In this document: positions 1 to 64,000 of the stretch, one piece after another
Layout of the letters: each line of letters begins with the position of its first letter
How positions within the stretch are numbered: position 1 is the first letter of the stretch
DNA from: an uncultured delta proteobacterium
Lineage (GTDB): Bacteria; Desulfobacterota; RBG-13-43-22
Length of the DNA stretch: 64,000 nt
Reading direction: 5' to 3'
NCBI GenBank assembly: GCA_963790475.1
Contig: CAWBOS010000006.1
Coordinates: forward strand, 224,001-288,000
Position numbers and translations under genes: made by a program
Notes under the pieces: model-generated
The model's input: the letters and a program-made list of their open reading frames with translations, nothing else
Told to the model about the DNA's origin: nothing
Database searches by the model: none

Positions 1-40
1 GACAGAGAACGGAGGGAGAAAGATTGGGGGCGGGTTAGGG

Positions 41-126
41 GTTTATTGGGTCTGATGGGTCGTTTGGTTTTTTTTACTGAACAGACTAAATAGACCAAAA
101 AGATTATAGGACCAGATAGACCCAAT
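41..126. repeat. Degenerate ~9-nt tandem repeats: GT-rich arm followed by complementary AC-rich arm
   Basis: ttattgggtctgatgggtcgtttgg (43-67) then actgaacagactaaatagaccaaaaagattataggaccagatagacccaat (77-126). Confidence 0.7.
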
Positions 127-467
127 TAAAGGGATAGACTTAACTTAAGGGCTCGTTCGACTTCTTTCATTTTATTTTCATCGACCAACCCCAACCTTTT
201 TTCCAGTCGATCTTTAGAAACCGTTAGGATCTGGATGGTTTTTATAATAGAAGGTTTTATCAATCCACCTTGAGGTGGATCTAGTAATACATTCATAGGA
301 TATTTCTTTACTGTTGTTGAAACGGCGGCGACAATCGTAGTCGAAGCATGTTCATTGCCAATATTGTTTTGAATAACCAGCGCAGGTCTTTTCCCGGCCT
401 GCTCGCTGCCGCGGGCCGGGTTCCAATTGACAACCCATATTTCACCACGCTTGGGGAAGGTGGTCAT
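126..467 (-). CDS. MazF/PemK-family endoribonuclease toxin
   Basis: KRGEIWVVNWNPARGSEQAGKRPALVIQNNIGN signature; 113 aa; overlaps upstream antitoxin by 4 nt. Confidence 0.95.
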   Translation of the reverse strand: MTTFPKRGEIWVVNWNPARGSEQAGKRPALVIQNNIGNEHASTTIVAAVSTTVKKYPMNVLLDPPQGGLIKPSIIKTIQILTVSKDRLEKRLGLVDENKMKEVERALKLSLSL

Positions 468-697
468 TGGTGAATTTCCTTTTGGGCTTCCAAGGTCAAT
501 TCAGAAAATTTCCGGTCTTCATCCGCCATCTCCCGGTATCCCTCGGCCATTAAGGCTTCAGTCTTTTTTTCCAACCATAAGGAAAATGACTCTTGCGCCA
601 AACGGCTTCGGGCCAAATTAAAACGCTTGGCGGCCTGGTCAACAGCCTCACATAATCCTTCATCGATAGTAATGGTAATTTTTTTCTTGGTTTGCAT
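464..697 (-). CDS. Ribbon-helix-helix (CopG/EndoAI-like) antitoxin
   Basis: KKITITIDEGL beta strand, RSRL helix, LMAEGYREMA C-terminus typical of MazF partners. Confidence 0.9.
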   Translation of the reverse strand: MQTKKKITITIDEGLCEAVDQAAKRFNLARSRLAQESFSLWLEKKTEALMAEGYREMADEDRKFSELTLEAQKEIHQ

Positions 698-728
698 TAT
701 GCCCCCAATTAGTCTTACTTTTTAGCAG

Positions 729-757
729 ATATTATGTCATATTTTGAGTCATGTCAA
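729..757 (-). promoter_or_regulatory. sigma70-type promoter of RHH-MazF operon
   Basis: Minus strand TTGACA-N17-TAATAT with ATGAC direct repeats in the spacer. Confidence 0.6.
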
Positions 758-789
758 GAGAAAAATTTGGACACAAATGAATTGTGAGA

Positions 790-942
790 GCTTGGTTTGG
801 TCTGTCGGTTTGTTGAGTTTAATATGTCTATTTTGTCTATTTGGTTGAGGACTGAGGAAAAAGGATAAAGGAACGAGGAGCGAGGAGAAAAGATTGAGAT
901 GCGAGGAAAAAGGAACGAGGGGAAAGGAGAAAGGAGAAATGA
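790..942. repeat. 9-nt GT-rich tract followed by 7-nt purine-rich tract
   Basis: ttggtttggtctgtcggtttgttgagttt...gtctattttgtctatttgg then aggactg/aggaaaa/aggataa/aggaacg/aggagcg units. Confidence 0.75.
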
Positions 943-951
943 CCAGGGGGG

Positions 952-1242
952 CTATGGTTTTAGCTTGGACAGCAGAAGCCGGAATTGATCATAGAGGTCT
1001 CTCCGGTGGCCGACATAAAAAACCTGGACAACCCGATTATCATTGTCAACGGTGTATATGATCCTGAATCTCTTGGGTTTAAAGGACTTAAATTCGGCGA
1101 GTTCCTCCTGCAAATCGTCGCCGACATAGGGTTCCTCACGAAGTTGGTCTAAGGCGTCTCGTATGATCTTCTTATGATCAGGATGCAGGCGGGAGATGCA
1201 TTGCGCTGCTTCAGGAGTGAAACTAACCCGGTACTTCTTCAT
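952..1242 (-). CDS. RelE/ParE-family toxin
   Basis: YRVSFTPEAA N-terminus, FRIIYTV and YVGHRRDLY C-terminus. Confidence 0.92.
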   Translation of the reverse strand: MKKYRVSFTPEAAQCISRLHPDHKKIIRDALDQLREEPYVGDDLQEELAEFKSFKPKRFRIIYTVDNDNRVVQVFYVGHRRDLYDQFRLLLSKLKP

Positions 1243-1508
1243 TTCCCAAAAACCTTATCGTACTCGACCCATTTTCCCAGATTGGCCTCCTGGATAGATT
1301 TTCGAATGATTTTCATGGCCGACTCATCGGAAAGGATGTCGATGGTCTCGAGGAGACCTATAAATTTTCTCATACTAATCAAAACAGCCTCTGGAGCGCC
1401 GTTTTTAGTAATGGCGAAGGCATCGTCGGAATCCTCAAGTTTTCGGATTAAATTCAGAAGATTGCTTTTAGCTTTGGTGATTGGGATATAATCCTGTATG
1501 ATCTGCAT
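1239..1508 (-). CDS. Phd/YefM-family antitoxin
   Basis: IPITKAKSNL, ITKNGAPEAVLIS, ETIDILSD motifs; 4-nt overlap with toxin. Confidence 0.93.
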   Translation of the reverse strand: MQIIQDYIPITKAKSNLLNLIRKLEDSDDAFAITKNGAPEAVLISMRKFIGLLETIDILSDESAMKIIRKSIQEANLGKWVEYDKVFGK

Positions 1509-1524
1509 ATTTATTCTCCAATAG

Positions 1525-1563
1525 TTTTAATGGTCATTATACTGACTATTAAAATGCTGTCAA
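1525..1563 (-). promoter_or_regulatory. sigma70 promoter with overlapping palindromic operator (Phd-RelE autoregulation)
   Basis: Minus strand TTGACA-N16-TATAAT; palindrome ttttaatggtca-ttatac-tgactattaaaa (1525-1554) centred on the -10 box. Confidence 0.8.
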
Positions 1564-1622
1564 CCTATTTTGTGGGACGCAAAAATAGTTGATTTGTCGG
1601 AGGTAAATTTGGTAGTTTCTTG

Positions 1623-1810
1623 CCGCAGACCGGCACAGACAGGACCGGACAAAACCGTGTCTCTCACAGAGCGCACAGAGGCACAGAGAAAACTAATTTA
1701 TGGATTGCCGTTGAGGGGAAGGCAATCCAAAACCAGCGTCGCCTTTCCGCGAAATAATCTCTCTCTGAGAACTCTGAGGGCTTGAGTGACCGGAGGGAAC
1801 GGGCGAGAGG
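1623..1810 (+). repeat. Structured dispersed repeat, complete empty copy (leader + L arm + hairpin + R arm)
   Basis: L tctctcacagagcgcacagaggcacagag (1660), hairpin ggattgcc-gttgaggggaa-ggcaatcc, R ctctgagaactctgagggcttgagtgaccggagggaacgggcgagagg (1763-1810). Confidence 0.9.
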
Positions 1811-1819
1811 AAAATCTTT

Positions 1820-1914
1820 ATCTCTCACAGAGCTCACAGAGACACAGAGGCAAGAAAGATTTTCATTGCGTTTGAGAAGGCCGCAATTAAGACCTGTCTG
1901 TCGCCTGAAGGCGA
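1820..1914 (+). repeat. Structured dispersed repeat, L arm with hairpins
   Basis: atctctcacagagctcacagagacacagag, attgcg-tttgagaaggc-cgcaat, tcgcctgaaggcga. Confidence 0.85.
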
Positions 1915-2154
1915 AGATGCTTCTCTGGAGTGTATATATTAATTGAGGGATTAAGATTTAATAAGTTCCGGAATCAAACAAATCAGGTATTCTCCCGATG
2001 CTGCTTGGGGCAAGGCATAAGTTGTCTTCTTGGCATTTTATGCCGATGGCTATAAGAAGGTGAGGATGGTACGATTAGCAAGGTTTGTTATAACCGGCGT
2101 CCTTCGCTCACCCCAATATCCCCGGATGATTAAAAAATTTTTTTCGAGTTTACG

Positions 2155-2811
2155 ATGATGAAAAATCGATCCACTCAAAATTGGTACAGGCAGATCAAGG
2201 TGTTATTACCTACAATACTGATCGCCTATTCAATAACATTGGCGGCTATTGTCGGAATCTCCATTTATGCAATTTCCACAGGGAGGCGAATCTGGTATTT
2301 CACGGTTGATCCGTTTCTTATTGGCAACCTGCCATTTTATGCCGGCTTTCTTTCTAATTTGGGACTGCTTTTGTGGAGTGCCAGCGCAACGGTTTGTTTT
2401 TTTAGCGCAATGATCCTGCGTGATGAAGAATTAATAAACCGATATAGGTATTTTTTTGTTATGTCTGGTCTCTTTACTTCCTTGATTATGTTTGACGGTC
2501 TCTTTCAGATGCATCGCATTTTCTATCCGAATCACCTTCATCTCTCAACTTTTATGATCTATTGCGTTTATAGTATTCTTGGACTCTGGTATCTCTTTAT
2601 TTTTAGAAAACAAATTATGGAGACTGAATATTTAATGCTTGCCTTGGCTTTAAGCTTCCTTGGGTTGGCCGTAATTATTGATACCGTGTCTATGGTACCG
2701 AGAGGTCGTACGGCGCTTTCGGATTTATTTAAATTTTTTGGAATTGTGAGCTGGTTCATCTATTTTATCCGCACTTGCCGGAAGGTTCTGAGGAATGAGG
2801 AAAAAGGATAA
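2155..2811 (+). CDS. Hypothetical multi-pass membrane protein
   Basis: 218 aa ORF with about 6-7 hydrophobic segments; AT-rich; no motif recognised. Confidence 0.75.
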   Translation: MMKNRSTQNWYRQIKVLLPTILIAYSITLAAIVGISIYAISTGRRIWYFTVDPFLIGNLPFYAGFLSNLGLLLWSASATVCFFSAMILRDEELINRYRYFFVMSGLFTSLIMFDGLFQMHRIFYPNHLHLSTFMIYCVYSILGLWYLFIFRKQIMETEYLMLALALSFLGLAVIIDTVSMVPRGRTALSDLFKFFGIVSWFIYFIRTCRKVLRNEEKG

Positions 2812-2844
2812 AGGATCGTGGAGATTTACCTAAAACGAAAGTTC

Positions 2845-2895
2845 CTCTCTCAGAACTGTGAGGGCAAGATTGACCGGGGAGTGAGCGGCGAGAGG
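2845..2895 (+). repeat. Structured dispersed repeat, R arm
   Basis: ctctctcagaactgtgagggcaagattgaccggggagtgagcggcgagagg, homologous to 1763-1810. Confidence 0.85.
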
Positions 2896-2905
2896 AAAAG
2901 TCTTT

Positions 2906-3138
2906 ATCTCTCACAGAGCTCACAGGGGGCACGGAGATGATATTTATTGATTGCCGTTGAGGGAGGGGGCGGCAATCAATATCCATCCGTCGCCTGGCGA
3001 CGACCCGTGGTTACACGCCCAAAGGGCCAGATGGTAGGAGGAAGACAAGTCGTCTTCCCTCCTGTCAGGTATTTGTCTGTGGCAAAAGAAGCTCTGAGAA
3101 CTGAGGGCTCAATTGACCGAAGGGAACGGGCGAGAGAA
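2906..3138 (+). repeat. Structured dispersed repeat, complete copy containing the extra hairpin module
   Basis: L arm at 2906, attgattgccg...cggcaatcaat hairpin, gtcgcctggcgac, ggaagac-aagtc-gtcttcc module (3017-3063), R arm 3092-3136. Confidence 0.9.
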
Positions 3139-3256
3139 AACAGGAGACGTCGGAAAATTGTGTCTAAGCACAAAGAATGGCGCCAGTTTTTCGCCTTGGC
3201 TTAAGACCAAGAATTATATCCCATTGAAATACTGATTTTTTTTATAGGCCTCCTCA

Positions 3257-3272
3257 TGGCATAGGTTTTGCT
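3257..3272 (+). promoter_or_regulatory. sigma54 (-24/-12) promoter
   Basis: TGGCATAGGTTTTGCT: GG-N10-GC spacing, about 60 nt upstream of the protease ATG. Confidence 0.7.
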
Positions 3273-3329
3273 AAATCAGGAAGAAAGCAATTATCTCACT
3301 TTATCAATACTGGAGAAAGGGAGGTTTTT

Positions 3330-4178
3330 ATGATGGTGAAGAAGACTAGGGCTTCGAAGAACAGCTTTTCAGGAAAAAGGGGTTATGGGTGGGTGCCGGA
3401 TATTCCGGATCAGAGGGATTATCTTTTAAGCGCAGTGCTTAAGGTGCCGGCCAGGCTGCCTGGCAAGGTAGATTTGCGGCCGCTCTGTTCCAAGATTGAA
3501 GATCAGGGCCAACTGGGGAGCTGCACGGCCAATGCCCTGGCCGGGGCCATCGAGTTCCTGGAACGAAAGGACAAGGTTCCTTTTCAGGATTTCAGCAGGC
3601 TCTTTATTTACTATAACGAACGGGCCTTGGAACACACCATAAACTCCGATTCGGGGGCCATGATCCGGGATGGGATCAAGACTATGGCCAAGCAAGGGGT
3701 CTGCTCCGAGAAGAGCTGGCCCTATGAGGTATCCAAGTTTAAATCTAAACCGGGACCAGCCTGCTATAAAGAAGCCTTGGAACATCAGATCACCTCCTAT
3801 CGTCGTATTCTCACCCTTGATCAGATGCGGACCTGTCTGGCCGAAGGGTTCCCTTTTATCTTTGGCTTTACCGTGTACGAGAGCTTTGAAACCCAGGAAG
3901 TCGCCCGGACCGGTGTTGTGAATATGCCCGACCATGGCGAGCAGGTGCTCGGAGGGCATGCCGTTCTCGCCGTGGGGTACGATCATTCCAAAGAGAGATT
4001 TATTGTCCGAAATTCCTGGGGAAGCGGTTGGGGCCTGAAGGGCTATTTCACCATGCCCTATAAATACCTCAGCAACCGTAACCTTTCCGACGACTTTTGG
4101 ACCATCCGCAGGGGAGAATTGATGGTTCCCAGAAAAAAGGAAAGGATTGAGGTACGAGGAAAAAGAGTTGAGGGGTGA
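3330..4178 (+). CDS. C1A papain-family cysteine protease
   Basis: DQGQLGSCTANA (Gln/Cys), GGHAVLAVGY (His), VRNSWGSGWG (Asn); RBS GGAGG. Confidence 0.95.
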   Translation: MMVKKTRASKNSFSGKRGYGWVPDIPDQRDYLLSAVLKVPARLPGKVDLRPLCSKIEDQGQLGSCTANALAGAIEFLERKDKVPFQDFSRLFIYYNERALEHTINSDSGAMIRDGIKTMAKQGVCSEKSWPYEVSKFKSKPGPACYKEALEHQITSYRRILTLDQMRTCLAEGFPFIFGFTVYESFETQEVARTGVVNMPDHGEQVLGGHAVLAVGYDHSKERFIVRNSWGSGWGLKGYFTMPYKYLSNRNLSDDFWTIRRGELMVPRKKERIEVRGKRVEG

Positions 4179-4585
4179 TCTCTCACAGAGCAGAGGGAGG
4201 CACAGAGGGGAAAAGCTCATAGCTCAAAGCTGATAGCTGATAGCGAGAAAGAACTATCAAGAGATAGCGTCATTATTTTTTCATTGCGGTCGAGAAGGAC
4301 CGCAGTTGTCTATGACAAAAGAAAAGAAGGATTTATAGCCACGGACGCACACGGACAAAGTCTGGACGAAAGATAATTTGCCTGGCCCCTACAAGGACGT
4401 GGCCAAGCAAACCCAGCCGTCGCCTGGCGGCGAACCTGGAGTTAAGTACCTGATCCATTAGGCCTTAGGTAAGCCGAAGGCTGGATGGGTTATGAAAATC
4501 GGCCTGACACCGAATTTTATAAAAAGTGGTTCCTTCTCTCTGGGAAATCTGAGGGCTCGAGTGACGGGAGGGAATGGGCGAGCGG
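4178..4585 (+). repeat. Structured dispersed repeat, expanded copy with internal heptamer tract and hairpins
   Basis: L arm at 4178; (t/a)agctga/ca heptamers 4213-4244; tgcggtc-gagaag-gaccgca; gccgaaggc...ttatgaaaatcgg...ccgaattttataa shared with 30050-30102; R arm 4538-4585. Confidence 0.8.
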
Positions 4586-4595
4586 AAAAGATCCG

Positions 4596-4623
4596 ATCTC
4601 TCACAGGGCACGCAGAGGCACAA
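4596..4623 (+). repeat. Structured dispersed repeat, L arm (short)
   Basis: atctctcacagggcacgcagaggcaca. Confidence 0.8.
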
Positions 4624-4649
4624 CTAGGCATTGCGCAATGTTTGAGTTA

Positions 4650-4678
4650 TTGACATTCTCTGAAGATGCGCTTAATAT
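4650..4678 (+). promoter_or_regulatory. sigma70 promoter of RHH-PIN operon
   Basis: TTGACA-N17-TAATAT. Confidence 0.65.
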
Positions 4679-4709
4679 AGGCTCATAATTAAACGCTAGA
4701 GGTGCAACA

Positions 4710-4940
4710 ATGAGAATAACCGCACATATTCCGGATAATATTGCAAAAGATGTTAAGAGGTTTGCTGACAATGAAAAGATGTCGGTATCGGCGGTAATAG
4801 CCGAAGCGCTTCAATATTATGTTTACGAAAAAAAAAAGATGGAAACCGGGAAAAAAGTTTTGGCCATGATCGGCAAGGTGCACGTTTCTGAAGATGCACA
4901 TAAAGAACTTAATAAAATGAGAGCAGAGACTGAAAGATGA
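4710..4940 (+). CDS. RHH/CopG-like antitoxin
   Basis: MRITAHIPDNI...SVSAVIAEALQYY RHH pattern; ATGA overlap with PIN gene. Confidence 0.85.
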   Translation: MRITAHIPDNIAKDVKRFADNEKMSVSAVIAEALQYYVYEKKKMETGKKVLAMIGKVHVSEDAHKELNKMRAETER

Positions 4941-5329
4941 TAGGTTTGGATTCGGGTTTTTTTGTTGAGCTTCTTAAGGGCAATCAACAAACCGAAAGAA
5001 TCTGGAATGACATTTTGGATGGTCAAGGTTCTGTAGTATCGTGCATTTCTTTATTTGAACTTAAGAGGCTCGGCCTGAAAGGTTTGATTGATATCAGCAC
5101 GATCGACACTATTAATGAAGCGATTATGAATATATGCAATATTGCCTGGTTAGATAATGTTACTGTTGTCAATACGGCTGCTAATTTTTCCCACGGATTG
5201 GGAATCCACATGGCTGATGCCTTGATCCTTTCAGGATTTATTAAATATGGAGTTACGAAAATATACACAACGGATCAACACATTTCTTTGTATAAGAAAA
5301 AAGGCGTGAGGGTTATTATGCTAATTTAA
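4937..5329 (+). CDS. PIN-domain (VapC-like) toxin
   Basis: GLDSG, SLFEL, ADALI, IYTTD acidic PIN residues. Confidence 0.9.
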   Translation: MIGLDSGFFVELLKGNQQTERIWNDILDGQGSVVSCISLFELKRLGLKGLIDISTIDTINEAIMNICNIAWLDNVTVVNTAANFSHGLGIHMADALILSGFIKYGVTKIYTTDQHISLYKKKGVRVIMLI

Positions 5330-5367
5330 TCCATGACTTTTTTTACTTTGTTCTTATAGGGCGCCTT

Positions 5368-5555
5368 TCAATTGACCGGATGGAACGGGCGTGAGAAAAA
5401 AGGTGAAAGGAACTAGGAGCGGGTTATGGGTGGGGATTTGTTGAGTTTGTTGAGTCAATTGGGTTCATTGAGTTATTGGGTTTAATTGGTAGGCTTGGGT
5501 ATCCTCTTTTAATACAAAAATACCGTTTGTCGTTTATCGTTCGGTGTTCGGCGAA
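5368..5555 (+). repeat. Partial R arm followed by 7-nt and 9-nt tandem tracts
   Basis: tcaattgaccggatggaacgggcgtgag; tttgttgag/tttgttgag/tcaattggg/ttcattgag/ttattggg; cgtttgt/cgtttat/cgttcgg/tgttcgg. Confidence 0.8.
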
Positions 5556-5701
5556 CCCCAATTTTCATACTTCGGGGCGGTTGGCAAAGGTCTGAGGGTT
5601 TTATATAAAAAAACTCCGCACAAACTGTACGGGTTTTTTATCGGTAATAAATTGTTTGGGATAAGAATTTTATTAGTGTTTTTTCCTTGTCCGGGTAGCG
5701 G

Positions 5702-5910
5702 CTAACTCTTAATTCTCAAATTTTCTAAAGTTGGAACCGTTTTAAAGAGATCGCTTTCCGTTGCCTTTCGGTCGAAGGTGTAAGTTACCACAGCCTTTTC
5801 ACGATGATTGGAAAGACCGATAAGATAGTCGGCAAAGTCAGCCTTTCAGTCTGCCGCTGGTCATTGCGGACAATATAGCGAATAAGAACATTGGTATCCA
5901 ATCCAATCAA
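5702..5910 (-). pseudogene. PIN/VapC toxin pseudogene with internal deletion and frameshift
   Basis: Minus strand reads MIGLDTNVLIRYIVRNDQRQTE, then in another frame KADFADYLIGLSN...TYTFDRKA; the middle of the PIN domain is absent. Confidence 0.85.
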
Positions 5911-6140
5911 GACGATGCCCCTTTAGCTATTGCCTTATCCATATCAGCCAAGGATAGGGCTTTTTGGGGTTTAGGGACCATCCCCTTCAAACTGGATATC
6001 GTTTCCACCACAGGAATGATCTCCAACCTTTCATTGTCAATGACAATAAATTCCAGTTTACTGCCCGGGATAATTTTCAGTCGTCTCCTGGCTTCAGCCG
6101 GTAGAGTCACTTGTCCTTTGCTGGTTACCGTGGCAATCAT
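5907..6140 (-). CDS. AbrB/MazE/SpoVT-family antitoxin
   Basis: ATVTSKGQVTLPAEARRRLKI.PG motif. Confidence 0.93.
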   Translation of the reverse strand: MIATVTSKGQVTLPAEARRRLKIIPGSKLEFIVIDNERLEIIPVVETISSLKGMVPKPQKALSLADMDKAIAKGASS

Positions 6141-6215
6141 TTCTTACCTCTTCTATATGTTCCTTACTTTTTAACCTTACTTTATCCAAATAAAATATTT
6201 TGTCAAGAGAATCCA

Positions 6216-6293
6216 TGTCCGGAGGGGATGGGCGAGAGAAGAAAATAGTGCCCTGAGGGACTGACGATAGGAGGAAGACAGGTCGTCTTCCTC
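6216..6293 (+). repeat. Partial R arm plus ggaagac hairpin module
   Basis: tccggaggggatgggcgagag; agtgccctgagggactgacgataggaggaagacaggtcgtcttcctc. Confidence 0.8.
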
Positions 6294-6377
6294 GTTTCCA
6301 GCCGTAGTCGTTGGTACAAGGAAAATCCTCATTGCTAAAATTCCGAATGTAGTGTATTGTAGTACAAGAGGTGGGAA

Positions 6378-6596
6378 ATGAGAAACGTATTATCTGTGAG
6401 CCTTCCGGGAAATTTGGTGAAAGACCTTAATAGTTTTGCCAAGTCAACAGGAAGGAATAAAAGCGACATTTTAAGAGATTCGTTGGGCAATTACCTTTGG
6501 GAAATTAAATTCAAGGAGACCAAGAAACGCCTTTCCGCCAAAGCAAAGAAAGCCGGAATCATAACCGAAGATGATGTTTTTAAAACGGTATCATGA
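6378..6596 (+). CDS. CopG/RHH antitoxin
   Basis: VLSVSLP...GRNKSDILRDSL; GIITEDDVF C-terminus; ATGA overlap. Confidence 0.9.
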   Translation: MRNVLSVSLPGNLVKDLNSFAKSTGRNKSDILRDSLGNYLWEIKFKETKKRLSAKAKKAGIITEDDVFKTVS

Positions 6597-7000
6597 AAGC
6601 CGCTTTCGATACTAATGTCCTAGTTGCGGCATTCCTTACCGACGGTTTATGCTCCAAGCCCCTTTTAAGAGCACGCCGCAAGGAATTCTCCTTAATTCTG
6701 TGCCCTTATATTTTGCAGGAGTTTCAAAAATTTCTTCAAGCAAAAATTAAGGCCTCAAGCCGGGAAATAGAAATGGCGGTTAAGCTCCTTGAAGAAGGGG
6801 CTTTTGAGATAAAGCATCCTTCGATGATTATTGAAAGGACATGCCGAGATATCGATGATGATAATATTCTCAGCTGTGCCTTGGCTTCAGAATCGGAGTA
6901 TTTGGTGACCGGAGATGATGATTTATTAACACTTCATAAGTATGGAAAAACAAAAATCATCAAACCTCGACAGTTTGAAGATCTTTTTGTCGACAATTAA
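6593..7000 (+). CDS. PIN-domain toxin (TIGR00305/PIN_3-like)
   Basis: FDTNVLVAA, CRDIDDDNILSCA, LVTGDDDLL. Confidence 0.93.
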   Translation: MKAAFDTNVLVAAFLTDGLCSKPLLRARRKEFSLILCPYILQEFQKFLQAKIKASSREIEMAVKLLEEGAFEIKHPSMIIERTCRDIDDDNILSCALASESEYLVTGDDDLLTLHKYGKTKIIKPRQFEDLFVDN

Positions 7001-7054
7001 AAGAATTGCCCAACCACGTTCTTCGGTTATCGGTGGCAAAAAAAGCCTTTCTAT

Positions 7055-7254
7055 CCACGGACCCACACAGACAGAAACTGGGACAATAGCTTATCTCTCG
7101 CGGAGCACGCGGAGGCACAGAGATTTTTTTCATTGCGGTTGAGGGACCGCAATGAAAAACACCCCGTAGTCTGATTTCCCTTTCTCAGAAAATCAGACTA
7201 TAAGTAACACACTCTGCAAACTCTGAAGGCTTGAGCGAAGCGGGCGGGAGAAAA
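7055..7254 (+). repeat. Structured dispersed repeat, complete empty copy
   Basis: Leader ccacggacccacacagac, L arm at 7093, ttttcattgcggt-tgaggg-accgcaatgaaaa, tagtctgattt...aaatcagacta, R arm 7212-7254. Confidence 0.88.
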
Positions 7255-7264
7255 GGGGTTTTGA

Positions 7265-7485
7265 AGTCAAAATGAAAAATGGAAAGTGCAGTTTGGTCTG
7301 TTTGGTCTATTGAGTCTATTGAGTTTGTTGAGTTCATTGCGTTGAGGAGAGAGGAAGAAGGAGAAAGGACAGGAAACACGGGGAAGAATGGATTGATGGA
7401 ATAATGGAAAAGGCAACAAGGATCAACCCAAACCACTCAAGTAACTCAATAACCCAACTAACTCAAGCAACCCAATAAATTCAAC
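7265..7485. repeat. Mosaic of 7-, 9- and 8-nt tracts with complementary 9-nt arms
   Basis: gtttggtct/gtttggtct/attgagtct/attgagttt/gttgagttc (7291-7345) versus caacccaaa/ccactcaag/taactcaa/taacccaac/taactcaag/caacccaat (7424-7485). Confidence 0.8.
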
Positions 7486-7505
7486 GGTGCCGGGTTCAGA
7501 TGAAT

Positions 7506-7832
7506 TTACCCTCTTAACAATAAAAAACCCCCCACATAATGCAAGCCTTCCCAATGACCGTCCACATAATAATCCTTCACACTCTCCGTATAACCATTCC
7601 TTGCCTCATGTAGATCTCCCTCGACTGGTGTTACAATCGAAGTATTTGGTTCCACACCTACAGGTGGTAGGGAGAAATTTAACCACGCAACCACACTGAG
7701 ATCATTAGTTGCTTCCAGTCCTGCCTTTGTCGGTGGCAAAAGAGAAGTATTAAAAGACTTTTTAGACACAGAACCAAGGAAGGAGAAACGAAGAAACAAG
7801 GTATGGAACGATAGCCTAAAAAATATTGACAC
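7506..7832 (-). CDS. Hypothetical ORF or gene fragment
   Basis: 108 aa ORF filling the gap between repeats and the next TA promoter; start uncertain; no motif recognised. Confidence 0.3.
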   Translation of the reverse strand: MSIFFRLSFHTLFLRFSFLGSVSKKSFNTSLLPPTKAGLEATNDLSVVAWLNFSLPPVGVEPNTSIVTPVEGDLHEARNGYTESVKDYYVDGHWEGLHYVGGFLLLRG

Positions 7833-7908
7833 TTTATGGTATAAAGTGTACCCTTTGCTCAGAATATAAAAGAATATTTCCCATTGCTGTAAAATTGAGG
7901 TGATCTAA

Positions 7909-8145
7909 ATGATAGAGGTAAATGCCAAAAAGGCTCGTGGGCAGTTAAGCTCCTTGCTTAAACAAGTCGAGGAAGGAGAAGAAGTGATCATTTCCCGTAA
8001 TGGAAAAAGGATTGCCCGGATGGTTTCTTTAATAGAATCCCCCAAGCGACTTCCAAGCTTGAATGATTTCAGGGCAAAGGTCAGAATTAATGGTGAGCCG
8101 CTGAGTGGAATCGTGGTGCAATCCCGGAAGGAAGAACGCTATTGA
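7909..8145 (+). CDS. Phd/YefM-family antitoxin
   Basis: VNAKKARGQLSSLL...GEEVIISRNGKRIARMV; upstream TTGACA (7826) with palindrome acactttat-ggt-ataaagtgt. Confidence 0.92.
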   Translation: MIEVNAKKARGQLSSLLKQVEEGEEVIISRNGKRIARMVSLIESPKRLPSLNDFRAKVRINGEPLSGIVVQSRKEERY

Positions 8146-8212
8146 TGATGGTATTGAAAAAAGTTCACAATCGTTACGAGCCTATTGAGGCATCATCCTA
8201 GGGAGGTAATCG

Positions 8213-8668
8213 TTGATGGTTTATGTAGATACCAGTCTTCTTGCCGCCTATTATTCCCCTGAACCTTTGAGCGGGAAAGCAGAGGAATTTCTAATTGGTC
8301 AGGAGGGGTTGGCCATCAGCAGTCTGACCGAAATTGAGCTTTTTTCAGCCCTTTCAAGAAAGGTGCGGGAGGAAGGACTTCATCAAATGGATGCTAAAAA
8401 GATTGCTTCTCGGTTTCTGTCCCATGTGGATGGGAATTTTTTCAAATATCTTACAGTAGAAACCAGACATTATCGACTGGCACGTGATTGGTTGGGGTTG
8501 TTCAACACCAGTCTGCGAAGCCTGGATGCCTTGCATTTAGCCGTAGCCTCATCACAAGGATTAGCTGTCGCTACCTCCGATCTTAAATTTTCCCAATCAG
8601 CTCGCGCAATGGGTCTGGAAGTTCTGTTGATTTCGTTTGAGGAGCCGAATGCCGAGAAAAGCATTTAA
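8213..8668 (+). CDS. VapC/PIN toxin
   Basis: YVDTSLL, LTEIEL, LRSLDALHLAVA, ATSD. Confidence 0.94.
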   Translation: MMVYVDTSLLAAYYSPEPLSGKAEEFLIGQEGLAISSLTEIELFSALSRKVREEGLHQMDAKKIASRFLSHVDGNFFKYLTVETRHYRLARDWLGLFNTSLRSLDALHLAVASSQGLAVATSDLKFSQSARAMGLEVLLISFEEPNAEKSI

Positions 8669-8710
8669 AAGTATCTGTGACCAGGGCTTCAGTCTAATAC
8701 TCTTCTATAT

Positions 8711-9052
8711 CTATATGGATAGATGAACCTTCATGGCCTTGTCAATCGCTTCTATATCTTCGAGTTCCAGTTTCCCTATGAATTTTATCAACCTCCTTCG
8801 ATCAAGGGTCCGAATCTGATCGGCCTTAACCTTGGAGTCTTTGGGCAGGTTGCCTTTTCCCTGAGGGATGAAAACCTCAAAAGGGTAAATCTTCTCCAAG
8901 TTTTTAGAGGTAACCGTAAGAACGGTCACTGTGCTTGAATACAGGTTATTGACGTCATTGGAAACCACCACCACCGGCCTGGTTTTTGCTATTTCGTTCC
9001 CGATTGCCGGATCTAGACCGGCCAGAAAGACATCGCCTCGCTTAATATTCAT
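8711..9052 (-). CDS. MazF/PemK-family toxin
   Basis: KRGDVFLAGLDPAIGNEIAKTRPVVVVSND, DQIRTLD. Confidence 0.95.
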   Translation of the reverse strand: MNIKRGDVFLAGLDPAIGNEIAKTRPVVVVSNDVNNLYSSTVTVLTVTSKNLEKIYPFEVFIPQGKGNLPKDSKVKADQIRTLDRRRLIKFIGKLELEDIEAIDKAMKVHLSI

Positions 9053-9296
9053 CCCAGCCCTCCAAGTCGATAATGAAAAAATCTTGCGAAATTTCCCGAC
9101 CTTCTCCGTTGCGGACTTGGTAGCCTTCCTTCAGTATTTGTTCTTGTCGTTCCCTCCGCATTTTTTTCAATTTTTCTCTCAAGGTCATTGCAATAAATTG
9201 ACTTTTTTTGCGTGGTTCAACAAATTGATTTAATTCCTCCACTAGTTCATCCGGCAAAGTAATATTCAGCCTGGTGGTCTCCATAATGCACCTCAT
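9042..9296 (-). CDS. RHH antitoxin (start probably at METTRLN)
   Basis: RLNITLPDEL...KSQFI...LKEGY; upstream palindrome atgtatt-aat-aatacat. Confidence 0.88.
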   Translation of the reverse strand: MRCIMETTRLNITLPDELVEELNQFVEPRKKSQFIAMTLREKLKKMRRERQEQILKEGYQVRNGEGREISQDFFIIDLEGWDEY

Positions 9297-9421
9297 TTGA
9301 TGTATTAATAATACATATTAATTTACACATTCAATTAAATTTTATCAAGATAAATTTGGAACACCTTAATAGGAAAAAAAAACGAAGATTGGTGACTGAG
9401 CAACCTATGAAAAGAGTTTTA

Positions 9422-9490
9422 TAGTCAAAATGAAAAATGCAAAAGATAAAGTGCAAAATGAAAAAAGGGTAAAGGGGAGGGTGGTGGGTT
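9422..9490 (+). repeat. Heptamer tandem tract
   Basis: agtcaaa/atgaaaa/atgcaaa/agataaa/gtgcaaa/atgaaaa; same family as 7265 and 16341. Confidence 0.7.
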
Positions 9491-9518
9491 CATAGTCAGA
9501 GAGCTGGGTTCAGAGACC

Positions 9519-9944
9519 TCAACATATCTTTTCCCCTTGTGCGGCTACTTTTAACCTTGCATCATAGGTCAAAAGCAGCAATTCAGGAAAATGGTCTTGA
9601 AGACCCTTGGCAGCAGATAGATGCCAGAGGTCGGCTCCTCCGAGGGGCCATTTATTGGACAGATTCCTGATGATATTCCATTGGGGGATGATAAATAACC
9701 GTCTCCAAGGACCATTTTCCAAAACTTCAACTGCTGCATCCACAAGAAGCGCGGCCATGTCTCTTTCGCGCCGAATTCTCGATAAAACCGCAAGCACTTC
9801 TGCATAGGATAAATGGGAAAGGAAATGGTGTCCTGATTGACCGGCCCATTTCTGGGCGTTCTGGCTGTGTTCATCTAATAGGAGGGCTGAAAGTACGGCC
9901 GAGGCATCCCAGTAGATGACTACCGGTTTTTCTTCCCTTGTCAT
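9519..9944 (-). CDS. VapC/PIN toxin
   Basis: YWDASAVL, YAEV, GADLWHL, LTYDARL. Confidence 0.92.
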   Translation of the reverse strand: MTREEKPVVIYWDASAVLSALLLDEHSQNAQKWAGQSGHHFLSHLSYAEVLAVLSRIRRERDMAALLVDAAVEVLENGPWRRLFIIPQWNIIRNLSNKWPLGGADLWHLSAAKGLQDHFPELLLLTYDARLKVAAQGEKIC

Positions 9945-10228
9945 CGGTCTCTTCCCTCTTGAAGATATCTTTGGGCTAAACCTTCCGGTGCGGGAAGGGG
10001 CGGGGGGAGACGTCTTCCGTAATTTTTTGACAAGGGTTCGGTCAACCCTTGTTCTTCCAGGATTCGGATACGATCCTCAAGGGAAAGTTTTTTCTGAGAA
10101 AAAGGGATTATTCTCCCTATCGGCTTGCCCCGTTCGGTAATAATGACCTCCTGACCTTCTTTAACTTTTTTCATTACTTTGCTCAAATTAATTTTGGCAT
10201 CCCGTATTCCAAAGGTTTTCGATAGCAT
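9941..10228 (-). CDS. Phd/YefM-family antitoxin
   Basis: GIRDAKINLS...GQEVIITERGKPIGRIIP. Confidence 0.92.
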   Translation of the reverse strand: MLSKTFGIRDAKINLSKVMKKVKEGQEVIITERGKPIGRIIPFSQKKLSLEDRIRILEEQGLTEPLSKNYGRRLPPPLPAPEGLAQRYLQEGRDR

Positions 10229-10315
10229 AGTTCGTTCCTTTTTTGGTGACTTTGTAGTTACAATTTTAATGCAGTCTATGTAGTCATCTAGGTCAAGTTA
10301 TTTAATAAGATAACA

Positions 10316-10571
10316 GTGAAAGGGAAAAGGGGAAAGGGGAGAGGGGTTGGTTACGGGTTACAAGTTGCGGATTCATTGAAAAGTCTTGGGTTGAGGACTG
10401 AGGAGAAAGGATTTTTTACGCCAAATCCAACAAATTACAGTCAGTCAATAAAGGAAACAGACCAAACGACCAGACAGATAAAACAGACCAAACGACCAGA
10501 CAGATAAAACAGACCAGAAAGACCAAAAAAACGAACAGACCAAAAAAAAACCAGATAGACTCAATTAACTC
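10316..10571. repeat. Heptamer tracts followed by AC-rich ~9-nt tract containing a perfect 26-bp tandem duplication
   Basis: aaaggga/aaagggg; ggttacg/ggttaca/agttgcg; aaacagaccaaacgaccagacagata at 10455-10480 and 10481-10506. Confidence 0.85.
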
Positions 10572-10801
10572 TAAAAACAAAGCACCTTAATGCTAACAGC
10601 CGGCAGATCTTCCAAGAGGGGAAACCCTGGAAATTCCTTTACCTCTGTTCCATTTTGGTCTAATCTGGTCTTTAGGTAATGCTCGGAGACTGAAACGATG
10701 CCCGGGCCCGCTGATCCGGACTCCCGGTTATTTCTTTAGCCAAAAAAACTTCATTCGGAGGGTTAAGGTTAAAAGGCCACAGACCAAAGAGGAAGATAAG
10801 G

Positions 10802-11686
10802 ATGATGATGGACAAACAAACCAAACTGAGAACCGCATTATTTTTTCTGATAACAGTCATTATCGGCCTGTTGATTTTATTTCCTCTAAAGGCACTTTTG
10901 TATTCGGAATCCAAAGGGATGTATTATGAATATTATTCCCATATTCTTTTGATACCCCTGGTGAGCGCCTACTTGCTTTATAACCGTCGCCAAGAAATAT
11001 GGGAATTCAAGAAAACCGCCATCCCGGTGTCGGGAGTTTTGGTTGGCGTTATTGGTATTATAGGCTACGGGACAGCCTTGGTACAAGATCAAAACATGGG
11101 ATTCATTAATGCCGTCGCCGGGCAAATCACTGGCTTACTTATTGCCTGGTTGGGAGCCTTCCTGCTTTTCTGGGGGACGGCCGCTTTTCGGCAGGCCCTT
11201 TTCCCTTTGCTGTTCCTTTTCTTTATGGTGCCGGTCCCCATGGATCTGATGGACGCCTTTATTTATGCCCTCCAGTGGGGGTCTTCCGAGGCTACAGGGC
11301 TGATCTTCAGTGTCCTCGGCACCCCTTATTACCGGGAAGGCTTCATCTTTCAACTGCAGACGGTCACCATCGAAGTAGCCAGGCAGTGCAGCGGCATCCG
11401 CTCCACCATGGCCATGGTCATCACCGGTGTCCTGGCCGCCCACCTTTTTTTGCGCGACAACGGGAAGAAGCTGATCCTGATGTTGACCATATTACCAATA
11501 ACTGTTTTTAAAAACGGCCTAAGGATCGTCATCCTGACGCTTTTGGCCATTCATGTTGACATGCGTTTCCTGACCGACAGCTTTTTGCACCATTCCGGGG
11601 GGTTTTTGTTTTATATACCGGGACTTTTAATTTTTGGGGGAATCCTCTTGCTTTTAAGAAGAGTTGAAAAAAGGACTGAGGACTGA
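10802..11686 (+). CDS. Exosortase (EpsH/Xrt family)
   Basis: Multi-TM; YSHILLIP; catalytic-type motifs QCSGIRS, NGLRI, HHSGG; adjacent to prsK/prsR. Confidence 0.92.
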   Translation: MMMDKQTKLRTALFFLITVIIGLLILFPLKALLYSESKGMYYEYYSHILLIPLVSAYLLYNRRQEIWEFKKTAIPVSGVLVGVIGIIGYGTALVQDQNMGFINAVAGQITGLLIAWLGAFLLFWGTAAFRQALFPLLFLFFMVPVPMDLMDAFIYALQWGSSEATGLIFSVLGTPYYREGFIFQLQTVTIEVARQCSGIRSTMAMVITGVLAAHLFLRDNGKKLILMLTILPITVFKNGLRIVILTLLAIHVDMRFLTDSFLHHSGGFLFYIPGLLIFGGILLLLRRVEKRTED

Positions 11687-11702
11687 GTGCTTAGGATTGA
11701 GG
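11672..11702 (+). repeat. Left heptamer arm of four-helix-bundle cassette 1
   Basis: aggactgaggactgagtgcttaggattgagg; contains the exosortase stop codon. Confidence 0.85.
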
Positions 11703-11769
11703 GGTGAATTAGATAGAAGACCGGGAATGATTTTAAGGGACATTTTCAAGAATTTGAAAGGAAAGAATT

Positions 11770-12162
11770 GTGGAAAAGAAAAAAATTGAAAAATTTGAAG
11801 ATTTGATTGCCTGGCAGAAAGCCCGCGAATTGACAAAAATTATTTACCAAATTACGAACTACGGGAAGTTTTCGACGGATTTTGGGGTAAGGGATCAAAT
11901 CCGAAGATCAGCCGTTTCCAATATTGCTGAAGGATTCGAGCGGGGAGGTCGGGCGGAATTCCACCAATATTTAGTTATTGCAAAAGGCTCTTGCGCGGAA
12001 TTAAGATCCCAATTATATGTTGCCTTGGATGCCGGGTATCTTGACATAGTCACCTATCAAAAAGTAAATGCCTTGGCTGAAGAAACAAGCCGTTTGATAG
12101 GTGGACTTAGATCAGCAGTCTATCGCCAGAAAACTGTTGATCGTGTAAAGAGAACAAATTAA
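11770..12162 (+). CDS. Four-helix-bundle protein (23S rRNA IVP/TIGR02436-like)
   Basis: [46 protein letters not shown]. Confidence 0.93.
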
Positions 12163-12259
12163 GATAAGAGGGAAAACATAACAAAAAGAGTTTATTTTGG
12201 TATTCGGAATTGAAGAAAACGAACCTTATTCCCGGAGCATAAGGTCTGATGAATAAGTT

Positions 12260-12282
12260 CTCAGTCCATCGTCCTCAGTCCT
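12260..12282 (+). repeat. Right heptamer arm of cassette 1 (inverted)
   Basis: ctcagtccatcgtcctcagtcct; last 12 nt are the exact reverse complement of 11672-11683. Confidence 0.85.
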
Positions 12283-12288
12283 AAAAAA

Positions 12289-14415
12289 ATGCTTTCCTAT
12301 ACTTTACTTATATCTTTAGTCGCTGCTTCCCTGGCGGGTCTGATTGCCGCCCTGGCCCTGTATCGCGATCCCCACAACTTGGTACACAAGATATTGGCCG
12401 CTGGGATGGTGGTTCTGGCTGTTGACGCAATCTTGACCTTCCTGAGCAGGGGGGCTTCCGAGCCTATGGGCATGATCGCCTGGCGGCAATGGCTTTACCT
12501 GGTTTCTGCTTTTCTTCCGGCCTTGTGGCTGGCCTTCGGTCTCAGCTATGCCCGTGCCGATCACCGGGAAAATCTGTTGCGCTGGAAATGGACCCTGGGC
12601 CTCGTCTTGGTCATCCCTCTGGTGCTGGCTGGCATTTATCGGGATGCTCTTTTTGCCGGGCCGCCGGTTTGGATTCCCGACACCGGGTGGGTCATTCCCT
12701 TGGGATGGGCAGGTTACGCCTTTAATCTGTTCCTACTCATTACCTTTATTATGATTCTTCTCGATTTGGAAAAGACCCTACGGGGTTCGCGCGGGGTCAT
12801 GCGCTGGCAGATCAAGTTTACTGTCCTGGGTCTGATCGCCCTTTTCGGAGCACGGATATTCACTTCCAGCCAGAATATTCTTTATCGCTCCGATAACCTG
12901 GACTTGGCGCTGGTCAACAACGGGGCACTTATTATCGCCGGGGTGTTGATTCTTCGGTCGTTGTTTCGGACCAAATTCTTCAGTGCTGAGCTCTATGTTT
13001 CCCAAAAGATTCTCTACAACTCGCTGACCCTGCTGATTATCGGCATTTACTTCATCGCCGTCAGTCTTTTGGCCAAGCTTTCGACCTACTGGTTCCTCGG
13101 CCGGACCTTACCCCTCCAGGCCTTTTTCCTACTGGTGGCCCTGGTAGGTTTAACGATCCTCATTTTTTCCGACCGGCTTCGCCGCAAAACCAAGCTTTTT
13201 ATCAGCCGTAATTTCCAACGCCCCCTTTACGACTATCGTAAGGAATGGATCCGTTTCACCCAGGAGACCACGGCGGTTCGAAATGTCCAGGATCTTTGTC
13301 AGGCTGTAACCCGAATGGTTTCTGATATCCTCCATTTCCTTTCCGTAACCATCTGGTTGGTGGACGAAGCAGGTGGAAGGCTGGTTCTGGGCGGTTCCAC
13401 AGCGATTACCCAACAGGAGGCCGATTCTCTGAGACCCTTCGAAAAGGCACAGAAAGAATTAATCGAGGCTATGGCTATGGAAGTGGATCCGGTGGATTTT
13501 GACAGCGCTTCGACTTCCTGGTCCATCAGCATCCCGGAATTAGACCTGGAATTTTTGAAGGCGGCTCGAATCCGCTATGTGGTGACTCTTCGAGCCGGAG
13601 AAACCTTGATCGGGTTGTTGACCTTGGATCAAAGAGTAGCCGAAGATCTATTGACCCTGGAGGACTTCGACCTCATTAAGACCATCGCCGATCAGACTTC
13701 CGCCGGATTGAACCAGTTAAGATTGGCCGAAAAGGTCCAGAAGACCCGGGAGATGGAGGCCTTTCAAACCATGTCCACCTTTTTCATCCATGACCTGAAA
13801 AATGTGGCCTCCCGTCTTTCACTGACCATGCAGAATCTGCCGGTACATTTTAACAATCCCGAGTTCCGGCAAGATGCCCTGCAAAGCATCGGCCAGAGTC
13901 TGGAAAAGATCAACGGATTATGCAGCCGCCTATCCTCCTTGCGGGAAAAACTGGAGGTGCATCTGAAAGAAGCTGATCTGAACGAAATGGTAAAAAAGAA
14001 TCTATCTGAATTTGAAGGAGCGTTGCAAGCCCGCCTGATCCAGGACTTTACCCCACTTCCCAGAATTCCATTGGACCTGGAGCAGATTTCCAAGGTCCTG
14101 ACCAACCTGGTCTTAAATGCCAATGAAGCCCTAACTCCCGGGAATGCCGGCGGCGAAATCCGGGTGGCCACTCGCCTTTTGAATAATTGGGTCGAGTTTT
14201 CGGTTAGTGACAATGGTCTGGGCATGTCCCGGGAAATGATAGAGCGCTCCCTTTTCCTGCCTTTCCGGACCACCAAGAAGCAAGGCATGGGCATCGGCCT
14301 TTTTCAGAGTAAGATGATTGTCGAAGCCCACCACGGACGCATCGAGGTGGAAAGCGAGGAGGGAAAGGGGACGACGTTCAGGGTGTTGCTGCCGACCTAT
14401 AATAAAAGGGGGTAG
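12289..14415 (+). CDS. prsK: PEP-CTERM system histidine kinase
   Basis: N-terminal multi-TM region, YDYRKEW, GAF-like domain, FFIHDLKN H-box, GMGIGL ATPase; context. Confidence 0.9.
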   Translation: MLSYTLLISLVAASLAGLIAALALYRDPHNLVHKILAAGMVVLAVDAILTFLSRGASEPMGMIAWRQWLYLVSAFLPALWLAFGLSYARADHRENLLRWKWTLGLVLVIPLVLAGIYRDALFAGPPVWIPDTGWVIPLGWAGYAFNLFLLITFIMILLDLEKTLRGSRGVMRWQIKFTVLGLIALFGARIFTSSQNILYRSDNLDLALVNNGALIIAGVLILRSLFRTKFFSAELYVSQKILYNSLTLLIIGIYFIAVSLLAKLSTYWFLGRTLPLQAFFLLVALVGLTILIFSDRLRRKTKLFISRNFQRPLYDYRKEWIRFTQETTAVRNVQDLCQAVTRMVSDILHFLSVTIWLVDEAGGRLVLGGSTAITQQEADSLRPFEKAQKELIEAMAMEVDPVDFDSASTSWSISIPELDLEFLKAARIRYVVTLRAGETLIGLLTLDQRVAEDLLTLEDFDLIKTIADQTSAGLNQLRLAEKVQKTREMEAFQTMSTFFIHDLKNVASRLSLTMQNLPVHFNNPEFRQDALQSIGQSLEKINGLCSRLSSLREKLEVHLKEADLNEMVKKNLSEFEGALQARLIQDFTPLPRIPLDLEQISKVLTNLVLNANEALTPGNAGGEIRVATRLLNNWVEFSVSDNGLGMSREMIERSLFLPFRTTKKQGMGIGLFQSKMIVEAHHGRIEVESEEGKGTTFRVLLPTYNKRG

Positions 14416-14472
14416 GGTATAGGGTGTAAGGGGTAGGGTGGATACTTAATATGGGTTTTAGGGGGTAGGGTG
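14407..14472 (+). repeat. G-rich heptamer left arm of cassette 2
   Basis: ggggg/tagggta/tagggtg/taagggg/tagggtg; includes the prsK stop codon. Confidence 0.8.
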
Positions 14473-14510
14473 TTAGCTAGAGATAGGAAGCGAAAAAATG
14501 AGGGCAAAAA

Positions 14511-14868
14511 ATGGAGAGTTATAAGGAGTTGATCGCTTAATCAAAAAGGTTATCAATTATCCCTTCAGGTTTATGAGATTACAAAAAGATTTCCGAAAGA
14601 AGAGATTTATGGAATAATTTCTCAAATGAGGAGGAGCGCCGTTTCGATACCCTGTAACATCGTGGAAGGATATCGACGAGGACACAGAAAGGAACATATA
14701 CAATTCCTTTATATGTCTTATGGGTCTTGCAGTGAATTGGAGACCCTCCTTTCTTTATCTAAAAATCTTGGCTTTTTAGAACAGCACTTTTTTGATAAGA
14801 TTTATTCCTTACAAGAAGAAACTTCGAACTTATTGAAAAGTTTAATTGTATCCTTATCCCGGAAGTGA
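14511..14868 (+). pseudogene. Four-helix-bundle protein, frameshifted
   Basis: MESYKELIA then TAA; removing one base near 14539 restores AYQKGYQLSLQVYEITKRFPKEEIYGIISQMRRSAVSIPCNIVEGY. Confidence 0.88.
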
Positions 14869-14903
14869 TTTAGTTAGAACCCCCGGATTGAAAGGAAAAG
14901 AAT

Positions 14904-16298
14904 ATGCCGGAAGAATCACCCCCTCCCACCATCCCCCTCCCCCCTATTCAGAAGCCGCGTCTTCTTATCGTTGAAGATGATGAATCCATTCGCACCCAAA
15001 TGAAGTGGGCCCTGATGCAGGACTACGATGTCTTTCTATCCGAAGACCGGGCCAGGGCTTTAGATCTTTTGCGTTTGGAAAAGCCCGCCGTAGTAACTTT
15101 GGACCTCGGACTGCCACCAACCCCGGCGGATGTGACCGAAGGCTTTGCTGCTTTGGCTGATATCCTGGCTGAGGACAATCTGGTCAAGGTGATTATTATT
15201 ACCGGACAAGGGGAAAAGGACAACGCGCTGAAAGCCGTGGCCGAGGGGGCCTACGATTTCTTTATCAAACCCATACAGCTTGACGAACTTAAGGTGGTTA
15301 TTAGACGGGCCTTTTACGTTTCCCGTCTGGAACGCGAGAACCGGGTCTTACAGCAACAGGGGGCCGGACAGCCCTTTGCCGAAATGCTGGGCCGCAGCCC
15401 GCAGATGGAGGAGGTCATTACCACCATCCGCAAGGTGGCCACTACGGATGTTTCGGTGCTGATCAATGGTGAGAGCGGAACCGGTAAGGAATTAGTGGCC
15501 CGGGCCATTCATCAACATAGCAACAGGAGCAGCGGGCCGTTTGTAGTGATTAACTGTGGGGCAATCCCGGAGAACCTTCTGGAAAGTGAATTGTTCGGCC
15601 ACGAGAAGGGCTCCTTCACCGGTGCCCATATACAGCGCAAGGGTTTAATCGAGATGGCCCAGGGAGGAACCTTATTTCTAGATGAGATCGGGGAATTACC
15701 GCTGGGCCTGCAGGTCAAGCTCCTGCGTTTCCTTCAAGAACAGACCATTGAACGCGTCGGTGGAAGGGTCCAGATTGCCATAAATGCTCGGGTGTTGGCT
15801 GCCACCAACCTGGACCTCCAAAAGGCTGTGGCCGAGGGTCGCTTCCGTGAGGACCTTTATTTTCGGCTGGGAGTGATTTCCATTGCCCTACCGCCCTTAC
15901 GGGATCGGGAAGGTGACCTGATACTGCTGGCTAATGCTTTTCTGCATCGATATGTCCAGGAAACCAGAAAGAAAATAACCGGTTTCACTCAACAGGCCGT
16001 CAGGGCGATGGGCCAATATGCGTGGCCGGGGAACATCCGGGAGCTGGAAAACCGAATCAAGCGGGCGGTGGTCATGGCTGATGGAGCCAAGATTAATCCA
16101 CTGGACCTGGAACTGGAAACAGCCAAGGGTAAATATTACGGTCTTACTCTGAAAGATGCCCGGGAGGCTGTGGAAAAAGAACTGATTTTGAAGGCTCTGC
16201 AAAGGAATAAGGGGAAGGTGACCCAAACAGCCGATGAGCTGGGCATCAGCCGCCCTACCTTATATGAGCTTATGGAGAAGCTGGGGATTTCGAAATAA
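14904..16298 (+). CDS. prsR: PEP-CTERM system sigma54-dependent response regulator
   Basis: REC with [32 protein letters not shown], Fis [11 protein letters not shown]. Confidence 0.92.
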
Positions 16299-16314
16299 GC
16301 ATGGATATAGTAAA

Positions 16315-16470
16315 AAGGACTGGGGACTGAGTTATACTTAAGTCAAATTTCAAATTGCAAAGGGTAAAGGGCAAAATTAAAAATTTAAATGTTTTTGATG
16401 GATTCGGTGAAAAATCGGATGGAGGGGATGAAAAGATGGAATAATGGAAGGATGAAAAAATGATAGGAAT
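16315..16470 (+). repeat. Mosaic of 7- and 8-nt tandem tracts
   Basis: aggactggggactgag; agtcaaa/tttcaaa/ttgcaaa/gggtaaa/gggcaaa; gatggaataatggaaggatgaa. Confidence 0.7.
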
Positions 16471-16477
16471 CAATTTT

Positions 16478-16584
16478 TGTCGGGATTTCTTACAAAAACG
16501 AAAATTGATGTAAAATATAATAAAAATAAATAGTTATATAAAATAAGGCTTAAATGAAACTTCAATGTGTCGGAATATCTTACA
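16478..16584 (+). promoter_or_regulatory. Pair of enhancer (likely PrsR) boxes
   Basis: TGTCGGGATTTCTTACA (16478-16494) and TGTCGGAATATCTTACA (16568-16584), both TGT-N11-ACA, 90 bp apart. Confidence 0.8.
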
Positions 16585-16701
16585 AATAATATTTATGAAA
16601 ATTCATCTTTGGAATAAGACTTACTGAGAAGAAATATTTTTCATTAAGTAAATCAGCTAATTAGGACATATAAAAACATGATATTTAACTTTTTTCTATT
16701 A

Positions 16702-16717
16702 TGGCATAATTATTGCT
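16702..16717 (+). promoter_or_regulatory. sigma54 promoter of PEP-CTERM gene
   Basis: TGGCATAATTATTGCT, GG-N10-GC. Confidence 0.85.
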
Positions 16718-16750
16718 TTTATAATTTTATAACAAAAAAATAACTCTGAG

Positions 16751-17416
16751 GTGATACAAATGAAAAAATTCTTGATTATTATTTTTTTTATGATGTCGGC
16801 ATGTTTGATATTCGTACCGGCGACAATGGCGCTTACAATTAGCGACGGTGACTTGGTTCAGGTTCAATCTTACAACCCAAACGATATGGCCGGAATATTT
16901 ATCTTTAATGTGAAAAATAATGGTGGCAGTCCGCTGGGGACCTATGATACGTTTTGTATTCAGGAGACTGTTTATATTTACCCTGGCACTTGGTACCAAG
17001 TAGAACTATCAGATTATGTTGGTAAAAATCCAAATAATAGCGGCGATAAGCTAAACGGGGCGGTTGACTATCTCTTTTATCGGTACAAGTCCGGGGCCTA
17101 TGATACGCCATTTGCTGGCTCTTATTCTAACCAGGCTGATTTTCAAAAGCTTCTCTGGAGTCTACAAGGGACAGGTGATCCATTTTCGTCAACAGGAACG
17201 CTCTGGGCCAGTGATTTGGGAATTTATACAAGTGACTCCTCTCTACATCATCCCTGGGGGACCGAAGTTATTAACCTTTACACTGAAAATACTAACGGGG
17301 GATACACGGAAATTCAAAACCAACTATACAATCAGGTTCCAGAGCCCATGACTTTGCTGCTTCTTGGTTTTGGTCTTATTGGTGTTGCTGGTCTCAGGAG
17401 GAGGCTGAAAGCTTAA
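16751..17416 (+). CDS. PEP-CTERM sorting-domain protein
   Basis: N-terminal signal peptide; C-terminal VPEPMTLLLLGFGLIGVAGLRRR. Confidence 0.96.
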   Translation: MIQMKKFLIIIFFMMSACLIFVPATMALTISDGDLVQVQSYNPNDMAGIFIFNVKNNGGSPLGTYDTFCIQETVYIYPGTWYQVELSDYVGKNPNNSGDKLNGAVDYLFYRYKSGAYDTPFAGSYSNQADFQKLLWSLQGTGDPFSSTGTLWASDLGIYTSDSSLHHPWGTEVINLYTENTNGGYTEIQNQLYNQVPEPMTLLLLGFGLIGVAGLRRRLKA

Positions 17417-17468
17417 GGTAAAAATAGGCTGCCGGCTTAAATTACAATATAAAGAAAAATGCCAATTG

Positions 17469-17498
17469 AAAAAAGCCGCTCTTGGGAGCGGCTTTTTT
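17469..17498 (+). terminator. Rho-independent terminator
   Basis: aaaaaagccgctc-ttgg-gagcggctttttt. Confidence 0.9.
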
Positions 17499-17503
17499 AT
17501 TTG

Positions 17504-17601
17504 GTGCGCCCGAAAAGGGGAAGTGTTTGCCTGACGGCAAGGGTTGTCACCTTGAGGTTGGATCTGAAGGAAGCCGCAGACAAAGCAATATTCTACCCGA
17601 T
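17504..17601 (+). mobile_element. Group IIC intron remnant (both termini kept, interior mostly deleted)
   Basis: Starts GTGCGCCCG 5 nt after the terminator; contains ggcaaggg...atctgaaggaagc as in class C domain I; ends CTACCCGAT. Confidence 0.75.
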
Positions 17602-17799
17602 TCCAGTAGACCCCGCTGATTTGGAGATAGTGTTTTTCTTCAGGCCCTCCATTTATTTTAATCCTTAGGTCGACTTTTTGGTTTGTGTGACTTGTTGAAA
17701 AAATGGTAAACTCCCAAGAAGAAAAAAACCGTCGCAGAAATCAAATTGAAGATGATCTAAGAGCCACGAGGGCGGTTCTGCGATCGAGGGGAAGAAGAA

Positions 17800-18459
17800 T
17801 TGAGTAAAAGGGTTTTATATCCGGTCGTTTTTATTGCCGGATTATTAATTGTATTATTCTTCTTATCCCCACCTATTTTGAATAGGGCGGGTGATTTTTT
17901 AGCTCCCATGAGTAATGGAAAGGCGGAGGTCATTATTTTAGAGGGAACCGAGACCATAAAAAATGGCGCAGTCCAAGAAGGAATAGAGCTTTTGAGAACC
18001 AGCCAGGCTAAGTGTTTGGTAATTGTGTTACACATCAGCAAAAAGGAGGGTCAACTTTTTGCTATCCAAGAAGAATATCCAAAATTATTGAAGGAAAAAT
18101 TTAAAGCACTGGGACTAAAAGAAAAACAACTGAAAATACTCTTCGTTCCTATTAACGACAATCCTATAACCTTAACCGAGGCCAGGTTTGTTGTCGGGAT
18201 CCTGGCCAAGGAAGGTTTTCGCCATGCTATATTGCTCTCCGAAGGATTTCACGCCCGCAGAAGCTGGTCGGTTTACAGGCAGGAAGGGAAGCGATTCAAT
18301 ATCTCAGTTATGTCTTACCCATTTTTCATTGATTTCAGAAAAGAAAACTGGTGGCACCAAAAAGAAGGTATTCGGGATTTTGTTGAGGAGGTTACCAAGC
18401 TCGTATATTACTTGGGTTGCAGGTATATTTCGATAGGGTCTGTCCTAACCTCAAAATGA
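17800..18459 (+). CDS. YdcF/DUF218-family protein
   Basis: N-terminal TM, TLTEA, LSEGFHARRS, WW...EEVTKLVYY. Confidence 0.75.
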   Translation: MSKRVLYPVVFIAGLLIVLFFLSPPILNRAGDFLAPMSNGKAEVIILEGTETIKNGAVQEGIELLRTSQAKCLVIVLHISKKEGQLFAIQEEYPKLLKEKFKALGLKEKQLKILFVPINDNPITLTEARFVVGILAKEGFRHAILLSEGFHARRSWSVYRQEGKRFNISVMSYPFFIDFRKENWWHQKEGIRDFVEEVTKLVYYLGCRYISIGSVLTSK

Positions 18460-18507
18460 AATTTGGACAACTGCCCTTCCATACTTGGAACGATGTCTTT
18501 TCCACCA

Positions 18508-18975
18508 TTAACACCATACCTTTCCTAAGATAATACCGAGTATAATCCAGATGGGGATTGAAATAATGATTGCCCAGGCAATACCGGTTAGTCTTTTAAT
18601 CGATCTTTCCAGTTTTTTGGTATGCAGGGCCCTCTCCACCTTGATCCGCACTTCGTCAAGTTGAACGGGCTTGGCGATATAATCATAGGCGCCATGTTTT
18701 ATGACTTCGATGGCCGTCTCAATTGTCGGATAGCCGGTAATGAGGAGGAAAGGTATTTTTAATTTCTGAGACCTGACCTGTTTGAGCAATTCAAGACCAT
18801 CCATGTCGGGCATAACAAGGTCGGAGATGATGCAGTCGATATCATTTTGGCTGAGTTTGCCTAAAGCCTCAGCACCATTTGAGGCAAACTTGACTTCGTA
18901 ACCAAGGTGTTGAAAGTAATCTACCAGAAGTTTTTGGATTTGTTCGTCATCATCTACGATAAGAATTCGTTTCAT
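18508..18975 (-). CDS. Response regulator receiver protein with C-terminal TM helix
   Basis: ILIVDD, SDLVMP, ITGY, YDYIAKP; ends AWAIIISIPIWIILGIILG. Confidence 0.88.
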   Translation of the reverse strand: MKRILIVDDDEQIQKLLVDYFQHLGYEVKFASNGAEALGKLSQNDIDCIISDLVMPDMDGLELLKQVRSQKLKIPFLLITGYPTIETAIEVIKHGAYDYIAKPVQLDEVRIKVERALHTKKLERSIKRLTGIAWAIIISIPIWIILGIILGKVWC

Positions 18976-19536
18976 GAATGTCGTAACTCCCCTTTTTTAT
19001 AAAGTCTTATGGTGTCATAATCTAGATAGGTTTCAAGAAAAAAACGAAAAAACCAGGAGAAAGGACCACGAAATTTTGAGATCTAAAAGGGTTAAAAAAA
19101 ATTTATTCACAAGGTTCAACTCCAAGGCTGTAATAAAATACGCCTTGATCATCATTCGCTGATCTCAAGAGAATAATGCCCCCCTCTTCTAACTTTCCCT
19201 TCCTTACCGAAGAGATCGATAAATATTCTTTCTTTTTGATATATTCAGTTAGGGAAAAAATATTTCAGGGATAACTTTATAACCGAATGTTTCAATTTCC
19301 AAAACAGAGCGGTTATCTAACGCGAATTCACTGGAAAATATTTTTTGAGAAAAATAATTACCGGGGTAAATTAGATCTTTCCTGTCTAAGCTGATCAATT
19401 AAAAGTAAATATATCTACAGGTTAATTTGGAAAAATATAGAATAGGGACAGAGATAGTGTCAAGGAGAAAAAGTGGAAAAAGATAGCCGGGGACAAAAAG
19501 CAAGGTTAACGAACAAGGCAATACTGGCAGGGTTAA

Positions 19537-19644
19537 TTATTGTAAGGTAGGGACCTCGTCGGCTTCTTTGGCTTTTACCAGCATAGATATTAAGAAAACC
19601 CCCAAACTGCATCCCACAAATAACCCAAAGATAAAAAGAAACAT
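19537..19644 (-). CDS. Small membrane peptide (DUF3789-like), below the ORF-track cutoff
   Basis: AGGAGG RBS then MFLFIFGLFVGCSLGVFLISMLVKAKEADEVPTLQ*. Confidence 0.6.
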   Translation of the reverse strand: MFLFIFGLFVGCSLGVFLISMLVKAKEADEVPTLQ

Positions 19645-20138
19645 AATGCCTCCTGGCTTTACAGGAAGTTTTGAACAACCCTTCCTTTTGCCATTCTCTT
19701 TGTCAGACTCACATCATAACCCTTAAAATACAAAAGGTTTTCGGTAGATAAAGCTGCCTTTGACCGGATCGTTTTCCTTGACCTTGGATAAAATTGAATG
19801 TTTTTCAAGGTCCTGACAATAAGGGTTTGTTAAAATAAAAAGCAAAAATAGTACCATTTGGGACCATTATTTTTTAACTATATGTTTTTATTCTATTATA
19901 ATAATTTTTTACCCAAAACAGAAGGCAATAATAACAAAAAGCTGTATGAAATTTCAGACATTATTCTGCATAGAATGCAGGTTTTTCTTTTAAGTAAAAC
20001 ACCATCTTGCCAAGGTCTAAAACAGGTCTTTCATCTTTCTTAAATCAAAATTATTTCAAAGCCCTAAAGTGATACCTGTTTTCTTTCTTAAAATAAAATG
20101 GTATAAAAATCTATAAATTTTATCTCTAAGGAGAAACA

Positions 20139-22427
20139 ATGATGAGATCTTATTTTGGTAAATGGGTCAAAGTGCCCTTTTGGATTCTGATCGGCCTTAT
20201 CCTGATCGGTTTTATGGGCTGCAGCAAAGAAGCCAAGATGGAACGTCATTGGAAGAAAGGGGAGAACTACTTCACTCAGAATAAGTTTAATGAGGCCGTC
20301 ATCGAATATAAAAATGTTCTTCAGCTTAATCCGAAGAATGCCCAGGCCCATTATAAACTGGGGCTTGCTTACTTAAGGACGAATAATTTCAAGGGAGCCT
20401 TTTCTGAATTTTCCCAGGCCGTGGATCTGAATCCGAATTTTATTGATGCCCGGCTCCAGTTAGGGACCCTCTATTTACTAACCCGGGATATCCCCAAAGC
20501 CAGGGAGCAAATAAAAAAAATATCCTTGAAAGAGCCGGATAATCCTTCGGCCCTTCTCTTGAACAGCTCCATTTACGCCCTGGAAAAGGACCTTGATAAG
20601 GCCATTGCCGAAGCCCGGAAGGCCATTGAGAAGGACCCCAAAAAGATTGAGGCCTATCTCCAATTGGCCGCTTTATATATCCTTAACAAAGACATGACCA
20701 AGGCCGAACAAACCTATAAGGAGGCCATCAAGACCGACGAAAAATCCATAAAAGCCCGGTATGCACTGGCCGGATTATATAGCCGGACCGGCAAGAATGA
20801 ATTGGCTGAGGCAGAACTCATCAAAGTCACCCAGATTTTTCCTAAAGATACCGGGGCGGCGATCACTTTAGGCAACTTTTATGCCTCGGTCAAAAGGAAC
20901 GAAGATGCGGAAAAGCAATTTTTAAAGGCGATTGAACTGGATTCCAATAATATTCCTTCCCGGCTCCATCTGGGGGACTTTTACCTGGCCTGGACCAAGA
21001 AAGACAAGGCCCTGGAAACCTATCAAAAGGCCATGGATATGGACTCCAGGAATATCCCTTCCCGAATTCGGGTAGCTGAGATCTATTTAGCGGAAAAGAA
21101 ATACGATAAGGCATCGGAATTGATAGAAAAGATACTGAAAATCAATTCCAAAAGTCAGGAGGGGATCTTTCTAAAAGGAAGACTGTACCTGGCTAAAGGG
21201 GAATTTGATAAAGCTTTGGCCCTGCTCCAGTCCTATCTCAAGGAATATCCCAAATCCTCCATGGGTCATTATTTCTTAGGGTTGGCCTATATGGGGAACA
21301 AGGATAGTTTGCAGGCCAAGAGCGAAGTGACTGAAGCGGTAAAGTTAAACCCCGGAGACGTGAGGGCCCGGTTACTGCTGGCGGACCTTCACTTCCGGGC
21401 CAGGGCCTATGATCTGGCCATTGAACAGTCCCAGGAAATCTTGAAAATTAACCCGAATATCTTTCAAGCCCACCTGATGTTGAGCCAGGCCTATCTCCTG
21501 AAAGGAGATGCCCTCAAGTCAGAAAAGGCCTGTGAAGAAGTAATTCGTATCGTACCCAAGAATCCGATAGGATATTATCAGCTGGCCCGTACCCTGTTGG
21601 CCCAGAAAAAGGAAAAAGAAGCTTTGATCCAATCGGAGAAGGCCCTAACTCTTCAACCTAATTATGTGGAAGCCCTTGGCTTGGTGGTGGGGGTTTACCT
21701 AAAACAAAAAGACACCCAGAAGGCCGTTACCCGGGTGGAGACTCAAATCCAGCAGAACCCCAAAAACGCCTATTTTTATCAGATGCTGGCCAATCTGGAG
21801 GAGGTCAAAAAAGATACGGCCAAGGCGGAAACCTTATATAAAAAGGCCATAGATATAAATCCCAATATCACGGCCTTTCATATTGCCCTGGGGAATTTTT
21901 ATGCCCGTTATAAAATGTCGGATAAGGCCGTTAAGGAATTGAACACAGCCATCCAACAAAACCCCAACTCGTTACAGGCTATGATGACCCTGGGCATAAT
22001 TTATGACTCCCAGAAAAATTATGATAAGGCCGTTGAATATTATCAAAAGGCCTTAAAGATCAATCCCAAGTTTGCCCCGGCGGCCAATAACCTGGCTTTT
22101 CGTTATGCCGAAAAGGGAGATAAGATCGATGAGGCCCTCAATCTGGTCCAGATGGCCAAAGAGCAGTTCCCTGATGACCCTAATATTGCCGATACCCTGG
22201 GATGGGTCTATTACAAAAAGAATGTCTTTACCCGGGCTATCGTCCATTTTAAGGAGGCCTTGGAAAAGGAAAAGGATAATCCAATTATTCATTATCATTT
22301 AGGTCTGGCTTATTTTAAAAACAATGACAAGGATCAGGCCCGGAAGGAATTGAAAAAGGCCCTGGAATTGGACCCCAAATTCTCAGGGTTCGAAGAGGCC
22401 ATGTCCGTACTGGAAAAGATCAGGTAG
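20139..22427 (+). CDS. TPR-repeat lipoprotein (PrsT-like)
   Basis: Lipobox FMGC, many TPRs, C-terminal AANNLA...IADTLGWVY...YHLG. Confidence 0.85.
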   Translation: MMRSYFGKWVKVPFWILIGLILIGFMGCSKEAKMERHWKKGENYFTQNKFNEAVIEYKNVLQLNPKNAQAHYKLGLAYLRTNNFKGAFSEFSQAVDLNPNFIDARLQLGTLYLLTRDIPKAREQIKKISLKEPDNPSALLLNSSIYALEKDLDKAIAEARKAIEKDPKKIEAYLQLAALYILNKDMTKAEQTYKEAIKTDEKSIKARYALAGLYSRTGKNELAEAELIKVTQIFPKDTGAAITLGNFYASVKRNEDAEKQFLKAIELDSNNIPSRLHLGDFYLAWTKKDKALETYQKAMDMDSRNIPSRIRVAEIYLAEKKYDKASELIEKILKINSKSQEGIFLKGRLYLAKGEFDKALALLQSYLKEYPKSSMGHYFLGLAYMGNKDSLQAKSEVTEAVKLNPGDVRARLLLADLHFRARAYDLAIEQSQEILKINPNIFQAHLMLSQAYLLKGDALKSEKACEEVIRIVPKNPIGYYQLARTLLAQKKEKEALIQSEKALTLQPNYVEALGLVVGVYLKQKDTQKAVTRVETQIQQNPKNAYFYQMLANLEEVKKDTAKAETLYKKAIDINPNITAFHIALGNFYARYKMSDKAVKELNTAIQQNPNSLQAMMTLGIIYDSQKNYDKAVEYYQKALKINPKFAPAANNLAFRYAEKGDKIDEALNLVQMAKEQFPDDPNIADTLGWVYYKKNVFTRAIVHFKEALEKEKDNPIIHYHLGLAYFKNNDKDQARKELKKALELDPKFSGFEEAMSVLEKIR

Positions 22428-22657
22428 GGACTTGAAAAAGAGAATATCAACATAGAAACTTGACAAAGGAAGACTAATCACTACTGTAACAGGAGGTTTG
22501 AGAAAAGTCCTCCTTTTTCCCAATTTCTGAGTTAGGATAAAGTCCTTACCTCGAAATACTATAGGCAATCCTTTGAGTAATCCCGCCAAAAGGCGGGATC
22601 GGCTTCCTTGAACTTGAACAAAATTGAACCTTTTTCGAAGCTCTCATAATATCATAA

Positions 22658-24106
22658 ATGATGCGGCTGACTATTTTTTGGCGATTAATTATCGGTTATC
22701 TGATAATCTTTATTTTGGTGATGATGGTCGGAGTCTATGCCATTATCCAACTCAGACAGTTTAATACGGTCACTCGATACATTCTGAACGTTGATAATCG
22801 AATTCTGGAATACGAAAAAAAACTGTTGGATTTGACACTCTCTCAGCATCGATTCCTGAAAAAGTATATCATCACCAGAGATCAAAACCTCTATAATCAG
22901 TTTTTTTCAGCGAAAGAAGCATTTTCCAGGAATCTGGATATGGCCTTCGCTGTTTCCGATACCCCCGTCCATCAGGATATCCTGACAAAAATCAGGGCAT
23001 ACCAAAACCGTTATCAATCTCTGGTACGGAAAGAAAATGACCTAATCCAGTCCAAGGAAATCTATTCCAAGAAAGAATACGAAAAAGAAAAAGAAAGACT
23101 GATCGATGGTATCCTAAAAGAATTAGAACTATTGGAGATTCGAGTTCAACAAGATGCCCATCAACGGATGAAGGAACAGGGGGAGGCCGGAGATTCCGCC
23201 CGTTATATCGCTGTAATCCTGGCCTCGCTCGCCTTGGGTTCGGTCGTTATCATATCTTTTCTTATAACCAGAAGCATCACTCGACCTTTGGGTTTGCTGA
23301 GACTGAAAACCCGAGAGATATCCGAAGGAGTTTTTAAGAGTAATTTGAAGATTTCTTCTTCCCCGGAGATTTCTGAGTTGGCCCAGGCCTTTAATTTGAT
23401 GGTTCATCGCCTCAGTACCCTGGAAAAAATGAAATCCGATTTTTTTTCCACTATGTCTCACGAACTGCGGACCCCGCTGACTTCCATTAAAGAAGGGATT
23501 GCCCTCCTACAGGAGGAGGCGGCCGGGCCGATTACCGAAAAACAAAAAAAGCTTCTGGCCATTGTTGCCCAGGAAAGCCGTCGGTTGATTGACTTGGTTA
23601 ATTCCTCCCTGGACCTGTCCAAGATGGAGGCGGGGATGATGATCTATCGCTTTGAACAGGCCGATTTTGTTTTCCTGATCGATAAGGTGATCGTGGAGAT
23701 GGGCCCTCTGGTGCAAGCTAAGAAAATTAGACTGGAGGCAGAGGTCAAGACAAAGTTGCCAAGGATTAAAATGGACCAGGAGAGGATCCTGCAAGTGCTT
23801 CGTAATCTGATTGGAAACGCGGTGAAATTCACTCCTGAAGGGGGGCGCATAGCGGTTTTCGCCGGTCTTGCCGGCCAAAGCGTCAAGGTGGCCGTGAGAG
23901 ACACCGGCCCCGGGATCCCGGAAAATGATCTTGCTACTATTTTTAACAAATTTCACCAGGTAACGCCGGAAAAATCTTATCAGATTAAAGGATCCGGATT
24001 AGGTCTGGCGATAGTCAAACACATCATTATTTCACATGGCGGTAGGGTATGGGCAGAAAGCAAATTAGGGCAAGGAAGCACTTTTTATTTTGTTTTGCCG
24101 GCTTGA
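22658..24106 (+). CDS. HAMP sensor histidine kinase (GlrK/QseE-like)
   Basis: Two TMs, HAMP, SHELRTPL, NLIGNAVKF, GSGLGL. Confidence 0.92.
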   Translation: MMRLTIFWRLIIGYLIIFILVMMVGVYAIIQLRQFNTVTRYILNVDNRILEYEKKLLDLTLSQHRFLKKYIITRDQNLYNQFFSAKEAFSRNLDMAFAVSDTPVHQDILTKIRAYQNRYQSLVRKENDLIQSKEIYSKKEYEKEKERLIDGILKELELLEIRVQQDAHQRMKEQGEAGDSARYIAVILASLALGSVVIISFLITRSITRPLGLLRLKTREISEGVFKSNLKISSSPEISELAQAFNLMVHRLSTLEKMKSDFFSTMSHELRTPLTSIKEGIALLQEEAAGPITEKQKKLLAIVAQESRRLIDLVNSSLDLSKMEAGMMIYRFEQADFVFLIDKVIVEMGPLVQAKKIRLEAEVKTKLPRIKMDQERILQVLRNLIGNAVKFTPEGGRIAVFAGLAGQSVKVAVRDTGPGIPENDLATIFNKFHQVTPEKSYQIKGSGLGLAIVKHIIISHGGRVWAESKLGQGSTFYFVLPA

Positions 24107-24681
24107 TTTTTCTATTCCTCAACGGGTGTGCATTCTTGGATAAAATTCGGGAACCGGATCAGCCGGCAATCTCCCGGGCGGAAAAGGAAAAAACCTTAAG
24201 AAGGGAAGCGGCCATTGCCGAAGAGAAAAAAAGGGAAGAGACGGCCAGAGCCCATCTCCTCAAGGGGCGGAAACTTTTTGCCTATGGGGATTTTGAAGGA
24301 TCGTATTGGGAAAATTATACAATAATCACTTTTTTTCAGGGCCAGTCCTCGATGGAGGAGGCTATTTTTATGCTTGGCTTGATCTATAGCCATCCAGGCA
24401 ACCCCAATAAAGATCTTAGCAGGTCCCTTGACTTTATGAAAAGGGTGGTTAAAGAATATCCAAACAGCTTTTTCGGGCAAGAGGCCAAAGCCTGGATAAA
24501 CATTCTCCTAGTGAATGAAAAAGTAGGCAAAGAAAATGAAAAATTGGTGAAAGAAAATGAAAAATTGATAAAAGAACATGAGAAATTGATGAAAGAACAT
24601 GAGAGAATGTCCAAGATGTTGGAAGAGTATAAACAGGTGGATATCGAGATAGAAGATAAAAAGAGAGAGAAAGGAAGATAA
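24049..24681 (+). CDS. Lipoprotein with TPR and coiled coil (QseG/YfhG-like position)
   Basis: Lipobox LNGC, HPGNPNKD, coiled-coil C-terminus with KENEKL repeats. Confidence 0.7.
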   Translation: MGRKQIRARKHFLFCFAGLIFLFLNGCAFLDKIREPDQPAISRAEKEKTLRREAAIAEEKKREETARAHLLKGRKLFAYGDFEGSYWENYTIITFFQGQSSMEEAIFMLGLIYSHPGNPNKDLSRSLDFMKRVVKEYPNSFFGQEAKAWINILLVNEKVGKENEKLVKENEKLIKEHEKLMKEHERMSKMLEEYKQVDIEIEDKKREKGR

Positions 24682-24689
24682 TAGAGTCC

Positions 24690-26063
24690 ATGTTTTTGGG
24701 AAATATTTTGGTGGTGGATGATGACCTAAACCTTCTGGAATTGGTGAAAATGAGGCTTGAATCGGCCAATTATGAGGTTACGGCGGCCTCAATCGAAGAA
24801 GAAGCCCTCGGTGCTCTCAAGGAGCGGGTTTTTGATCTGGCCATCGTAGACCTTCAATTGGCCAATCAGGACGGGATATCCCTGATGGAGGCCTTTCATC
24901 AGATCATACCGGATATGCCGGTGGTGATCCTTACGGCCCATGGAAGTATCGAAAGTGCTGTGGAGGCTATGAAGAAAGGGGCCTACAGCTACCTCACCAA
25001 GCCCTTTGACGCCCAAGAGCTGCTGCTGCAGATCAGAATAGCTTTGGAGAACCGCAGGCTCACCTCCGAGGTAAAAAGGTTGGAAACCCTATTAGAAGAG
25101 CATTTTGGTTTTTCAAATATTGTGGCCCGGAGCGAGAAGATGCGCTCCATTCTTGATGGGGTTTCTCAGATTGCCAAAACCGAGTCGACCGTTTATATCC
25201 ATGGAGAAAGCGGAACAGGAAAGGAACTCATTGCCAAGGCCATCCATATGGCCAGCGAAAGGGAAAACAAGGCCTTTGTGGCCATCAATTGCGCCGCCCT
25301 CCCCGAAGGGTTATTGGAGAGCAGGCTTTTTGGCCATGAAAAAGGGGCCTTTACCGGGGCGGTGAAGAGTACTAAAGGCCTTTTTACCCAGGCCCACGGA
25401 GGCACCATTTTCCTCGATGAGATCGGGGACATGCCCCTTGGAATTCAAGCCACGCTTTTGAGGGTTCTTCAGGAACGACAGTTTTACCCAGTGGGCAGCG
25501 AGAAGGTGGTTGAAGTCGATGTCCGGGTGATCGTGGCCACCAACAAGGATCTGGAAACCATGGTCAAACAGGGTCTTTTCCGGGAAGACCTCTATTACAG
25601 GATCCACGTCATTCCTATTTTTCTGCCTCCTTTACGGGAACGAAAAGAGGATATCCCTCTGTTGGTCGAGCATTTTCGGGAAAAATATAACCGGCAAATG
25701 AATAAAGAGGTCAAGGGATTGAGCCAGTCGGCTTTGCAAAAAATGATGCTTTATGATTGGCCGGGAAATGTGAGGGAACTGGAAAATACGTTAGAGTACG
25801 CTGTGGCCATAACCCAACAGGATATCATCCCTGAAGAAATTATTCTTCAACAGACTAAGGGTGTTGTTGCCGCAACCCCGGTTTTGCAGCCCCTCAAGGA
25901 GGCCAGGAACGCTTATGAGAAAAATTATCTGATTCAACTCCTGGAAATCTGCAAAGGGAATATAAGTAATGCTGCCAAACTTGCCGGAAAGTACCGCGCC
26001 GACTTCTACGATCTCCTTAAAAAACATGACCTGAAGGCGGAAGATTTTAAGAATAGCGATTGA
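24690..26063 (+). CDS. sigma54-dependent response regulator (GlrR/QseF-like)
   Basis: [28 protein letters not shown] typical of the GlrR group. Confidence 0.9.
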   Translation: MFLGNILVVDDDLNLLELVKMRLESANYEVTAASIEEEALGALKERVFDLAIVDLQLANQDGISLMEAFHQIIPDMPVVILTAHGSIESAVEAMKKGAYSYLTKPFDAQELLLQIRIALENRRLTSEVKRLETLLEEHFGFSNIVARSEKMRSILDGVSQIAKTESTVYIHGESGTGKELIAKAIHMASERENKAFVAINCAALPEGLLESRLFGHEKGAFTGAVKSTKGLFTQAHGGTIFLDEIGDMPLGIQATLLRVLQERQFYPVGSEKVVEVDVRVIVATNKDLETMVKQGLFREDLYYRIHVIPIFLPPLRERKEDIPLLVEHFREKYNRQMNKEVKGLSQSALQKMMLYDWPGNVRELENTLEYAVAITQQDIIPEEIILQQTKGVVAATPVLQPLKEARNAYEKNYLIQLLEICKGNISNAAKLAGKYRADFYDLLKKHDLKAEDFKNSD

Positions 26064-26090
26064 CCGGAAGGTCATTTCCCAATGTCGGAT

Positions 26091-26129
26091 AAAAAAAGGC
26101 CGTATCGGTAGACATGGCCTTTCCTTTTT
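26091..26129. terminator. Probable bidirectional terminator
   Basis: aaaggccgt...atggccttt between convergent genes. Confidence 0.6.
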
Positions 26130-26144
26130 ACTGTTTTTCAAATC

Positions 26145-26597
26145 TTATTCTACGGTAATCTTGATTTGTTTTTCCTTGGCCTTTTCACTCTTGGGAAGTG
26201 AAATGGTCAGGACTCCTTCTTTATGAGAGGCCTTTACATTTTTGGTATCCACATCGGTGGTCAGTCGGATACTCCTGGAAAACGAACCGTACCGCCGTTC
26301 GATCAAGTGATAGGACTCGTCTTTTTCTTCTTTTTCCTGCTTCTTTTCCCCTTTAATGGTCAGCATATCCCCGCTGATGGTTACTTCCACTTCTTTGGAA
26401 CTTAATCCGGGAATTTCAGCGGTGACCACTATGTTTTCTTTTGTTTCCTTGACATCTAAAGCTGGCACCCAAGCCGCTTCGGATAGAATCGGGAAACCGG
26501 AATCTCCGAAAAATCGACCCCACAAGTCATCCATCTCTTTTCTTAACTTGGACAAAGTCTTTGTTCTTTCCCAGGGAACAAGCTCAAACATGGTCAC
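26145..26597 (-). CDS. Hsp20/alpha-crystallin small heat-shock protein
   Basis: PALDVKET, AEIPG, ERRYGSFSR, GVLTISLPK. Confidence 0.95.
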   Translation of the reverse strand: MTMFELVPWERTKTLSKLRKEMDDLWGRFFGDSGFPILSEAAWVPALDVKETKENIVVTAEIPGLSSKEVEVTISGDMLTIKGEKKQEKEEKDESYHLIERRYGSFSRSIRLTTDVDTKNVKASHKEGVLTISLPKSEKAKEKQIKITVE

Positions 26598-26709
26598 ACC
26601 CCTTTTTGTTTTTTTTGTTCATAAATCGAAGCACGAAATATTTTATATTTAGGTAATCATTTCTTGGCGTTTTGTCAAGATAGGGCCCACAACCCAATAT
26701 GAACCGTGA

Positions 26710-28479
26710 CTATTTTCCAAATAAGGACAGTTGTTTTTTCTTGGGTTTCAGCGGGTGTTTGGTCCCCCGGATTTCAATCTGTTTTTTTAAGAGGGGTTCA
26801 ATGTTTTCTAAAAACGGAGAAGGGGATTGAACCCAGTTCCGGCCGAACAGGGTCCGTTTTCTGGCCCAGGTTAAAATCACTTTTTCTTTAGCCCGGGTCA
26901 AGCCTACATAAAATAGACGCCGTTCTTCTTCCGGATCCGATTGCTTAAGTAAAGAAAGGGGGAGAAGATTTTCCTCACAGCCGGCAATGAATACTATGGG
27001 AAACTCAAGACCTTTAGCGGCATGAAGGGTCAGTAGTTTGACGGTTTCCTGATCCGGTTCATAAGTGTCCAAACCGGTTTGTATTGAAAGTTCCTCTATA
27101 AATTCTTTCAAGGACCCTCTAAAGGCTGCCGCCCAGAGGCGAAGTTTTTTGATTGCTTCTTCCCCTTCCGCCGAAGCCGGGTGTTTTTCAGAAGGGTTTG
27201 TAAAAATTACTTTTCCCAAAGCCGCCAGCGGTGAAATATCCCAGGAAGGAAGGGATTTGAGGAGGGTCAATAAGGCTCGAATTTCCGGTCGTTCCACCCA
27301 GTGCACTTCCTGAATTTTTTTAAAGGGGATTCCTTTTTTGGAAAAGATACCGGCCAAAACCTCTCCCTGGGCATGAAGCCGGTAAAGGACGGCAAAGTCG
27401 GCAAAGCTCCTGGGCTGGTTATGCCGGAAATCGGAAAATGAATCCATTCCTTTGGATGACAGGCTCAGGCCTCCCATTTCTTCTTCAATAATCCGGGATA
27501 TATATTCCCCTTCTTCTTCGGCAGAAGGCAGGGCAATGACATTCAAGGAGGGCTCCCCTTTAAGGCTGGAGATTAGCCTGACCGGGCTCTTGCAGATCGT
27601 TCCTTCAATAACCTGCGAGGAAGCAGCCAGAACAGTCTGATTCAACCGAAAGGTCTCTTCAAGGGTAACTTCCGTCAAAGAGGGGTTTTCCTGTTGGAGA
27701 CGGGGGAAAAACTCAGCGCTTGCCCCCCGGAAGCCATAAATGGCCTGGTTGGGGTCTCCAATAACCATCCATTCTCCATCCTTTCGGGTCAATAATTCGA
27801 AGAGACGGTATTGGGAAGGATTAATGTCCTGAAATTCATCAATGAATACATAGGGAAAATGGGCCTGAAGGTCTGCTCTGAGGTCAGGACTTCCTTCCAA
27901 AAGAGTGACGGCCTGAATGAGGAGTTCATCAAAATCCCAAAATAGGCCAGCGCCAAGTTTTTCCTGAAAGGCTTGATAACAAGAGGGCCAATTGGGATAG
28001 GTTTCCCAAGGGGGCGGTGTTTCTGGTGAATCCGGCAGGATGAGGGCATTTTTAGCCCAGGAGATGCGGCGGCCCAATTCTTTCAAAGAGGGGATTGGGA
28101 AGTCCGGGAAATATTGCCGGACCGTTTCTCGGAGTAACGCCAAGGCTTCATTTTCGGACAGTAATTGATAAGGAGTAGAAAGGTTCTCCCGCAGAAAGCG
28201 GAAACAAAACCCATGAAATGTGGAAATCCAAGGGGGGGAAAATTGGTCGATCTCTTGGCCAAGTTGATCTATCCGAGACCGCATCTCCTCAGCGGCTTTG
28301 TTGGTAAAGGTGACGGCCAGTATTTGATCAGAGCGGGCGATCCTGCTTGCAATCAGGTGGGCAACGCGATAGGTCAGGGTTCTGGTCTTCCCGGTCCCGG
28401 GTCCGGCCAAAACGATCAAGGGGCCTCCCTGATGTCTGACCACTTTCTCTTGTGAGGGTGTCAGGGACGAAAGATCCAT
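26710..28479 (-). CDS. UvrD/Rep/PcrA-family SF1 helicase (short)
   Basis: AGPGTGKT, DEFQD, GDPNQAIYGFRG, TLHAAKGLEF, EERRLFYVGLTRAK; ATG start assumed at MDLSS. Confidence 0.92.
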   Translation of the reverse strand: MDLSSLTPSQEKVVRHQGGPLIVLAGPGTGKTRTLTYRVAHLIASRIARSDQILAVTFTNKAAEEMRSRIDQLGQEIDQFSPPWISTFHGFCFRFLRENLSTPYQLLSENEALALLRETVRQYFPDFPIPSLKELGRRISWAKNALILPDSPETPPPWETYPNWPSCYQAFQEKLGAGLFWDFDELLIQAVTLLEGSPDLRADLQAHFPYVFIDEFQDINPSQYRLFELLTRKDGEWMVIGDPNQAIYGFRGASAEFFPRLQQENPSLTEVTLEETFRLNQTVLAASSQVIEGTICKSPVRLISSLKGEPSLNVIALPSAEEEGEYISRIIEEEMGGLSLSSKGMDSFSDFRHNQPRSFADFAVLYRLHAQGEVLAGIFSKKGIPFKKIQEVHWVERPEIRALLTLLKSLPSWDISPLAALGKVIFTNPSEKHPASAEGEEAIKKLRLWAAAFRGSLKEFIEELSIQTGLDTYEPDQETVKLLTLHAAKGLEFPIVFIAGCEENLLPLSLLKQSDPEEERRLFYVGLTRAKEKVILTWARKRTLFGRNWVQSPSPFLENIEPLLKKQIEIRGTKHPLKPKKKQLSLFGK

Positions 28480-28539
28480 AAAAAAAGAACAGGTCGGGGT
28501 TTTCCTGACCTGTCCCAAATAAAAAACTAACCGGAAAGG

Positions 28540-28725
28540 CTAAACTTCTTTTACGGTAATAGCCCCGGCTTCACAAACTTCAACACAGCTTTCGCAGCCC
28601 AGACATTCGTCCATATTAACGGGTACGGCTTTGTTGTCCTGAAGCTCAAAAACACTCACCGGGCAGGTATCCACGCAATTGGAATCTCCTGTGCATTTAT
28701 CGGCGTCAACCGTTACTTCAAACAT
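28540..28725 (-). CDS. Dicluster ferredoxin
   Basis: CTGDSNCVDTCP and CLGCESCVEVC. Confidence 0.93.
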   Translation of the reverse strand: MFEVTVDADKCTGDSNCVDTCPVSVFELQDNKAVPVNMDECLGCESCVEVCEAGAITVKEV

Positions 28726-29059
28726 TGATTCTTCCTCCTTGTATTAGAGATAATTTTTCACCAAAAACCAAGGGTTACAAGTCCTTGGGATTATCTTGGG
28801 GTGGATTTAAGGTAGTAAGCCTTCAAATAATCCGGCAGCTTAGAATATTTTTCTCCAAAGGTCAAACAATTTTTTCACCGGAGGAATACTCCGGGCAGAC
28901 AGGTAAAAAAACATGAAGAACCAATAAGAGTTAGAGCTTATCATAAGTCTATTTTGCCCAACTCACAGATATAACCATTAGCCCGGAGGAGTTAAAAAGA
29001 TTGACCGAATTTGCCCCTGTGGTAGATAATGGGACTAACGAAAACCCAAAGGAGGTGCC

Positions 29060-29839
29060 TTGATGCTGGATAAAATGGAAGCCCTTCGCTATGACCGGCA
29101 AATCATGATTAACCATTTTGGGGATGAAGGACAGGAAAAATTAAGAAAAAGCCGGGTCCTGATTGCCGGGGCGGGTGGTCTGGGATCGGCGGCCGCCTAT
29201 TATTTAACCGCTGCCGGAGTGGGCGCACTTAGGATCGTGGACAAGGATAGGGTGGATCTCAGCAACCTAAACCGACAGATCCTCCACTGGGAACCGGACG
29301 TTGACCGGCTCAAGGTGGAATCGGCCAAGGAAAAACTATCCAAACTTAACTCATGGATTGACCTGGATATGCGGAAAGACGATATTAACGAGGAGACGCT
29401 TCCTCAATTGATGGAGGGGTGCGACTTGGTCCTGGACGGCCTGGATAATTTTCCGACCCGTTATTTGATCAACCAACAAATATTACGCCAGGGGATCCCT
29501 TTTATCTATGGAGGTATCCTGGGCATGATGGGCATGGCTACAATGATCCGGCCCGGACAGACTCCTTGTTTGAAATGCCTTTTCCCGCAAGCCCCTCCGC
29601 CTCAGAAGTTCCCGGTCTTAGGGACCACACCGGGAATCATCGGACTGATTGAAGCCAATGAAGCCATTAAGTATCTGGTAGGTTTTGGAAAGCTTCTTGT
29701 CGGCCGGCTGCTCGTTTATAACGGGTTGGATATGCGTTTTTCAGAAGTCCGGATTGAATCCAATCCCGAATGTCCGGTCTGTGCAAAAGTAGATAAAAAT
29801 AAGGGAGAGACGATTCCAAATGTTGACCAAGGGAGATAA
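29060..29839 (+). CDS. ThiF/MoeB/HesA adenylyltransferase
   Basis: RYDRQ, GAGGLG, SNLNRQ, CLKC and CPVC. Confidence 0.93.
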   Translation: MMLDKMEALRYDRQIMINHFGDEGQEKLRKSRVLIAGAGGLGSAAAYYLTAAGVGALRIVDKDRVDLSNLNRQILHWEPDVDRLKVESAKEKLSKLNSWIDLDMRKDDINEETLPQLMEGCDLVLDGLDNFPTRYLINQQILRQGIPFIYGGILGMMGMATMIRPGQTPCLKCLFPQAPPPQKFPVLGTTPGIIGLIEANEAIKYLVGFGKLLVGRLLVYNGLDMRFSEVRIESNPECPVCAKVDKNKGETIPNVDQGR

Positions 29840-29917
29840 ATAGACTAAGGTGTATAAAAAATTAATAGGGTCTAAGAAATTCCTTTGTAACATTTTATCT
29901 ATTCTCAATACGTTTTG

Positions 29918-30219
29918 CCACCGACCCACAAAGACTGGACCAAAGGCCTATCTCTCACAGAGCGCACAGAGGCGCAGAGAATTGATATTTTCTCATTGCC
30001 GGTGAGGGGCCAGCAATGAAAAACCAGTCATGCGCTATCGCGCACCCTGGCCGAAGGCCTGAGGGGTTATGAATAATCGGCCTCTCGCCGATTTTTCATA
30101 AAATATGGTCGTTTTTCTCTGAGAACTCTGAGGGCTCAAGAGACCGTAAGGGAACGGGCGAGAGGAAAAATTAGTGCCCGGAGGGCCTGACGGTAGGAGA
30201 AGACAAGTCGTCTTTCTCC
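29918..30219 (+). repeat. Solo copy of the structured dispersed repeat with all modules
   Basis: Leader, L arm at 29950, cattgc...gcaatg hairpin, ttatgaa...ttcataa hairpin, R arm 30117-30165, gaagac module 30173-30219. Confidence 0.9.
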
Positions 30220-30315
30220 AGTCTTGCAGTTTTCTGTGGTAAAAAGGAAATTGCTGTGCTTTTTTCAAAAAACTAAATTGATAAATTCGTTTAAGTATTA
30301 AGCGAGGTAGTATTC

Positions 30316-31893
30316 ATGGAGGATTGGGCCTTCAACCAGGATGATCGGCGGCGCATGACCGCCCTGGGAATTTCCGAAAGCCGGGTGCGGGCACAGATGG
30401 CCTTGATTCAAAGATCGTCTGGGTATCTTCACCTTCAACGTCCGTGCACACTGGATGACGGGATTGAGCAGGTCCAGGCCCACGAAACCGAAGCCTTGAT
30501 TTTCGTGCAGGAACAGGCAGCCAGGGAAGGCCGGTTCATTAAATTCGTCCCTGCCTCAGGCGCGGCGACCCGGATGGTTCAGGGACTTTTATCTTTATAT
30601 CTCAGCCGATCTTCTTTTGATCTGGATAAAATTTATACTGATTCAAATGAAAACGATTCCGAGGCCGGGGATTTGGTTCGGTTCTTGTCCGGTATTCGTC
30701 GTTTCGCATTTTGGGAGGAGTTGAAAAAGTCCATGGCCCGGGATGGGCTGAACATCTCCAAGGTCATCCATCAAAAACGATGGCGGGAGATTCTGGATTA
30801 TCTCCTAACTGAGCGGGGCTTGAATTACCAGGGCAGGCCTAAAGGGTTGCACCAATTCCACGCCTATCCGGGACATAACCGGACAGCCTTTGAAGAACAC
30901 CTGGTTGAGGCTGTGAACACGATTTGCGATAGAACGGGCCAATGCCATCTTCATGTGACGATTTCTCCGGAACATGAAGACACCTTCAGGAATTTCTTTG
31001 AAACCTTGCGGCCAGCTTACCAAAGCCAATACCACTGCCGTCTTAAGCTTACCTTTTCCTTCCAAAATCATTCCACCGATACTTTGGCGGTTGATCTGGA
31101 AAACCGGCCTTTTCGGGATGCTTCCGGAAACCTTCTCTTTCGTCCCGGGGGTCACGGGGCCTTGCTTCAAAATTTGAGCGATCTTCAAGGTGATTTGATT
31201 TATATAAAAAATATTGATAATGTCCAGCCGGACCGATTGAAAAAACCAACCATTGACTGGAAAAAAATCTTGGGCGGCTATCTGGTTAAGATCCAGCAAA
31301 CCATCCACGCTTTTCTTCGGAAGCTGGCTGAAGAGACGGATAGCGCGTCCTTTTTTTCGGAAGTCAGGGCCTTTTGCCGGGACCGGCTTTTGATTTATCA
31401 ACCTCCAGGTTTAACTAATTGGTCCCTTAAAGAACAAAAAAACTGGCTGATATCTTCATTAAACCGGCCCATTCGGGTCTGCGGTATGGTCAAAAATGAA
31501 GGAGAACCCGGTGGGGGACCGTTTTGGGTAGAGGATAAGGATGGAGTTGTTTCAAGGCAAATTGTGGAAGGCGCCCAGGTCGATCCTGTCTCTGCGGAAC
31601 AAAAGGCTGTTTGGACCTCTTCTACCCATTTTAATCCTGTTGACCTGGTCTGTTCGGTCCGGGATTATAAGGGCCGACCTTTTGATCTGACCCGGTATGT
31701 GGATCCGGAAGCGATTTCCATTACCCGGAAGTCCCATAATGGACGGGACGTAAAGGCCCTGGAATTACCCGGCCTATGGAACAGTAGTATGGCTAAATGG
31801 ATTTCTCTCTTCGTAGAAGTGCCTGTTCAGACCTTCAGTCCGGTTAAAACCATCAATGATTTATTGAGACCGGAACATCAAAACGAGGCCTGA
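30316..31893 (+). CDS. DUF4301-family protein
   Basis: KFVPASGAATRM, FRPGGHGAL, GEPGGGPFW, THFNPVD, ELPGLWN. Confidence 0.9.
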   Translation: MEDWAFNQDDRRRMTALGISESRVRAQMALIQRSSGYLHLQRPCTLDDGIEQVQAHETEALIFVQEQAAREGRFIKFVPASGAATRMVQGLLSLYLSRSSFDLDKIYTDSNENDSEAGDLVRFLSGIRRFAFWEELKKSMARDGLNISKVIHQKRWREILDYLLTERGLNYQGRPKGLHQFHAYPGHNRTAFEEHLVEAVNTICDRTGQCHLHVTISPEHEDTFRNFFETLRPAYQSQYHCRLKLTFSFQNHSTDTLAVDLENRPFRDASGNLLFRPGGHGALLQNLSDLQGDLIYIKNIDNVQPDRLKKPTIDWKKILGGYLVKIQQTIHAFLRKLAEETDSASFFSEVRAFCRDRLLIYQPPGLTNWSLKEQKNWLISSLNRPIRVCGMVKNEGEPGGGPFWVEDKDGVVSRQIVEGAQVDPVSAEQKAVWTSSTHFNPVDLVCSVRDYKGRPFDLTRYVDPEAISITRKSHNGRDVKALELPGLWNSSMAKWISLFVEVPVQTFSPVKTINDLLRPEHQNEA

Positions 31894-32117
31894 AGTAAGG
31901 CGTGAGGCGTGAGGATATCCCTAACCTGAATATTGAAACATTAATCCCTTTCCAAGATTATCATTCTGGACTTATTCCGAAATCGAGTATTCTCAAGCCG
32001 GATTTCAAGTTTGAGGGGAAAGCGGGATCAGGTCTATTGTAAACTCGAGATTGATTCGCTAAGTTAGGTACTACTTATCCCTCAAGCCTCGTGCCTCAGG
32101 CCTCTCGCCTCCTGCCT
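31885..32117. repeat. Inverted pair of heptamer tracts between convergent genes
   Basis: taaggcg/tgaggcg/tgagg versus cctcaag/cctcgtg/cctcagg/cctctcg/cctcctg. Confidence 0.8.
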
Positions 32118-33289
32118 ATTTCCTCATCCGTTAAATAACAAGCCGGGTCCGGGGCCCAGAGATCTCCGACAGCGGCTTCGGCACGGACCCGGAAATTACC
32201 TCCGCAGATATCCAACCAGCGGCATTCGGAACATCGTCCGGTGACATATTTCTTTTTGTCTTTCAGTTGGGCCATCAGGGGATTGGTGGTATCCTGCCAG
32301 ATCTGGCTGAAAGGTTTCTGGCGCACATTGCCGAAGGAAAAGTGGCGCCAGAATTGATCGGCATGGACCTCTCCGTCCCAACTGACACACCCGATCCCCC
32401 GGCCCGAACTATTGCCTTCGTTCATCTTTAACAGTTCTAAGACTTGCGAAGAACGGGAAGAACCTTCTTTCAATAAACGCAAATACAGGTAGGGGCCGTC
32501 AGCATGGTTGTCCACGGTTAGCACTTCTTTTTCATAACCGGCCTCAAATAATTCCTTAGTGCGGTCGATGACTAAATCTACGATTTTCCGGGTTTGGGCA
32601 TGATCCAGATCTTCTTCGATCAACTGAGAACCACGGCCGGCATAAACCAGGTGATAAAAGCAGACCCTGGGGATATCTTCGGTTCGGAGGAGATCAAAGA
32701 TGGGAGCAACTTGATCCTCGTTCAAACGATTGATGGTAAAACGTAATCCCACCTTGATTCCGGCTTCCCGGCAGTTCCGGATGCCGGCCAGGGCCTGGGC
32801 AAAGGCCCCGGTAACTCCTCGAAATCGATCATTGACGGCTTCCATCCCGTCCAGGCTGATGCCTACATAAGACAGGCCTACGTTCTTCAATATTTTTGCC
32901 AGATCCCGGGTGATTAAAGTCCCATTGGTGGAGATGACTGCGCGCATCCCTTTGTCCACGGCATATTGGGCAAGTTCGGGAAGGTCTGGCCGCAAGACCG
33001 GCTCCCCGCCGGAGAAGAGAATCACTGGAGCTCCAAAGGCACTTAGGTCATCCAGTAATATTTTACCTTCTTGGGTGGTCAGTTCGCCACTTGGTTTTTT
33101 CCCCTGAGCCTGGGCGTAACAATGACGACACTTCAGGTTGCATTGCCGGGTGACGTTCCAGACCACTACAGGTTTTTTATCCTGAGAAAACTGAAGGAGA
33201 TGAGAAGGCAATTGATCCGAACGCCGGCCGTAACGCAGGGCATCGGACGGTTCAACGGTCCCCAGATAGAGTTTGGATATGCCAATCAT
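32096..33289 (-). CDS. ahbC: 12,18-didecarboxysiroheme deacetylase, radical SAM/SPASM
   Basis: MIGISKLY...DALRYGR N-terminus, CNLKCRHC, LTVDNHADG, DPACYL. Confidence 0.9.
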   Translation of the reverse strand: MIGISKLYLGTVEPSDALRYGRRSDQLPSHLLQFSQDKKPVVVWNVTRQCNLKCRHCYAQAQGKKPSGELTTQEGKILLDDLSAFGAPVILFSGGEPVLRPDLPELAQYAVDKGMRAVISTNGTLITRDLAKILKNVGLSYVGISLDGMEAVNDRFRGVTGAFAQALAGIRNCREAGIKVGLRFTINRLNEDQVAPIFDLLRTEDIPRVCFYHLVYAGRGSQLIEEDLDHAQTRKIVDLVIDRTKELFEAGYEKEVLTVDNHADGPYLYLRLLKEGSSRSSQVLELLKMNEGNSSGRGIGCVSWDGEVHADQFWRHFSFGNVRQKPFSQIWQDTTNPLMAQLKDKKKYVTGRCSECRWLDICGGNFRVRAEAAVGDLWAPDPACYLTDEEIGRRREA

Positions 33290-33309
33290 AGTGATTTAAT
33301 CTCGATGTT

Positions 33310-35118
33310 TCATGCATCATGCATCATAGGTGCCCCGGAGTCCTCGGTCCGGTAATAGGTTCGGATCAGTTTTTGAATATAACCTTCCGGGTTGGAAACG
33401 GCCTCCGAGGTGATGACAAACCGGCTCATCCCGGTTTTTTCTTGGACCAGTTTAAACCCATATTCGAAATCCTTAGAAAGATTTTCGCAGATCGACCAGA
33501 CGCTCACCTTTGAGTCCAGGGCTTTTTGAAGGACCGCATCAATTCCATCCTCAGAGAACTTGAGTCCGATGCCGAAACGCTCGAAAAAACGCAGTTCGTA
33601 TTCCCGAACCTGTCGGGTCATTTGCCCTACTTCTTCAAGGGATCTTGGAAAATCCTGAATCATTTCCAGGCATCGTCCGGCAACCAATTTCAGGCGGAAT
33701 TCCGTTAACCCGTTGTCAAACCGGCCGGCGAATTCAAAGGTTCTTTTTTTAAGTCTTTCGATCAGAACCTTTTGTTCCCTATCCCAGGCTTCAGAAAAAC
33801 GTGTTTTTTCCTGAGGGTTTTCCGGATCATTTAAAAGTCGTTCCAGTTCCGTTTCCGGAGCTAAGATCACCTCCCGGGAGATTAGTAATTGATTAATGGA
33901 AGTGGATGGTAAGGTCTTCTCAAATTTGATTAGCGCCTTTTCAACCACGCTGACCAGGCCTCGGGCTCCGGTCTTTTCTTTACAAGCCTTTTGGGCTAAT
34001 AAACGCAGGGCCTCATCTTCAAACAGGATATCGATGCCATAGGATTTAAAATCCCTTTTCTTGCTTCTGATAATCGGGTTATTGGGATTTTTGAGAATTT
34101 GATAAAGGTCCTCTTCGGATAGCTCTTCCAGTACGACGGCCACCGGCAGTCTTCCGACGAACTCTGATTCAAATCCATAAGCAATCAGGTCTTCGGCCTG
34201 AACCTGACTCAGTAATTTCGGGGTTTGCTTCTTTGATTTAAGGGTAGCCCCGAATCCCATCCCTTTTTCCTGAATCCTTTTTTGGATTAATTTTTCAAGG
34301 TGATTAAAAGCCCCGCTGACTATGAAAAGAATATTCCGGGTATTGACGGTTCTCTTTTCTTTCTTACCGGTTTTGCGATAATTCTCAATGGCCTGTATTT
34401 GGGAAATCGGGTCATGAGACACCTTCAGGTCCACTTCGGTTTCTTCCATGGGTTTCAGCAACGCCCTCTGGACACCGGTCCGAGAGACATCCGGACCGAT
34501 CGAATGATTGCTGGAGGCGATTTTATCGATTTCATCAATATAAATAATCCCGTATTGAGCCAGTTCGATATCGTCACCCGCTTCATACACCAAATCCCGG
34601 ATTAAGTCCTCGACATCGCCTCCCACGTAACCGGTTTCGCTGAATTTAGTGGCATCCCCTTTGACAAAAGGGACCCCGAGTTTCTTGGCAATCAACTTGA
34701 TCAAATAGGTCTTTCCAACGCCGGTCGGACCGATCATGATGATGTTGTTTTTAATCATCCCTACCGGGTCGGACCCATTTTGCTTGTCCTGCTGTTCCCA
34801 GAACTTGATGCGATTAAAATGGGTACATATTTTGGTGGCCAGCACGGCCTTGGCCTCATCCTGTCTGATAACGTATTCGTTTAGATAGGCTTCCAGTTCT
34901 TCCGGCTTAAGATTAAAATTGATCTTTGAGGCCACCCCTTTGTTTTCCTTAGGAGGGACCTGGGTTTCTGCGGTATCCCCCTCAGGGAAAATAAATGGAG
35001 TGACGATTTTCACCCGGTCCCCGTATTTCTTGGAAAGATAATCACTCAATTCCCTTTCCAATTCTTTCTGGGTGGGAAGTTTTTGGTTTGTTTCTTTTGT
35101 ATGCTCTGATTCATTCAT
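33310..35118 (-). CDS. ClpX-like AAA+ ATPase without N-terminal zinc finger
   Basis: GPTGVGKT, SETGYVGGDVE, IDEIDK, GVQRALLK, MGF loop, TGARGL. Confidence 0.85.
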   Translation of the reverse strand: MNESEHTKETNQKLPTQKELERELSDYLSKKYGDRVKIVTPFIFPEGDTAETQVPPKENKGVASKINFNLKPEELEAYLNEYVIRQDEAKAVLATKICTHFNRIKFWEQQDKQNGSDPVGMIKNNIIMIGPTGVGKTYLIKLIAKKLGVPFVKGDATKFSETGYVGGDVEDLIRDLVYEAGDDIELAQYGIIYIDEIDKIASSNHSIGPDVSRTGVQRALLKPMEETEVDLKVSHDPISQIQAIENYRKTGKKEKRTVNTRNILFIVSGAFNHLEKLIQKRIQEKGMGFGATLKSKKQTPKLLSQVQAEDLIAYGFESEFVGRLPVAVVLEELSEEDLYQILKNPNNPIIRSKKRDFKSYGIDILFEDEALRLLAQKACKEKTGARGLVSVVEKALIKFEKTLPSTSINQLLISREVILAPETELERLLNDPENPQEKTRFSEAWDREQKVLIERLKKRTFEFAGRFDNGLTEFRLKLVAGRCLEMIQDFPRSLEEVGQMTRQVREYELRFFERFGIGLKFSEDGIDAVLQKALDSKVSVWSICENLSKDFEYGFKLVQEKTGMSRFVITSEAVSNPEGYIQKLIRTYYRTEDSGAPMMHDA

Positions 35119-35329
35119 AGATCCTCACAAAAAAGCAATGTACTTTCAGCCATAAGGAGAAGGACATTCTTGCTTAATCTGTCCCTTTTCTGCTCCCAAT
35201 GGCCTCCTGCGCATAGCCTGATTTTTTTAATTAATATAATGCATCCCCAAAGCTATTTCAACCACCGATCCATTTTCTCAGGTAAAGGGGAAATTTAAAG
35301 AAATTCCAGGGTTAATCCAACTTTTTTCC

Positions 35330-35392
35330 TTGACAAAGGCAGTTTTTTTACTATAGTTACATGAAAGTGGAGAAATATGGGGATTTGTGGGG
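35330..35392 (+). promoter_or_regulatory. dcw promoter with MraZ-binding repeats
   Basis: TTGACA-N16-TATAGT then GTGGAG/ATGGGG/GTGGGG at 10-bp period (35367, 35377, 35387). Confidence 0.8.
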
Positions 35393-35420
35393 GAAAAAGC
35401 CAAAATAGGGGGGCAGGAAA

Positions 35421-35861
35421 GTGTTTCGGGGACGTTCAAACCATTTAATTGACTCCAAGGGGCGGATCAGTGTCCCGGCTCGTTTCCGGGACTTGATAAA
35501 AACCAACGGGGATTCTCGCCTGATTGTCACCAACTCCGACGAATGCCTGGCTGTTTATACTTATAAAGAATGGCAGGAGATTGAAGAGAAAGTGGGTCAG
35601 CTCTCCTTAGTGGATCGGGACATCCGGTCTTATAAACGATTTTTTATTTCCGGAGCCTGTGAATGCAGTCTGGATAGTCAAAGCCGAATCCTGATCCCGC
35701 CGACGCTCCGAGAACATGCCGGATTGGAGAAAGAAGTTATCCTGGCCGGTCAGTTAAAATATTTTGAGATATGGGATAAGGTCAAGTTCGAAGAAGAACT
35801 GACCAAAAGCAAAAACAACTTGCCCGTATTGGAAGATAAATTGGCCTCTCTGGGTCTATAG
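35421..35861 (+). CDS. mraZ: Transcriptional regulator MraZ
   Basis: DSKGRISVPARFR, DSQSRILIP, FEIWD. Confidence 0.96.
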   Translation: MFRGRSNHLIDSKGRISVPARFRDLIKTNGDSRLIVTNSDECLAVYTYKEWQEIEEKVGQLSLVDRDIRSYKRFFISGACECSLDSQSRILIPPTLREHAGLEKEVILAGQLKYFEIWDKVKFEEELTKSKNNLPVLEDKLASLGL

Positions 35862-35866
35862 AAGGA

Positions 35867-36805
35867 GTGACGACATCGGTCATTCATCAGCCGGTAATGG
35901 TTCATGAAGTGGTTCAGTATCTTCGGTGTGAACAGGGAGGCCTTTTTGTAGACGGCACCCTTGGAACTGGAGGACATACCCTGGCCATTCTTCAACACAG
36001 TCCTGCAACAACCCAGGTTATCGGGATAGATCGCGACCCGGATGGTTTAGCCATAGCCCGGGAACGATTAAAATCTTTTTCAAATCAACTACGACCGGTT
36101 CAGGGAAAATTTGGAGACTTAAGAAAAATTCTTTCCGGTTTGGGGGTTAGGGCGGTGGATGGCATCCTTCTTGATCTGGGTTTTTCTTCATTTCAGATAG
36201 AAAGTCCAGGGAGGGGATTCAGCTTCCAACGGGATGATCCACTGGATATGAGGATGGATCAGACTCAGGGAATAAGCGCCCGGGACTGGCTGGCCCGGAG
36301 CAGCCCAAAAGAGTTAACCCGGGTCTTAAAAGAATATGGGGAAGAAAGATGGGCCAAAAGGCTGGCAGGAAAAATCTTGGCCAAGGGACCTATTACAACC
36401 ACTCGAGAGTTGGCTGAACTCGTCGCCGGGTCTATCCCCAGGGGGGGACGGATTCATCCGGCCACCCGGACTTTTCAAGCCCTGCGGATCTTGATTAATG
36501 ACGAGTTGACCCAATTGAAGGCCTTCTTGGAACAGTTTCTCGAAACTTTGAAGGATGGAGCGAGGGTCTGTTTGATTTCTTATCATTCATTAGAGGACCG
36601 ACTCATTAAGCAGTCCTTTCTAAAATTGGAACGAGGGCTCCTGGATCCCCTGGGAATGTCGGAGCCTGTACGACCGGAGGGTCAGCCGGTTTTTAAAAGG
36701 GTTATTTCCAAACCGGCAGTCCCCTCTCAGAATGAGATGAAGGAGAACCCCCGATCCCGGGGGGCAAAACTGAGGGTAGGAGAACGGTTAGGAGGGTCGG
36801 TGTGA
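35867..36805 (+). CDS. rsmH: 16S rRNA C1402 methyltransferase
   Basis: HQPVM, DGTLGTGGH, HPATRTFQALRI, HSLEDR. Confidence 0.97.
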   Translation: MTTSVIHQPVMVHEVVQYLRCEQGGLFVDGTLGTGGHTLAILQHSPATTQVIGIDRDPDGLAIARERLKSFSNQLRPVQGKFGDLRKILSGLGVRAVDGILLDLGFSSFQIESPGRGFSFQRDDPLDMRMDQTQGISARDWLARSSPKELTRVLKEYGEERWAKRLAGKILAKGPITTTRELAELVAGSIPRGGRIHPATRTFQALRILINDELTQLKAFLEQFLETLKDGARVCLISYHSLEDRLIKQSFLKLERGLLDPLGMSEPVRPEGQPVFKRVISKPAVPSQNEMKENPRSRGAKLRVGERLGGSV

Positions 36806-37128
36806 ACAGTTCCATCAAACCCCAACCCCATTCCAGGAAAAAACAGGTCAAGGAAAAACATCGCCTTGGCCCCCTGAAGTATTTGTCTATCCTTTTGGCC
36901 GTTTTTGTGCCGGGATTGCTGATTTTTATCTGGCTCCATGTCCAGACTATGAATTTAAGCTACGACATTGCCGCGGCCCAGAAACAAAAAGGCGAGTTGA
37001 TGGAAATCAGTAAAAAATTGCGTATCCAATTGGCCAACATGAAATCTCCGGAAAGGATCGAGGGTATCGCTTTAACCCAATTAGGATTGAGGGTTCCGGA
37101 AAAAGGGCAGATTGAGATTCTAAAATGA
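36802..37128 (+). CDS. ftsL: Cell division protein FtsL
   Basis: TM plus coiled coil, SPERIEGIA; position. Confidence 0.85.
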   Translation: MNSSIKPQPHSRKKQVKEKHRLGPLKYLSILLAVFVPGLLIFIWLHVQTMNLSYDIAAAQKQKGELMEISKKLRIQLANMKSPERIEGIALTQLGLRVPEKGQIEILK

Positions 37129-39119
37129 GGGAACCGGAATTCAAAAGGGTCCGTTTTCGTTTATATGGAGTCTTTGGACTGTGCTGCCTTCTCTTTGTTG
37201 TTATCATCGGCCGGGCCGTCCAACTCCAGTTGTGGGAGGGCCCCAAATTGGCCAGGATTGCCAAAAGTGAAATCGAGAAACTGATTCCCCGGTCCAATAA
37301 ACGGGGGGTCATTTATGACCGAAACCGTTTTGAATTGGCTATGACCGTTGAAATGGAATCCATATTTGCCCAACCCAAAGAAATAGAGAGCCTCCAGGAG
37401 GTTTCCCATCAATTGGGCCCTATACTTTCCATGGACCGGAAACACCTTTCCAATTTGCTTCATCAGTCAAAACCCTTTGTCTACCTGAAACGCCGGGCCA
37501 CCCCCAATGAATACGAGGCCGTAAAGGCCATGGGACTGGAAGGGGTGGCTTTTACTAAAGAAGGTCAGCGATTTTATCCCTATATGGACCTGGCCTGTCA
37601 TGTCATCGGGTTCGTCGGGATGGATCCCAATGGGTTGGAGGGATTGGAAAGACAATACAATTCCTATTTGAAGAGCCCTTATCTTTATGAACCCAGTGTC
37701 CGCGATGCCCTGGGAAGAGCCCTGTATTTAAATGACATGGAATCCATCCAGGAAAATGAAGGGTTAAGCCTGGTCTTGACCCTTGATAAAAACATTCAAT
37801 ATTTTACGGAAAAAGAACTAAAGAAAGGGGTGATCAAGTCTCAGGCCAAAGAGGGATTCGCCATTGTCCTGAACCCTAAAAGCGGGGAGATCCTGGCCCT
37901 GGCCAATTACCCGTCTTATAACTTGAATACCTTTCAGAAGGCCCCACCGGCCTCCAGGAGAAACCAGGCCTTAACCGATACCTTTGAGCCGGGATCCACC
38001 TTTAAGACTTTTTTATTGTCCGGTGCTTTGGAGGAAAAAACAGTCTCCCCCAATGATATGATTTTTTGCGAGAACGGAAATTATCGGGTGGGAAACCATG
38101 TGATTCATGACGCCCATCCCCATGGCTGGTTATCAGTTCAGGATGTGATCAAGGTTTCCAGCAATATCGGGGCCACCAAGATCGGGAAAAAATTAGGTCC
38201 CAAGACTTTTTATACCTATATAAAAAATTTCGGCTTTGGGAAACAAACTGCGATAGATCTGCCGGGGGAAGTCAATGGAGTGGTCTGGCCTTATAATCGC
38301 TGGGGAGAAATTGAGGCCGCCAATATCTGTTTCGGGCAGGGAGTCACGGTCACTGGGATTCAATTAGCCTCCGCCCTGGGGGCCATCGCCAATGACGGCC
38401 GTCTGATGAAACCCTATGTGGTTCGGCAGATACTCGATCAGAAAGGGAACCCGGTCAAACAGTTCCCTCCTCAACCGGTTCGGCAAGTCATCTCGCCGGA
38501 AACAGCCCGGCTGATGAGGACCCTCCTGACCCGGGTGACTGAGCCCGGGGGAACTGCGACTCAAGCGGCTATAGAGGGCATTTCGGTCGCGGGAAAGACA
38601 GGTACGGCCCAAAAAGTTTCCCCGGAAACCAAGCGCTATGCACCCGGGAGATATATCTCAACCTTTATGGGCTTTCTGCCGGCCGAGGCCCCTTCATTGG
38701 TCATTGTAGTTGTGGTCGACGAACCCAAGGGATCTCATTATGGAGGGGTGGTCTCGGCTCCCATTTTCAAGGGGATAGCGGAGCAATCCCTTTCTATTCT
38801 GGGAATAAGACGGCCGGCCCAGACCGTCCCCCAGGGGCAGCCCGATGAGCCACTTTACCAGAAACCGGATATGGCCCCTTTGCTCATGGCCCAAAAGGCC
38901 GGGGAAGAAGAGAAGGTCAGCGCAGAAGACTTGCAAAACAAGCGAATCATGCCCGATATCCGGGGAATGAGTATGCGCAAGGTGCTGGAGCTTATGAGAA
39001 GTTATGAAATCCCGGTCGTTCTCAGGGGGAGTGGAAAGGCCGTGGCTCAATCGCCTTTACCCGGGACCGTCTTAGGTCAGAGGACCCGCTGTCAGATCCA
39101 ATTTCAGCCGGTTCTGTAA
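37125..39119 (+). CDS. ftsI: Penicillin-binding protein FtsI with PASTA domain
   Basis: RGVIYDRN, PGSTFK, SSN, KTGT. Confidence 0.95.
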   Translation: MREPEFKRVRFRLYGVFGLCCLLFVVIIGRAVQLQLWEGPKLARIAKSEIEKLIPRSNKRGVIYDRNRFELAMTVEMESIFAQPKEIESLQEVSHQLGPILSMDRKHLSNLLHQSKPFVYLKRRATPNEYEAVKAMGLEGVAFTKEGQRFYPYMDLACHVIGFVGMDPNGLEGLERQYNSYLKSPYLYEPSVRDALGRALYLNDMESIQENEGLSLVLTLDKNIQYFTEKELKKGVIKSQAKEGFAIVLNPKSGEILALANYPSYNLNTFQKAPPASRRNQALTDTFEPGSTFKTFLLSGALEEKTVSPNDMIFCENGNYRVGNHVIHDAHPHGWLSVQDVIKVSSNIGATKIGKKLGPKTFYTYIKNFGFGKQTAIDLPGEVNGVVWPYNRWGEIEAANICFGQGVTVTGIQLASALGAIANDGRLMKPYVVRQILDQKGNPVKQFPPQPVRQVISPETARLMRTLLTRVTEPGGTATQAAIEGISVAGKTGTAQKVSPETKRYAPGRYISTFMGFLPAEAPSLVIVVVVDEPKGSHYGGVVSAPIFKGIAEQSLSILGIRRPAQTVPQGQPDEPLYQKPDMAPLLMAQKAGEEEKVSAEDLQNKRIMPDIRGMSMRKVLELMRSYEIPVVLRGSGKAVAQSPLPGTVLGQRTRCQIQFQPVL

Positions 39120-39136
39120 CATAAGAAAGAGCTTTT

Positions 39137-40663
39137 TTGCAACTTAATGAATTATTGAAAGCCATACCCGGGGCGGTGATTAAAGGGACTGCGGCCCTGG
39201 AAATAAATAATCTCGCTTATGACTCCCGTAAGGTTATGGACCAAGGATTGTTCGTGGCCATAAGGGGGCACAAGGTCGATGGGCATCGCTTTATAGATCA
39301 AGCGATCTTAAAGGGGGCTCGGGCTGTTGTGGTCGAGGAAGAGGGGTGGCCGGTCCCTTCTTCGGTAACTCGAATCAAGGTCAAGAACAGCAGGCAAGCC
39401 CTATCCGGATTATCGGCCTGTTTTTTCGGCTATCCGGCTTCCGGACTACATTTGATCGCTATCACCGGAACCAGCGGAAAGACGACCACTTCATATTTGG
39501 TGGAATCGATATTAAAGGCGGCTGGGTTTTCGGTTGGTGTTTTGGGAACGGTCTCTTGTCGCTATGGGTCCTGCGTAAAACCGTCACCGGTCACCACGCC
39601 GGAATCTCTGGACTTGCAGGCCCTTTTGGCCGAGATGGTCAGGGAGAAAATAACCCACGTAGTGCTGGAGGTTTCCTCCCATGCCCTGGATCAGGGAAGG
39701 TTAGGGGAAATGGTTTTTGATCAGGCAGTGTTTACCAATCTGTCTCAGGACCACCTGGATTACCACCAGGACATGGAAAGGTATTTTCAGACCAAAACCA
39801 AATTGTTTAATCAACATCTAAAAAGAGACGGGCAGAGTCTGTCAATCATCAATCGGGATGATCCTTATGGACAAAGGCTTTGGCGGGAATGTCCGGACCC
39901 CAAAAAAGATTATGGAATTAAGAACCGGGCCGCTTACTTCCCTTTGGAAGTCCGCTCAAGCTTGAACGGGATTGAAGCACGGATCCAGACTCCCAAGGGA
40001 GAATATACCCTGAGGTCCCCCTTGATCGGAGAATATAATATTTATAATATCCTGGCTGCCTGGGCCGTGGGAGAGGGATTTTCTCTGGAGGGGGGGACTG
40101 TCCAAAAGGGGCTTGAGGTCCTTGCCCTGGTCCCCGGCCGAATGGAGCCGGTCCCGAATAAAAAAGGATTAACCATCCTGGTGGATTATTCCCATAAACC
40201 AGGGGCCTTGCGTTTTGCATTATCTTCTTTGAAGGGATACGGCCAGGGAAAAATCCTGACCGTATTCGGTTGCGGAGGGGAACGGGATCGAGGAAAACGA
40301 CCGCTAATGGGCCGGATTGCCGGAGAGCTAAGCCACCTGACGATAGTTACTTCGGATAACCCAAGGTCCGAGGACCCCATCAAGATCATGCAAGACATTG
40401 AACAAGGGCTCAAAGACCAGGGCGTAAGCTTTCTGGAAAGCGATGAATTAAAAGAAATCCCGAAATCTCCGGGATATACCATGGTCCAGGATCGAAGGGA
40501 GGCCATTGCTTTGGCTGTCCGTTTGGCCCGGCCCGGAGACAAGATCCTGATTGCCGGAAAAGGGCATGAAACCTATCAGCTTCTGGGGTCGACCATTATT
40601 GATTTTGATGATCGGATTGAAGCCCGGAAGGCTTTAGAGGCTATAGATGTTCAATACGGATAA
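39137..40663 (+). CDS. murE: MurE ligase
   Basis: TGTSGKTT, EVSSHAL, DHLDYH, DNPR, GKGHE. Confidence 0.96.
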   Translation: MQLNELLKAIPGAVIKGTAALEINNLAYDSRKVMDQGLFVAIRGHKVDGHRFIDQAILKGARAVVVEEEGWPVPSSVTRIKVKNSRQALSGLSACFFGYPASGLHLIAITGTSGKTTTSYLVESILKAAGFSVGVLGTVSCRYGSCVKPSPVTTPESLDLQALLAEMVREKITHVVLEVSSHALDQGRLGEMVFDQAVFTNLSQDHLDYHQDMERYFQTKTKLFNQHLKRDGQSLSIINRDDPYGQRLWRECPDPKKDYGIKNRAAYFPLEVRSSLNGIEARIQTPKGEYTLRSPLIGEYNIYNILAAWAVGEGFSLEGGTVQKGLEVLALVPGRMEPVPNKKGLTILVDYSHKPGALRFALSSLKGYGQGKILTVFGCGGERDRGKRPLMGRIAGELSHLTIVTSDNPRSEDPIKIMQDIEQGLKDQGVSFLESDELKEIPKSPGYTMVQDRREAIALAVRLARPGDKILIAGKGHETYQLLGSTIIDFDDRIEARKALEAIDVQYG

Positions 40664-42041
40664 ATTGGCCTGGGACGAATTGATTTCCGGCCTGTCCGGC
40701 CGGCTGGTTCAGGGAAATCTAAGCCGAAAGGCCATTGGGGTTTCAACCGATACCAGGTCTCTTGAACCCGAAAATCTCTTCGTAGCCTTAAGAGGCCCCC
40801 GTTTTAACGGCCATGATCATATCCTCCAGGCCTTTGAAAAAGGGGCATCAGCCGTCCTGGTTTCCGACCCTGTCCCCTCGGGGAAATTGCCCGCGGATAG
40901 GGGGGTTATTGAGGTCGAAGATACACTTAAAGCCTTGGGAGATTTAGCGGGCCTCTGGCGCAGGAAGTTTCCCGTGATCCTGACTGGGATCTCAGGGAGT
41001 AATGGTAAAACCTCAACCAAGGAAATGCTGGCCGCCATTCTGGAATTGGAAGGCCCGACCTTGAAGAATCCAGGGAACCTGAATAACTGGATCGGAGTAC
41101 CGTTAAGTCTTTTTTTTTTAAATGAGGATCATCGATTCGCTGTTATGGAAATGGGCATGAATCATTCCGGGGAAATCACTCGATTGTGTCAAATAGCCCA
41201 GCCTTCGGTTGGTCTTTTAACCAATGTCGGGCCGGCTCATTTGGAGGCCTTTGGAACACTGGAGGCAGTGGCTAAGGCCAAGGGCGAACTCTTTGAGGCC
41301 CTTGAACCAGACCACTGGGCAGTGATTAATCTTGATGATTCAAGGATAAAAGAACTGGCTCGAATTTGCAAAGCCCGAAAAATAACTTTTGGTCTAACCC
41401 CTGAGGCTCAGGTCCGAGCAGAACCAATTGAAATATCCGACCGGGGGGTCCGATTCCGAATCCTCTTTCAAGGGGAAGAAGAGGTATTCCTGCCTGTTCA
41501 GGGAGAACATAATATCGGCAATGCCTTGGGGGCTGCGGCGACCGCTTTGGCCCTGGGGCTTTCCCTGCAGAAAGTCAAGCAAGGTCTGGAGCATCTTCAT
41601 CTTCCGGAGCATAGGTTGCAGATTAAAAAAGGCCTAGGGGGCCTCCGGTTGATAGATGATGCTTATAATGCCAATCCGGCCTCCATGAAAGTCGCCCTAA
41701 AGGCCTTCGATTCTTTAAGACAAGGGAAGGGGGGAGGATTGGTCCTGGGCGATATGCTGGAGCTTGGGGATCAAGCGCTGGAAGCACACCGGCAACTCGG
41801 TCGGTGGGTAGGGGAGATGGGGGTGGATTATCTCTTTGGCTTAGGCCCATTGTCCGAGGAGGTGGTGAAAGAGGCACAAAAAGCGGTCCATCCACCGCTA
41901 AAGGCCTTCGGGGTGTTGAACTCTAAAGAAATAATCGATCTTTTGCCGGGCATCATCCGGGAAGGGGATTGGGTGTTGATTAAAGGATCTCACGGTATGG
42001 ACATGGAAGCCATTGTCAGGGCCTTGGAGGATCAGGAATAA
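40647..42041 (+). CDS. murF: MurF ligase
   Basis: GSNGKTSTK, EMGMNH, DDAYNANP, KGS. Confidence 0.96.
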   Translation: MFNTDKLAWDELISGLSGRLVQGNLSRKAIGVSTDTRSLEPENLFVALRGPRFNGHDHILQAFEKGASAVLVSDPVPSGKLPADRGVIEVEDTLKALGDLAGLWRRKFPVILTGISGSNGKTSTKEMLAAILELEGPTLKNPGNLNNWIGVPLSLFFLNEDHRFAVMEMGMNHSGEITRLCQIAQPSVGLLTNVGPAHLEAFGTLEAVAKAKGELFEALEPDHWAVINLDDSRIKELARICKARKITFGLTPEAQVRAEPIEISDRGVRFRILFQGEEEVFLPVQGEHNIGNALGAAATALALGLSLQKVKQGLEHLHLPEHRLQIKKGLGGLRLIDDAYNANPASMKVALKAFDSLRQGKGGGLVLGDMLELGDQALEAHRQLGRWVGEMGVDYLFGLGPLSEEVVKEAQKAVHPPLKAFGVLNSKEIIDLLPGIIREGDWVLIKGSHGMDMEAIVRALEDQE

Positions 42042-42044
42042 GCC

Positions 42045-43124
42045 ATGCTGTATTATCTGTTATATGCCTTACATAATCAGCTCTCTTTCTTTAATGTCTT
42101 CCGGTATATCACCCTGAGGACCATCTATTCCACCCTGACGGCCTTGTTGATCACCTTTCTCCTCGGGCCTTATGTGGTGAGGCTTCTAACCAGATACCAG
42201 ATCGGGCAGTATATTCGGGAGGATGGTCCCAGTTCCCATTTGAGTAAAGAAGGAACCCCAACCATGGGTGGGGTGTTGATACTTTTTGCCGTCTTTGTGG
42301 CTACCCTTTTCTGGGCCGATCTGACCAATGGGTATATCTGGCTGGTCCTGCTGGTCACTCTCTGTTTTGGAGGGATCGGGTTTCTGGATGATTATTTGAT
42401 GTTGATCAAAAAGAAGAATAAAGGATTGAGTGGCAGGTCCAAATTTATCCTGCAGATCGGGATCGCCCTGGTGCCAGCCATTTTTTTGTATCTGAATTTT
42501 AGATATAATACCCGTTTAAACATCCCCTTTTTTAAAACCCTGACCCCCGATCTTTATTGGGGGTATATCCTTCTGACCTTGGTTATTATCGTGGGAACTT
42601 CCAATGCCGTGAATCTGACTGACGGATTGGATGGTCTGGCTATCGGCCCGGCGACGATCGCCTTCGGCACCTTTTTACTGCTTAGTTACCTGAGCGGAAA
42701 TGTCAAGATTGCCAACTATCTGCAGATCCCTTTTGTTCCCGGAACCGGGGAACTTTCTGTTTTTTGCGGGGCCATGGTCGGGGCGGGAATGGGCTTCCTG
42801 TGGTTTAACAGCTATCCGGCCCAGCTCTTTATGGGGGATGTAGGCTCTCTGTCTCTTGGGGCCGCACTGGGAACGGTAGCCGTTATTACTAAAAATGAAA
42901 TCTTATTAATCATTGTCGGAGGGATTTTTTTGATGGAAGCCCTCTCGGTCATCTTTCAGGTGGGTTATTTCAAGATAACTCATGGGAAGCGGATTTTCCG
43001 AATGGCCCCCTTACACCATCATTTTGAATTAAAGGGCTGGCCGGAACCGAAGATAATCGTCCGGTTCTGGATCATTGCCGTGATTTTAAGTTTAATATCT
43101 TTGAGTACCTTGAAACTGCGTTAG
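42045..43124 (+). CDS. mraY: Phospho-MurNAc-pentapeptide transferase
   Basis: [29 protein letters not shown]. Confidence 0.97.
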
Positions 43125-43139
43125 GTATAAGGACCTTAT

Positions 43140-44504
43140 TTGAACTTTCATGGTAAAAAAACCCTGGTGGTCGGTCTGGGGAAAACGGGGATGGCCCTGG
43201 TATCCTTCTTATTGAAAGAAGGGGCCCAGGTGATGGTTTCCGACTACCGGGAATTATCTGAACTTAAAGAGATGGTATCCGCCTTTAATGGGTCCGGTCC
43301 TTCTTTAGTTCTTGAGGGGGGAGGTCACCGTACGGATTTTTTCTTGACGGCGGAGATGGTTTTAGTCAGCCCCGGGATCCCCCTGGACATTCCGGCCCTG
43401 AAGGCCGTCCGGGAAATCGGAACCCCGATCCTTGGTGAAATTGAAGTGTTTGCCGACCGTTCAACTGCTCCGGTGGTAGCCGTGACCGGAACCAACGGCA
43501 AAACCACCACTACGGCGTTATTGAACGAAATGCTGGTCAATTCCGGGAAAACAACATATTTGGGCGGAAATATCGGACGGCCTCTGATGGACTATATCCT
43601 GAATGGACAGAACAAAGACATCGTAGTCGCTGAAATCAGCAGTTTTCAGTTGGATACCACTACCCACTTTTCTCCCAAGGTCGGGCTCCTATTGAATATC
43701 ACCGAAGATCATCTGGACCGCTATCCCGACTTCAAGGCCTATACGGCCTCCAAGGCTTCCCTTTTTCGCAACCAGGGGGAAATTGATGCGGCGGTGATCA
43801 ATTGGGACGACCCGATCTGCCGTTCGATTGGAGAAGGTCTTTCCGGACCGGTCTTTTTTTTCAGCCGGGAGAGAAAAGTTCCCCAAGGGGCTTATCTGGA
43901 CCGGAACCAGGCCCTGGTTTTTTTGGGAGGAACCGGAGAGTCCTATGATTTGAACGGATTTGCTCTGCCTGGAATTCACAACCAGGAAAATGCCCTGGCG
44001 GCCATCCTGGGAGCCCGCCTGATGGGGGCCGATCCCTCGGCTGTTCAAAAAACCCTTTTGACTTTTAAGGGATTCGGCCATCGATTGGAATATGTCGGTG
44101 CGGTTAAGGGAATAGAGTTTTATGATGATTCCAAGGCCACCAATGTAGGGGCTGTAGTCAAGGCCCTGGAGGGTTTTATAAAACCGATTATCCTGATTGC
44201 CGGAGGCCGTGACAAAGGGGGAAATTATTATCCTCTCCGGGAATTGATTCAACGCAAGGTAAAGAATTTAATTTTGATCGGCGAGGCCCGGGAAATCATG
44301 ATGAAACAACTGGGGGGGTTGACCAAGACTGAATACGCCGGCACCCTCGAAGAAGCGGTCCTTCGTGCCTTTCAAGAAGGCCGACCAGGGGACATAGTCC
44401 TTTTGTCTCCGGCCTGTTCCAGTTTTGATATGTTCCGGGATTATGCCCAGCGGGGGGATATATTTCAAAAGACGGTCAGGGAATTGGGCGGGGTTGGGAA
44501 ATAA
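43140..44504 (+). CDS. murD: MurD ligase
   Basis: GTNGKTTT, SSFQL, DSKATN, SPACSSFD. Confidence 0.96.
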   Translation: MNFHGKKTLVVGLGKTGMALVSFLLKEGAQVMVSDYRELSELKEMVSAFNGSGPSLVLEGGGHRTDFFLTAEMVLVSPGIPLDIPALKAVREIGTPILGEIEVFADRSTAPVVAVTGTNGKTTTTALLNEMLVNSGKTTYLGGNIGRPLMDYILNGQNKDIVVAEISSFQLDTTTHFSPKVGLLLNITEDHLDRYPDFKAYTASKASLFRNQGEIDAAVINWDDPICRSIGEGLSGPVFFFSRERKVPQGAYLDRNQALVFLGGTGESYDLNGFALPGIHNQENALAAILGARLMGADPSAVQKTLLTFKGFGHRLEYVGAVKGIEFYDDSKATNVGAVVKALEGFIKPIILIAGGRDKGGNYYPLRELIQRKVKNLILIGEAREIMMKQLGGLTKTEYAGTLEEAVLRAFQEGRPGDIVLLSPACSSFDMFRDYAQRGDIFQKTVRELGGVGK

Positions 44505-45682
44505 TGGCTTCCTTATTTACAGAAAGACCAATGCCGGATTTTCAGGAAAACTTCGGAGGTGATGGGGACAGGACCGATCGGAAAATCGATTTGGTCTGGT
44601 TAGGGGTAACTATGACCCTGGTCATCTTCGGGATCGTCATGATTTACAGTGCCAGTTCCGAGTTGGCCGCCAAGCGGTATCACAATAGCTTTTATTTCGC
44701 CCAGAAACAAATGGTTTTCGCTTTCTTCGGGTTTTTGGTCATGATCGCCTTCCGGTTCATCCCTTACCAAAAGTTTCAAAAATGGGGTTTCTGGCTCATG
44801 CTGGGAACTTTATTAAGTCTAATTCTGGTCCTGATCCCTGGGATCGGCTCCCGCATGGGCGGGGCTTCCAGATGGTTTCGATTGGGCGGAGTATCGTTTC
44901 AGCCGGCGGAATTTTCCAAATTGGTCCTGGTCATTTTTTTAGCCGGATCCATGATGCGGAACCATGATCAGATGCAAGACTTATTTAAGGGCTTTGTTTT
45001 TCATTGGGGTGTGGTCGGTGTATTTATTGTTTTGATTCTCCTCGAACCCGATCTGGGGATGGTCATTACCCTGGTCCTGATCACCGGGATCATGCTCTTC
45101 GTGGGCGGAGTGCGGATCAAACATTTAATTCTTTCCATCATACCCATGATCCCTTTAGCCTATTTACTGGTCTGGAGGGTCCCTTACCGCCGGATGAGGG
45201 TCTTGTCGTATCTAGATCCCTGGAAGGACCCCTTGGGTTCGGGATTCCATCTCAAACACTCTTTCCTGGCCTTCGGCTCCGGCGGCTTTGCCGGACGTGG
45301 TCTTACCGGGAGCCAGCAAAAACTCTTTTATTTACCCGAACCTCATACGGATTTCATCTTTTCAATTATTGGTGAAGAGTTCGGCTTTGTCGGGGTTTTT
45401 ATCATCGCGGCCCTATATTTGGTTCTGATTATCAAATGCCTCCAGCTGGCCCTCAAGGTGAAAGACCTCTTTGGAATGCACCTGGCAGTAGGAATCACGG
45501 TAATGATCGGGTTTCAGGCCTTGATCAATATGTTGGTGGTTATGGGACTTCTCCCGACCAAGGGTTTGACCCTGCCCTTTCTCAGTTATGGCGGGTCTTC
45601 TCTTCTATTGAATATGATTTGTATCGGGATCCTGATGAATATTACCGCCCAGAATCAGGAGGAAAAGGGGTGCGCATCCTGA
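44504..45682 (+). CDS. ftsW: SEDS protein FtsW
   Basis: QPAEFSK, EPDLG, PEPHTDFI, LPFLSYGGS. Confidence 0.96.
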   Translation: MASLFTERPMPDFQENFGGDGDRTDRKIDLVWLGVTMTLVIFGIVMIYSASSELAAKRYHNSFYFAQKQMVFAFFGFLVMIAFRFIPYQKFQKWGFWLMLGTLLSLILVLIPGIGSRMGGASRWFRLGGVSFQPAEFSKLVLVIFLAGSMMRNHDQMQDLFKGFVFHWGVVGVFIVLILLEPDLGMVITLVLITGIMLFVGGVRIKHLILSIIPMIPLAYLLVWRVPYRRMRVLSYLDPWKDPLGSGFHLKHSFLAFGSGGFAGRGLTGSQQKLFYLPEPHTDFIFSIIGEEFGFVGVFIIAALYLVLIIKCLQLALKVKDLFGMHLAVGITVMIGFQALINMLVVMGLLPTKGLTLPFLSYGGSSLLLNMICIGILMNITAQNQEEKGCAS

Positions 45683-46806
45683 TTGTCGGTGGGGGCACGG
45701 GAGGACATTTGTTCCCAGCCATAGCGTTGGCCGAAGCTTTTATAAAAAAGGACCCGGAAAATCAGATCCGGTTTGTCGTCACCCGGCGGCCCTTAGATGC
45801 GCAGGTATTGGGGGAAAGGGGATTTTCTTTCAAGGTGCTGAATGTGGAGGGGATAAAAGGCAAGGGAGCAGCGGGGAAGATACGGTCGATGGCCCTTCTT
45901 CCCCGGGCCTTTAAAGAATCTTTGAAAATGATTGAAGAGATCCGGCCGGAAGTCGTCTTGGGGGTTGGCGGATATGTGACCGGTCCCATGGTTTTGGCTG
46001 CCCGGTGGAAGGGTATTCCCTGTGCCATACAAGAACAAAACTCGATCCCCGGGATGACCAACCGCATGTTGGGGAAGGTGGCCGACCGGATATTTCTGAC
46101 CTTTGACGATCAGGGGTCCTATTTTTCGAAAAGAAAAAGCCGCCTGACCGGCAACCCTATTCGAAAGGGATTGATAGCGGCCTCCGGTCACCTGGTTTCC
46201 AATTCAGGCCCTCTGACCATAATGATCCTCGGGGGCAGCCAGGGGGCCCATCGGATCAATCAGGCGGTTTTGAACGATCTGGATGAACTGGGGTCTTTGA
46301 AAGATGACCTTTATTTTATTCATCAGACCGGGGAAAAAGATGAAAAGGAAATGAACCTGGCCTATCAGGAAAAGGGGTTCCACCACCAGGTCAGGGTCTT
46401 TATTTCTGATATGGCGGGAGCTTACCAAAAGGCGGATATGATCATCGGACGGGCCGGGGCCACGACCTTAAGTGAGATAACGGCCCTGGGCAAACCCAGT
46501 TTATTGATCCCATTTCCTTTTGCCGCCAATAATCATCAGGAACACAATGCCCAGGCCCTGGTCAAGGCCGGGGCAGCGGAAATGATCTTAGAGAAAGAAA
46601 TAAAACCCGGCCTCCTGGCTGAACACATAAGGAATTGGCTGACTAATAAGGACAAATTGACGGCCATGGGAAAAAAGGCCGGGACGCTGGGGCGAAGGCA
46701 GGCTGCTGAGGAAATTGTGGAAGCATGCTACCAATTGGTTGAAGAAAAAAAGAGATCGAAGGAAATAAGTAGAGTGAGGTGTGTAAGGTTCAGGGGAAAA
46801 CCGTAA
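45670..46806 (+). CDS. murG: MurG glycosyltransferase (GTG start at 45670)
   Basis: GGGTGGH, EQN, GGSQGA, RAGATT. Confidence 0.95.
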   Translation: MRILIVGGGTGGHLFPAIALAEAFIKKDPENQIRFVVTRRPLDAQVLGERGFSFKVLNVEGIKGKGAAGKIRSMALLPRAFKESLKMIEEIRPEVVLGVGGYVTGPMVLAARWKGIPCAIQEQNSIPGMTNRMLGKVADRIFLTFDDQGSYFSKRKSRLTGNPIRKGLIAASGHLVSNSGPLTIMILGGSQGAHRINQAVLNDLDELGSLKDDLYFIHQTGEKDEKEMNLAYQEKGFHHQVRVFISDMAGAYQKADMIIGRAGATTLSEITALGKPSLLIPFPFAANNHQEHNAQALVKAGAAEMILEKEIKPGLLAEHIRNWLTNKDKLTAMGKKAGTLGRRQAAEEIVEACYQLVEEKKRSKEISRVRCVRFRGKP

Positions 46807-46825
46807 ACCGTACACCTTAATACCG
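46771..46825. repeat. Inverted heptamer pair at murG 3' end
   Basis: gtgaggtgtgtaaggttcagggg versus ccgtaaa/ccgtaca/ccttaat. Confidence 0.6.
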
Positions 46826-46891
46826 TTTGCTGAAAGCTACTTTGAACCATTGAGCTCCTAAATTCTGGACCATAGTCAACAAGGAAATAAA

Positions 46892-48265
46892 TTGTATCCT
46901 CGTTTTCAACATATTCATTTTATCGGGATCGGCGGGATCGGCATGAGCGGTATTGCCGAGGTCTTATTGAATCTTGGTTATCAGGTCAGTGGATCGGACC
47001 TGAAAGAAACCGAGATCACTCGCCGCTTACAAGCGCTGGGCGGGGGAATTGCCTATGGACATAAGGCAGAACATATACTGGGGGCCGAGGTGATAGTAAC
47101 CTCTTCGGCGGTTCGGCCTGATAATCCTGAAGTCCTGGCGGCCAGGGCGGCCCTCTTGCCGGTTATCCCCAGGGCGGAGATGCTGGCTGAGTTGATGCGC
47201 TTGAAATATGGTGTAGCGGTTGCCGGGTCCCACGGGAAAACCACTACCACTTCCATGGTCGCCAATGTCCTGGCCTACGGCGGATTGGACCCCACGGTAA
47301 TTATCGGAGGTCGGCTGGATAAATGGGGGAGTAATGCCCGGCTGGGCCAAGGGACGTTTCTGGTGGCTGAGGCCGATGAGAGCGACGGGTCTTTTCTGCA
47401 CCTGTCCCCAAGTATTGCCGTCGTCACCAATATCGATCTGGAGCATCTGGATTTTTACAAAGACATGGACCATATCCAGAATACCTTTTTGGATTTCTTA
47501 AGCAGGCTCCCCTTTTACGGGTTGGCGATCCTTTGCCTGGATGATCCCCATTTACCTTCTTTAATTCCCAAACTCAAAAAAAGGTATAGAACGTATGGCC
47601 TGACAGCCCAAGCCGATATTCAGGCCAGAGACGTCATTCAGAGCGGCTTGTCCACCCGATATCGGCTTTTCAGCGCCGGAAAGGATTGGGGGGAGATTCG
47701 GTTTAAAATACCGGGAATCCATAATGTTTATAATTCATTGGCGGCCATTGCCGTGGGCTTCGAATTAGAGGTCCCTTTTGACCGGATACAGGAAGCCTTT
47801 GACTGTTTGGAAGGGGTCCAGCGGCGGTTTCAAATCAGAGGGGAATTTCAAGGGATTACCATCCTGGATGATTACGGGCATCACCCGACGGAGATACGGG
47901 CCACCCTGAATGCCGCCCGGGGATGCTGGCCGGATCGTCGGATTGTGGTTGTTTTTCAACCTCATCGGTTCAGCCGGACCAAGGCCCTTTTTGAAGAGTT
48001 TACCACTGCTTTTTATCAGGCCGACAGTTTGTTGTTGCTGCCGATTTATGCCGCCAGTGAAGATCCGATAGAGGGGATCGATTCCATCCACCTGATGGAA
48101 GGGATCAAGGAAAAAGGACACCGGGAAGTACGATTGATTTCCAATCGTGCTGATGTGATCCCCTCTCTCAAGGAGATACTCCGGCCTGGAGATGTGCTGA
48201 TAACCTTAGGGGCCGGAGATGTCTGGAAAATAGGTCAAGACCTTGTATCGCAAACAGGGGCTTAA
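46892..48265 (+). CDS. murC: MurC ligase
   Basis: GIGGIGMSG, GSHGKTTT, EADESD, DDYGHHP. Confidence 0.97.
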   Translation: MYPRFQHIHFIGIGGIGMSGIAEVLLNLGYQVSGSDLKETEITRRLQALGGGIAYGHKAEHILGAEVIVTSSAVRPDNPEVLAARAALLPVIPRAEMLAELMRLKYGVAVAGSHGKTTTTSMVANVLAYGGLDPTVIIGGRLDKWGSNARLGQGTFLVAEADESDGSFLHLSPSIAVVTNIDLEHLDFYKDMDHIQNTFLDFLSRLPFYGLAILCLDDPHLPSLIPKLKKRYRTYGLTAQADIQARDVIQSGLSTRYRLFSAGKDWGEIRFKIPGIHNVYNSLAAIAVGFELEVPFDRIQEAFDCLEGVQRRFQIRGEFQGITILDDYGHHPTEIRATLNAARGCWPDRRIVVVFQPHRFSRTKALFEEFTTAFYQADSLLLLPIYAASEDPIEGIDSIHLMEGIKEKGHREVRLISNRADVIPSLKEILRPGDVLITLGAGDVWKIGQDLVSQTGA

Positions 48266-49181
48266 AGATCTTTTGGAGGGGATCTGCCCGGGACGGGTTA
48301 AACAAAGAGAGTCCTTAAGCCCTTACACCACCATCGGGATAGGGGGAAAGGCGGATTGGTTTATACAACCAAATAACATTTCGGAAATGAGACAATTATT
48401 GAAAATGGTAAAGACTGAGAATATCCCCTGGTTTGTTCTGGGGCGGGGCAGTAATCTGCTGGTATCCGATCAGGGAATTCGGGGATTGGTCTGCCATTTA
48501 TCATCTCCCAGACCGCCGATAACCCTTAAGCGATTTAAAAACGCCCAAATCCTGCTGGAGGTGGAAGCCGGATTTACCCTTTCCCGGCTGGTTCGTTTCG
48601 CGATCAATAACCGGTTAAGCGACCTTGAATTCCTGGCCGGCATCCCGGGATCGATCGGGGGGGCCTGGGCTATGAATGCCGGCAGCTATGGAAAAGAAAT
48701 AAAGGAGATAACGGCCTACTTAAAAACGGTTTCCTCCGATGGACGCGTGATTCGGAAGGGGAAAAAACAACTGGTCTTCGGCTATCGAACACTTAAATTG
48801 GAACCGGGAGAAGTCATCGTTTCCGGGGGTATTAAATTGTCTCCCGGGGTTGCTGAGAATATTCAAAAAGAAACCCGGAGACTTTGGTCTCAAAGGAGGG
48901 CCGTCCAACCCCTAACCCGACCGAGCTGTGGTTCAGTATTTAAAAATCCCCCGGGGGACTTTGCCGGACGGCTGATAGAAGAAACCGGATTGAAAGGGGT
49001 CCAAAGGGGCGGGGCGCAGATTTCCACCCGGCATGCCAATTTTATTATTAACCAGGGGCAGGCCCGGGCGAAGGATGTTTTGTATCTGATGAACCTGATG
49101 CGGGCCCGGGTCAGGCAACAGTTCGGGATCCTCCTCGAACCCGAGGTTCGATTGTGGGGCTGTAGTCTAAAAGAAATATAG
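48243..49181 (+). CDS. murB: UDP-N-acetylenolpyruvylglucosamine reductase
   Basis: GRGSNLL, GIPGSIGG, MNAG, GSVFKNP, HANF. Confidence 0.96.
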   Translation: MYRKQGLKDLLEGICPGRVKQRESLSPYTTIGIGGKADWFIQPNNISEMRQLLKMVKTENIPWFVLGRGSNLLVSDQGIRGLVCHLSSPRPPITLKRFKNAQILLEVEAGFTLSRLVRFAINNRLSDLEFLAGIPGSIGGAWAMNAGSYGKEIKEITAYLKTVSSDGRVIRKGKKQLVFGYRTLKLEPGEVIVSGGIKLSPGVAENIQKETRRLWSQRRAVQPLTRPSCGSVFKNPPGDFAGRLIEETGLKGVQRGGAQISTRHANFIINQGQARAKDVLYLMNLMRARVRQQFGILLEPEVRLWGCSLKEI

Positions 49182-49237
49182 CTGATAGCTCACCGCTCAT
49201 AGCTGAAAGGGAAGAATAATATTTTGCCTATGAGCTA
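49179..49237. repeat. Heptamer tract starting at the murB stop codon with short inverted partner
   Basis: tagctga/tagctca/ccgctca/tagctga then ctatgagcta; same family as 4213-4244. Confidence 0.7.
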
Positions 49238-49251
49238 CAGGAGAGGTTGTC

Positions 49252-50112
49252 ATGTACTTAGGAAAAACCAGGCTGGGAAATTTGGAACGTAATTATTACC
49301 GGGGTTCGGTGGAATACGCCGGGTTATCCTGGATGGAAAAGTTGATGCACCATTTCTGGATCGGGTCTTTGATTATGATGATTATTGTCGGGGTAAGCGT
49401 CGTCCTGCTGATTGGATACCTGGTCGCTTTGTCCACCCCGATATTTAAACTGGAAGATGTCAGTTTCAAGGGGATAAAACGGGTTTCTCAGGCGCAATTG
49501 CTTCAAAAAGGCGGGCTGGACAACGGAGTCAATCTTCTGGCTTTGAATTTGAGCGAAGTTAAAAAAAATATGGAAGCCACCCCTTGGGTTAAGAACGTTT
49601 TTCTTCATCGGGAACTTCCCAATAAACTCCAGGTGGTGGTTACCGAACAGCAGCCGATCTTCCTGGTCCTGGTCCAGCAGGATCTGTATTATTTAAATGA
49701 TGAGGGTCTCCTTTTTCAAAAATCCGAAAACAAAGATGGGGCCTCGATTCCACTTTTGACCGGTCTGGAGAAAAAGGATTGGACGCCGACAGGTCAACTT
49801 AAGCCCTCTATTCTTCAAGAACTGCTGTCTCTTGAGAGGGTTTTAAGCCAAGGGAGGGATCCGTTTTATCCTAATAAACTTTCGGAAATTCATTACGATC
49901 CCGATTGTGGTTTTTCATTATTTACCATAGAGAGAGGAATCCGGATCACCCTTGGGAAAGAAGAAATTCCGGAGCGGATCAAGCGTCTGGAGAGGGTTTG
50001 GGCCGAACTGGAAAGACGGCCCAACCAGACCCTGTTGAAAGGGATTTCCCTTCAATACGGCCAGCGGATTATCGTTCATGGCCTTAGATCCAAATCCGCG
50101 AAGGGGGCTTAG
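49252..50112 (+). CDS. ftsQ: Cell division protein FtsQ/DivIB
   Basis: TM, POTRA (PWVK...RELPNKL); position. Confidence 0.9.
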   Translation: MYLGKTRLGNLERNYYRGSVEYAGLSWMEKLMHHFWIGSLIMMIIVGVSVVLLIGYLVALSTPIFKLEDVSFKGIKRVSQAQLLQKGGLDNGVNLLALNLSEVKKNMEATPWVKNVFLHRELPNKLQVVVTEQQPIFLVLVQQDLYYLNDEGLLFQKSENKDGASIPLLTGLEKKDWTPTGQLKPSILQELLSLERVLSQGRDPFYPNKLSEIHYDPDCGFSLFTIERGIRITLGKEEIPERIKRLERVWAELERRPNQTLLKGISLQYGQRIIVHGLRSKSAKGA

Positions 50113-50121
50113 CATTAAAAT

Positions 50122-50306
50122 AAGCTCAAAGTTCAAAGTTCAAGGTTCAAGGTTCAAAGTTAAAAGTTCGAAAAAAAACCATTTTCATGTTTCAAGGCGC
50201 CCCATCGGGCAGGAAGGCTTAGGAGGAAAATACCCTGAGGCGTAAGGCGTGAGGCGAATCCGAATTTCATGCTCCGGCCTCAAACCTTAAACCTTATACC
50301 GAACCT
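50122..50306. repeat. Heptamer mosaic between ftsQ and ftsA
   Basis: (aag/agg)ttca x7, tgaggcg/taaggcg/tgaggcg, then complementary cctcaaa/ccttaaa/ccttata. Confidence 0.85.
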
Positions 50307-50328
50307 AAAGAAAGGGGGTGCGTCCTGA

Positions 50329-51555
50329 TTGGAAGATAATCTGATTGTGGGATTGGATATTGGAACCACCAAGATATGCGCGGTAGTCGGGGAAATATCT
50401 TCTGGAGGTATTGATATCGTGGGGATTGGTACCCATCCCTCGGTAGGCTTGCGTAAAGGGGTGGTGGTCAATATTGAAAGTACGGTGAACTCCATCAAGA
50501 AGGCCGTGGAGGAGGCAGAACTTATGGCCGGCTGTGAAATACGGTCGGTCTATGCCGGTATTGCCGGGGGACATATCAAGGCCTTCAACAGCCATGGGGT
50601 TATTGCCGTAAAAACCCGGGAAGTCACCAGAAATGATATTGAAAGGGTCATTGATGCGGCCAAGGCCATCGCCATTCCCTTGGATCGAGAAGTGATTCAT
50701 GTGCTTCCTCAGGAGTTTATCGTTGACGATCAGGATGGAATCCAGGACCCCTTGGGCATTTCCGGTGTTCGATTGGAAGTCAAAGTCCATATTATAACCG
50801 GGGCGGTCACCTCGGCCCAGAATATCATTCGCTGCGCTAATAAGGCCGGACTCGATGTCTCGGATATTGTGTTGGAATCGATCGCTTCCAGCGAAACAGT
50901 GCTCTCTCCCGAAGAAAAAGAACTCGGGGTGGGCTTGCTGGATTTTGGGGGAGGTACTACCGACCTGGCTATTTTTTCCAATAATTGCATCAAACATACT
51001 TCGATCCTGGCCCTGGGAGGAAATAATTTAACCAATGATATCGCCATCGGTCTCAGGACCCCTCATCAGGCGGCCGAACGGATCAAAAAAATTCACGGCT
51101 GTTGTTTGACGTCCCTGATCAATAAAGAAGAAACTATCGAGGTCCCGAGTGTCGGGGGGAGAAAACCACGGCCCCTTTCCCGACAAATCTTAGGGGAAAT
51201 CCTGGAGCCGAGGGTGGAAGAAATTTTTTCCCTGGTCAATCGGGAAATCCTGAAATCGGGCTTTGGAGACACCATCGCCTCCGGTATGGTGATCACCGGG
51301 GGGGGCGCTTTATTGGAAGGGATTCCGGAATTGGCGGAACAGATTTTTAATCTCCCGAGCCGGCGAGGCTATCCCCAGGGCTTTGGAGGAATCATGGATG
51401 TGGTCAACAGCCCCATGTATGCCACGGCCGTGGGATTGGTCCTTTACGGTGCCAAGGCCATGCCTAAGAAGAAATTCCGGATCCGCGATCAACATATTTT
51501 TTACCGGGTGATGGAAAGAATGAAAAAATGGTTTAAGGAAATCAAGATTATTTAG
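50329..51555 (+). CDS. ftsA: Cell division protein FtsA
   Basis: GLDIGTTK, DFGGGTTD, TGGG. Confidence 0.97.
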   Translation: MEDNLIVGLDIGTTKICAVVGEISSGGIDIVGIGTHPSVGLRKGVVVNIESTVNSIKKAVEEAELMAGCEIRSVYAGIAGGHIKAFNSHGVIAVKTREVTRNDIERVIDAAKAIAIPLDREVIHVLPQEFIVDDQDGIQDPLGISGVRLEVKVHIITGAVTSAQNIIRCANKAGLDVSDIVLESIASSETVLSPEEKELGVGLLDFGGGTTDLAIFSNNCIKHTSILALGGNNLTNDIAIGLRTPHQAAERIKKIHGCCLTSLINKEETIEVPSVGGRKPRPLSRQILGEILEPRVEEIFSLVNREILKSGFGDTIASGMVITGGGALLEGIPELAEQIFNLPSRRGYPQGFGGIMDVVNSPMYATAVGLVLYGAKAMPKKKFRIRDQHIFYRVMERMKKWFKEIKII

Positions 51556-51589
51556 CAACCGCAGAAAGATCCTATTCAAGGGGAGGTAG

Positions 51590-52780
51590 ATGATGATGAA
51601 TATTGAAATGATCGGAGTGGAAGAAGATGTCCAAAAAGGGGCAAAAATCCGAGTGGTCGGGATTGGAGGAGGGGGGAATAATGCCATCAATAATATGATC
51701 CGGTCCCAACTCCTGTCGGGAGTTGAATTTATCGCCACCAATACGGATCTTAAAGCCCTTTCTTCTTCTTTGGCTGATACCCGCATTCAGATTGGGACCA
51801 GCCTGACCAAAGGCCTGGGGGCGGGGGCCAATCCTGAAATCGGCCGGAATGCCACCTTAGAAGATGCCGAGAAGATCCGCCAGGAACTGGAAGGCAGTGA
51901 CATGGTTTTTATCACGGCCGGGATGGGAGGAGGAACCGGAACAGGCGGTGCTCCGATCGTGGCCCAGATCTGCAAGGAGTTGGATATCCTGACCGTGGCC
52001 GTGGTTACCAAACCCTTTCATTTTGAAGGACCGATCCGGTTGAAACAGGCCAATGAAGGAATCGTGGAAATGAGGAAGGTCGTAGACAGTCTGATCACTA
52101 TTCCCAATGATCGGCTGATTTCTTTGGCCACCAAGAAGGCCAGCTTTTTGGAAATGCTCAAAAAAGCGGACGATGTTTTACTCTATGCCGTTAAGGGGAT
52201 TTCCGATTTAATTGTGGCCCCCGGCTTGATTGTCCTTGATTTCGCCGATGTTAAGACGATCATGGCCGAAATGGGGGTAGCCCTCATGGGAACCGGAATA
52301 GCCAGCGGGGAGAATCGGGCCCTGGAGGCGGCTCAACGGGCCATTTCCAGTCCCTTATTAGAGGATATCTCCATTGCCGGTGCCCGGGCTTTGCTGCTGA
52401 ATATCACCGCCAGCTCAAACCTTGGGTTCGAGGAAGTCATCGAGGCTTCTACCTTGATCCAAAAAGAAGTTCATGAAGAAGCCAATATTATTTGGGGTAC
52501 GGCCATAGATGAGAGTATGGGGGACGAACTCCGGGTAACGGTGGTGGCCACCGGAATCAATCCCAAAGAGGAAAGAGTGGTACTCGATTTCGACCGGATG
52601 CGGTCCGGGATGTCGGAGGTAAAACCGGATCGACCGGAAGACCGGGAAACCCCGACCTTTGTCCGCAAGGGGAAAGAGATCGACAAATACGGGCCCAGAC
52701 GGCCGGCCAAGGCTCCGGAGTATTACTTTGATGAGGAAGAACTGGAAGTCCCGACTTTCATCCGCAAGGGGGCGGATTGA
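51590..52780 (+). CDS. ftsZ: Cell division protein FtsZ
   Basis: GGGTGTG, LDFAD, C-terminal EVPTFIRK. Confidence 0.98.
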   Translation: MMMNIEMIGVEEDVQKGAKIRVVGIGGGGNNAINNMIRSQLLSGVEFIATNTDLKALSSSLADTRIQIGTSLTKGLGAGANPEIGRNATLEDAEKIRQELEGSDMVFITAGMGGGTGTGGAPIVAQICKELDILTVAVVTKPFHFEGPIRLKQANEGIVEMRKVVDSLITIPNDRLISLATKKASFLEMLKKADDVLLYAVKGISDLIVAPGLIVLDFADVKTIMAEMGVALMGTGIASGENRALEAAQRAISSPLLEDISIAGARALLLNITASSNLGFEEVIEASTLIQKEVHEEANIIWGTAIDESMGDELRVTVVATGINPKEERVVLDFDRMRSGMSEVKPDRPEDRETPTFVRKGKEIDKYGPRRPAKAPEYYFDEEELEVPTFIRKGAD

Positions 52781-52925
52781 AATGGGGTCCGGGAATAATC
52801 CCTATCAAGCCCCTGCAGACCACCGCCTTTATTTAGAAGGTGGAATGGAATTTTATGGCAGAGCCCCCGACCGGTTCAAAGGCACAGCGGAGTAAGGGCA
52901 GTATCAGCGAATTGGAATCCGTCTA

Positions 52926-55067
52926 ATGTTTAAAGATCAAACTGGAATCAAGACAAAAATGGGCATATCCATTCCGACCGACGATTTTTTGAAAGAGGAA
53001 GAAACCGAGAGACATGATTTGTCCTATGGGAATTTGTTTGAATTGGTTCGCCTATTGACCGTAGGAGAACTGGAAAAGGGTTTTGACAATGTCAAACGGA
53101 TCCCCCCCAAAAAACTAATCGATCTTCTCAATTTTTTGAATTTTTCCGAGAAGGAATTGTTGGTCGTCTTTCAACATCCCCAATACGATGAGATCGTAAC
53201 CCGGGCGATCCGACCCCAGCCCTATCAGGAGGGGGTTATTTCCGGCCTTTGGGCCGCCCCGGAGGACTGTGGTGATTCCTTAAGGGATTTCGAGGTACTT
53301 TGTTTTCTGATTGAGACCAAAAGAGAAATTCTTTTAGCCCGGACCCGGCGGGTTGACATAGATGAGCAAGGGATTGAATTGACCTTGCCGGAATTCGGTT
53401 TTGAAATTACCTTACGAAAAACCGATCGATACCCCTGTCAACATATCCAAGCGGAAATAATCCAAGGCGGGATTTTATTCCCGGGGCGCCTGGACGTCTT
53501 CAGCGTCAACTCTTTCCGGGTGGAAATCTTTTCCCGGGAAGGGATCTCATTAAAATGGATCAATTCCGAGTGCCCGGTTCAAATCATTTTTAAAGATCAG
53601 GAGAAAATTTGTTATTCCCGGGAATGTAATATAGTCAAGCAGAAGGAAAACCTTAATACGAAAACCCTGATTCTGGAACCCAACCGTGAATCTATTCGTC
53701 GATTCGAACACCGGGAATTTCGCTCCCCAAGACCAACCCTGAATCCCGCTCCAGGGGTCTATTTTCTTCATCCGCTCATTAAAAAATTATTCAAATTAAA
53801 TATTTGCGACTTATCGACCTCCGGCTTCTCCGTGGAAGAAGAAGGGGAATCCTCGGCGCTTCTGCCGGGAATGATCATTCCCGATCTACAAATCGAACTG
53901 GCCAACACCGCCACTTTATCCTGCAAGGCCCAGGTCATTTACCAGAAAAAAATGGAAGACCCGGTTGTCAGATCCGGCTTCACCATTTTAAATATGTCCA
54001 ACGAGGACTATATTAAATTAACCAATATGGTCAATAAATCCATGAATATCAACCTGGATATTTGCGGATCCATTGAACAGGAATCTTTGTGGCAATTTTT
54101 TTTCGAGGCCGGATTTATCTATCCGCAAAAATATCATTATATCCAACAAAATAAAGAAGAATTCAAAAACATATATAAGAAGCTCTACCAAAATCCGACT
54201 GAAATAGAAAGGCACGTTACTTACCAGGAGAGGGGAACGCTTCTGGGCCATATCTCCATGCTCCATGTTTACAGCGCCACCTGGATGCTTCACCACTTTG
54301 CGGCCACCCCCAGTTCCAGACACAAAAAGGTGGCCTTGACCCTGTTGCAACAGATCGAACAGTATATCATTGATTCTCATCACCTTGAATCCTCACGGAT
54401 GGATAACATCATCTGTTATTTCCGTCCGGAAAATAAGTTTCCCAATCTGGTTTTCGGCGGAGCGGCCAGAGCGTTAAAAGACCCGAAAATTTGTTCTCTG
54501 GACCGGTTCGCCTATATTTCCTATCCCATGATTCTGGACCCTCAACAAGGGAGACTTCTCGAACCCTGGATGATGGCCCCGTCTGTACCGAACGATTTGA
54601 AGGAACTGGGCCATTTTTATAACCATACCTCCGGAGGGCAGATGATCGAGGCCCTTGATCTGCAACCGGATACCCTAAGGGACGATCTATTAACCTCCAC
54701 CTATCATCGCCTGGGTTTTAAACGGGAACGCCGTCTTTTTTCCATCAAGAAAAAAGACAAGGTCAAGGCCGTTATTAGCCTGATCAAAACCGATATAGGC
54801 TTGAATTTATCGGAATTGACCAATTGTGTAACCCTGTTCGTTTTGGATCCGGAAAACCTTCCCTTTGAGGTGTTTTTAAAGTCCTTTTCCCAGTTGAGGG
54901 CCTATGATGATCGGCAAATGATCCCAGTTTTAATTTATCCCACGCGATATGCTCAACGGCATTCCATGGCCTGTGACCGTTTTTATGACCTCTGGGTATT
55001 TGGAGTAGAAAACAGCGACCATTATTTTAAATACGTTAATAAAATCTTTTCCCGTCTTCTTTCCTGA
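52926..55067 (+). CDS. PilZ-domain-containing protein
   Basis: RKTDR and RSPR motifs, DLSTSG; C-terminal domain not assigned. Confidence 0.65.
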   Translation: MFKDQTGIKTKMGISIPTDDFLKEEETERHDLSYGNLFELVRLLTVGELEKGFDNVKRIPPKKLIDLLNFLNFSEKELLVVFQHPQYDEIVTRAIRPQPYQEGVISGLWAAPEDCGDSLRDFEVLCFLIETKREILLARTRRVDIDEQGIELTLPEFGFEITLRKTDRYPCQHIQAEIIQGGILFPGRLDVFSVNSFRVEIFSREGISLKWINSECPVQIIFKDQEKICYSRECNIVKQKENLNTKTLILEPNRESIRRFEHREFRSPRPTLNPAPGVYFLHPLIKKLFKLNICDLSTSGFSVEEEGESSALLPGMIIPDLQIELANTATLSCKAQVIYQKKMEDPVVRSGFTILNMSNEDYIKLTNMVNKSMNINLDICGSIEQESLWQFFFEAGFIYPQKYHYIQQNKEEFKNIYKKLYQNPTEIERHVTYQERGTLLGHISMLHVYSATWMLHHFAATPSSRHKKVALTLLQQIEQYIIDSHHLESSRMDNIICYFRPENKFPNLVFGGAARALKDPKICSLDRFAYISYPMILDPQQGRLLEPWMMAPSVPNDLKELGHFYNHTSGGQMIEALDLQPDTLRDDLLTSTYHRLGFKRERRLFSIKKKDKVKAVISLIKTDIGLNLSELTNCVTLFVLDPENLPFEVFLKSFSQLRAYDDRQMIPVLIYPTRYAQRHSMACDRFYDLWVFGVENSDHYFKYVNKIFSRLLS

Positions 55068-55190
55068 AGACTTTCGAATCCCTCCCCCTTTTTTTCATTA
55101 ATCGTGAACCTGATTTTTTTGTTGATTTTTCTTTGAACCTGTCGTAATACCGTCTCAATATTATCGGAAAAGCGGAGTAATGTTCAGGCC

Positions 55191-55221
55191 AAGGCCATCC
55201 CTACTCGGGGTGGCCTTTTTT
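55191..55221 (+). terminator. Terminator-like hairpin directly before an RBS
   Basis: aaggccatcc-ctactc-ggggtggcctttttt. Confidence 0.6.
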
Positions 55222-55240
55222 ATTTTTAAGGAGGGAGTGA

Positions 55241-55830
55241 ATGGAAAAAATGAAAATCGGTGTAGGGCTAATAATCTTTTTGATGGTTTGGACGGTCTTT
55301 CAAACGGCTTATGCGGAACCCCGGGAAATCCGGATTGGGGCCACGGTTTCGGCCACCGGAAAGTTTGCCACAGAGGTCGGACCTTTCAAAAAATTATTGG
55401 AGGCCTGGGCCGGGAAAATAAATGAGCAGGGGGCCTTTATCTGAAGAAAAGCAATGCCCGGGTACCGGTTAGGATGGTGGTCTATGATGATCAAAGCGAT
55501 GAGGCCACGGCCCGGAGGTTTTATCAGCGTTTGATCACCGAAGATAAGGTGCATTTACTCTTAGGACCTTACAGTTCCCTGACCTTTGCCGTCAGTTCGG
55601 TGTCTGAAAATCAAAGGATTCCTATGTTGGCGGTCTGTGCCAATTCCCTAAAATTTATCAGCGCGGCTATCGGTATTTGAGCGGTTTGCTTGATGAGGCC
55701 CCTCGTTATACCTATCGTTACTGGGAGATGCTTCAGGCTGAGAAAAAGGCTGGCACTGTTTCTTTTATCATCGAGGAAACTCTTCATCCTTTAAGTGTCT
55801 ATGAAGGGGCGAGGGTTATGGGAGGCAATT
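55241..55830 (+). pseudogene. Branched-chain amino acid ABC substrate-binding protein, fragmented
   Basis: Signal peptide, IRIGATVSATGKF, VVYDDQSD, LLLGPYSS spread over three frames; truncated before fusA. Confidence 0.8.
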
Positions 55831-55881
55831 TCCCTTATCGCCTTGGATCTGCAGCCAGGGGATCTGTACGACAATCGAGGA

Positions 55882-57930
55882 TTATTTTTGAGGTGAGGCG
55901 ACTTTGCTGTAGTGGGAAAATTGCATGGTGAAGGTGGCCCGCCCCTGGCTGGCGGAACGAAGGACCGTGGAATAGCCGAACAATTGGGACAAAGGGGCGG
56001 TGGCTTGAACTTGCTGGATTTTATTCCGGGGAAAGATATTTTCAATTTTCCCTTTCCGGGCGTTGATATCTCCGATGATTTCGCCCAGAAATTCGTCGGG
56101 TACAATAATTTCCAATTTCATGACCGGCTCAAGAAGCACCGGCTTCGCCTTTAGGCAACCGCTTCGGAAGGCCATGGAAGTCGCCACCCGAAAGGCCATT
56201 TCAGAGGATTGGCTTTCGGTCGTTTGAGCGGATTCGAGAATGACTTTAATGTCGGTGGCCGGATAACCGGACAGGACCCCAGAGGTGAAGGCCTCATGAA
56301 TAGAAGATTGAATAGCCTCAATCAGGGGCTGGGGTAAGGTATCTCCGGGAATCATATGCAGAAACATATTCCCTTCCCCCCGTCCGTTGGGGATTAAGCG
56401 CAATCGGACCTTGGCCTGGTGACGAGTACCCCCCAACTCACGATCAAAAATTTCTTCAACCTCCACCTCTTCTTCTATGGTTTCCCGATAGACCACCTGA
56501 GGTTTGCCGATATTGACCAACAAATTATACTCTCGTTCCATCCGATGCAATAAGACCTCAAGATGAAGTTCCCCCATTCCGGAAATGACCGTTTGCCCTG
56601 AATCCTCATCATATTTGAAATGAAAAGTGGGGTCCTCCTGGGAAATTTTATCTAGAACCTGGACAATTTTATCTTGCTGGCCGACTGTTTTCGGCTCAAT
56701 GGCCAGGGAGATGACCGGTTCATAGACCTGGATGGCCTCCAGGATAATCGGATGATCGAGGTCGGTCAGACTGTCGCCCGTTGTGGTATCTTTAAGCCCC
56801 ATCAGGCCGACAATATCTCCGGCCCGGGCTTGTTCAATCCGTTCCCTTTTATTGGCATGGATACGCAGCATCCGGGCAACACGTTCCCGGATATTTTTGG
56901 TTGGATTCAAAATCTCCTGCCCGACATTCAGGGTTCCCGAATAGAGGCGCAGATAGGTCAATTTTCTCCCCTGATCCATTATTATCTTAAAGGCCAGACC
57001 GGCAAAAGGGGCCTCATCTTTGGCCGGACGAATTTCGATCTTATTGCAGAGAGGATTCAGGCCGCTGACTGGGGGGATGTCCATGGGATTGGGAAGAAAA
57101 TGAATAATGCCGTCCAATAAGGGCTGAACCCCTTTGTTGCGCAAGGCCGCCCCGCAGTAGATGGGGACGATCTTCAAGTCAATGGTGCCTCGGCGAATGA
57201 CCGCTAAGAGATCGGCTAAGGGAATTTCCTGCCCACCCAAATACAAATCCATGAGGTGATCGTCCAGATCGGCCAGGGTCTCCAATAATTGTTCCCGATA
57301 AAATTCCGCTTCATCCCGCAGACTATCCGGTATATCGACTAAATCGTATCCCATGCCCAATGTTTCTTCCCGCCAGTGGATCCCTTGCATATTCAATAAA
57401 TCAATAGTCCCTTGAAAGCCGTCTTCCCGCCCCCAGGGCAAGTGGAGAATAAGGGGACGGGCTCCTAGTTTCTCTTTGATCTGCTCAATGGTGTTGTTGA
57501 AGTCCGCACCGATGCGGTCCATTTTATTGATAAAGGCGATCTTGGGTACATGGTAACGGTCGGCCTGATGCCAGACGGTCTCCGACTGAGGTTCCACCCC
57601 GCCGACGGCACAGAATACAGCGACAACCCCGTCCAGGACACGCAAAGAACGCTCCACTTCGATGGTAAAATCGACATGGCCGGGAGTGTCTATGAGGTTG
57701 ATGGTGTGTTGAAGCCACTGGCAGGTGGTTACGGCTGAAGTGATGGTGATGCCTCGTTCCTGCTCTTCAGGCATCCAGTCCATGACCGCCTCCCCGTCAT
57801 GAACCTCTCCCATTTTGTGAGACCGGCCGGTGTAATAAAGGATCCGCTCGGTCAAAGTGGTTTTTCCGGCATCAATATGGGCCATGATGCCCATGTTTCT
57901 GGTTTTACGAAGTCGTGATTCCCCGGCCAT
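55882..57930 (-). CDS. fusA: Elongation factor G (stand-alone copy)
   Basis: [31 protein letters not shown]. Confidence 0.95.
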
Positions 57931-58028
57931 TTTTTTTCTTTTCCTTTAAAAGTGGTAGGATATTAGGCTATTTTCAGTGACTTCGTCAAGAGGGGAAAAG
58001 AAAACTCTGCTGTTCCAGCCTTAAGTTT

Positions 58029-58254
58029 AAGTCAGGTGGGAGAGAATACTCCCCAGGGTTATCCAAAAGGTACTCCGGCGTCCTTTTTCCGGCCCAGACT
58101 ATTAAATGGCTTTAGAAATAAGGATATGCTTCGGCAGAATCATAAAACTATTTCCCTTGGCCTGCTTTTAAAATAATTTCATAAGCCGGCAAAGAAATCG
58201 TTATCCTGAGGGATGGGGTTGGCACCCAGGGGAACGTCCCCTCCCACCTGACTT
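58029..58254. repeat. 226-bp segment bounded by inverted repeats (MITE-like or structured RNA)
   Basis: aagtcaggtgggag (58029-58042) and ctcccacctgactt (58241-58254) perfect, extending imperfectly to about 30 bp. Confidence 0.6.
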
Positions 58255-58334
58255 TTGACGTCCTCGGGGGAAGGTGAAGAGAGGAAAGGGGAAAAGGGGT
58301 TGTTTAATCAGGGAGGGTTTGTTATACTTTTTTA

Positions 58335-58991
58335 ATGGGACCGATAAAAAATTCCAAACTGCTGGACATCTATGATCTACTCCACAGGCATTTAGGTCCC
58401 AGCCACTGGTGGCCGGGGGACAGTCCCCTGGAAGTCATGGTGGGCGCCATCCTGACCCAGAATACGGCCTGGAGTAATGTCGAACAGGCGATCGGACGGT
58501 TAAAGTCCGAAGGGGCTCTTTCCGCTTCTTTTCTGCACCAGGTGGATGAGAGGGTTTTGTCGGAATGGATACGTCCGGCCGGGTATTTTCGCATCAAGGC
58601 CGGGAGATTAAAAAATTTTTTTGATTTTTATATCCGGGAATATCAGGGGCAAATAAAAAAAATAAAAAACCAGCCCCTGGAATCCCTTCGTCAGCAGTTG
58701 CTTTCGGTGAAGGGCATCGGACCGGAGACGGCGGACAGTATCCTGCTTTACGCCCTGGGAATGCCCACCTTTGTGGTCGATGCCTACACCCATCGCATCT
58801 TTTCCCGTCACCAGCTCATCGATGAGGATATTGGTTATGAAGAACTCCGGGCTTATTTTATGGATCATTTGCCTTCGGACCCTCCATTGTATAATGAATA
58901 CCACGCCCTTTTGGTGCGCCTGGGAAAGGAGTATTGTAAGAAAAAGAACCCCCGGTGTGATGAGTGTCCTTTGAAGGAGATGGAGTTGTGA
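58335..58991 (+). CDS. Endonuclease III-related HhH-GPD protein
   Basis: GAILTQNT, KGIGPETAD, VDAY, C-terminal Cys cluster. Confidence 0.92.
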   Translation: MGPIKNSKLLDIYDLLHRHLGPSHWWPGDSPLEVMVGAILTQNTAWSNVEQAIGRLKSEGALSASFLHQVDERVLSEWIRPAGYFRIKAGRLKNFFDFYIREYQGQIKKIKNQPLESLRQQLLSVKGIGPETADSILLYALGMPTFVVDAYTHRIFSRHQLIDEDIGYEELRAYFMDHLPSDPPLYNEYHALLVRLGKEYCKKKNPRCDECPLKEMEL

Positions 58992-59046
58992 CGGGCGATG
59001 AAAAGTTCCAGGAAAAGATCGAGGCCGTCGGCCGGAAGGGAAACCC

Positions 59047-59883
59047 TTGAGTCGTAAACGAAGTTCCTCCAGGAGATCCATCGGTTTTTATCAAAAATTG
59101 GAAAACGATGATATCTTTTTCCTGGCCTCAGGGTTGGCTTTTAATTTGTTGGTTTGTTTTATACCCCTCCTTCTGGTGATCTTATCGATTCTAGGGTTTT
59201 TTCTCCATTCTTCACAGGATATCCTCGGGTACATCCAGATGTATCTGGAAAAGATGCTCCCTCAAGCCTCTTCCCGGTTGACTTTCAATATCTTGAACTT
59301 GATCAAAGACCGAAAATTAGTGGGGTTAATCGGATTTCTGGGTTTGCTATGGGCGGCTACCCGTCTGTTTGGTTCCATCCGCACAGTGCTGGATAAGACC
59401 CTGGAATCGACCTTGCAGCATGGGTATTTAAAAGAAATCCTGTATGATTTGGTCATGGTCCTTATTACCGGGCTCTTCTTTTTGATTTCGATTGTCCTGA
59501 CGAGTATTTTCGGTCTGATAAAAACCTTTCCGGAACGAATCGGGATCCCTTGGCCAGGAATATTTCATTTTCATTGGGGAGCAAAGCTGGTTGGGTTGGG
59601 GGTAGGTTACTTTTTTTCTGTATTGATGTTTTTTATCTTATTTCGCTTTATGCCCAGTCGCCGGCCGAACCATAAGATTGCCTTGGTCACCTCCTTGCTG
59701 GTTGCCGGATTATGGGAGATAGCTAAATATCTTTTTCGTCTTTATGTGAATTTTATCAATAATTTTACAGCGGTTTATGGCTCTTTGGGTTTGCTGGTAG
59801 TCCTTTTTTTCTGGATCTATTACTCCTGCCTGATCTTTGTTATCGGAGGAGAATTGATCTGGCTCTTCCAAAAACGGAAATAG
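59047..59883 (+). CDS. YihY/BrkB-family membrane protein
   Basis: ASGLAF...IPLLL, VYGSLG...WIYYS...GGEL. Confidence 0.9.
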   Translation: MSRKRSSSRRSIGFYQKLENDDIFFLASGLAFNLLVCFIPLLLVILSILGFFLHSSQDILGYIQMYLEKMLPQASSRLTFNILNLIKDRKLVGLIGFLGLLWAATRLFGSIRTVLDKTLESTLQHGYLKEILYDLVMVLITGLFFLISIVLTSIFGLIKTFPERIGIPWPGIFHFHWGAKLVGLGVGYFFSVLMFFILFRFMPSRRPNHKIALVTSLLVAGLWEIAKYLFRLYVNFINNFTAVYGSLGLLVVLFFWIYYSCLIFVIGGELIWLFQKRK

Positions 59884-60090
59884 CCCAGTTCAGCTCGAAT
59901 CTCCTTTCAGGGGTAATTTATTCCGATATGGGAAAACATAAGGTAAGGATAAAACAATTCAGGATGCACGATCCACATTAGTTACCGGGAAAAAGAGATA
60001 ACCATGAAATGAACTAAGGGGTTTTATCCGGTATCGAGCCCCTTGTTTCATTCCTTTTCACCAAATAAAGGAATTTTTTAAAAAAATAAA

Positions 60091-61431
60091 ATGACTTCTG
60101 AAATATCAAAATCCGATCAATCGAAAGATCTTCCCCTTCCTCCCCTGGCCGAGAGGATGCGTCCCCGAAACCTGGAAGAATTTGTGGGGCAAGAGCACCT
60201 GCTGGGGGCGGGAAAATTCTTGCGCCGGATGTTGGAGTCGGGGAAGATCTTCCCTATGATCTTCTGGGGACCACCGGGATCAGGCAAGACCACCCTGGCC
60301 CAGATGATGGCCCGCTATACTCGGGCCCATTTCGTCCAATTCTCAGCTGTCCTTTCCGGGGTCAAAGAGATTCGGGAAGTAGTCAAGGAAGCCGAAGAAC
60401 GGTTAAAGGAGAAGGGGCAAAGCACTATTTTATTTGTCGATGAAATCCATCGGTTCAATAAGGCCCAGCAGGATGCTTTCTTGCCCCATGTGGAAAAGGG
60501 AAGCATCATCCTTATTGGAGCCACCACAGAAAATCCTTCTTTTGAGGTTATTGCCCCCTTGCTCTCCCGGACCAAGGTCCTGGTCTTAAAATCCTTAACC
60601 GGATCGGATTTGGAAAAGATTGTTCAAATCGCCCTCCGGGATTCGGAAAGGGGACTAGGGAAAATCCGGGCTCATCTGACCCCGGATGCCCTGGAGTTGA
60701 TTATAAGCCTGGCCGACGGGGACGCCCGAATCGCCTTGAATACCCTGGAGCAGGCCTTGTCCTTTACACAACCCGAGGCCGATGGCACACGCCTTATCAG
60801 CCGGACTATGGTGGAAGAAGCCCTGCAAAAAAAAGCTCTAAGATACGACAAGGCCGGAGAAGAACATTACAATCTGATATCCGCTCTCCATAAAAGTCTG
60901 CGGGGCAGTGATCCCGATGGGGCCTTGTACTGGCTGGCCCGGATGCTGGAGGCCGGGGAAGACCCCCTTTACTTGGCCCGGCGTCTGGTTCGATTCGCTT
61001 CGGAAGATATAGGCTTGGCTGATCCCCAGGCCCTGCAACAGGCTTTGGCGGCTAAGGAGGCCTATCATTTTTTAGGAACCCCGGAAGGAGAACTGGCTTT
61101 GGTTCAAGCGACCATTTATCTGGCCACTGCCCCCAAGAGCAACGCCCTTTATCAGGCCCAGGGCCTGATCAAAAAGGTTATTGAAAAAACCGGGGCCCTG
61201 CCGGTCCCTCTGCACCTCCGAAATGCCCCGACATCCCTGATGAAAGGTTTGGGGTACGGCCGGGGATACCGTTATGCCCACGACTATCCGGAAGGGCTGG
61301 TGGCCCAGGAGAATTTCCCTGAGGAATTAAAAGGCCGCAGGTTTTATCATCCAACAGATCGGGGATTTGAAAAAACGATTAAAACCCGTTTGGAATATTG
61401 GCGGAAAAAGTTGAATTTAGTAACCTCTTAG
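60091..61431 (+). CDS. rarA: Replication-associated recombination protein A
   Basis: PLAERMRP, GPPGSGKT, DEIHRFNKAQQD, ATTENP, HKSLRGSD. Confidence 0.96.
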   Translation: MTSEISKSDQSKDLPLPPLAERMRPRNLEEFVGQEHLLGAGKFLRRMLESGKIFPMIFWGPPGSGKTTLAQMMARYTRAHFVQFSAVLSGVKEIREVVKEAEERLKEKGQSTILFVDEIHRFNKAQQDAFLPHVEKGSIILIGATTENPSFEVIAPLLSRTKVLVLKSLTGSDLEKIVQIALRDSERGLGKIRAHLTPDALELIISLADGDARIALNTLEQALSFTQPEADGTRLISRTMVEEALQKKALRYDKAGEEHYNLISALHKSLRGSDPDGALYWLARMLEAGEDPLYLARRLVRFASEDIGLADPQALQQALAAKEAYHFLGTPEGELALVQATIYLATAPKSNALYQAQGLIKKVIEKTGALPVPLHLRNAPTSLMKGLGYGRGYRYAHDYPEGLVAQENFPEELKGRRFYHPTDRGFEKTIKTRLEYWRKKLNLVTS

Positions 61432-61485
61432 TGATAGTGTAAAAAGTACGAACCAAAATCCGATTTTTTTTAAAGGGAAAACAAG

Positions 61486-62910
61486 ATGAAAAGATGCCTG
61501 GATTCGTCCTGGACTCAGGAAATGAGAGTGGAGATCGACGCCAACCTGATGATGCTCCAGGCCCTAGGGGAAAAGGAAGGGATTTCCGAAGAAGAACTTG
61601 AAAAGCTGCAACCTGCGATCCAAACCATTCACGGACAACTTGAAGAAGAAAAAGGCCAAGACCATCTCCCTTTTCTGACCATACCCTTTGAGCTGTCACT
61701 GGGACCAAAAATAAAAAAATTTGTTCAGGGAACCAAGCCCTGGGTGGAAAATTTTGTGGTCCTGGGCATTGGCGGATCGGCCCTGGGGGCCAAGGCCCTC
61801 CATACGGCCCTTTCCCATCCCCATTATAACCTGTTATCCAAAACCATGCGAAAGGGATTTCCACGGCTCTTTGTAACCGATAATGTGGACCCTGATGGAT
61901 TTAAAGCCCTGTTGGATCTTCTGGAAGTAAGAAAGACCCTCTTCAATGTGATCAGCAAATCGGGTGGAACGGCTGAAACCATGAGCCAGTTTTTGATTAT
62001 CAGGGATTTGCTTAAGAAAAAGCTGGGCAACCGGAAGGAAAAGGATCACCTGGTGATTACCACCGATCCGGTGCAGGGAGTGCTGAGAAAAATCGCTGAA
62101 GAAGAACAATTTAAAAGTTTTGAAATACCCTCGTTGCTGGGAGGAAGGTTCTCGGTCCTTTCGGCCGTCGGGTTACTGCCGGCCGCTATGTGCGGAATCG
62201 ATATCGAGGAATTACAGGCCGGGGCCAGGGAAATGGCCGGACGCTGTCAGAACCCTTCCCTGTGGGAAAATCCGGCCTACGGGTGCGCCTGTTTGTCCTT
62301 CCTGAGTTATAAACAGATGAGAAAAAATATCCGGGTGATCATGCCCTACGGGGATGCCCTGAAAGGAATGGGGGAGTGGTTTTGCCAATTATGGGCCGAA
62401 AGTTTAGGGAAGCGGTTTAATCTCAAAGGGCGGGAGATTTGGAACGGTCAAACGCCGGTGACGGCCCTGGGGGCCACGGATCAGCATTCTCAGCTGCAAT
62501 TGTATATGGAAGGACCCGGAGACAAAGTTTTTTCCTTTTTGGGAATCAAAAATTTTGCCGGCCTGATCCCCTTGCCGAAACTGTATCCCAAGACGGAAGA
62601 ACTGGCCTACTTGGGAGGCCATTCCCTGAACCAATTAATTCAAGCCGAAATGCAGGCCACCCGCTTAACTCTGGCCAAAAATGGGCGTCCCAGTTTAACG
62701 ATCACTTTGCCTAAAATCAATCCGTTCACCATTGGTCAACTGATCTTTTTGTGGGAACTGGAAACTTATGTCTGCGGCCGGTTGATGGGCATTAATCCCC
62801 TGAACCAGCCCGGGGTGGAAGAAGGAAAAAAGATGACCTATGCCTTCCTGGGGAGAAAGGGATTTGAAAGGGAAGGCCAAGATGGGGGACTCCCTGTCAA
62901 AACCCAATAA
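61486..62910 (+). CDS. pgi: Glucose-6-phosphate isomerase
   Basis: GIGGSALG, SKSGGTAET, GGRFS, QLWAESLGK, QPGVEEGK. Confidence 0.95.
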   Translation: MKRCLDSSWTQEMRVEIDANLMMLQALGEKEGISEEELEKLQPAIQTIHGQLEEEKGQDHLPFLTIPFELSLGPKIKKFVQGTKPWVENFVVLGIGGSALGAKALHTALSHPHYNLLSKTMRKGFPRLFVTDNVDPDGFKALLDLLEVRKTLFNVISKSGGTAETMSQFLIIRDLLKKKLGNRKEKDHLVITTDPVQGVLRKIAEEEQFKSFEIPSLLGGRFSVLSAVGLLPAAMCGIDIEELQAGAREMAGRCQNPSLWENPAYGCACLSFLSYKQMRKNIRVIMPYGDALKGMGEWFCQLWAESLGKRFNLKGREIWNGQTPVTALGATDQHSQLQLYMEGPGDKVFSFLGIKNFAGLIPLPKLYPKTEELAYLGGHSLNQLIQAEMQATRLTLAKNGRPSLTITLPKINPFTIGQLIFLWELETYVCGRLMGINPLNQPGVEEGKKMTYAFLGRKGFEREGQDGGLPVKTQ

Positions 62911-62934
62911 AAAATTTATTCTGTAGTTTGATCT

Positions 62935-64000
62935 ATGGAAATCCTACCGGAAACCACCAAGCCTTTTAAACTGGTCAAATACTTTTTTTTGAGCAGCTTT
63001 ATTGTTATGTTGATTTTTGCCGTATCCTTGACCCTGTTCATAACCCAACGCTCCAAAGAGGCCTTACTGAAAAAAAGCGAGGCTTTTGCCGTACTTCTGG
63101 CCGAGAATCTCAATCATCAGGTGTTTTTTTACTTTGAACTGCCGCTTACCCTGCAGAAAAAAGAGGTCCGGCTGAGAGACCCCAAACAATTTAAATGGTT
63201 GGATCAATATCATTCGAAATACGATTTACAGTTTTAAAATTGAAAAAGTCAATATGTATGACCCGCTCAATATTATCGCCTACAGTACCGAACAATCCTT
63301 GGTCGGCAAGAAAGGAGTAGGGGGTACGGATTTTAAAAAAGCAATGACCGGGAAAAATTCCTCCCGATTCATTTCCGAGGGTGTCTTTTTGAAATTTCGC
63401 CCTTGGGAAAAGGCTCCGACCGGAAAATTAATCACCACCATTCCCTTTCGGGTGGACCCCTCTATCCAACCCGACGCTAGAATTCTGGGGGTCTTTGAGA
63501 TCACCCAGGATATTTCCAAGGATTACGAGGCTATTTTCAGGGATCAATACTTGATGGTTTTTTTCTCGATCGGTCTTATGGCCCTCCTGTACCTGATCCT
63601 TTTGTTTATCGTCAAACGCGGCGAGATGATCATGGAAAGAAAGGCTCAAGAACAAAAGCGGTTAGTCGATAAACTGCACCAGTCCGAACGGATGGCTTCC
63701 TTGGGGGAGATGATTGCCTCGGTCTCTCATGAGATTAAGAATCCCCTGGGGATCATTCGCAGTACGGCCGATCTGCTGGAAAAAAAGGTGATTCAATTTG
63801 AACCTCAAAACCAATTGGCTTCGATCATTCGGGAAGAAGCCGATCGGTTGAATCGTATCGTGACCGAGTTCCTGGATTTTGCCCGACCCCAGATCCCCAG
63901 GATGGACCAGGTTCGGATCGAAACGATATTGGAAAAAAATTTACATTTTTTAGGTCCGGAATTGGCTCGCCGGGGGATAACGGTTCAGAAAGATTTTATC
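62935..64000 (+). pseudogene. Sensor histidine kinase with a frameshift near 63207, running off the window
   Basis: LDQ then shifted frame IIRNTIYSFKIEKV...SERMASLGEMIASVSHEIKNPL (H-box). Confidence 0.75.

Follow-up and report, generated by a model that had tools for sequence, protein, structure and literature searches.

The stretch of DNA analysed here, a window of 64 kb from the genome denoted G000 (other G-numbers stand for relatives or other genomes of the phylum), contains a toxin-antitoxin (TA) island that is punctuated by short repeats with two complementary arms, L and R. The question is what these repeats are and how they came to lie between the genes. According to the original prediction, they form a modular family of recombination or insertion sites for an enzyme acting in trans, functionally analogous to attC sites or REPINs. 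Most likely, the repeats are miniature, gene-less copies of a small selfish cassette of which the complete form carries a single nuclease gene.

Modular anatomy of the repeat units

The arms are real and lie where they had been predicted, at a frequency far beyond chance. A degenerate pattern for the L arm gave nine matches, which represent seven sites because overlapping registers scored some of them twice; these lie on the plus strand without exception, at about positions 1660, 1820, 4179, 4597, 7093 and 29951 of the window; 0.03 matches were expected and none of 100 shuffled sequences reached nine. The L copy at 2906 was recovered by profile search, as were the R arms discussed below. The L arm consists of three CACAGAG-type heptamers with a 9-nt period and the R arm is an inverted heptamer array with a short insert, in agreement with the description as a modular family with inverted arms. 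The order of the modules is always X-L-A-B-C-R-Y, in which A, B and C are hairpins.

All features of the window described here are on the plus strand. Unit 1 starts with an X module (1616-1657), a CACAGAC/CGGAC-type short-repeat array that forms the outer left shell and was identified by profile match and by eye. The L1 arm (1658-1690; pattern and profile), with its three heptamers behind TCTCTC, is followed by the co-varying palindrome of hairpin A (1697-1733) and by the R1 arm (1759-1812; profile E 8.5e-17), an inverted array plus insert with a GAGAG end. The profile-detected L2 arm (1817-1852) lies 8-10 nt behind R1 and creates an R-L junction. Between L2-A-B and the R2 arm (2843-2897) an ORF for a membrane-like protein of 218 amino acids is present as cargo (2155-2811), without a Pfam or NCBIfam family. 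A second R-L junction leads to the L3 arm (2903-2939) and hairpin A of unit 3 (2943-2983), after which a Y module composed of Y1 hairpins and a Y2 end (3016-3087) is found, here before the R3 arm (3091-3139); the Y2 end is the inverse of the start of X. Genes are located between units as well as inside them. An example of the former is the C1 peptidase gene (3330-4178), with the stop codon of which the L4 arm (4176-4208) begins. Unit 4 is 412 nt long, has an internal X-like array (ca. 4332-4365) and hairpin C (4487-4530), and is closed by R4 (4534-4587). The third R-L junction brings in L5 (4593-4627) and, between L5 and a partial R arm of which only the 3′ half is left (5368-5398; profile E 0.0067), an RHH antitoxin and PIN toxin gene pair (4710-5329). 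The last 25 nt or so of another R arm (6217-6240), weak in the profile search (E 5.2) and legible by eye, precede a Y1 module that extends to 6291. Further on, a Y2-type end abuts an X module (7018-7088; read by eye and by profile), which gives two tandem shells, followed by the L6 arm with an A-to-G variant of two heptamers (7090-7125; pattern and profile), hairpin A of unit 6 (7125-7160) and a short variant of the R arm (R6, 7209-7253). A complete solitary element X-L-A-B-C-R-Y1-Y2, with its R arm at 30113-30167, is found at 29905-30283, flanked by two housekeeping-type genes.

Imperfect reverse complementarity of L and R was also predicted, and the arms indeed pair: in a scheme of 24 L-R pairs, 89.6% of the cells are standard pairs (24 units from 10 genomes). 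The prediction itself had named a lack of compensatory changes as an outcome that would speak against it, and this is what was found, with double changes in three L-R pairs, a number reached by 282 of 500 shuffles. Because of this, the arms are taken as conserved in sequence and not in structure, a type of conservation that fits protein-binding repeats. Hairpin A, behind the L arm, does co-vary, with double changes in 8 of 14 pairs and pairing in 93.7% of the cells, which none of 500 shuffles reached. The full element 29905-30250 (346 nt) folds better than shuffled sequences on both strands (z −4.7 and −5.9), whereas for the short unit 1655-1812 this is not the case (z −1.6, equalled by 16 of 200 shuffles). 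With this degree of L-R pairing and the z of −4.7, the family has the two inverted repeat copies able to form a hairpin that define REPINs.

Units are dispersed, with filled and empty sites among relatives

Across the G000 genome, 150 module matches (L 25, R 26, A 49, X 20, C 12, Y2 10, Y1 6) were found in 64 clusters on both strands. Most clusters are solitary, and most L and R copies are paired in intergenic units of 160-410 nt. The uniform orientation that had been predicted holds in the window (L 7 of 7, R 8 of 8) and is lost genome-wide, with 15 L arms on the plus and 10 on the minus strand and 13 R arms on each. Likewise, the predicted enrichment beside accessory genes is found for two islands, with the TA island of the window as the densest cluster of the genome, and not for TA genes in general; modules occur within 1.5 kb of 3 of 30 MazF loci, and all three are the window island or its orthologue.

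Between unrelated loci, copies match over 308-374 nt with 92-93% identity and sharply defined ends, both within a genome and between genera. Copy numbers vary in a patchy manner: among 21 genomes of the order, 17 contain the core, and the matches per genome range from 0 to 38. Comparison of relatives revealed filled and empty sites at five loci, the type of insertion polymorphism that is characteristic of MITEs. The window site 29905-30250 is filled in G000 and empty in the congener G011. Three copies of G017 have counterparts without insertion, one in all three congeners, a second in G014 and a third in G020. Four of the five pairs are composites with outer shells; the other, on contig 15, is a unit bounded only by L and R that is absent in G004 and G001.

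A nuclease gene is linked to the arms

The gene that accompanies the arms encodes a GxxExxY protein (PDDEXK_3), a family for which a survey lists the function as unknown in the part concerned (PMC3424549). In an alignment of 11 of these proteins, the D, E-x-K and G..E..Y residues are unchanged throughout, and the sequence search gave no solved relative (best E 0.62). Modules were found within 1.5 kb of 15 of 30 GxxExxY loci of the bacterial family to which G000 belongs, as compared to the three MazF loci mentioned above and to none of 30 loci of a Y1 transposase family. Heptamer arrays were found in 15 of 30 GxxExxY loci. Repeats of at least 30 nt span the gene in 16 of 28 GxxExxY loci (12 direct, 4 more inverted only), 2 of 26 MazF loci and 0 of 27 Y1 transposase loci. 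The direct repeats are 31-147 nt long with 82-97% identity; that they are direct rather than inverted in these 12 loci fits recombination between tandem units as well as transposition.

At five loci in five genomes (G001, G011, G017, G071 and G196) the gene is located exactly between the arms. The full-length form L-A-B-gene-C′-R is present in G001 and on contig 323 of G011, which is the homologue of the window's array, and G017 retains a decayed copy of the gene with L-A on one side and R on the other. In sister species the gene is thus located inside a unit. In two other families of the phylum, inverted CACAGAG arrays flank it directly, and one of the loci had been chosen by pattern alone. 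Of 401 genomes of the phylum, 96 contain three-heptamer arrays with a 9-nt period (up to 279 per genome, with about zero for the reversed control pattern), and this pattern offers a handle for searches. Different nuclease clusters seem to go with different heptamers (CACAGAG, CGCAGAG/CGCAAAG, CACGGAT, CAGGATT and GCAGAAT); among seven clusters of 22 proteins, a small number that includes tandem copies and in which kin are not independent, each array-bearing cluster has its own heptamer.

The link is not found everywhere. Neither the window nor its whole contig contains a GxxExxY gene. In G000, the arms of the five intact copies consist of other heptamers (CGCAGAG, CACGGAT, CAGGATT), so that a cognate gene of the CACAGAG type was not found here. 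Cores are present in G014 and G019, in which the gene was not found, and in G056, with its 88 arrays, PF13366 gave no match at E 1e-15. Among the GxxExxY loci of four distant genomes rich in arrays, only 2 of 10 have exact arrays at the gene. The correlation of copy numbers is not specific, with a rho of 0.57 for GxxExxY and 0.58 for MazF.

Origin and mobility of the units

We consider it probable that the units are non-autonomous or cargo-swapped derivatives of a GxxExxY nuclease cassette, moved in trans by the predicted nuclease. L and R would form the inverted termini of a small selfish cassette, which in its complete form would have one gene of about 130 codons for a GxxExxY protein of the PD-(D/E)XK nuclease superfamily between the arms. 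The window copies would have lost this gene and retained an interior of small palindromes, the hairpins A, B and C, and in two of them other cargo, the membrane-like ORF and the RHH-PIN pair, may have taken its place. The anatomy of the units, their dispersal, the filled and empty sites and the association of gene and arms have been observed; that the nuclease recognises the heptamer arrays and drives movement, either through cuts at the unit's ends or by inducing repair in which the unit is copied, is inferred. Units would insert into intergenic DNA, nest in one another and in other miniature elements that have their own terminal inverted repeats, and accumulate head to tail in tolerant places such as the TA island of the window, to be eroded later by deletions between short direct repeats.

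Another conceivable source of mobility is a transposase. Complete copies have outer inverted ends of two kinds, 13 nt and about 19 nt, as in the size and terminal repeats of MITEs. Shell 2 is flanked by TA at 10 of 11 ends, with one clean empty site that has a single TA, although the TA could equally belong to the inverted end; a target duplication could be made out neither for shell 1 nor for bare L/R units. The inverted ends of this shell and its TA flanks suggest a DDE transposase, which counts against the nuclease cassette, as do the outer shells in four of the five filled/empty pairs. Together with the sharp insertion ends they would suit ordinary MITEs moved by such an enzyme, for example of the IS630/Tc1-mariner type, the GxxExxY gene being a frequent passenger in tolerant spots. 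We regard this as unlikely. In G000 no element was found in which these ends enclose a transposase, a matching insertion sequence was not found either, and DDE_3 is present at no place in G000 and G016 and at three loci in G011, G014 and G017, all without these ends. Moreover, two unrelated shells enclose the same L...R core, which is also found bare, in one case as a filled/empty pair, and the position of the gene exactly between the arms at the five loci does not suit a passenger. That the units are passive, with host homologous recombination between repeats shuffling tandem units and genes without a dedicated enzyme, similar to translocatable units between direct IS26 copies, is less probable still. 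Such shuffling would account for the co-orientation of the array units regardless of gene direction, for the direct repeats around the 12 GxxExxY loci and for deletion variants with short direct repeats at their junctions, but it leaves unexplained the solitary insertions in gaps of 13-29 nt between conserved genes, the phylum-wide conservation of the heptamer arrays and the gene between inverted arrays.

The analogies that had been put forward at the outset fare differently. The sequence upstream of position 1 contains a gene for a Y1 transposase which ends 39 nt before the window and is 1.65 kb from the first unit. Its product of 321 amino acids matches Y1_Tnp (46 bits, cut-off 23), with a weak DnaA_C-like tail and what we take to be an HUH-like motif. 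A REPIN-like family served by this RAYT-like enzyme would agree with the units being inverted doublets, as in the part of the REPIN definition concerned (PMC3337134). However, none of the 30 loci of the Y1 transposase family in 20 genomes has a module within 1.5 kb, the flanks of the gene are unique in G000 (1-2 matches), and the other long Y1 transposase genes of this genome are flanked by a different 145-nt repeat. With 1-20 matches per genome the family also differs from RAYTs, of which a genome typically has one copy (PMC5581495). With no linked loci and unique flanks this reading is largely refuted and hardly credible, and strict REPINs are rejected. What stands of the analogy is non-autonomous units and, since a plausible enzyme acting in trans exists, the way of working. 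Integron-like attC sites in an integrase-less array, or a structured non-coding RNA or regulatory element, would agree with the co-oriented window sites between small accessory genes, several of which have their own promoter-like sequences, and with the folding of the long element. This is very improbable: the best match to the integron integrase in G000 scores 105 bits against a cut-off of 265 (TIGR02249), all 25 matches being ordinary tyrosine recombinases, none on the window's contig, and by eye no attC core sites were seen in the window. With 64 clusters on both strands, the sites are not restricted to co-oriented arrays with one cassette apiece, genes are both inside and between units, and intervals between housekeeping genes harbour solitary units on either strand, so that fixed sites of the attC kind are rejected. 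As to an RNA, Rfam gave no match at the gathering threshold in the 64 kb, nor any relevant one with E up to 1-5. The units show no clear preference for one strand with respect to the genes beside them (in co-directional gaps, 13 have the same and 8 the opposite orientation), the two strands fold equally well, and 4 of the 21 genomes of the order lack the core.

The preferred reading, a cassette mobilised by its nuclease, resembles several known systems. Similar to REPINs and RAYTs, as far as the parts concerned describe them (PMC3337134, PMC3116915), the units are short intergenic elements with two inverted copies of a conserved motif, gene-less copies far outnumber the gene of a candidate trans-acting enzyme, and singlets and doublets persist within a lineage. 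Unlike in that system, the linked gene is of the PD-(D/E)XK-type GxxExxY family and not an HUH Y1 transposase, it is located inside the element, and the arms are arrays of three heptamers instead of one REP hairpin. Like MITEs and their parent insertion sequences, the units are small and intergenic, have inverted ends, nest in one another, leave filled and empty sites when relatives are compared, and have a longer counterpart that bears a gene between these ends. In contrast to them, the long form has as its sole gene one that does not encode a known transposase, and no clean target duplication was established for units bounded by L and R. Streptococcal BOX elements are also modular, with pairing-capable conserved end modules around inner modules of varying number and kind, and in Streptococcus suis one and the same inner module is found within either of two end-module pairs, which resembles the two shells found here (PMC3049150, in part). 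There is no sequence relation to these elements, which belong to another phylum and have no associated gene in the part of that account concerned (PMC3049150); here the core is conserved inside and the shells vary. Arrays of attC sites without integrase likewise have imperfect inverted repeats, co-oriented between small accessory genes including TA pairs, whereas in the present case there is no integrase and no consistent cassette boundary, single sites are scattered over the chromosome on both strands, and sequence instead of structure is conserved.

A cassette type with a GxxExxY gene between heptamer arms was not found described in print. Tentatively, and with somewhat less than even confidence, GxxExxY/PDDEXK_3 proteins in general may be the enzymes of an undescribed class of minimal mobile elements, cassettes of roughly 430-640 nt in which a small PD-(D/E)XK nuclease gene would lie between inverted arrays of lineage-specific heptamers. 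The gene-less miniatures of this class would populate intergenic DNA of many bacteria, here reaching the 279 arrays mentioned, and their arms could carry other cargo such as TA pairs. If the nuclease moves the units, this would be a second kind of system, beside REPIN/RAYT and with a different enzyme fold, that depends on one host-resident gene to sustain a population of miniature palindromic repeats. The widespread family TIGR04256/PF13366, of which the function is listed as unknown in the survey cited above, would gain its first function. Mobility of this kind would also show that the arms are able to enclose other genes including TA pairs, and would account for the abundant short-period repeats and hairpins in the intergenic DNA of this lineage. 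For the window alone the result is more modest: its repeats are decayed mobile DNA heaped in an accessory island.

Anatomy and genome-wide distribution of the repeat units

A degenerate pattern for the L arm gave 9 matches in the 64-kb window, all on the + strand, where 0.03 were expected and 0/100 shuffles reached 9. Profiles built from the window copies recovered every L and R copy listed in the original prediction, including the partial R arms at 5368 (E 0.007) and 6217 (E 5.2 only); the observation of the L/R repeats is confirmed. In the L arm, TCTCTC precedes three heptamers of the CACAGAG type, repeated every 9 nt. The R arm carries the array in inverted form, as two CTCTG blocks plus GCTC, and continues with 7-22 nt of inserted sequence before GAGAG. 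Both arms belong to a larger unit with the invariable module order X-L-A-B-C-R-Y1-Y2, in which X is likewise an array of short repeats, A, B and C denote small hairpins, and Y2 ends with the inverse of the sequence that opens X. Junctions of R to L with a spacer of 8-12 nt and a Y2-X junction at 7018-7090 show that the units are arranged head to tail. Tandem 9-nt repeats of the TTGAGTNNN kind are found at 46-125, 5437-5483 and 7297-7343, with an inverse array at 7437-7480; such arrays and their inverted partner form another palindromic module, and the same kind fills the L-R interior at the orthologous site in the related genome G004. Purine-rich 7-nt tandem repeats (GAGGAAA/GGATAAA kind) adjoin modules at 845-942, 2788-2836, 4140-4175 and 7342-7390.

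The source genome (6.34 Mb in 20 contigs, 49% G+C), of which the window is positions 224001-288000 of contig 6, contains 150 module matches in 64 clusters (A 49, R 26, L 25, X 20, C 12, Y2 10, Y1 6, B 2). The uniform orientation noted in the original prediction holds for the window copies and not for the genome, where L is split 15+/10- and R 13+/13- between the strands; the common orientation in the window is therefore local. The window island is the densest module cluster of the genome, with 6 L and 7 R arms within 6 kb. Contig 11 has another island made up of small accessory genes, at 164800-178600 (stretches L085, L151, L157 and L161), with three co-oriented R arms; it encodes TumE, CopG, DUF5615/DUF433, a HicB-like gene and three genes for GxxExxY proteins (PDDEXK_3, PF13366, TIGR04256; PD-(D/E)XK nuclease superfamily), the latter about 2 kb apart and each flanked by CACGGAT arrays. 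Other copies adjoin ordinary genes, for example proC and a transporter gene.

The first 10 kb of the window are a TA island with MazEF, ParE-Phd, two RHH-PIN pairs, MazE with a decayed PIN, two Phd-PIN pairs and a second MazEF, and further include a papain-like peptidase and a 218-aa ORF. This ORF (2155-2811) has several hydrophobic stretches and lies inside an L...R unit; it matched no Pfam or NCBIfam family, and a 72%-identical stretch occurs in the syntenic island of the related genome G013. The gene for the papain-like C1 peptidase (3330-4178) ends exactly at the start of the fourth L arm, and in G013 an insertion sequence that encodes a DDE_Tnp_1_4 transposase interrupts its orthologue (L081 4572-5090, 5250-6662). 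On the minus strand at 5700-5906, behind a MazE/AbrB-type antitoxin gene (5907-6140), there is a remnant of a PIN (VapC-like) toxin gene in which no ORF of 50 aa remains and whose start resembles a PIN N-terminus by eye. The island edge harbors a gene for a four-helix-bundle protein (11770-12162; TIGR02436, 93.5 bits), a member of a small family often met as scattered solitary genes.

Alignment of 24 units from 10 genomes showed that 89.6% of the cells pair in a 24-pair L-R scheme. The compensatory changes expected of a conserved L-R stem did not appear: double changes occur in 3 pairs only, a value reached by 282/500 shuffles, the covariation score is 0.057 vs 0.048 for shuffles, and in a mutual-information scan the two variable heptamer positions do not track their pairing partners. 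The arms are thus kept as sequence. Hairpin A (25 copies) has double changes in 8/14 pairs with 93.7% of the cells pairing, values reached by 0/500 shuffles; slid controls were flat and G-U intermediates are almost absent. The full element folds equally well on both strands, and its orientation relative to flanking ORFs is weakly biased among 41 placed copies, 11 of these with one side unassigned (13 same and 8 opposite in co-directional gaps, 7 in convergent and 2 in divergent gaps), which together favour an element at the level of DNA over an RNA gene. A search of the whole window against Rfam gave no match at gathering thresholds, and at E-value thresholds only chance-level matches, to Atu_C4 (E 3.5) and, within the peptidase gene, to Pab19 (E 0.096).

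Outer shells and filled and empty sites

The L...R core was found in 17/21 genomes of the order, which equals the family in the genome collection used, with 0 to 38 matches per genome and zero in three complete congeners. In a first sample from other families of the phylum, a 326-nt query matched weakly in 1/20 genomes. Whether taken from one genome or from different genera, copies at unrelated loci are 92-93% identical over stretches of 308-374 nt that end sharply. Complete copies wear one of two outer shells around the same core, each with its own inverted ends, which are 13 nt long and built on X and Y arrays in shell 1, and about 19 nt long with TA flanking 10/11 ends in shell 2.

Filled and empty sites could be compared at five loci. 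G011 lacks the solitary element at 29905-30250, and G004 has the same L and R arms there around a different interior. One copy in G017 lies in an operon junction that measures 0-17 nt in 3/3 congeners, and the sites of two further G017 copies are empty in G014 and G020, respectively. A unit on contig 15 of the source genome, bounded by L and R alone, is absent from G004 (29-nt gap) and G001 (13-nt gap by coordinates); at this site G012 carries a miniature of 150 nt whose CAGGAT-type arrays lie inverted to each other (L217, about 2710-2860), and the same gap has thus been hit by two array families. Variants without R or without Y1 show short direct repeats at the deletion junction. One DNA run covered 43% of the words of window positions 1-9500. 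Its contigs, short and shallow in depth, gave one doubtful joint between 1690 and 1758 and some loose ends where repeats begin or stop; these were left out of the evidence.

Candidate enzymes and proposed GxxExxY cassettes

The original prediction invoked an enzyme acting in trans, with HUH/RAYT proteins among the candidates, and such a gene does lie close by, 39 nt ahead of the window (contig 6, 222996-223961; L080:8996-9961). It encodes an intact 321-aa Y1_Tnp (IS200-like) protein whose tail weakly resembles DnaA_C. The flanks of the gene are unique in the genome, its family gives 1-20 matches per genome in 20/21 genomes of the family, many with stops, and 0/30 loci of these Y1 genes have any module within 1.5 kb; on these grounds a RAYT link of the L/R modules was rejected. 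Two further long Y1 genes have another repeat on their flanks (about 145 nt; contig 12, 180779-180930; contig 11, about 139790-139940). These flanks gave 77-82 BLAST matches of 82-92% identity in the source genome, and the repeat may be a genuine REPIN-like family that has its own RAYT. The suggested attC-like nature found no support, as no integron integrase scored above cut-off in the source genome. No IS630-type parent was found either, nor any other element combining shell ends with a transposase.

A different protein is associated with the arms. In G017, L-A and R enclose a GxxExxY gene that has decayed, and in G011 an intact one is located on a contig homologous to the array of the window (81% for the ParE-Phd match, 85% for the R-L-A match). 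Across the family, a module lies no more than 1.5 kb away in 15/30 loci of PF13366 and in 3/30 loci of the MazF control, the latter three all belonging to the window island or to its orthologue in G013. At 12/28 loci, direct repeats of 30 nt or more enclose the GxxExxY gene, and at 4 more the enclosing repeats are inverted only; the counts for the controls are 2/26 (MazF) and 0/27 (Y1). Copy-number correlation was dropped as an argument for the nuclease because it was equally high for the MazF control. Read base by base, the loci of G001 and G011 have the arrangement L-A-B-gene-C'-R, abutted on both sides by gene-less units, and their proteins are GxxExxY members (TIGR04256, 141-159 bits; cut-off 35). 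In all eleven aligned GxxExxY proteins the name-giving residues G, G, E and Y are conserved, and so is a D ... E-x-K pattern, which we take to be the PD-(D/E)XK catalytic motif; a sequence search against solved structures gave a best E-value of 0.62. In a comparison of 22 proteins, with arrays found at 15/30 loci, protein clusters appeared to go with different arm heptamers: cluster 1 with CACAGAG (3/4 members), cluster 2 with CGCAGAG or CGCAAAG, cluster 4 with CACGGAT (3/3 members, which are tandem copies), cluster 5 with CAGGATT and cluster 7 with GCAGAAT. Between an L and an R arm of G011 (L035 1052-2016), about 960 nt hold no convincing ORF, only a 272-aa low-complexity frame.

Taken together, the L and R arms are probably the ends of a family of GxxExxY cassettes, with the window copies as miniature derivatives of these. 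The window would hold gene-less derivatives and two units in which other genes have taken the slot (2155-2811 and 4710-5329). Five intact GxxExxY genes are present in the source genome, none of them on the contig of the window and none with CACAGAG arms; the window copies may thus be stranded, or be served by a CGCAGAG-type gene on contig 10. The proposal that the nuclease itself moves the units, as the enzyme of a new class of mobile element, is more tentative. Movement could also be due to a DDE transposase acting on the shells, or to plain homologous recombination between tandem units, and the many direct-repeat flanks would fit the last of these.

Of the original interpretation, a REPIN-like manner of working is retained, and neither the attC-like nature nor service by a RAYT. 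The systems closest in their way of working are REPIN/RAYT, MITEs along with the elements they derive from, and BOX elements, which are modular (PMC3049150); on the tested features the L/R units belong neither to REPIN/RAYT nor to integrons. In the main text of the openly accessible literature, no description of this cassette type was found. Judged by titles and abstracts, none of the publications that matched the arm sequences deals with these repeats; searches for MITEs in intergenic DNA of Deltaproteobacteria found no literature, and those for the CACAGAG heptamer in intergenic DNA returned a human locus only and nothing on these repeats. The function of PF13366 is given as 'Unknown' in a table row of a PD-(D/E)XK survey (PMC3424549), and another publication mentions the family in passing.

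CAGAG arrays outside the family

Three CAGAG cores at a 9-nt period occur in 96/401 sampled genomes of the phylum, with up to 279 matches per genome (14 in the source genome), and a reversed control pattern gave 0 or 1 almost everywhere. Many of the matches form + / - pairs 50-150 nt apart. The link between array and gene is not universal outside the family: among ten GxxExxY loci of four array-rich genomes, exact arrays lie at the gene in only two, and G056 has 88 arrays and no GxxExxY gene at E 1e-15. In G196, a 141-aa GxxExxY gene is located directly between inverted arrays. The first locus returned in G071 by the pattern alone likewise encodes a GxxExxY protein, of 123 aa, with 3 nt between the gene and each array, and it follows immediately on the stop codon of the gene next to it.

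Follow-up and report, generated by a model that had tools for sequence, protein, structure and literature searches.

Gene-bearing and gene-less inverted-arm repeat units in an apparent toxin–antitoxin island of an uncultured delta proteobacterium

MITEs are short non-coding copies whose ends are common to a gene-bearing autonomous insertion sequence, and mobile insertion cassettes, e.g., MIC231 of Bacillus cereus, hold passenger genes between their ends. Integron cassette arrays combine an IntI-type recombinase and attI with cassettes that each have one attC at the 3' end, with a GTTRRRY-type core. The window analysed here, a 64,000-nucleotide stretch of contig C6 in genome G000 (6.34 Mb), holds an array of repeat units, each bounded by a left (L) and a right (R) arm, that shares features with these systems. 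As in MITEs, the short non-coding units have ends in common with a gene-bearing form, and if passenger genes between ends are what counts, the units are like mobile insertion cassettes as well, the mobility of the passengers here being putative. Unlike in a MITE or insertion sequence, however, no transposase ORF, DDE or other, lies between any G000 arm pair, and no target duplication was found; where a filled and an empty orthologous site were aligned, the flanks are too diverged to define one. As in integron arrays and integrase-less attC clusters, the genes are small and often toxin–antitoxin genes, structured imperfect inverted repeats lie between them, and content is hypervariable among relatives. 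Unlike in an integron, a unit needs no gene to be complete, units are mostly solitary genome-wide, there is no single 3' site per cassette (gene blocks lie both inside and between L...R units), and no GTTRRRY-type core was seen at the unit ends, going by the consensus as usually given. Nor is there an IntI-type recombinase on contig C6, which holds none of the 19 PF00589 (tyrosine recombinase) matches in G000, and on this absence we rejected the integron reading.

The REPIN/RAYT system offers a further comparison. In the portions of Bertels and Rainey (2011; PMC3116915) and Nunvar et al. (2010; PMC2817692) drawn on here, that system resembles ours in placing a few-copy gene between its own inverted repeats, in having many gene-less hairpin copies that are scattered between genes and grouped into mosaics, and in being family-wide and long-lived, with each gene lineage having its own repeat type. 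By the same portions, it differs in both protein and repeat: RAYTs are Y1 HUH transposases, whereas the protein here is a GxxExxY protein of ~125 aa with a PD-(D/E)XK fold, and REPINs are built on a single REP palindrome, whereas the arms here are heptad arrays. G000 has 20 Y1_Tnp matches, but of the 7 long-form ones only 2 have an arm within 4 kb, and no Y1_Tnp gene of G000 is directly flanked by arms (the nearest is 2.6 kb from u1, with two toxin–antitoxin pairs between); a Y1_Tnp/RAYT link to the arms is therefore unsupported. The binding sites predicted for global regulators in Geobacter metallireducens (repeats GTTGCTYN and MTYCTGA), as described in part of Aklujkar et al. (2009; PMC2700814), likewise come in opposite-strand pairs, each site consisting of octa- or heptanucleotide repeats, four or five in tandem, and each genome having tens of copies, yet their repeat units are others and that part of the paper links them to no GxxExxY gene.

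Arms were placed with nhmmer, using profiles made from the L and R arms of the window itself (Table 1). The unit they delimit is modular: an L arm of three CACAGAG heptads, a hairpin with a conserved loop (hp1), a second hairpin (hp2), an optional third (hp3) and an R arm. The latter is a degenerate inverse of L, with CTCAGAG heptads and an additional 30-nt hairpin part; a symmetric R'/R pair occurs in only 2 G000 copies. At E<0.02, G000 yields 24 L matches, 7 of them in the window, and 22 R matches (31 at E<=10), again with 7 in the window; this clustering of L and R in 64 kb exceeds chance. A heptad-arm regular expression (C[AG]CN[AG]A[GT], at least 3 in tandem) matches the window L arms at 1664, 1825, 7098 and 29955, and L arms outside these matches were detected by the profile only. 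An earlier, sequence-only reading had described four empty L...R units (by profile at about 1658–1817, 2905–3142, 7092–7257 and 29949–30172), two gene-bearing ones (by profile, L 1819 to R 2844–2902 and L 4596 to partial R 5368–5402) and head-to-tail abutment at three junctions. The profiles recover the empty units and place the gene-bearing ones where claimed, and the arm coordinates confirm the junctions (1817/1819, 2902/2905 and 4591/4596), with short A-rich linkers. The matching junction type recurs elsewhere in G000 (contig C15), in G011 (C323) and in G001 (C243). An additional empty unit with extra modules (u4), absent from that reading, lies directly 3' of the peptidase gene.

Table 1. 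Repeat units, modules and genes in the window (window coordinates).
Feature	Position	Strand	Basis
X module (outer arm type GCCACAGAC...GGACAAA), before L1	1615..1654	+	nhmmer X profile, C6:225615-225654, E 0.0093
Empty unit u1: L (from 1658), hp1, hp2, R (1760-1817)	1658..1817	+	arm profiles
Left part of filled u2: L 1819-1850, hp1 1864-1887, hp2 1900-1915	1819..1917	+	arm profiles
Cargo 1: 218-aa hydrophobic ORF	2155..2811	+	no Pfam/NCBIfam family
Diverged full-length R arm that closes u2	2844..2902	+	nhmmer E 1.3e-12
Empty unit u3: L (from 2905), Y/X' module 3017-3090 before R (3092-3142)	2905..3142	+	arm profiles
Papain-family (Peptidase_C1) gene between units; R3 upstream, L4 at stop codon	3330..4178	+	E 7.3e-19
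Empty unit u4, 414 nt: L (from 4178), additional modules including internal X 4332-4367, R (4534-4591)	4178..4591	+	arm profiles
L arm of filled u5 (from 4596) and palindrome CATTGCGCAATG (hp1 stem without loop)	4596..4640	+	arm profile
Predicted sigma-70-like promoter of RHH-PIN operon	4650..4678	+	TTGACA, 17 nt, TAATAT; 10/12
Cargo 2: RHH antitoxin 4710-4940, PIN toxin 4937-5329	4710..5329	+	Pfam RHH_1, PIN
Partial R arm, last 35 positions (profile positions 24-58), 3' of PIN gene	5368..5402	+	nhmmer
Orphan partial R 6216-6240, then Y module	6216..6300	+	nhmmer, E 0.046
X module and empty unit u6: L (from 7092), R (7209-7257)	7046..7257	+	arm and X profiles
Solitary composite X-[L hp1 hp2 hp3 R]-Y-X': L (from 29949), R (30114-30172)	29908..30247	+	arm profiles

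Genome-wide, the unit is present ~24 times in G000, and it occurs in 18 of the 20 family genomes, with 0 to 30 matches among congeners. Most copies are solitary, gene-less and situated among housekeeping genes, and G000 further contains solo arms, 9 of them L and 6 of them R. Adjacent (+,-) arm pairs in G000 are <=300 bp apart in 20 of 25 cases; one pair, at 301–3000 bp, encloses no ORF >30 aa. No autonomous element with X or R ends was found in G000. The 81 L matches in five relatives include 2 with long L-to-R gaps, one of which resolves into short units; the other is a group II intron (RF02005, 51.2 bits) that splits an R arm in G011 (contig C291), a case of secondary insertion into a unit. 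Orthologous sites vary in whether they hold an element: the solitary composite unit is not in G011, the orthologous site of G004 has an element with kept arms and a different interior, and an intergenic spacer that has no element in G000 is occupied by one of B type in G017 and by one of X type in G011.

The internal hairpins are maintained through compensatory changes, pair 4 of hp1 being G-C in 12, C-G in 8 and A-T in 5 among 30 copies. Together with the conserved hp1 loop and hp3 forms that resemble two-way terminators, this would suit REP/BIME-like or regulator-binding elements that the host keeps as mRNA-stabilising or terminator hairpins or as protein sites, nearby genes being incidental, and in the part of PMC2700814 used here the paired arrays on opposite strands are read as global-regulator sites. 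We nevertheless consider this explanation very improbable, given the range of 0 to 30 matches among congeners, the presence or absence at orthologous sites, the lack of any Rfam family match (for Rfam 15, 0 at gathering score in the window and none on units at E<=1 in 1500–7500) and the finding that a single gene family, in a single orientation, lies between the arms across phyla. A host function is compatible with a selfish origin.

That gene family is GxxExxY (PDDEXK_3), a large family listed with unknown function in the portion of PMC3424549 consulted. Filled units of the form L-hp1-hp2-ORF-hp3-R occur in G001 (contigs C243 and C314) and G011 (C323), and their ORFs match PDDEXK_3/TIGR04256 at E 5e-41 to 3e-39 (TIGR04256 2.2e-41); no such filled unit lies in G000. 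Coordinates put A-type arms within ~200 bp of 5 of the ~15 PDDEXK_3 loci known from five relatives, and for 9 of the 16 PDDEXK_3 genes in G000 and five relatives the flank inverted-repeat score exceeds that of every one of 400 random G000 controls. Among 61 GxxExxY loci from many phyla, a heptad arm lies upstream (+) at 39, downstream (-) at 35 and on both sides at 27, while wrong-orientation arms number 5 and 8 and the background of the regular expression is 58 in 20000 windows. We used the regex count against this genome background in place of a mismatched-pair control, which is inflated because different loci have one arm motif in common. The catalytic D, E and K are invariant in the protein sequences, and each of the nuclease clades A, B, Z and C11 has an arm motif to itself, i.e., arm sequence type tracks nuclease clade. 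Rfam gave 0 matches in 20 GxxExxY loci. From the nuclease-bearing units of congeners and the cross-phylum arm counts it follows that filled and empty forms are real for the family, as the sequence-only reading had supposed of the unit, with congeners holding the ORF at a fixed internal point of L-hp1-hp2...hp3-R. We found no published description of a family of small arm-bounded GxxExxY elements, and the family is widespread and apparently undescribed.

We think it probable that the L...R units are gene-less members of an inverted-arm element family whose full form has one GxxExxY (PDDEXK_3, PD-(D/E)XK fold) nuclease gene, and that the cargo in the window entered later. The putative nuclease would recognise or cut its own arms or hairpins and thereby spread the presumably mobile element or its gene-less copies, in a way comparable to RAYT/REPIN or to a homing nuclease. 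Since G000 has no A-clade GxxExxY gene (its best tblastn match is a B-type gene at 52% identity), its A-type units appear to be orphans. They would have accumulated head to tail in a hypervariable toxin–antitoxin island, where the membrane gene and the RHH–PIN pair most likely entered pre-existing gene-less units, either by insertion of mobile toxin–antitoxin DNA or by recombination between unit copies. The cargo may have landed in the unit interior because this is the largest and most tolerant target. Several points count against this explanation: nothing in G000 can be tied to the production of its A-type copies, the R arm is an imperfect inverse of L, no target-site duplication could be defined, solo arms leave room for chance pairing, and a match between arm and clade is also expected under simple co-inheritance, with several of the loci orthologous and to that extent not independent.

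Both window cargos are atypical for the element family. Foreign cargo occurs in only 2 of 16 two-armed G000 units, both in the window, and these two cargos occupy the internal slot that the GxxExxY ORF uses in congeners; no GxxExxY remnants were found in the window. The 218-aa ORF, which matched no family in the Pfam/NCBIfam search and reads as a membrane protein from its hydrophobic sequence, has homologues in 2 out of 20 further genomes of the family. For the RHH–PIN cassette no DNA homologue was found in 20 family genomes, so no movement can be demonstrated for it. Two candidate associations were rejected: a partnership between the membrane gene and the peptidase (the two adjoin in only 1 of 23 other loci), and peptidase plus L as a travelling unit (an L arm lies 3' of the gene in only 3 of 24 peptidase loci, i.e., the window, G013 and G017 copy 1).

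Might these two units be chance juxtapositions, in which the L-hp1-hp2 fragment of one decayed copy and the R of another flank a gene in a repeat-dense island? Solo arms are common in G000 (L, 9; R, 6), which makes such pairing possible. The gene blocks of the island lie twice inside L..R, twice between R and L (the peptidase, and an RHH–PIN pair at 6378–7000) and once ambiguously, and the L5 and R5 fragments are both truncated. Cognate arms are not preferred by L–R duplex energy (permutation p 0.40, in a test without power), and hence L 1819/R 2844 and L 4596/R 5368 are only putative pairs, each of one unit. Chance pairing nonetheless seems unlikely to us. L and R strictly alternate in the array as far as R5, and the abutment at three R/L junctions implies that the tandem units were once complete. 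Moreover, the two u2 fragments complement each other as parts of a unit, with the usual AAAGT-CC spacer before R, and the cargo slot is the GxxExxY ORF slot.

We infer that the window belongs to a hypervariable toxin–antitoxin island. In G013, the membrane gene and the peptidase are in swapped order and an X-L junction element precedes three successive genes; in G017, HicBA stands in place of ~3 kb; and in G011, the island includes ATPase, caspase and GxxExxY genes. The peptidase gene is followed by an L arm in G013 and G017 as well. At the ParE/Phd-L anchor, homology between G000 and G011 stops just past the L arm, as does homology among G000, G013 and G017 at the peptidase-L anchor; right-hand breakpoints among relatives are not clearly within repeats. 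Both cargo and the order of genes vary among relatives. The island's left flank in G013 maps to a different G000 contig, which leaves its left edge undefined. Public reads (short, low-depth Logan contigs) contain a joint from 4127 to 7252 (in X2; side 39, with 34 other letters between), which is too short and repeat-prone to count as a deletion of L4 to R6. Read joints from R (~1808–1814) to ~3016–3025 were rejected as empty alleles, being the usual R-Y arrangement of other repeat copies.

The sequence-only reading had seen in this arrangement a cassette array, with genes captured in the unit loop or cargo gained and lost by recombination between tandem units. Such an array would be an active, integrase-free integron-like system whose arms are recombination sites and whose genes are captured or excised in the unit loop or swapped between tandem units. 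The observation of filled and empty forms stands, and the interpretation is supported in part. One internal slot is filled in 5–6 units (GxxExxY in three, the membrane gene, RHH–PIN and possibly HicBA of G017), four genomes combine common anchors with differing content, and head-to-tail junctions occur in three genomes; the abrupt loss of homology after L at both anchors, the repeated X-L element of G013 and the orthologous G000/G004 unit with changed interior and kept arms point the same way. Dedicated capture, on the other hand, fits poorly with a contig free of tyrosine recombinase matches, with units that are mostly solitary and gene-less, and with the rarity of foreign cargo in G000 and of long gaps in relatives (an intron and short units only). 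Nor does it sit well with the right-hand breakpoints, with RHH–PIN found nowhere else, or with the homologous island of G020, which varies, is equally toxin–antitoxin rich and has 0 arm matches in 18.1 kb. We regard an active cassette system as improbable, and later insertion or recombination as the more likely origin of the window cargo. Similarly improbable, in our judgement, is a form of it in which the shells are exchangeable-cargo cassettes, cut or recombined just past the heptads by a trans-acting GxxExxY nuclease or through repair by the host where the hairpins lie, so that interiors are swapped and units stacked into an integrase-free cassette island.

If the link between arms and nuclease in the favoured explanation is functional, GxxExxY proteins would be partners of very widespread selfish hairpin elements, in parallel to RAYT/REPIN with a different enzyme fold. 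To such a family the window adds a subfamily whose arms are asymmetric and modular and which also has nested outer arms, units arrayed head to tail, and units with other genes in the nuclease slot, inside an apparently hypervariable toxin–antitoxin island; it is thus a good site for testing cargo carriage by shells. For annotation, the units account for numerous spurious small ORFs, as well as for repeats in intergenic DNA, across these genomes.

A unit of the repeat family is built from five kinds of part. The L arm consists of three heptads of the CACAGAG type and is followed by hp1—a hairpin with the conserved loop (G/T)TGAG(G/A)GG—then by hp2 (a short GC hairpin), optionally by one of several alternative hp3 hairpins, and finally by the R arm, which ends the unit. 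The L arm corresponds to a shortened, inverted R, and at two places in the source genome, G000 (C12:222697-222959 and C12:277512-277743), a copy has the complete R'/R inverted pair. Of 51 distinct copies, 30 showed an 8-bp hp1 stem; as its fourth pair varies among C-G, G-C, and A-T (8, 12, and 5 of the 30 stems, respectively), pairing is maintained by compensatory change. Many copies lie inside a further pair of outer arms, X (GCCACAGAC...GGACAAA) and its inverted counterpart X', accompanied by a Y module, and this nesting marks the elements as mosaics.

Arms in the window were located by direct reading of 1500-7400, by a repeat finder, and by nhmmer profiles derived from arms of the window itself. 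Together these confirmed all of the arms, R/L junctions (three, with short, A-rich linkers), and both gene-bearing units listed in the sequence-only reading, and they added an empty unit that starts where a papain-family peptidase gene ends, at its stop codon.

Arms, units, and neighboring features (window coordinates)
Feature	Position	Content or basis
L arms	starts 1658, 1819, 2905, 4178, 4596, 7092, 29949	nhmmer
R arms	starts 1760, 2844, 3092, 4534, 5368 (partial), 6216 (partial, weak), 7209, 30114	nhmmer
Filled unit 1	L 1819 to R 2844	membrane-like ORF 2155-2811
Filled unit 2	L 4596 to partial R 5368	promoter-like site 4650-4678, RHH 4710-4940, PIN 4937-5329 (RHH, PIN by Pfam)
Added empty unit	4178-4591	414 nt
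Papain-family peptidase gene	3330-4178	
Solitary composite	29908-30247	
Tandem 9-nt repeats 3' of several R arms	80-114, 5430-5480, 7290-7345, 10464-10542	TTGAGTNNG / GGTCTGTTT and complements
MazE/AbrB-type antitoxin gene	5907-6140, minus strand	
PIN-like fragment following it	5785-5910	41 aa; looks like a decayed toxin

Across the 6.34 Mb of G000 (20 contigs), nhmmer returned 24 L and 22 R matches at E<0.02, and 28 L and 31 R at E<=10. Short L->R units number 14 (160-414 nt, one with its L at E 0.1), plus one weak pair, and nine L and six R arms stand alone; the window accounts for both long L->R pairs. Beyond it, units are single and sit amid ordinary genes. The unit is present in 18 of 20 other family genomes (0 to 30 matches per genome), and pairing of 81 L and 46 R matches in five of these relatives gave 23 short units and two long L->R gaps.

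Three units in the relatives (G001:C243, G011:C323, and G001:C314) are filled in the layout L-hp1-hp2-ORF-hp3-R, and their 126-138-aa ORFs match PDDEXK_3 (E 5e-41 to 3e-39) and TIGR04256, "GxxExxY protein." By coordinates, 5 of ~15 PDDEXK_3 loci in the five relatives lie ~200 bp or less from A-type arms. Each gene lineage has its own tandem short-motif arms, i.e., CACAGAG (A), TTCACCGCAAAG/CGCAGAG (B), GCCGCAGAC (X type), CAGGATT (Z), and others. Protein clades (63-98% identity) correspond to arm types, and for 9 of 16 genes the flank inverted-repeat score was higher than that of any of 400 random G000 controls. The predicted catalytic residues D, E, and K do not vary among the GxxExxY protein sequences, and the nuclease presumably acts on its own arms. 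G000 has no A-clade nuclease gene (best match 52%), and a search of the window for a nuclease-gene remnant found none. Elsewhere in G000, three consecutive GxxExxY genes that are 98% identical (C11:166303-170609) carry repeats of their own (CCGTG-type and CTATGCT-type), each gene being preceded by a small gene whose C-terminus resembles, by eye, the "four-helix-bundle / 23S rRNA intervening-sequence protein" family.

The association extends across phyla. A six-protein alignment recovered 586 relatives from the species-genome collection; the best 80 of these, from many phyla, were retained, and arms were counted on the 61 loci among them with both flanks. At 39 of 61 loci a three-heptad arm lies no more than 300 nt upstream, on the same strand as the gene; one lies downstream on the opposite strand at 35 loci, and 27 loci have both; the wrong orientations occur at 5 and 8 of 61, and the background rate was 58 in 20000 random 315-nt G000 windows. 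In an inverted-alignment test, 22 of 61 loci exceeded the 99th percentile set by a mismatched-pair control; the control is itself inflated because the loci have a common motif. An Rfam search of 20 GxxExxY loci matched no family.

Searches for literature on repeats naming GxxExxY, PDDEXK_3, or PF13366, for work joining PDDEXK to REPIN or RAYT, and for Syntrophaceae with miniature inverted-repeat transposable elements found none (PDDEXK with "mite" retrieved only spider mites). In the accessible part of Steczkiewicz et al. (2012; PMC3424549) the function of the family is listed as unknown, and the GxxExxY mention in the corresponding part of PMC8934634 is unrelated. The accessible part of PMC2700814 interprets paired arrays of tandem octa-/heptanucleotide repeats as regulator sites, and its supplementary alignments may bear on priority. 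That the arms are repeats serving a host function is, in our estimation, very improbable.

Orthologous sites differ in occupancy among relatives. In one operon, the stop-to-start spacer separating a particular gene pair is occupied by a B-type element in G017 (L071, C27) and by an X-type element in G011 (L072, C283)—distinct GxxExxY elements in separate genera—and the best-matching G000 site (C13:419520-419640) has none. The GxxExxY gene at the G011 locus contains an in-frame TAA. The solitary composite of the window is missing from the orthologous G011 spacer; its G004 ortholog is alike in X, L, and R and differs in the interior, and no target duplication was readable at these sites. The tandem 9-nt repeats tabulated for the window occupy the interior of this G004 unit.

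Foreign cargo is rare. A strict regex gave 25 adjacent (+,-) arm pairs in G000: 20 span no more than 300 bp, and only one falls at 301-3000 bp, with no ORF >30 aa inside it. Of the two long gaps seen in relatives, the one at G011:C291 is due to a group II intron within an R arm (RF02005, 51.2 bits, E 3e-13), and the other (G001:C243:3705->4188) splits into short units. The intron (L061:3430-3719) apparently lacks an intact ORF, and its host unit is otherwise complete. In filled unit 1 the membrane-like ORF begins 240 nt past L-hp1-hp2, and 35 nt 3' of it the pre-R spacer typical of these units leads into a complete R; the flanking fragments are thus complementary parts of one unit. The RHH-PIN operon of filled unit 2 is preceded by L, a loop-less hp1 stem, and its own promoter-like site, and only the last 35 R positions lie 3' of PIN. 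Cognate versus non-cognate L-R pairing gave p 0.40 in a test without power. Chance juxtaposition of unit fragments is an improbable account of these arrangements. We consider it probable that gene-less GxxExxY-element shells piled up in a permissive, hypervariable island and that the two foreign cargos, the membrane-like ORF and RHH-PIN, came into their interior slot secondarily, by insertion or by recombinational replacement.

The island itself, with many toxin-antitoxin genes from window position 1 to ~12 kb, varies among relatives. In G013 the order is PemK/RHH (83-90% identity), peptidase (88-89%), X-L, a membrane-gene homologue (59%), and the conserved block from window 12289, so that peptidase and membrane gene are reversed relative to the window; an X-L junction stands ahead of three successive gene blocks. 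The G013 peptidase is interrupted by a 1.7-kb insert (L027:12650-14378, contig C114) with an IS-like 470-aa ORF resembling an IS transposase. G017 has peptidase, L-hp1..., a HicB/HicA-like pair (by translation reading), and a possible R end, and then continues with counterparts of two window loci, the Phd/PIN pair (7909-8668) and the gene at 10699-11660. G011:C323 has ParE/Phd (76% and 88% identical), L, an ATPase-like ORF, PemK/RHH-like ORFs, a caspase-family gene, and a GxxExxY-filled unit; its homology to G000 extends from Phd across the promoter and ends about two heptads into the L arm. The cassette array proposed in the sequence-only reading, with cargo genes between L and R arms, is partly supported: content and order differ among relatives, and one homology boundary falls within an arm. 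Evidence against an arm-driven mechanism comes from G020, whose island adjoins the same conserved block and likewise has many toxin-antitoxin genes, but in whose 18.1 kb a scan found no arm. An active cassette system is unlikely. No tyrosine recombinase was found on the contig bearing the window (0 of 19 G000 matches), nor in G000 any transposase within arm pairs or any Y1_Tnp gene flanked by arms; of the seven long-form Y1_Tnp genes in G000, only two have a heptad arm within 4 kb. A Y1_Tnp (IS200/RAYT-like) gene does occur directly 5' of the island: it lies at G000:C6:223032-223358 (~640-970 bases ahead of window position 1), and its 325-aa open frame stops ~25 bp short of the window. The papain-family peptidase has 23 relatives (L033-L055; 51-89% identical) in MAGs of many phyla, a distribution that suggests horizontal spread, and G017 carries two copies 20 kb apart.

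Follow-up and report, generated by a model that had tools for sequence, protein, structure and literature searches.

A candidate intervening-sequence-type cassette with inverted heptamer arms and a PF05635 gene in an exosortase–prsK–prsR operon

Intervening sequences (IVSs) in rRNA genes have been known for more than 30 years, and to our knowledge neither their function nor their origin nor their means of spread has been established; we likewise know of no explanation for the heptamer repeats of bacteria, and of no function assigned to the very large PF05635 protein family outside diversity-generating retroelements (DGRs). A gene lying between inverted short repeats that are also dispersed without a gene is a layout found in REP/REPIN elements with RAYT and in MITEs with their parent transposons. 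The IVS at helix 45 of the 23S rRNA of Coxiella burnetii has an S23p open reading frame (ORF) and tandem heptamers, and in vitro RNase III cleaves the middle of its 28-bp terminal stem (PMC4990558). According to that report, the flanks are not rejoined once RNase III has excised the IVS, heptamer number varies between strains, the half-life of the RNA is unremarkable and synthesis of the protein is considered doubtful (PMC4990558). Heptamer repeats have also been described as convergent GGGAATC pairs in Xanthomonas and GGGGA(C/T)T repeats in Nostoc (PMC4692102) and as TAACTGA repeats in Beggiatoaceae (PMC4679880), as far as the available portions of these reports go. In the openly accessible literature searched, we found no description of cassettes like the one reported here outside rRNA genes. 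The cassette described here shares the design of rRNA IVSs but lies in a messenger-RNA operon.

The cassette occupies positions 11672-12282 of the window, the whole 64,000-nucleotide stretch of DNA that we analysed, between the exosortase gene xrt and prsK (Table 1). The initial annotation had described it as a gene for a four-helix-bundle protein bracketed by inverted heptamer repeats, and its coordinates, its letters, the 12-bp arms, the overlap with the xrt stop and the 6-nt gap to prsK all proved correct. The outermost 12 nt of the arms (11672-11683 and 12271-12282) are 100% complementary, and longer imperfect arms of 22-23 nt are 74-77% complementary. The left array covers the TGA stop of xrt (11684-11686) and supplies its last codons, T-E-D; the orthologues in G020, L146 and L147 are three residues shorter in the alignment and end in EKK, PKG and RKE. 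The right arm ends at 12282, 6 nt 5' of the prsK ATG (12289), and TRF places its 3.9 copies at 12256-12282. No sigma-70-like promoter was found on the + strand of the 5' spacer (11703-11769), a promoter and terminator scan gave no excess over shuffles, and a search of 10000-17000 against Rfam returned no match except one at chance level, so that a known RNA family was rejected as the identity of the cassette. A search of the window for the heptamer pattern with up to three mismatches gave 13 hits (mean 1.16 and maximum 4 in 100 shuffles). Genome-wide, the cassette's own unit is rare: a pair of units with no more than one mismatch was matched at only two sites in 6.3 Mb, the left arm and the short array directly after prsR.

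Table 1 Features of the xrt-prsK-prsR region, in window coordinates
Feature	Position	Strand	Basis
Further short array, GGACTGA unit, upstream of xrt	10388..10409	+	pattern search
Exosortase gene xrt	10802..11686	+	PF09721 E 1e-45; TIGR02602 127.7 bits
Left arm, degenerate 7-nt unit of AGGACTG type, 4.4 copies	11672..11702	+	TRF period 7; inverted-repeat pairs I1, I2, I4
5' spacer; purine-rich stretch 11757-11765, 5-13 nt before the GTG start	11703..11769	+	sequence
Four-helix-bundle gene, 130 aa, PF05635/TIGR02436	11770..12162	+	profile matches, AF2, Foldseek
3' spacer, ORF stop to right arm	12163..12253	+	sequence
Right arm, CAGTCCT type (reverse complement of left-arm unit), 3.9 copies	12254..12282	+	inverted repeats, TRF
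prsK, PEP-CTERM system histidine kinase	12289..14415	+	TIGR02916 383 bits, cut-off 300
Left arm region of second cassette, G-rich GGGTAGG-type 7-nt units, starting at the prsK stop	14406..14481	+	sequence
Second PF05635 gene, broken	14511..14868	+	profile match
prsR, PEP-CTERM-box response regulator	14904..16298	+	TIGR02915 628 bits, cut-off 502.6
Right arm of second cassette, C-rich units	14919..14946	+	inside prsR frame
Further short array, GGACTGA unit, directly after prsR	16317..16331	+	pattern search

The gene product matches PF05635 with 105.3 bits (cut-off 33.8) and TIGR02436 with 93.5 bits (cut-off 24), and phmmer finds 2gsc_A with an E value of 1e-11. In a Foldseek search with its AlphaFold2 model (pLDDT 90.3; helix 2 broken at residues 48-50), 2gsc (E 1.4e-5, TM 0.82 to target) and 2rld (TM 0.82) rank first, followed by the DGR protein Avd (4dwl and 8ub7; TM 0.76-0.79, normalised to target), bearing out the structural kinship to Avd that the initial annotation had stated. 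The likeness to Avd is one of fold; a DGR was rejected, with nine RVT_1 matches in the genome, none of them on contig C6 and none within 50 kb of a PF05635 gene. The protein reads A-V-S-N-I-A-E-G, which interrupts the hallmark helix-2 motif S-[IV]-x-S-N-I-A-E-G, and the three alignment columns concerned are absent from this protein alone among 18 family members. Contigs of related strains from the metagenome runs X2, X3 and X4 (two samples, X2 and X3 being from one) have an insertion of 9 bases relative to the window, immediately behind 11919, that encodes I-M-S. The three-codon deletion that had been suspected is thus real and recent, and the protein is a family member with a recent 9-nt in-frame lesion in the most conserved motif of the family.

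We compared the xrt-prsK junction with those of relatives, among which an empty one had been called for. It was found in L146, where the xrt stop and the prsK ATG are separated by 4 nt; the same genome has 52 nt and no cassette between prsK and prsR. In L147, a closer relative than L146, the xrt-prsK junction holds a different PF05635 gene (E 2.5e-17) with AAAATGC-type arms. Elsewhere in the genus, prsK was found in two of the 13 other genomes searched: the contig of G003 begins within prsK, and in G013 this query detected no xrt orthologue and an ORF-less AGGATAA-type hairpin precedes prsK. All three related-strain assemblies that bridge the site (X2, X3 and X4) contain the cassette, in X2/X3 with a left arm shorter by 14 nt, that is, two units; neither an empty allele nor movement was seen among these close strains in X2/X3 and X4, and the contigs from run X1 were short pieces. 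Across these genomes the xrt-prsK junction forms a natural series that defines the ends of the cassette unit: it is empty, holds cassette type 1 (9-nt deletion present or absent, two units more or fewer) or holds cassette type 2. By eye, no consistent target-site duplication was found at the compared junctions. A-runs lie outside both arms, and because the right-hand one is also present in L147 next to a different cassette, it may be native spacer. Compared at the level of sequence, these junctions show 11672-12282 to be one inserted unit whose ends are the two inverted heptamer arrays. A similar picture emerges at the guaB-guaA junction of the genus, where three cassette lineages each have their own unit, two related protein lineages carry the related units GTTCGGA and GTTCGTC, and the junction of G001 holds an ORF-less hairpin whose arms are those of the G010 cassette.

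Taken singly, the 12-bp match of the arms is weak evidence, since the flank score of the cassette (12.0) was matched by 58 of 3000 random genome spans (~98th percentile; the 99th percentile is 12.5). The main case for a cassette rests instead on the recurrence of the arm layout throughout the family, the flanks of all family genes in the genome having been proposed as a check. Ten of the 13 PF05635 matches in this genome have a flank inverted-repeat score of at least 12, and scores of at least 12.5 were obtained for 22 of 27 loci examined in relatives and for 66/72 loci from diverse phyla. In a matched control across many phyla, arms were detected in 60/63 real flanks versus 2/63 outward-shifted flanks; this control was used in place of a mismatched-locus null, which was discarded because unrelated loci share units (maximum 45). 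We conclude that the arm-ORF-arm layout is the rule for the PF05635 family across bacterial phyla. The arms adjoin the neighbouring genes, with a median gap of 5 nt from stop to left arm (n=57, of which 17 overlap) and of 12.5 nt from right arm to start (n=56). At 55 of 68 loci the cassette gene runs in the same direction as both of its neighbours (both opposite at 4, mixed at 6, weak ORFs at 3), demonstrating that the great majority of such cassettes lie between genes of one direction, which they share.

The genome contains 1375 period-7 TRF arrays with scores of at least 24 and at least 61 ORF-less heptamer hairpins. Like the dispersed repeats described previously, they are intergenic tandem 7-mers, G-rich on one strand and often in convergent pairs capable of forming stem-loops; however, in the available portions of the reports on those repeats they are tied to no gene family or mobile element (PMC4692102, PMC4679880) and have one unit per genome, whereas here arrays bracket a PF05635 gene (60/63 loci) and units differ from copy to copy, with about ten different ones among the armed copies of this genome (flank sequences and alignments). 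For the commonest unit, of AGTTCGG type with 69 arrays, a gene with matching arms exists in the genome. For most of the units next in abundance there is no such gene, and a scheme of one gene to one repeat family is unsupported in this genome. The ORF-less hairpins resemble non-autonomous derivatives as in MITEs, G001 and G010 providing an example at one junction. Unlike REP/REPIN-RAYT and MITEs, the cassette has no transposase-like domain, no arms common to its copies, a unit that is rare in the genome and no clear target-site duplication. A transposon or MITE with terminal inverted repeats was rejected on the variety of units among the armed copies and the lack of a transposase domain in the cassette.

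A second cassette lies between prsK and prsR. Its left arm region and the segment 14870-14946 form a predicted duplex of -55 kcal/mol, a value as low being reached in 1.7% of controls. Compared with G003 and G017, one extra base in its PF05635 gene makes codon 10 a TAA and shifts the frame by +1; the remainder (14539-14865) still scores 113 bits, and a bAvd-like Pfam match (E 9e-6) is weak and below cut-off. This PF05635 gene is present in two genera of the family (G000 and G003; G017, G014 and G020), with a remnant in another family (G027), and G013 has a PD-(D/E)XK family gene in the slot instead. GGGTAGG-type units were also found at this junction in G003, G017 and G020, the unit type being kept across genera but not the order of the array. 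The right arm codes for a proline-rich N-terminal extension of PrsR, and PrsR of L146, which has no cassette here, lacks the extension. It is relevant to annotation that a stop codon can be provided by an arm and that an N-terminal extension, as at the proline-rich beginning of PrsR, may derive from a repeat.

The xrt-prsK cassette has terminal inverted repeats that close a predicted stem and a PF05635 ORF in the loop, as do the 23S rRNA IVSs of C. burnetii and, as cited in PMC4990558, Leptospira, where the ORF is of the S23p/PF05635 type. The same sources agree with the cassette in tandem heptamers before the ORF whose number varies between strains (here by two units, in X2/X3), in ORF decay with the RNA element kept, and in a size of ~430-620 nt. 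A strict rRNA IVS was rejected by the location between xrt and prsK, the single 23S gene detected lying elsewhere (C6:835590-838748). Unlike rRNA IVSs, the cassette sits in the spacer of an mRNA operon and not in an rRNA helix, so that nothing would hold the halves together after a cut; one arm meets a stop codon and the other comes to within 6 nt of a start codon, and processing is predicted. A search for RNA runs covering positions 10800-13000 returned none. In the MFE and centroid folds, 11655-12300 closes on the arms (z -3.49), and part of the 5' spacer pairs with the 3' spacer. The duplex of the arm RNAs has a predicted energy of -35.6 kcal/mol, which was reached in 0.1% of 2000 random partner windows, although the stem is short, with 12 perfect pairs and an interrupted second helix.

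Based on these comparisons, our working hypothesis, in which we have slightly more confidence than doubt, is that 11672-12282 is an IVS-type arm-ORF-arm cassette that is co-transcribed with xrt-prsK-prsR and whose arm stem RNase III may cut. The cassette would have no promoter of its own and would be transcribed within the operon RNA; its G-rich 5' arm and C-rich 3' arm would pair over a long range, with the ORF enclosed by the resulting stem and the stop of xrt and the start of prsK meeting at its base. By analogy with rRNA IVSs this stem is a plausible substrate of RNase III, and an rnc gene is present in the genome. After such a cut the ORF would be an mRNA of its own, and the operon transcript would be left in two pieces, with no religation. 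The initial annotation had proposed a mobile IVS-like unit that loops out and rejoins the operon: the inserted unit is upheld by the empty junction of L146, its different occupant in L147 and the recurrence of the arms, but the rejoining is not, because nothing indicates ligation and the flanks of known IVSs are unligated. In this strain both cassettes of the operon have ORF lesions (the 9-nt deletion and the frameshift, respectively) and their arms persist; therefore, their protein may no longer be needed here. Taken with its relatives, this locus indicates that rRNA IVSs, the PF05635 family and heptamer repeats are one object, which also occurs inside ordinary operons and there has to permit expression of the genes on either side.

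We also considered that the arms might act as DNA, or as arrays that a protein binds, rather than as an RNA stem. Each arm would then be a row of sites for a sequence-specific factor, in the simplest case the pentameric four-helix-bundle protein that the cassette itself encodes; the arms would delimit a mobile or selfish DNA unit, with RNA pairing as a by-product. We regard this as unlikely, yet as a serious contender. At 66 loci, the arm mismatches that are G·U-compatible in the sense RNA numbered 109 versus 120 (p 0.51; transversions, 333); because this is no excess, selection for RNA pairing is not seen in the mismatch spectrum, and this counts against RNA pairing as the target of selection. 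The polarity of the units is fixed, with the 5' arm having G>C in 51/60 cassettes and 51/61 ORF-less hairpins, and the conservation of unit type rather than array order across genera at prsK-prsR, the three lineages with their own units (related ones in related lineages) at guaB-guaA and the gain, loss and replacement visible at the DNA level all fit binding arrays. Moreover, similarity of the arms climbs with protein identity: among pairs with 60-70% identity 27% share arms, compared with 1.7% of those with 50-60% identity (Spearman 0.156; 0/500 permutations as high). GGGTAGG-type prsK-prsR arms are common to genera whose PrsK proteins are only 45% identical; together with the covariation of arms and protein, unit sequences kept for so long point to sequence-specific recognition rather than mere pairing, and against the stem. 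However, the covariation is accounted for, with no binding involved, by joint inheritance of gene and arms, and no catalytic activity is known for a helical bundle of 120 aa. In this genome, moreover, matching arms on a family gene are missing for most of the commonest unit families, the window's own unit is rare, and the 55 co-oriented versus 4 opposed loci are unexpected for a purely DNA-level element with symmetrical ends. A bolder version, which we hold to be more doubtful again, is that each PF05635 lineage reads its own heptamer unit, such that the cassettes would be self-recognising selfish units colonising operon spacers and rRNA helices, and ORF-less hairpins (STRR-like repeats, the GGGAATC pairs of Xanthomonas) would be their decayed or non-autonomous offspring. 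If true, the large PF05635 family and the long-unexplained heptamer repeats would have one common explanation.

That the PEP-CTERM regulatory operon has recruited the cassette genes, with small proteins or RNA structures that tune PrsK/PrsR, appears improbable. The presence of the prsK-prsR gene in two genera and as a remnant in G027, its 64% protein identity between G000 and the intact gene of G017, as compared with 45% for PrsK, and the translation of the right arm as part of PrsR would suit such a role. Yet the same cassette type is found in unrelated operons (guaB-guaA) and many phyla, L146 has the same operon with no cassette in it, the slot of G013 is taken by the PD-(D/E)XK family gene, and both copies in the window are damaged. 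Finally, it is hardly credible that chance alone placed an ordinary resident gene between two of the many intergenic heptamer arrays, with one array inverted relative to the other. The abundance of period-7 arrays and a single-locus score only at about the 98th percentile would allow for coincidence at one site, but the matched control across phyla contradicts it, as do the 10/13 armed copies in this genome and the empty and alternatively filled xrt-prsK junctions.

PD-(D/E)XK_3 genes, considered as a second cargo, gave a mixed picture: two of the six matches have clear inverted arms, two others score 12-17.5 because of different repeats, and the first copy and the three C11 copies lie between direct repeats.

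Sequence comparison shows that the arm-ORF-arm cassette between the exosortase gene xrt and prsK (see table) is DNA that was inserted as a unit. When metagenome contigs were scanned with the exosortase as query, two loci emerged. In L146 (xrt 63% identical), the xrt stop codon is followed after 4 nt by the prsK ATG and the prsK-prsR spacer is 52 nt, with no cassette at either junction; L146 provides the relative with an empty xrt-prsK junction that the initial annotation had proposed to look for. In L147 (xrt 77% identical), the same junction holds another PF05635 gene (E 2.5e-17), the protein of which is, judged by eye, very unlike that of the window; the arms of this cassette consist of AAAATGC-type units (score 18) and the start of prsK is identical to that in the window. 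With L146 empty and L147 otherwise filled, three states of the xrt-prsK junction are known, one without and two with a cassette, the two cassettes being different. The window cassette has the anatomy first described, i.e. inverted heptamer arms with 12 nt of perfect complementarity (11672-11683 versus 12271-12282). Both arms are period-7 tandem arrays (4.4 copies in the left arm and 3.9 in the right); longer arm pairings of 22-23 nt are imperfect (74-77% complementary). Also as described, the left arm overlaps the xrt stop codon, which lies inside the array, and only 6 nt separate the end of the right array from the ATG of prsK. In relatives, the Xrt C-terminus is three residues shorter in the alignment, and the T-E-D and stop codon of the window come from the left array. 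None of the exosortase subtype models reached the cut-off for ORF 10802-11686. Among diverse loci, the gap from the upstream stop codon to the left arm has a median of 5 nt (n=57; 17 overlapping) and that from the right arm to the downstream start a median of 12.5 nt (n=56; start codons presumed from the ORFs). Arms that abut the neighbouring genes are expected from insertion into short operon spacers, and they show that the unit ends with its arms.

Genes and cassettes of the xrt-prsK-prsR operon, with positions in the window
Feature	Position	Strand	Match or remark
xrt (exosortase)	10802-11686	+	PF09721, E 1e-45
Cassette, left arm	11672-11702
PF05635/TIGR02436 gene, 130 aa	11770-12162	+	PF05635, 105 bits; TIGR02436, 93.5 bits; between xrt and prsK
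Cassette, right arm	12254-12282
prsK	12289-14415	+	TIGR02916, 383 bits
Second cassette, overall	14406-14946		left arm begins at prsK stop
Second PF05635 gene	14539-14865		113 bits; between prsK and prsR
prsR	14904-16298	+	TIGR02915, 628 bits

Judged alone, the window cassette is only modestly non-random. The flank score, obtained by aligning the upstream 250 nt locally with the reverse-complemented downstream 250 nt, is 12.0, which is equalled or beaten by 58 of 3000 random spans of its genome (G000); the arm RNA duplex has an energy of -35.6 kcal/mol, and 0.1% of 2000 random partners pair as stably. The decisive argument against chance is that the layout recurs around family genes. In G000, 10 of the 13 PF05635 matches have a flank score of at least 12, with about ten different repeat units among the flanks, and the inverted arms anticipated at other family genes of this genome are thus present; the matches below 12 are the second copy in the window, C6:201103, and C13:330098 (a sub-threshold PF05635 match). 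The family is present in 18 of 20 related genomes (19 of 21 with G000), and among 27 of 30 loci returned in the flank test of relatives (two G000 loci and one fragment being left out) 22 score at least 12.5 and three at most 11. In a wider survey with one genome per species, giving 80 loci from many phyla and both flanks for 72, 66 of the 72 score at least 12.5, and the arms are tandem arrays with a period of 7 to 9. In a matched control with the flanks shifted 600 nt outward, only 2/63 loci reached 12.5 versus 60/63 for the true flanks.

The prsK-prsR junction holds a second cassette. Its left arm consists of G-rich GGGTAGG-type arrays from the prsK stop codon onward, and its right arm, a C-rich run (14919-14946) in the prsR frame, codes for P-P-P-T-I-P-L-P-P, such that the proline-rich N-terminus of PrsR is the translated right arm. 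Compared with the related genomes G003 and G017, the second gene has one extra base, giving a TAA at codon 10 and a frameshift. The layout of arms and gene and the GGGTAGG-type unit are kept in G003, G017, and G020, and G027 has a cassette remnant with other units in the slot; between G000 and G017 the cassette protein is 64% identical and PrsK 45%. In G013, of the same genus, the slot (L002) holds a PD-(D/E)XK_3 (PF13366) gene in its own inverted ACAGGATT-type repeats, and an ORF-less AGGATAA-type hairpin lies upstream of prsK. In G000, clear inverted arms flank 2/6 PF13366 matches, and direct repeats are found at the first copy and at the three copies on contig C11. Of note, the second cassette's left arm contains, at 14414-14445, five runs of at least three G, 2-5 nt apart, which might fold into a G-quadruplex; PMC4692102 examined heptamers of Xanthomonas and Nostoc for this property.

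The guaB-guaA junction of the genus is a hot spot and a second natural series of cassette states. It holds three cassette lineages with three units (G000 site C13:464300-467000, L121/L129; relatives L130-L141): AGTTCGG-type arms in G000 and G009, CGTTCGT-type arms in G010 and G004, and AAGGTNT-type arms in G012, G008, G007, and G003. In G000, a degenerate CGTTCGT-type array, the arm remnant of another lineage, is still present upstream of the AGTTCGG-type left arm. In G001, the junction has only a 79-nt hairpin without ORF, whose arms are those of the G010 cassette; this pair documents that a hairpin can be a cassette minus its ORF, or the reverse. G000 contains 1375 period-7 arrays at a TRF score of at least 24, and where two arrays of related units lie within less than 50 nt of each other, they are inverted in 62 cases versus direct in 10. 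After removal of duplicates there are 61 ORF-less hairpins with the G-rich arm first in 51; 47 of the 60 classed lie between co-directional genes and one has only weak flanking ORFs.

No RNA sequencing run was found to contain the stretch. At the strain level, DNA contigs from two metagenome samples extend from xrt through the cassette into prsK (X2/X3 with ~94% identity over the cassette, X4 somewhat lower), and all contain the cassette; the left arm in X2/X3 is 14 nt (two units) shorter than in the window. X2, X3, and X4 have 9 nt coding for I-M-S after 11919 that are missing from the window, and among 18 aligned family members the window protein alone shows this gap. Because the 9 nt are kept in all three, the suspected 3-codon deletion is real and recent. 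In an AlphaFold2 model of the window protein (pLDDT 90.3), helix 2 is predicted to be broken exactly at the deletion site; the predicted fold matches 2gsc and 2rld first and then the DGR accessory protein Avd, in line with the proposed structural relation to Avd.

The cassette had been interpreted as an mRNA intervening sequence (IVS) with arms that pair to loop out the gene and rejoin the operon. What stands is an inserted unit of rRNA-IVS design; literal rejoining is rejected, and the stem may at most place the stop codon of xrt close to the start codon of prsK; a ribosome terminating on xrt might melt the stem base beside the prsK start. In favour of a role at the RNA level, the cassette gene has two co-directional neighbours at 55 of 68 diverse loci (both opposite in 4, mixed in 6, weak ORFs in 3) and at 9/13 PF05635 loci of G000. 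Because an inverted repeat is identical on either strand, it is the direction of the ORF with respect to host transcription that is biased. A scan of the cassette gave no excess of promoter-like or terminator-like signals. In the predicted fold of 11655-12300, MFE and centroid structures both close on the arms (z -3.49, 20 shuffles), and G000 has an rnc gene. The Coxiella 23S IVS, as described in the portion of PMC4990558 covered, is a close published parallel: it has 428 nt, an S23p ORF, a 28-bp terminal stem cut mid-stem by RNase III in vitro, and two or three tandem GACAGAT heptamers upstream of the ORF, depending on strain.

Alternatively, the arms may act as DNA or protein sites rather than as an RNA stem. 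Counting against pairing as a selected property, G·U-compatible arm mismatches at 66 loci are unbiased (109 sense versus 120 antisense-only, p 0.51; 333 transversions). Moreover, unit sequences are conserved far past neutral expectation, e.g. at prsK-prsR across genera; arm similarity follows protein similarity (Spearman 0.156; 0/500 permutations as high), with arms common to 27% of pairs at 60-70% protein identity versus 1.7% at 50-60%; and the units keep a fixed polarity, G outnumbering C in the 5' arm of 51/60 cassettes, C outnumbering G in 5, and the two being equal in 4. These observations agree with recognition of specific sequences, for which the cassette's own protein is a candidate. 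Co-inheritance of gene and arms also explains their covariation. In a simple tally, the abundant unit families in G000 are not each matched by a family gene, and the unit of the window cassette has few copies (2 sites in 6.3 Mb within one mismatch of two units, both in the xrt-prsK-prsR operon). We consider it doubtful that the protein reads its own unit. Balancing the evidence for an RNA role and for recognition, we lean towards the IVS-like RNA reading and regard arms acting as DNA or protein sites as rather unlikely.

We conclude that the observation of the initial annotation holds and that its interpretation is supported in part. The window unit belongs to a class of heptamer-armed PF05635 cassettes, of which it is a typical example with slight decay. 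Its design is the same as that of ORF-bearing rRNA IVSs, whereas its location is an mRNA operon. In the main texts of the open-access literature searched, no heptamer-armed PF05635 cassettes outside rRNA genes were described. Convergent heptamer pairs in Xanthomonas and Nostoc have no mobile-element association in the portion of PMC4692102 covered, and PF05635-family terms are absent from that paper; the Beggiatoaceae TAACTGA repeats are in direct orientation in the part of PMC4679880 covered; and a paper on rRNA insertions in CPR reports a PF05635-family ORF in 16S and 23S inserts. What makes the locus particularly valuable is that its junctions occur in nature empty and with another filling, and that strain-level variants exist as well.

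The single 23S gene found in G000 (on C6; 3159 nt versus a 2925-nt model) contains a 28-nt inverted repeat (L145:3236-3394; 89% complementary) around 103 nt, resembling a short ORF-less IVS, with arms that are not obviously heptameric. Multi-copy retroelements are suggested by nine RVT_1 matches on C10, C13, and C15, four of which agree in score and have frames of 488 aa; no PF05635 gene lies near any of the nine. Directly upstream of the operon (7909-10228), three small-ORF pairs resemble toxin-antitoxin modules by their translations. Short arrays of several 7- to 9-nt units crowd the intergenic regions 820-940, 7269-7475, 10300-10560, 16317-16470, and 50122-50300, and the GGACTGA unit of the cassette, rare genome-wide, recurs at 10388-10409 and 16317-16331, flanking the operon.
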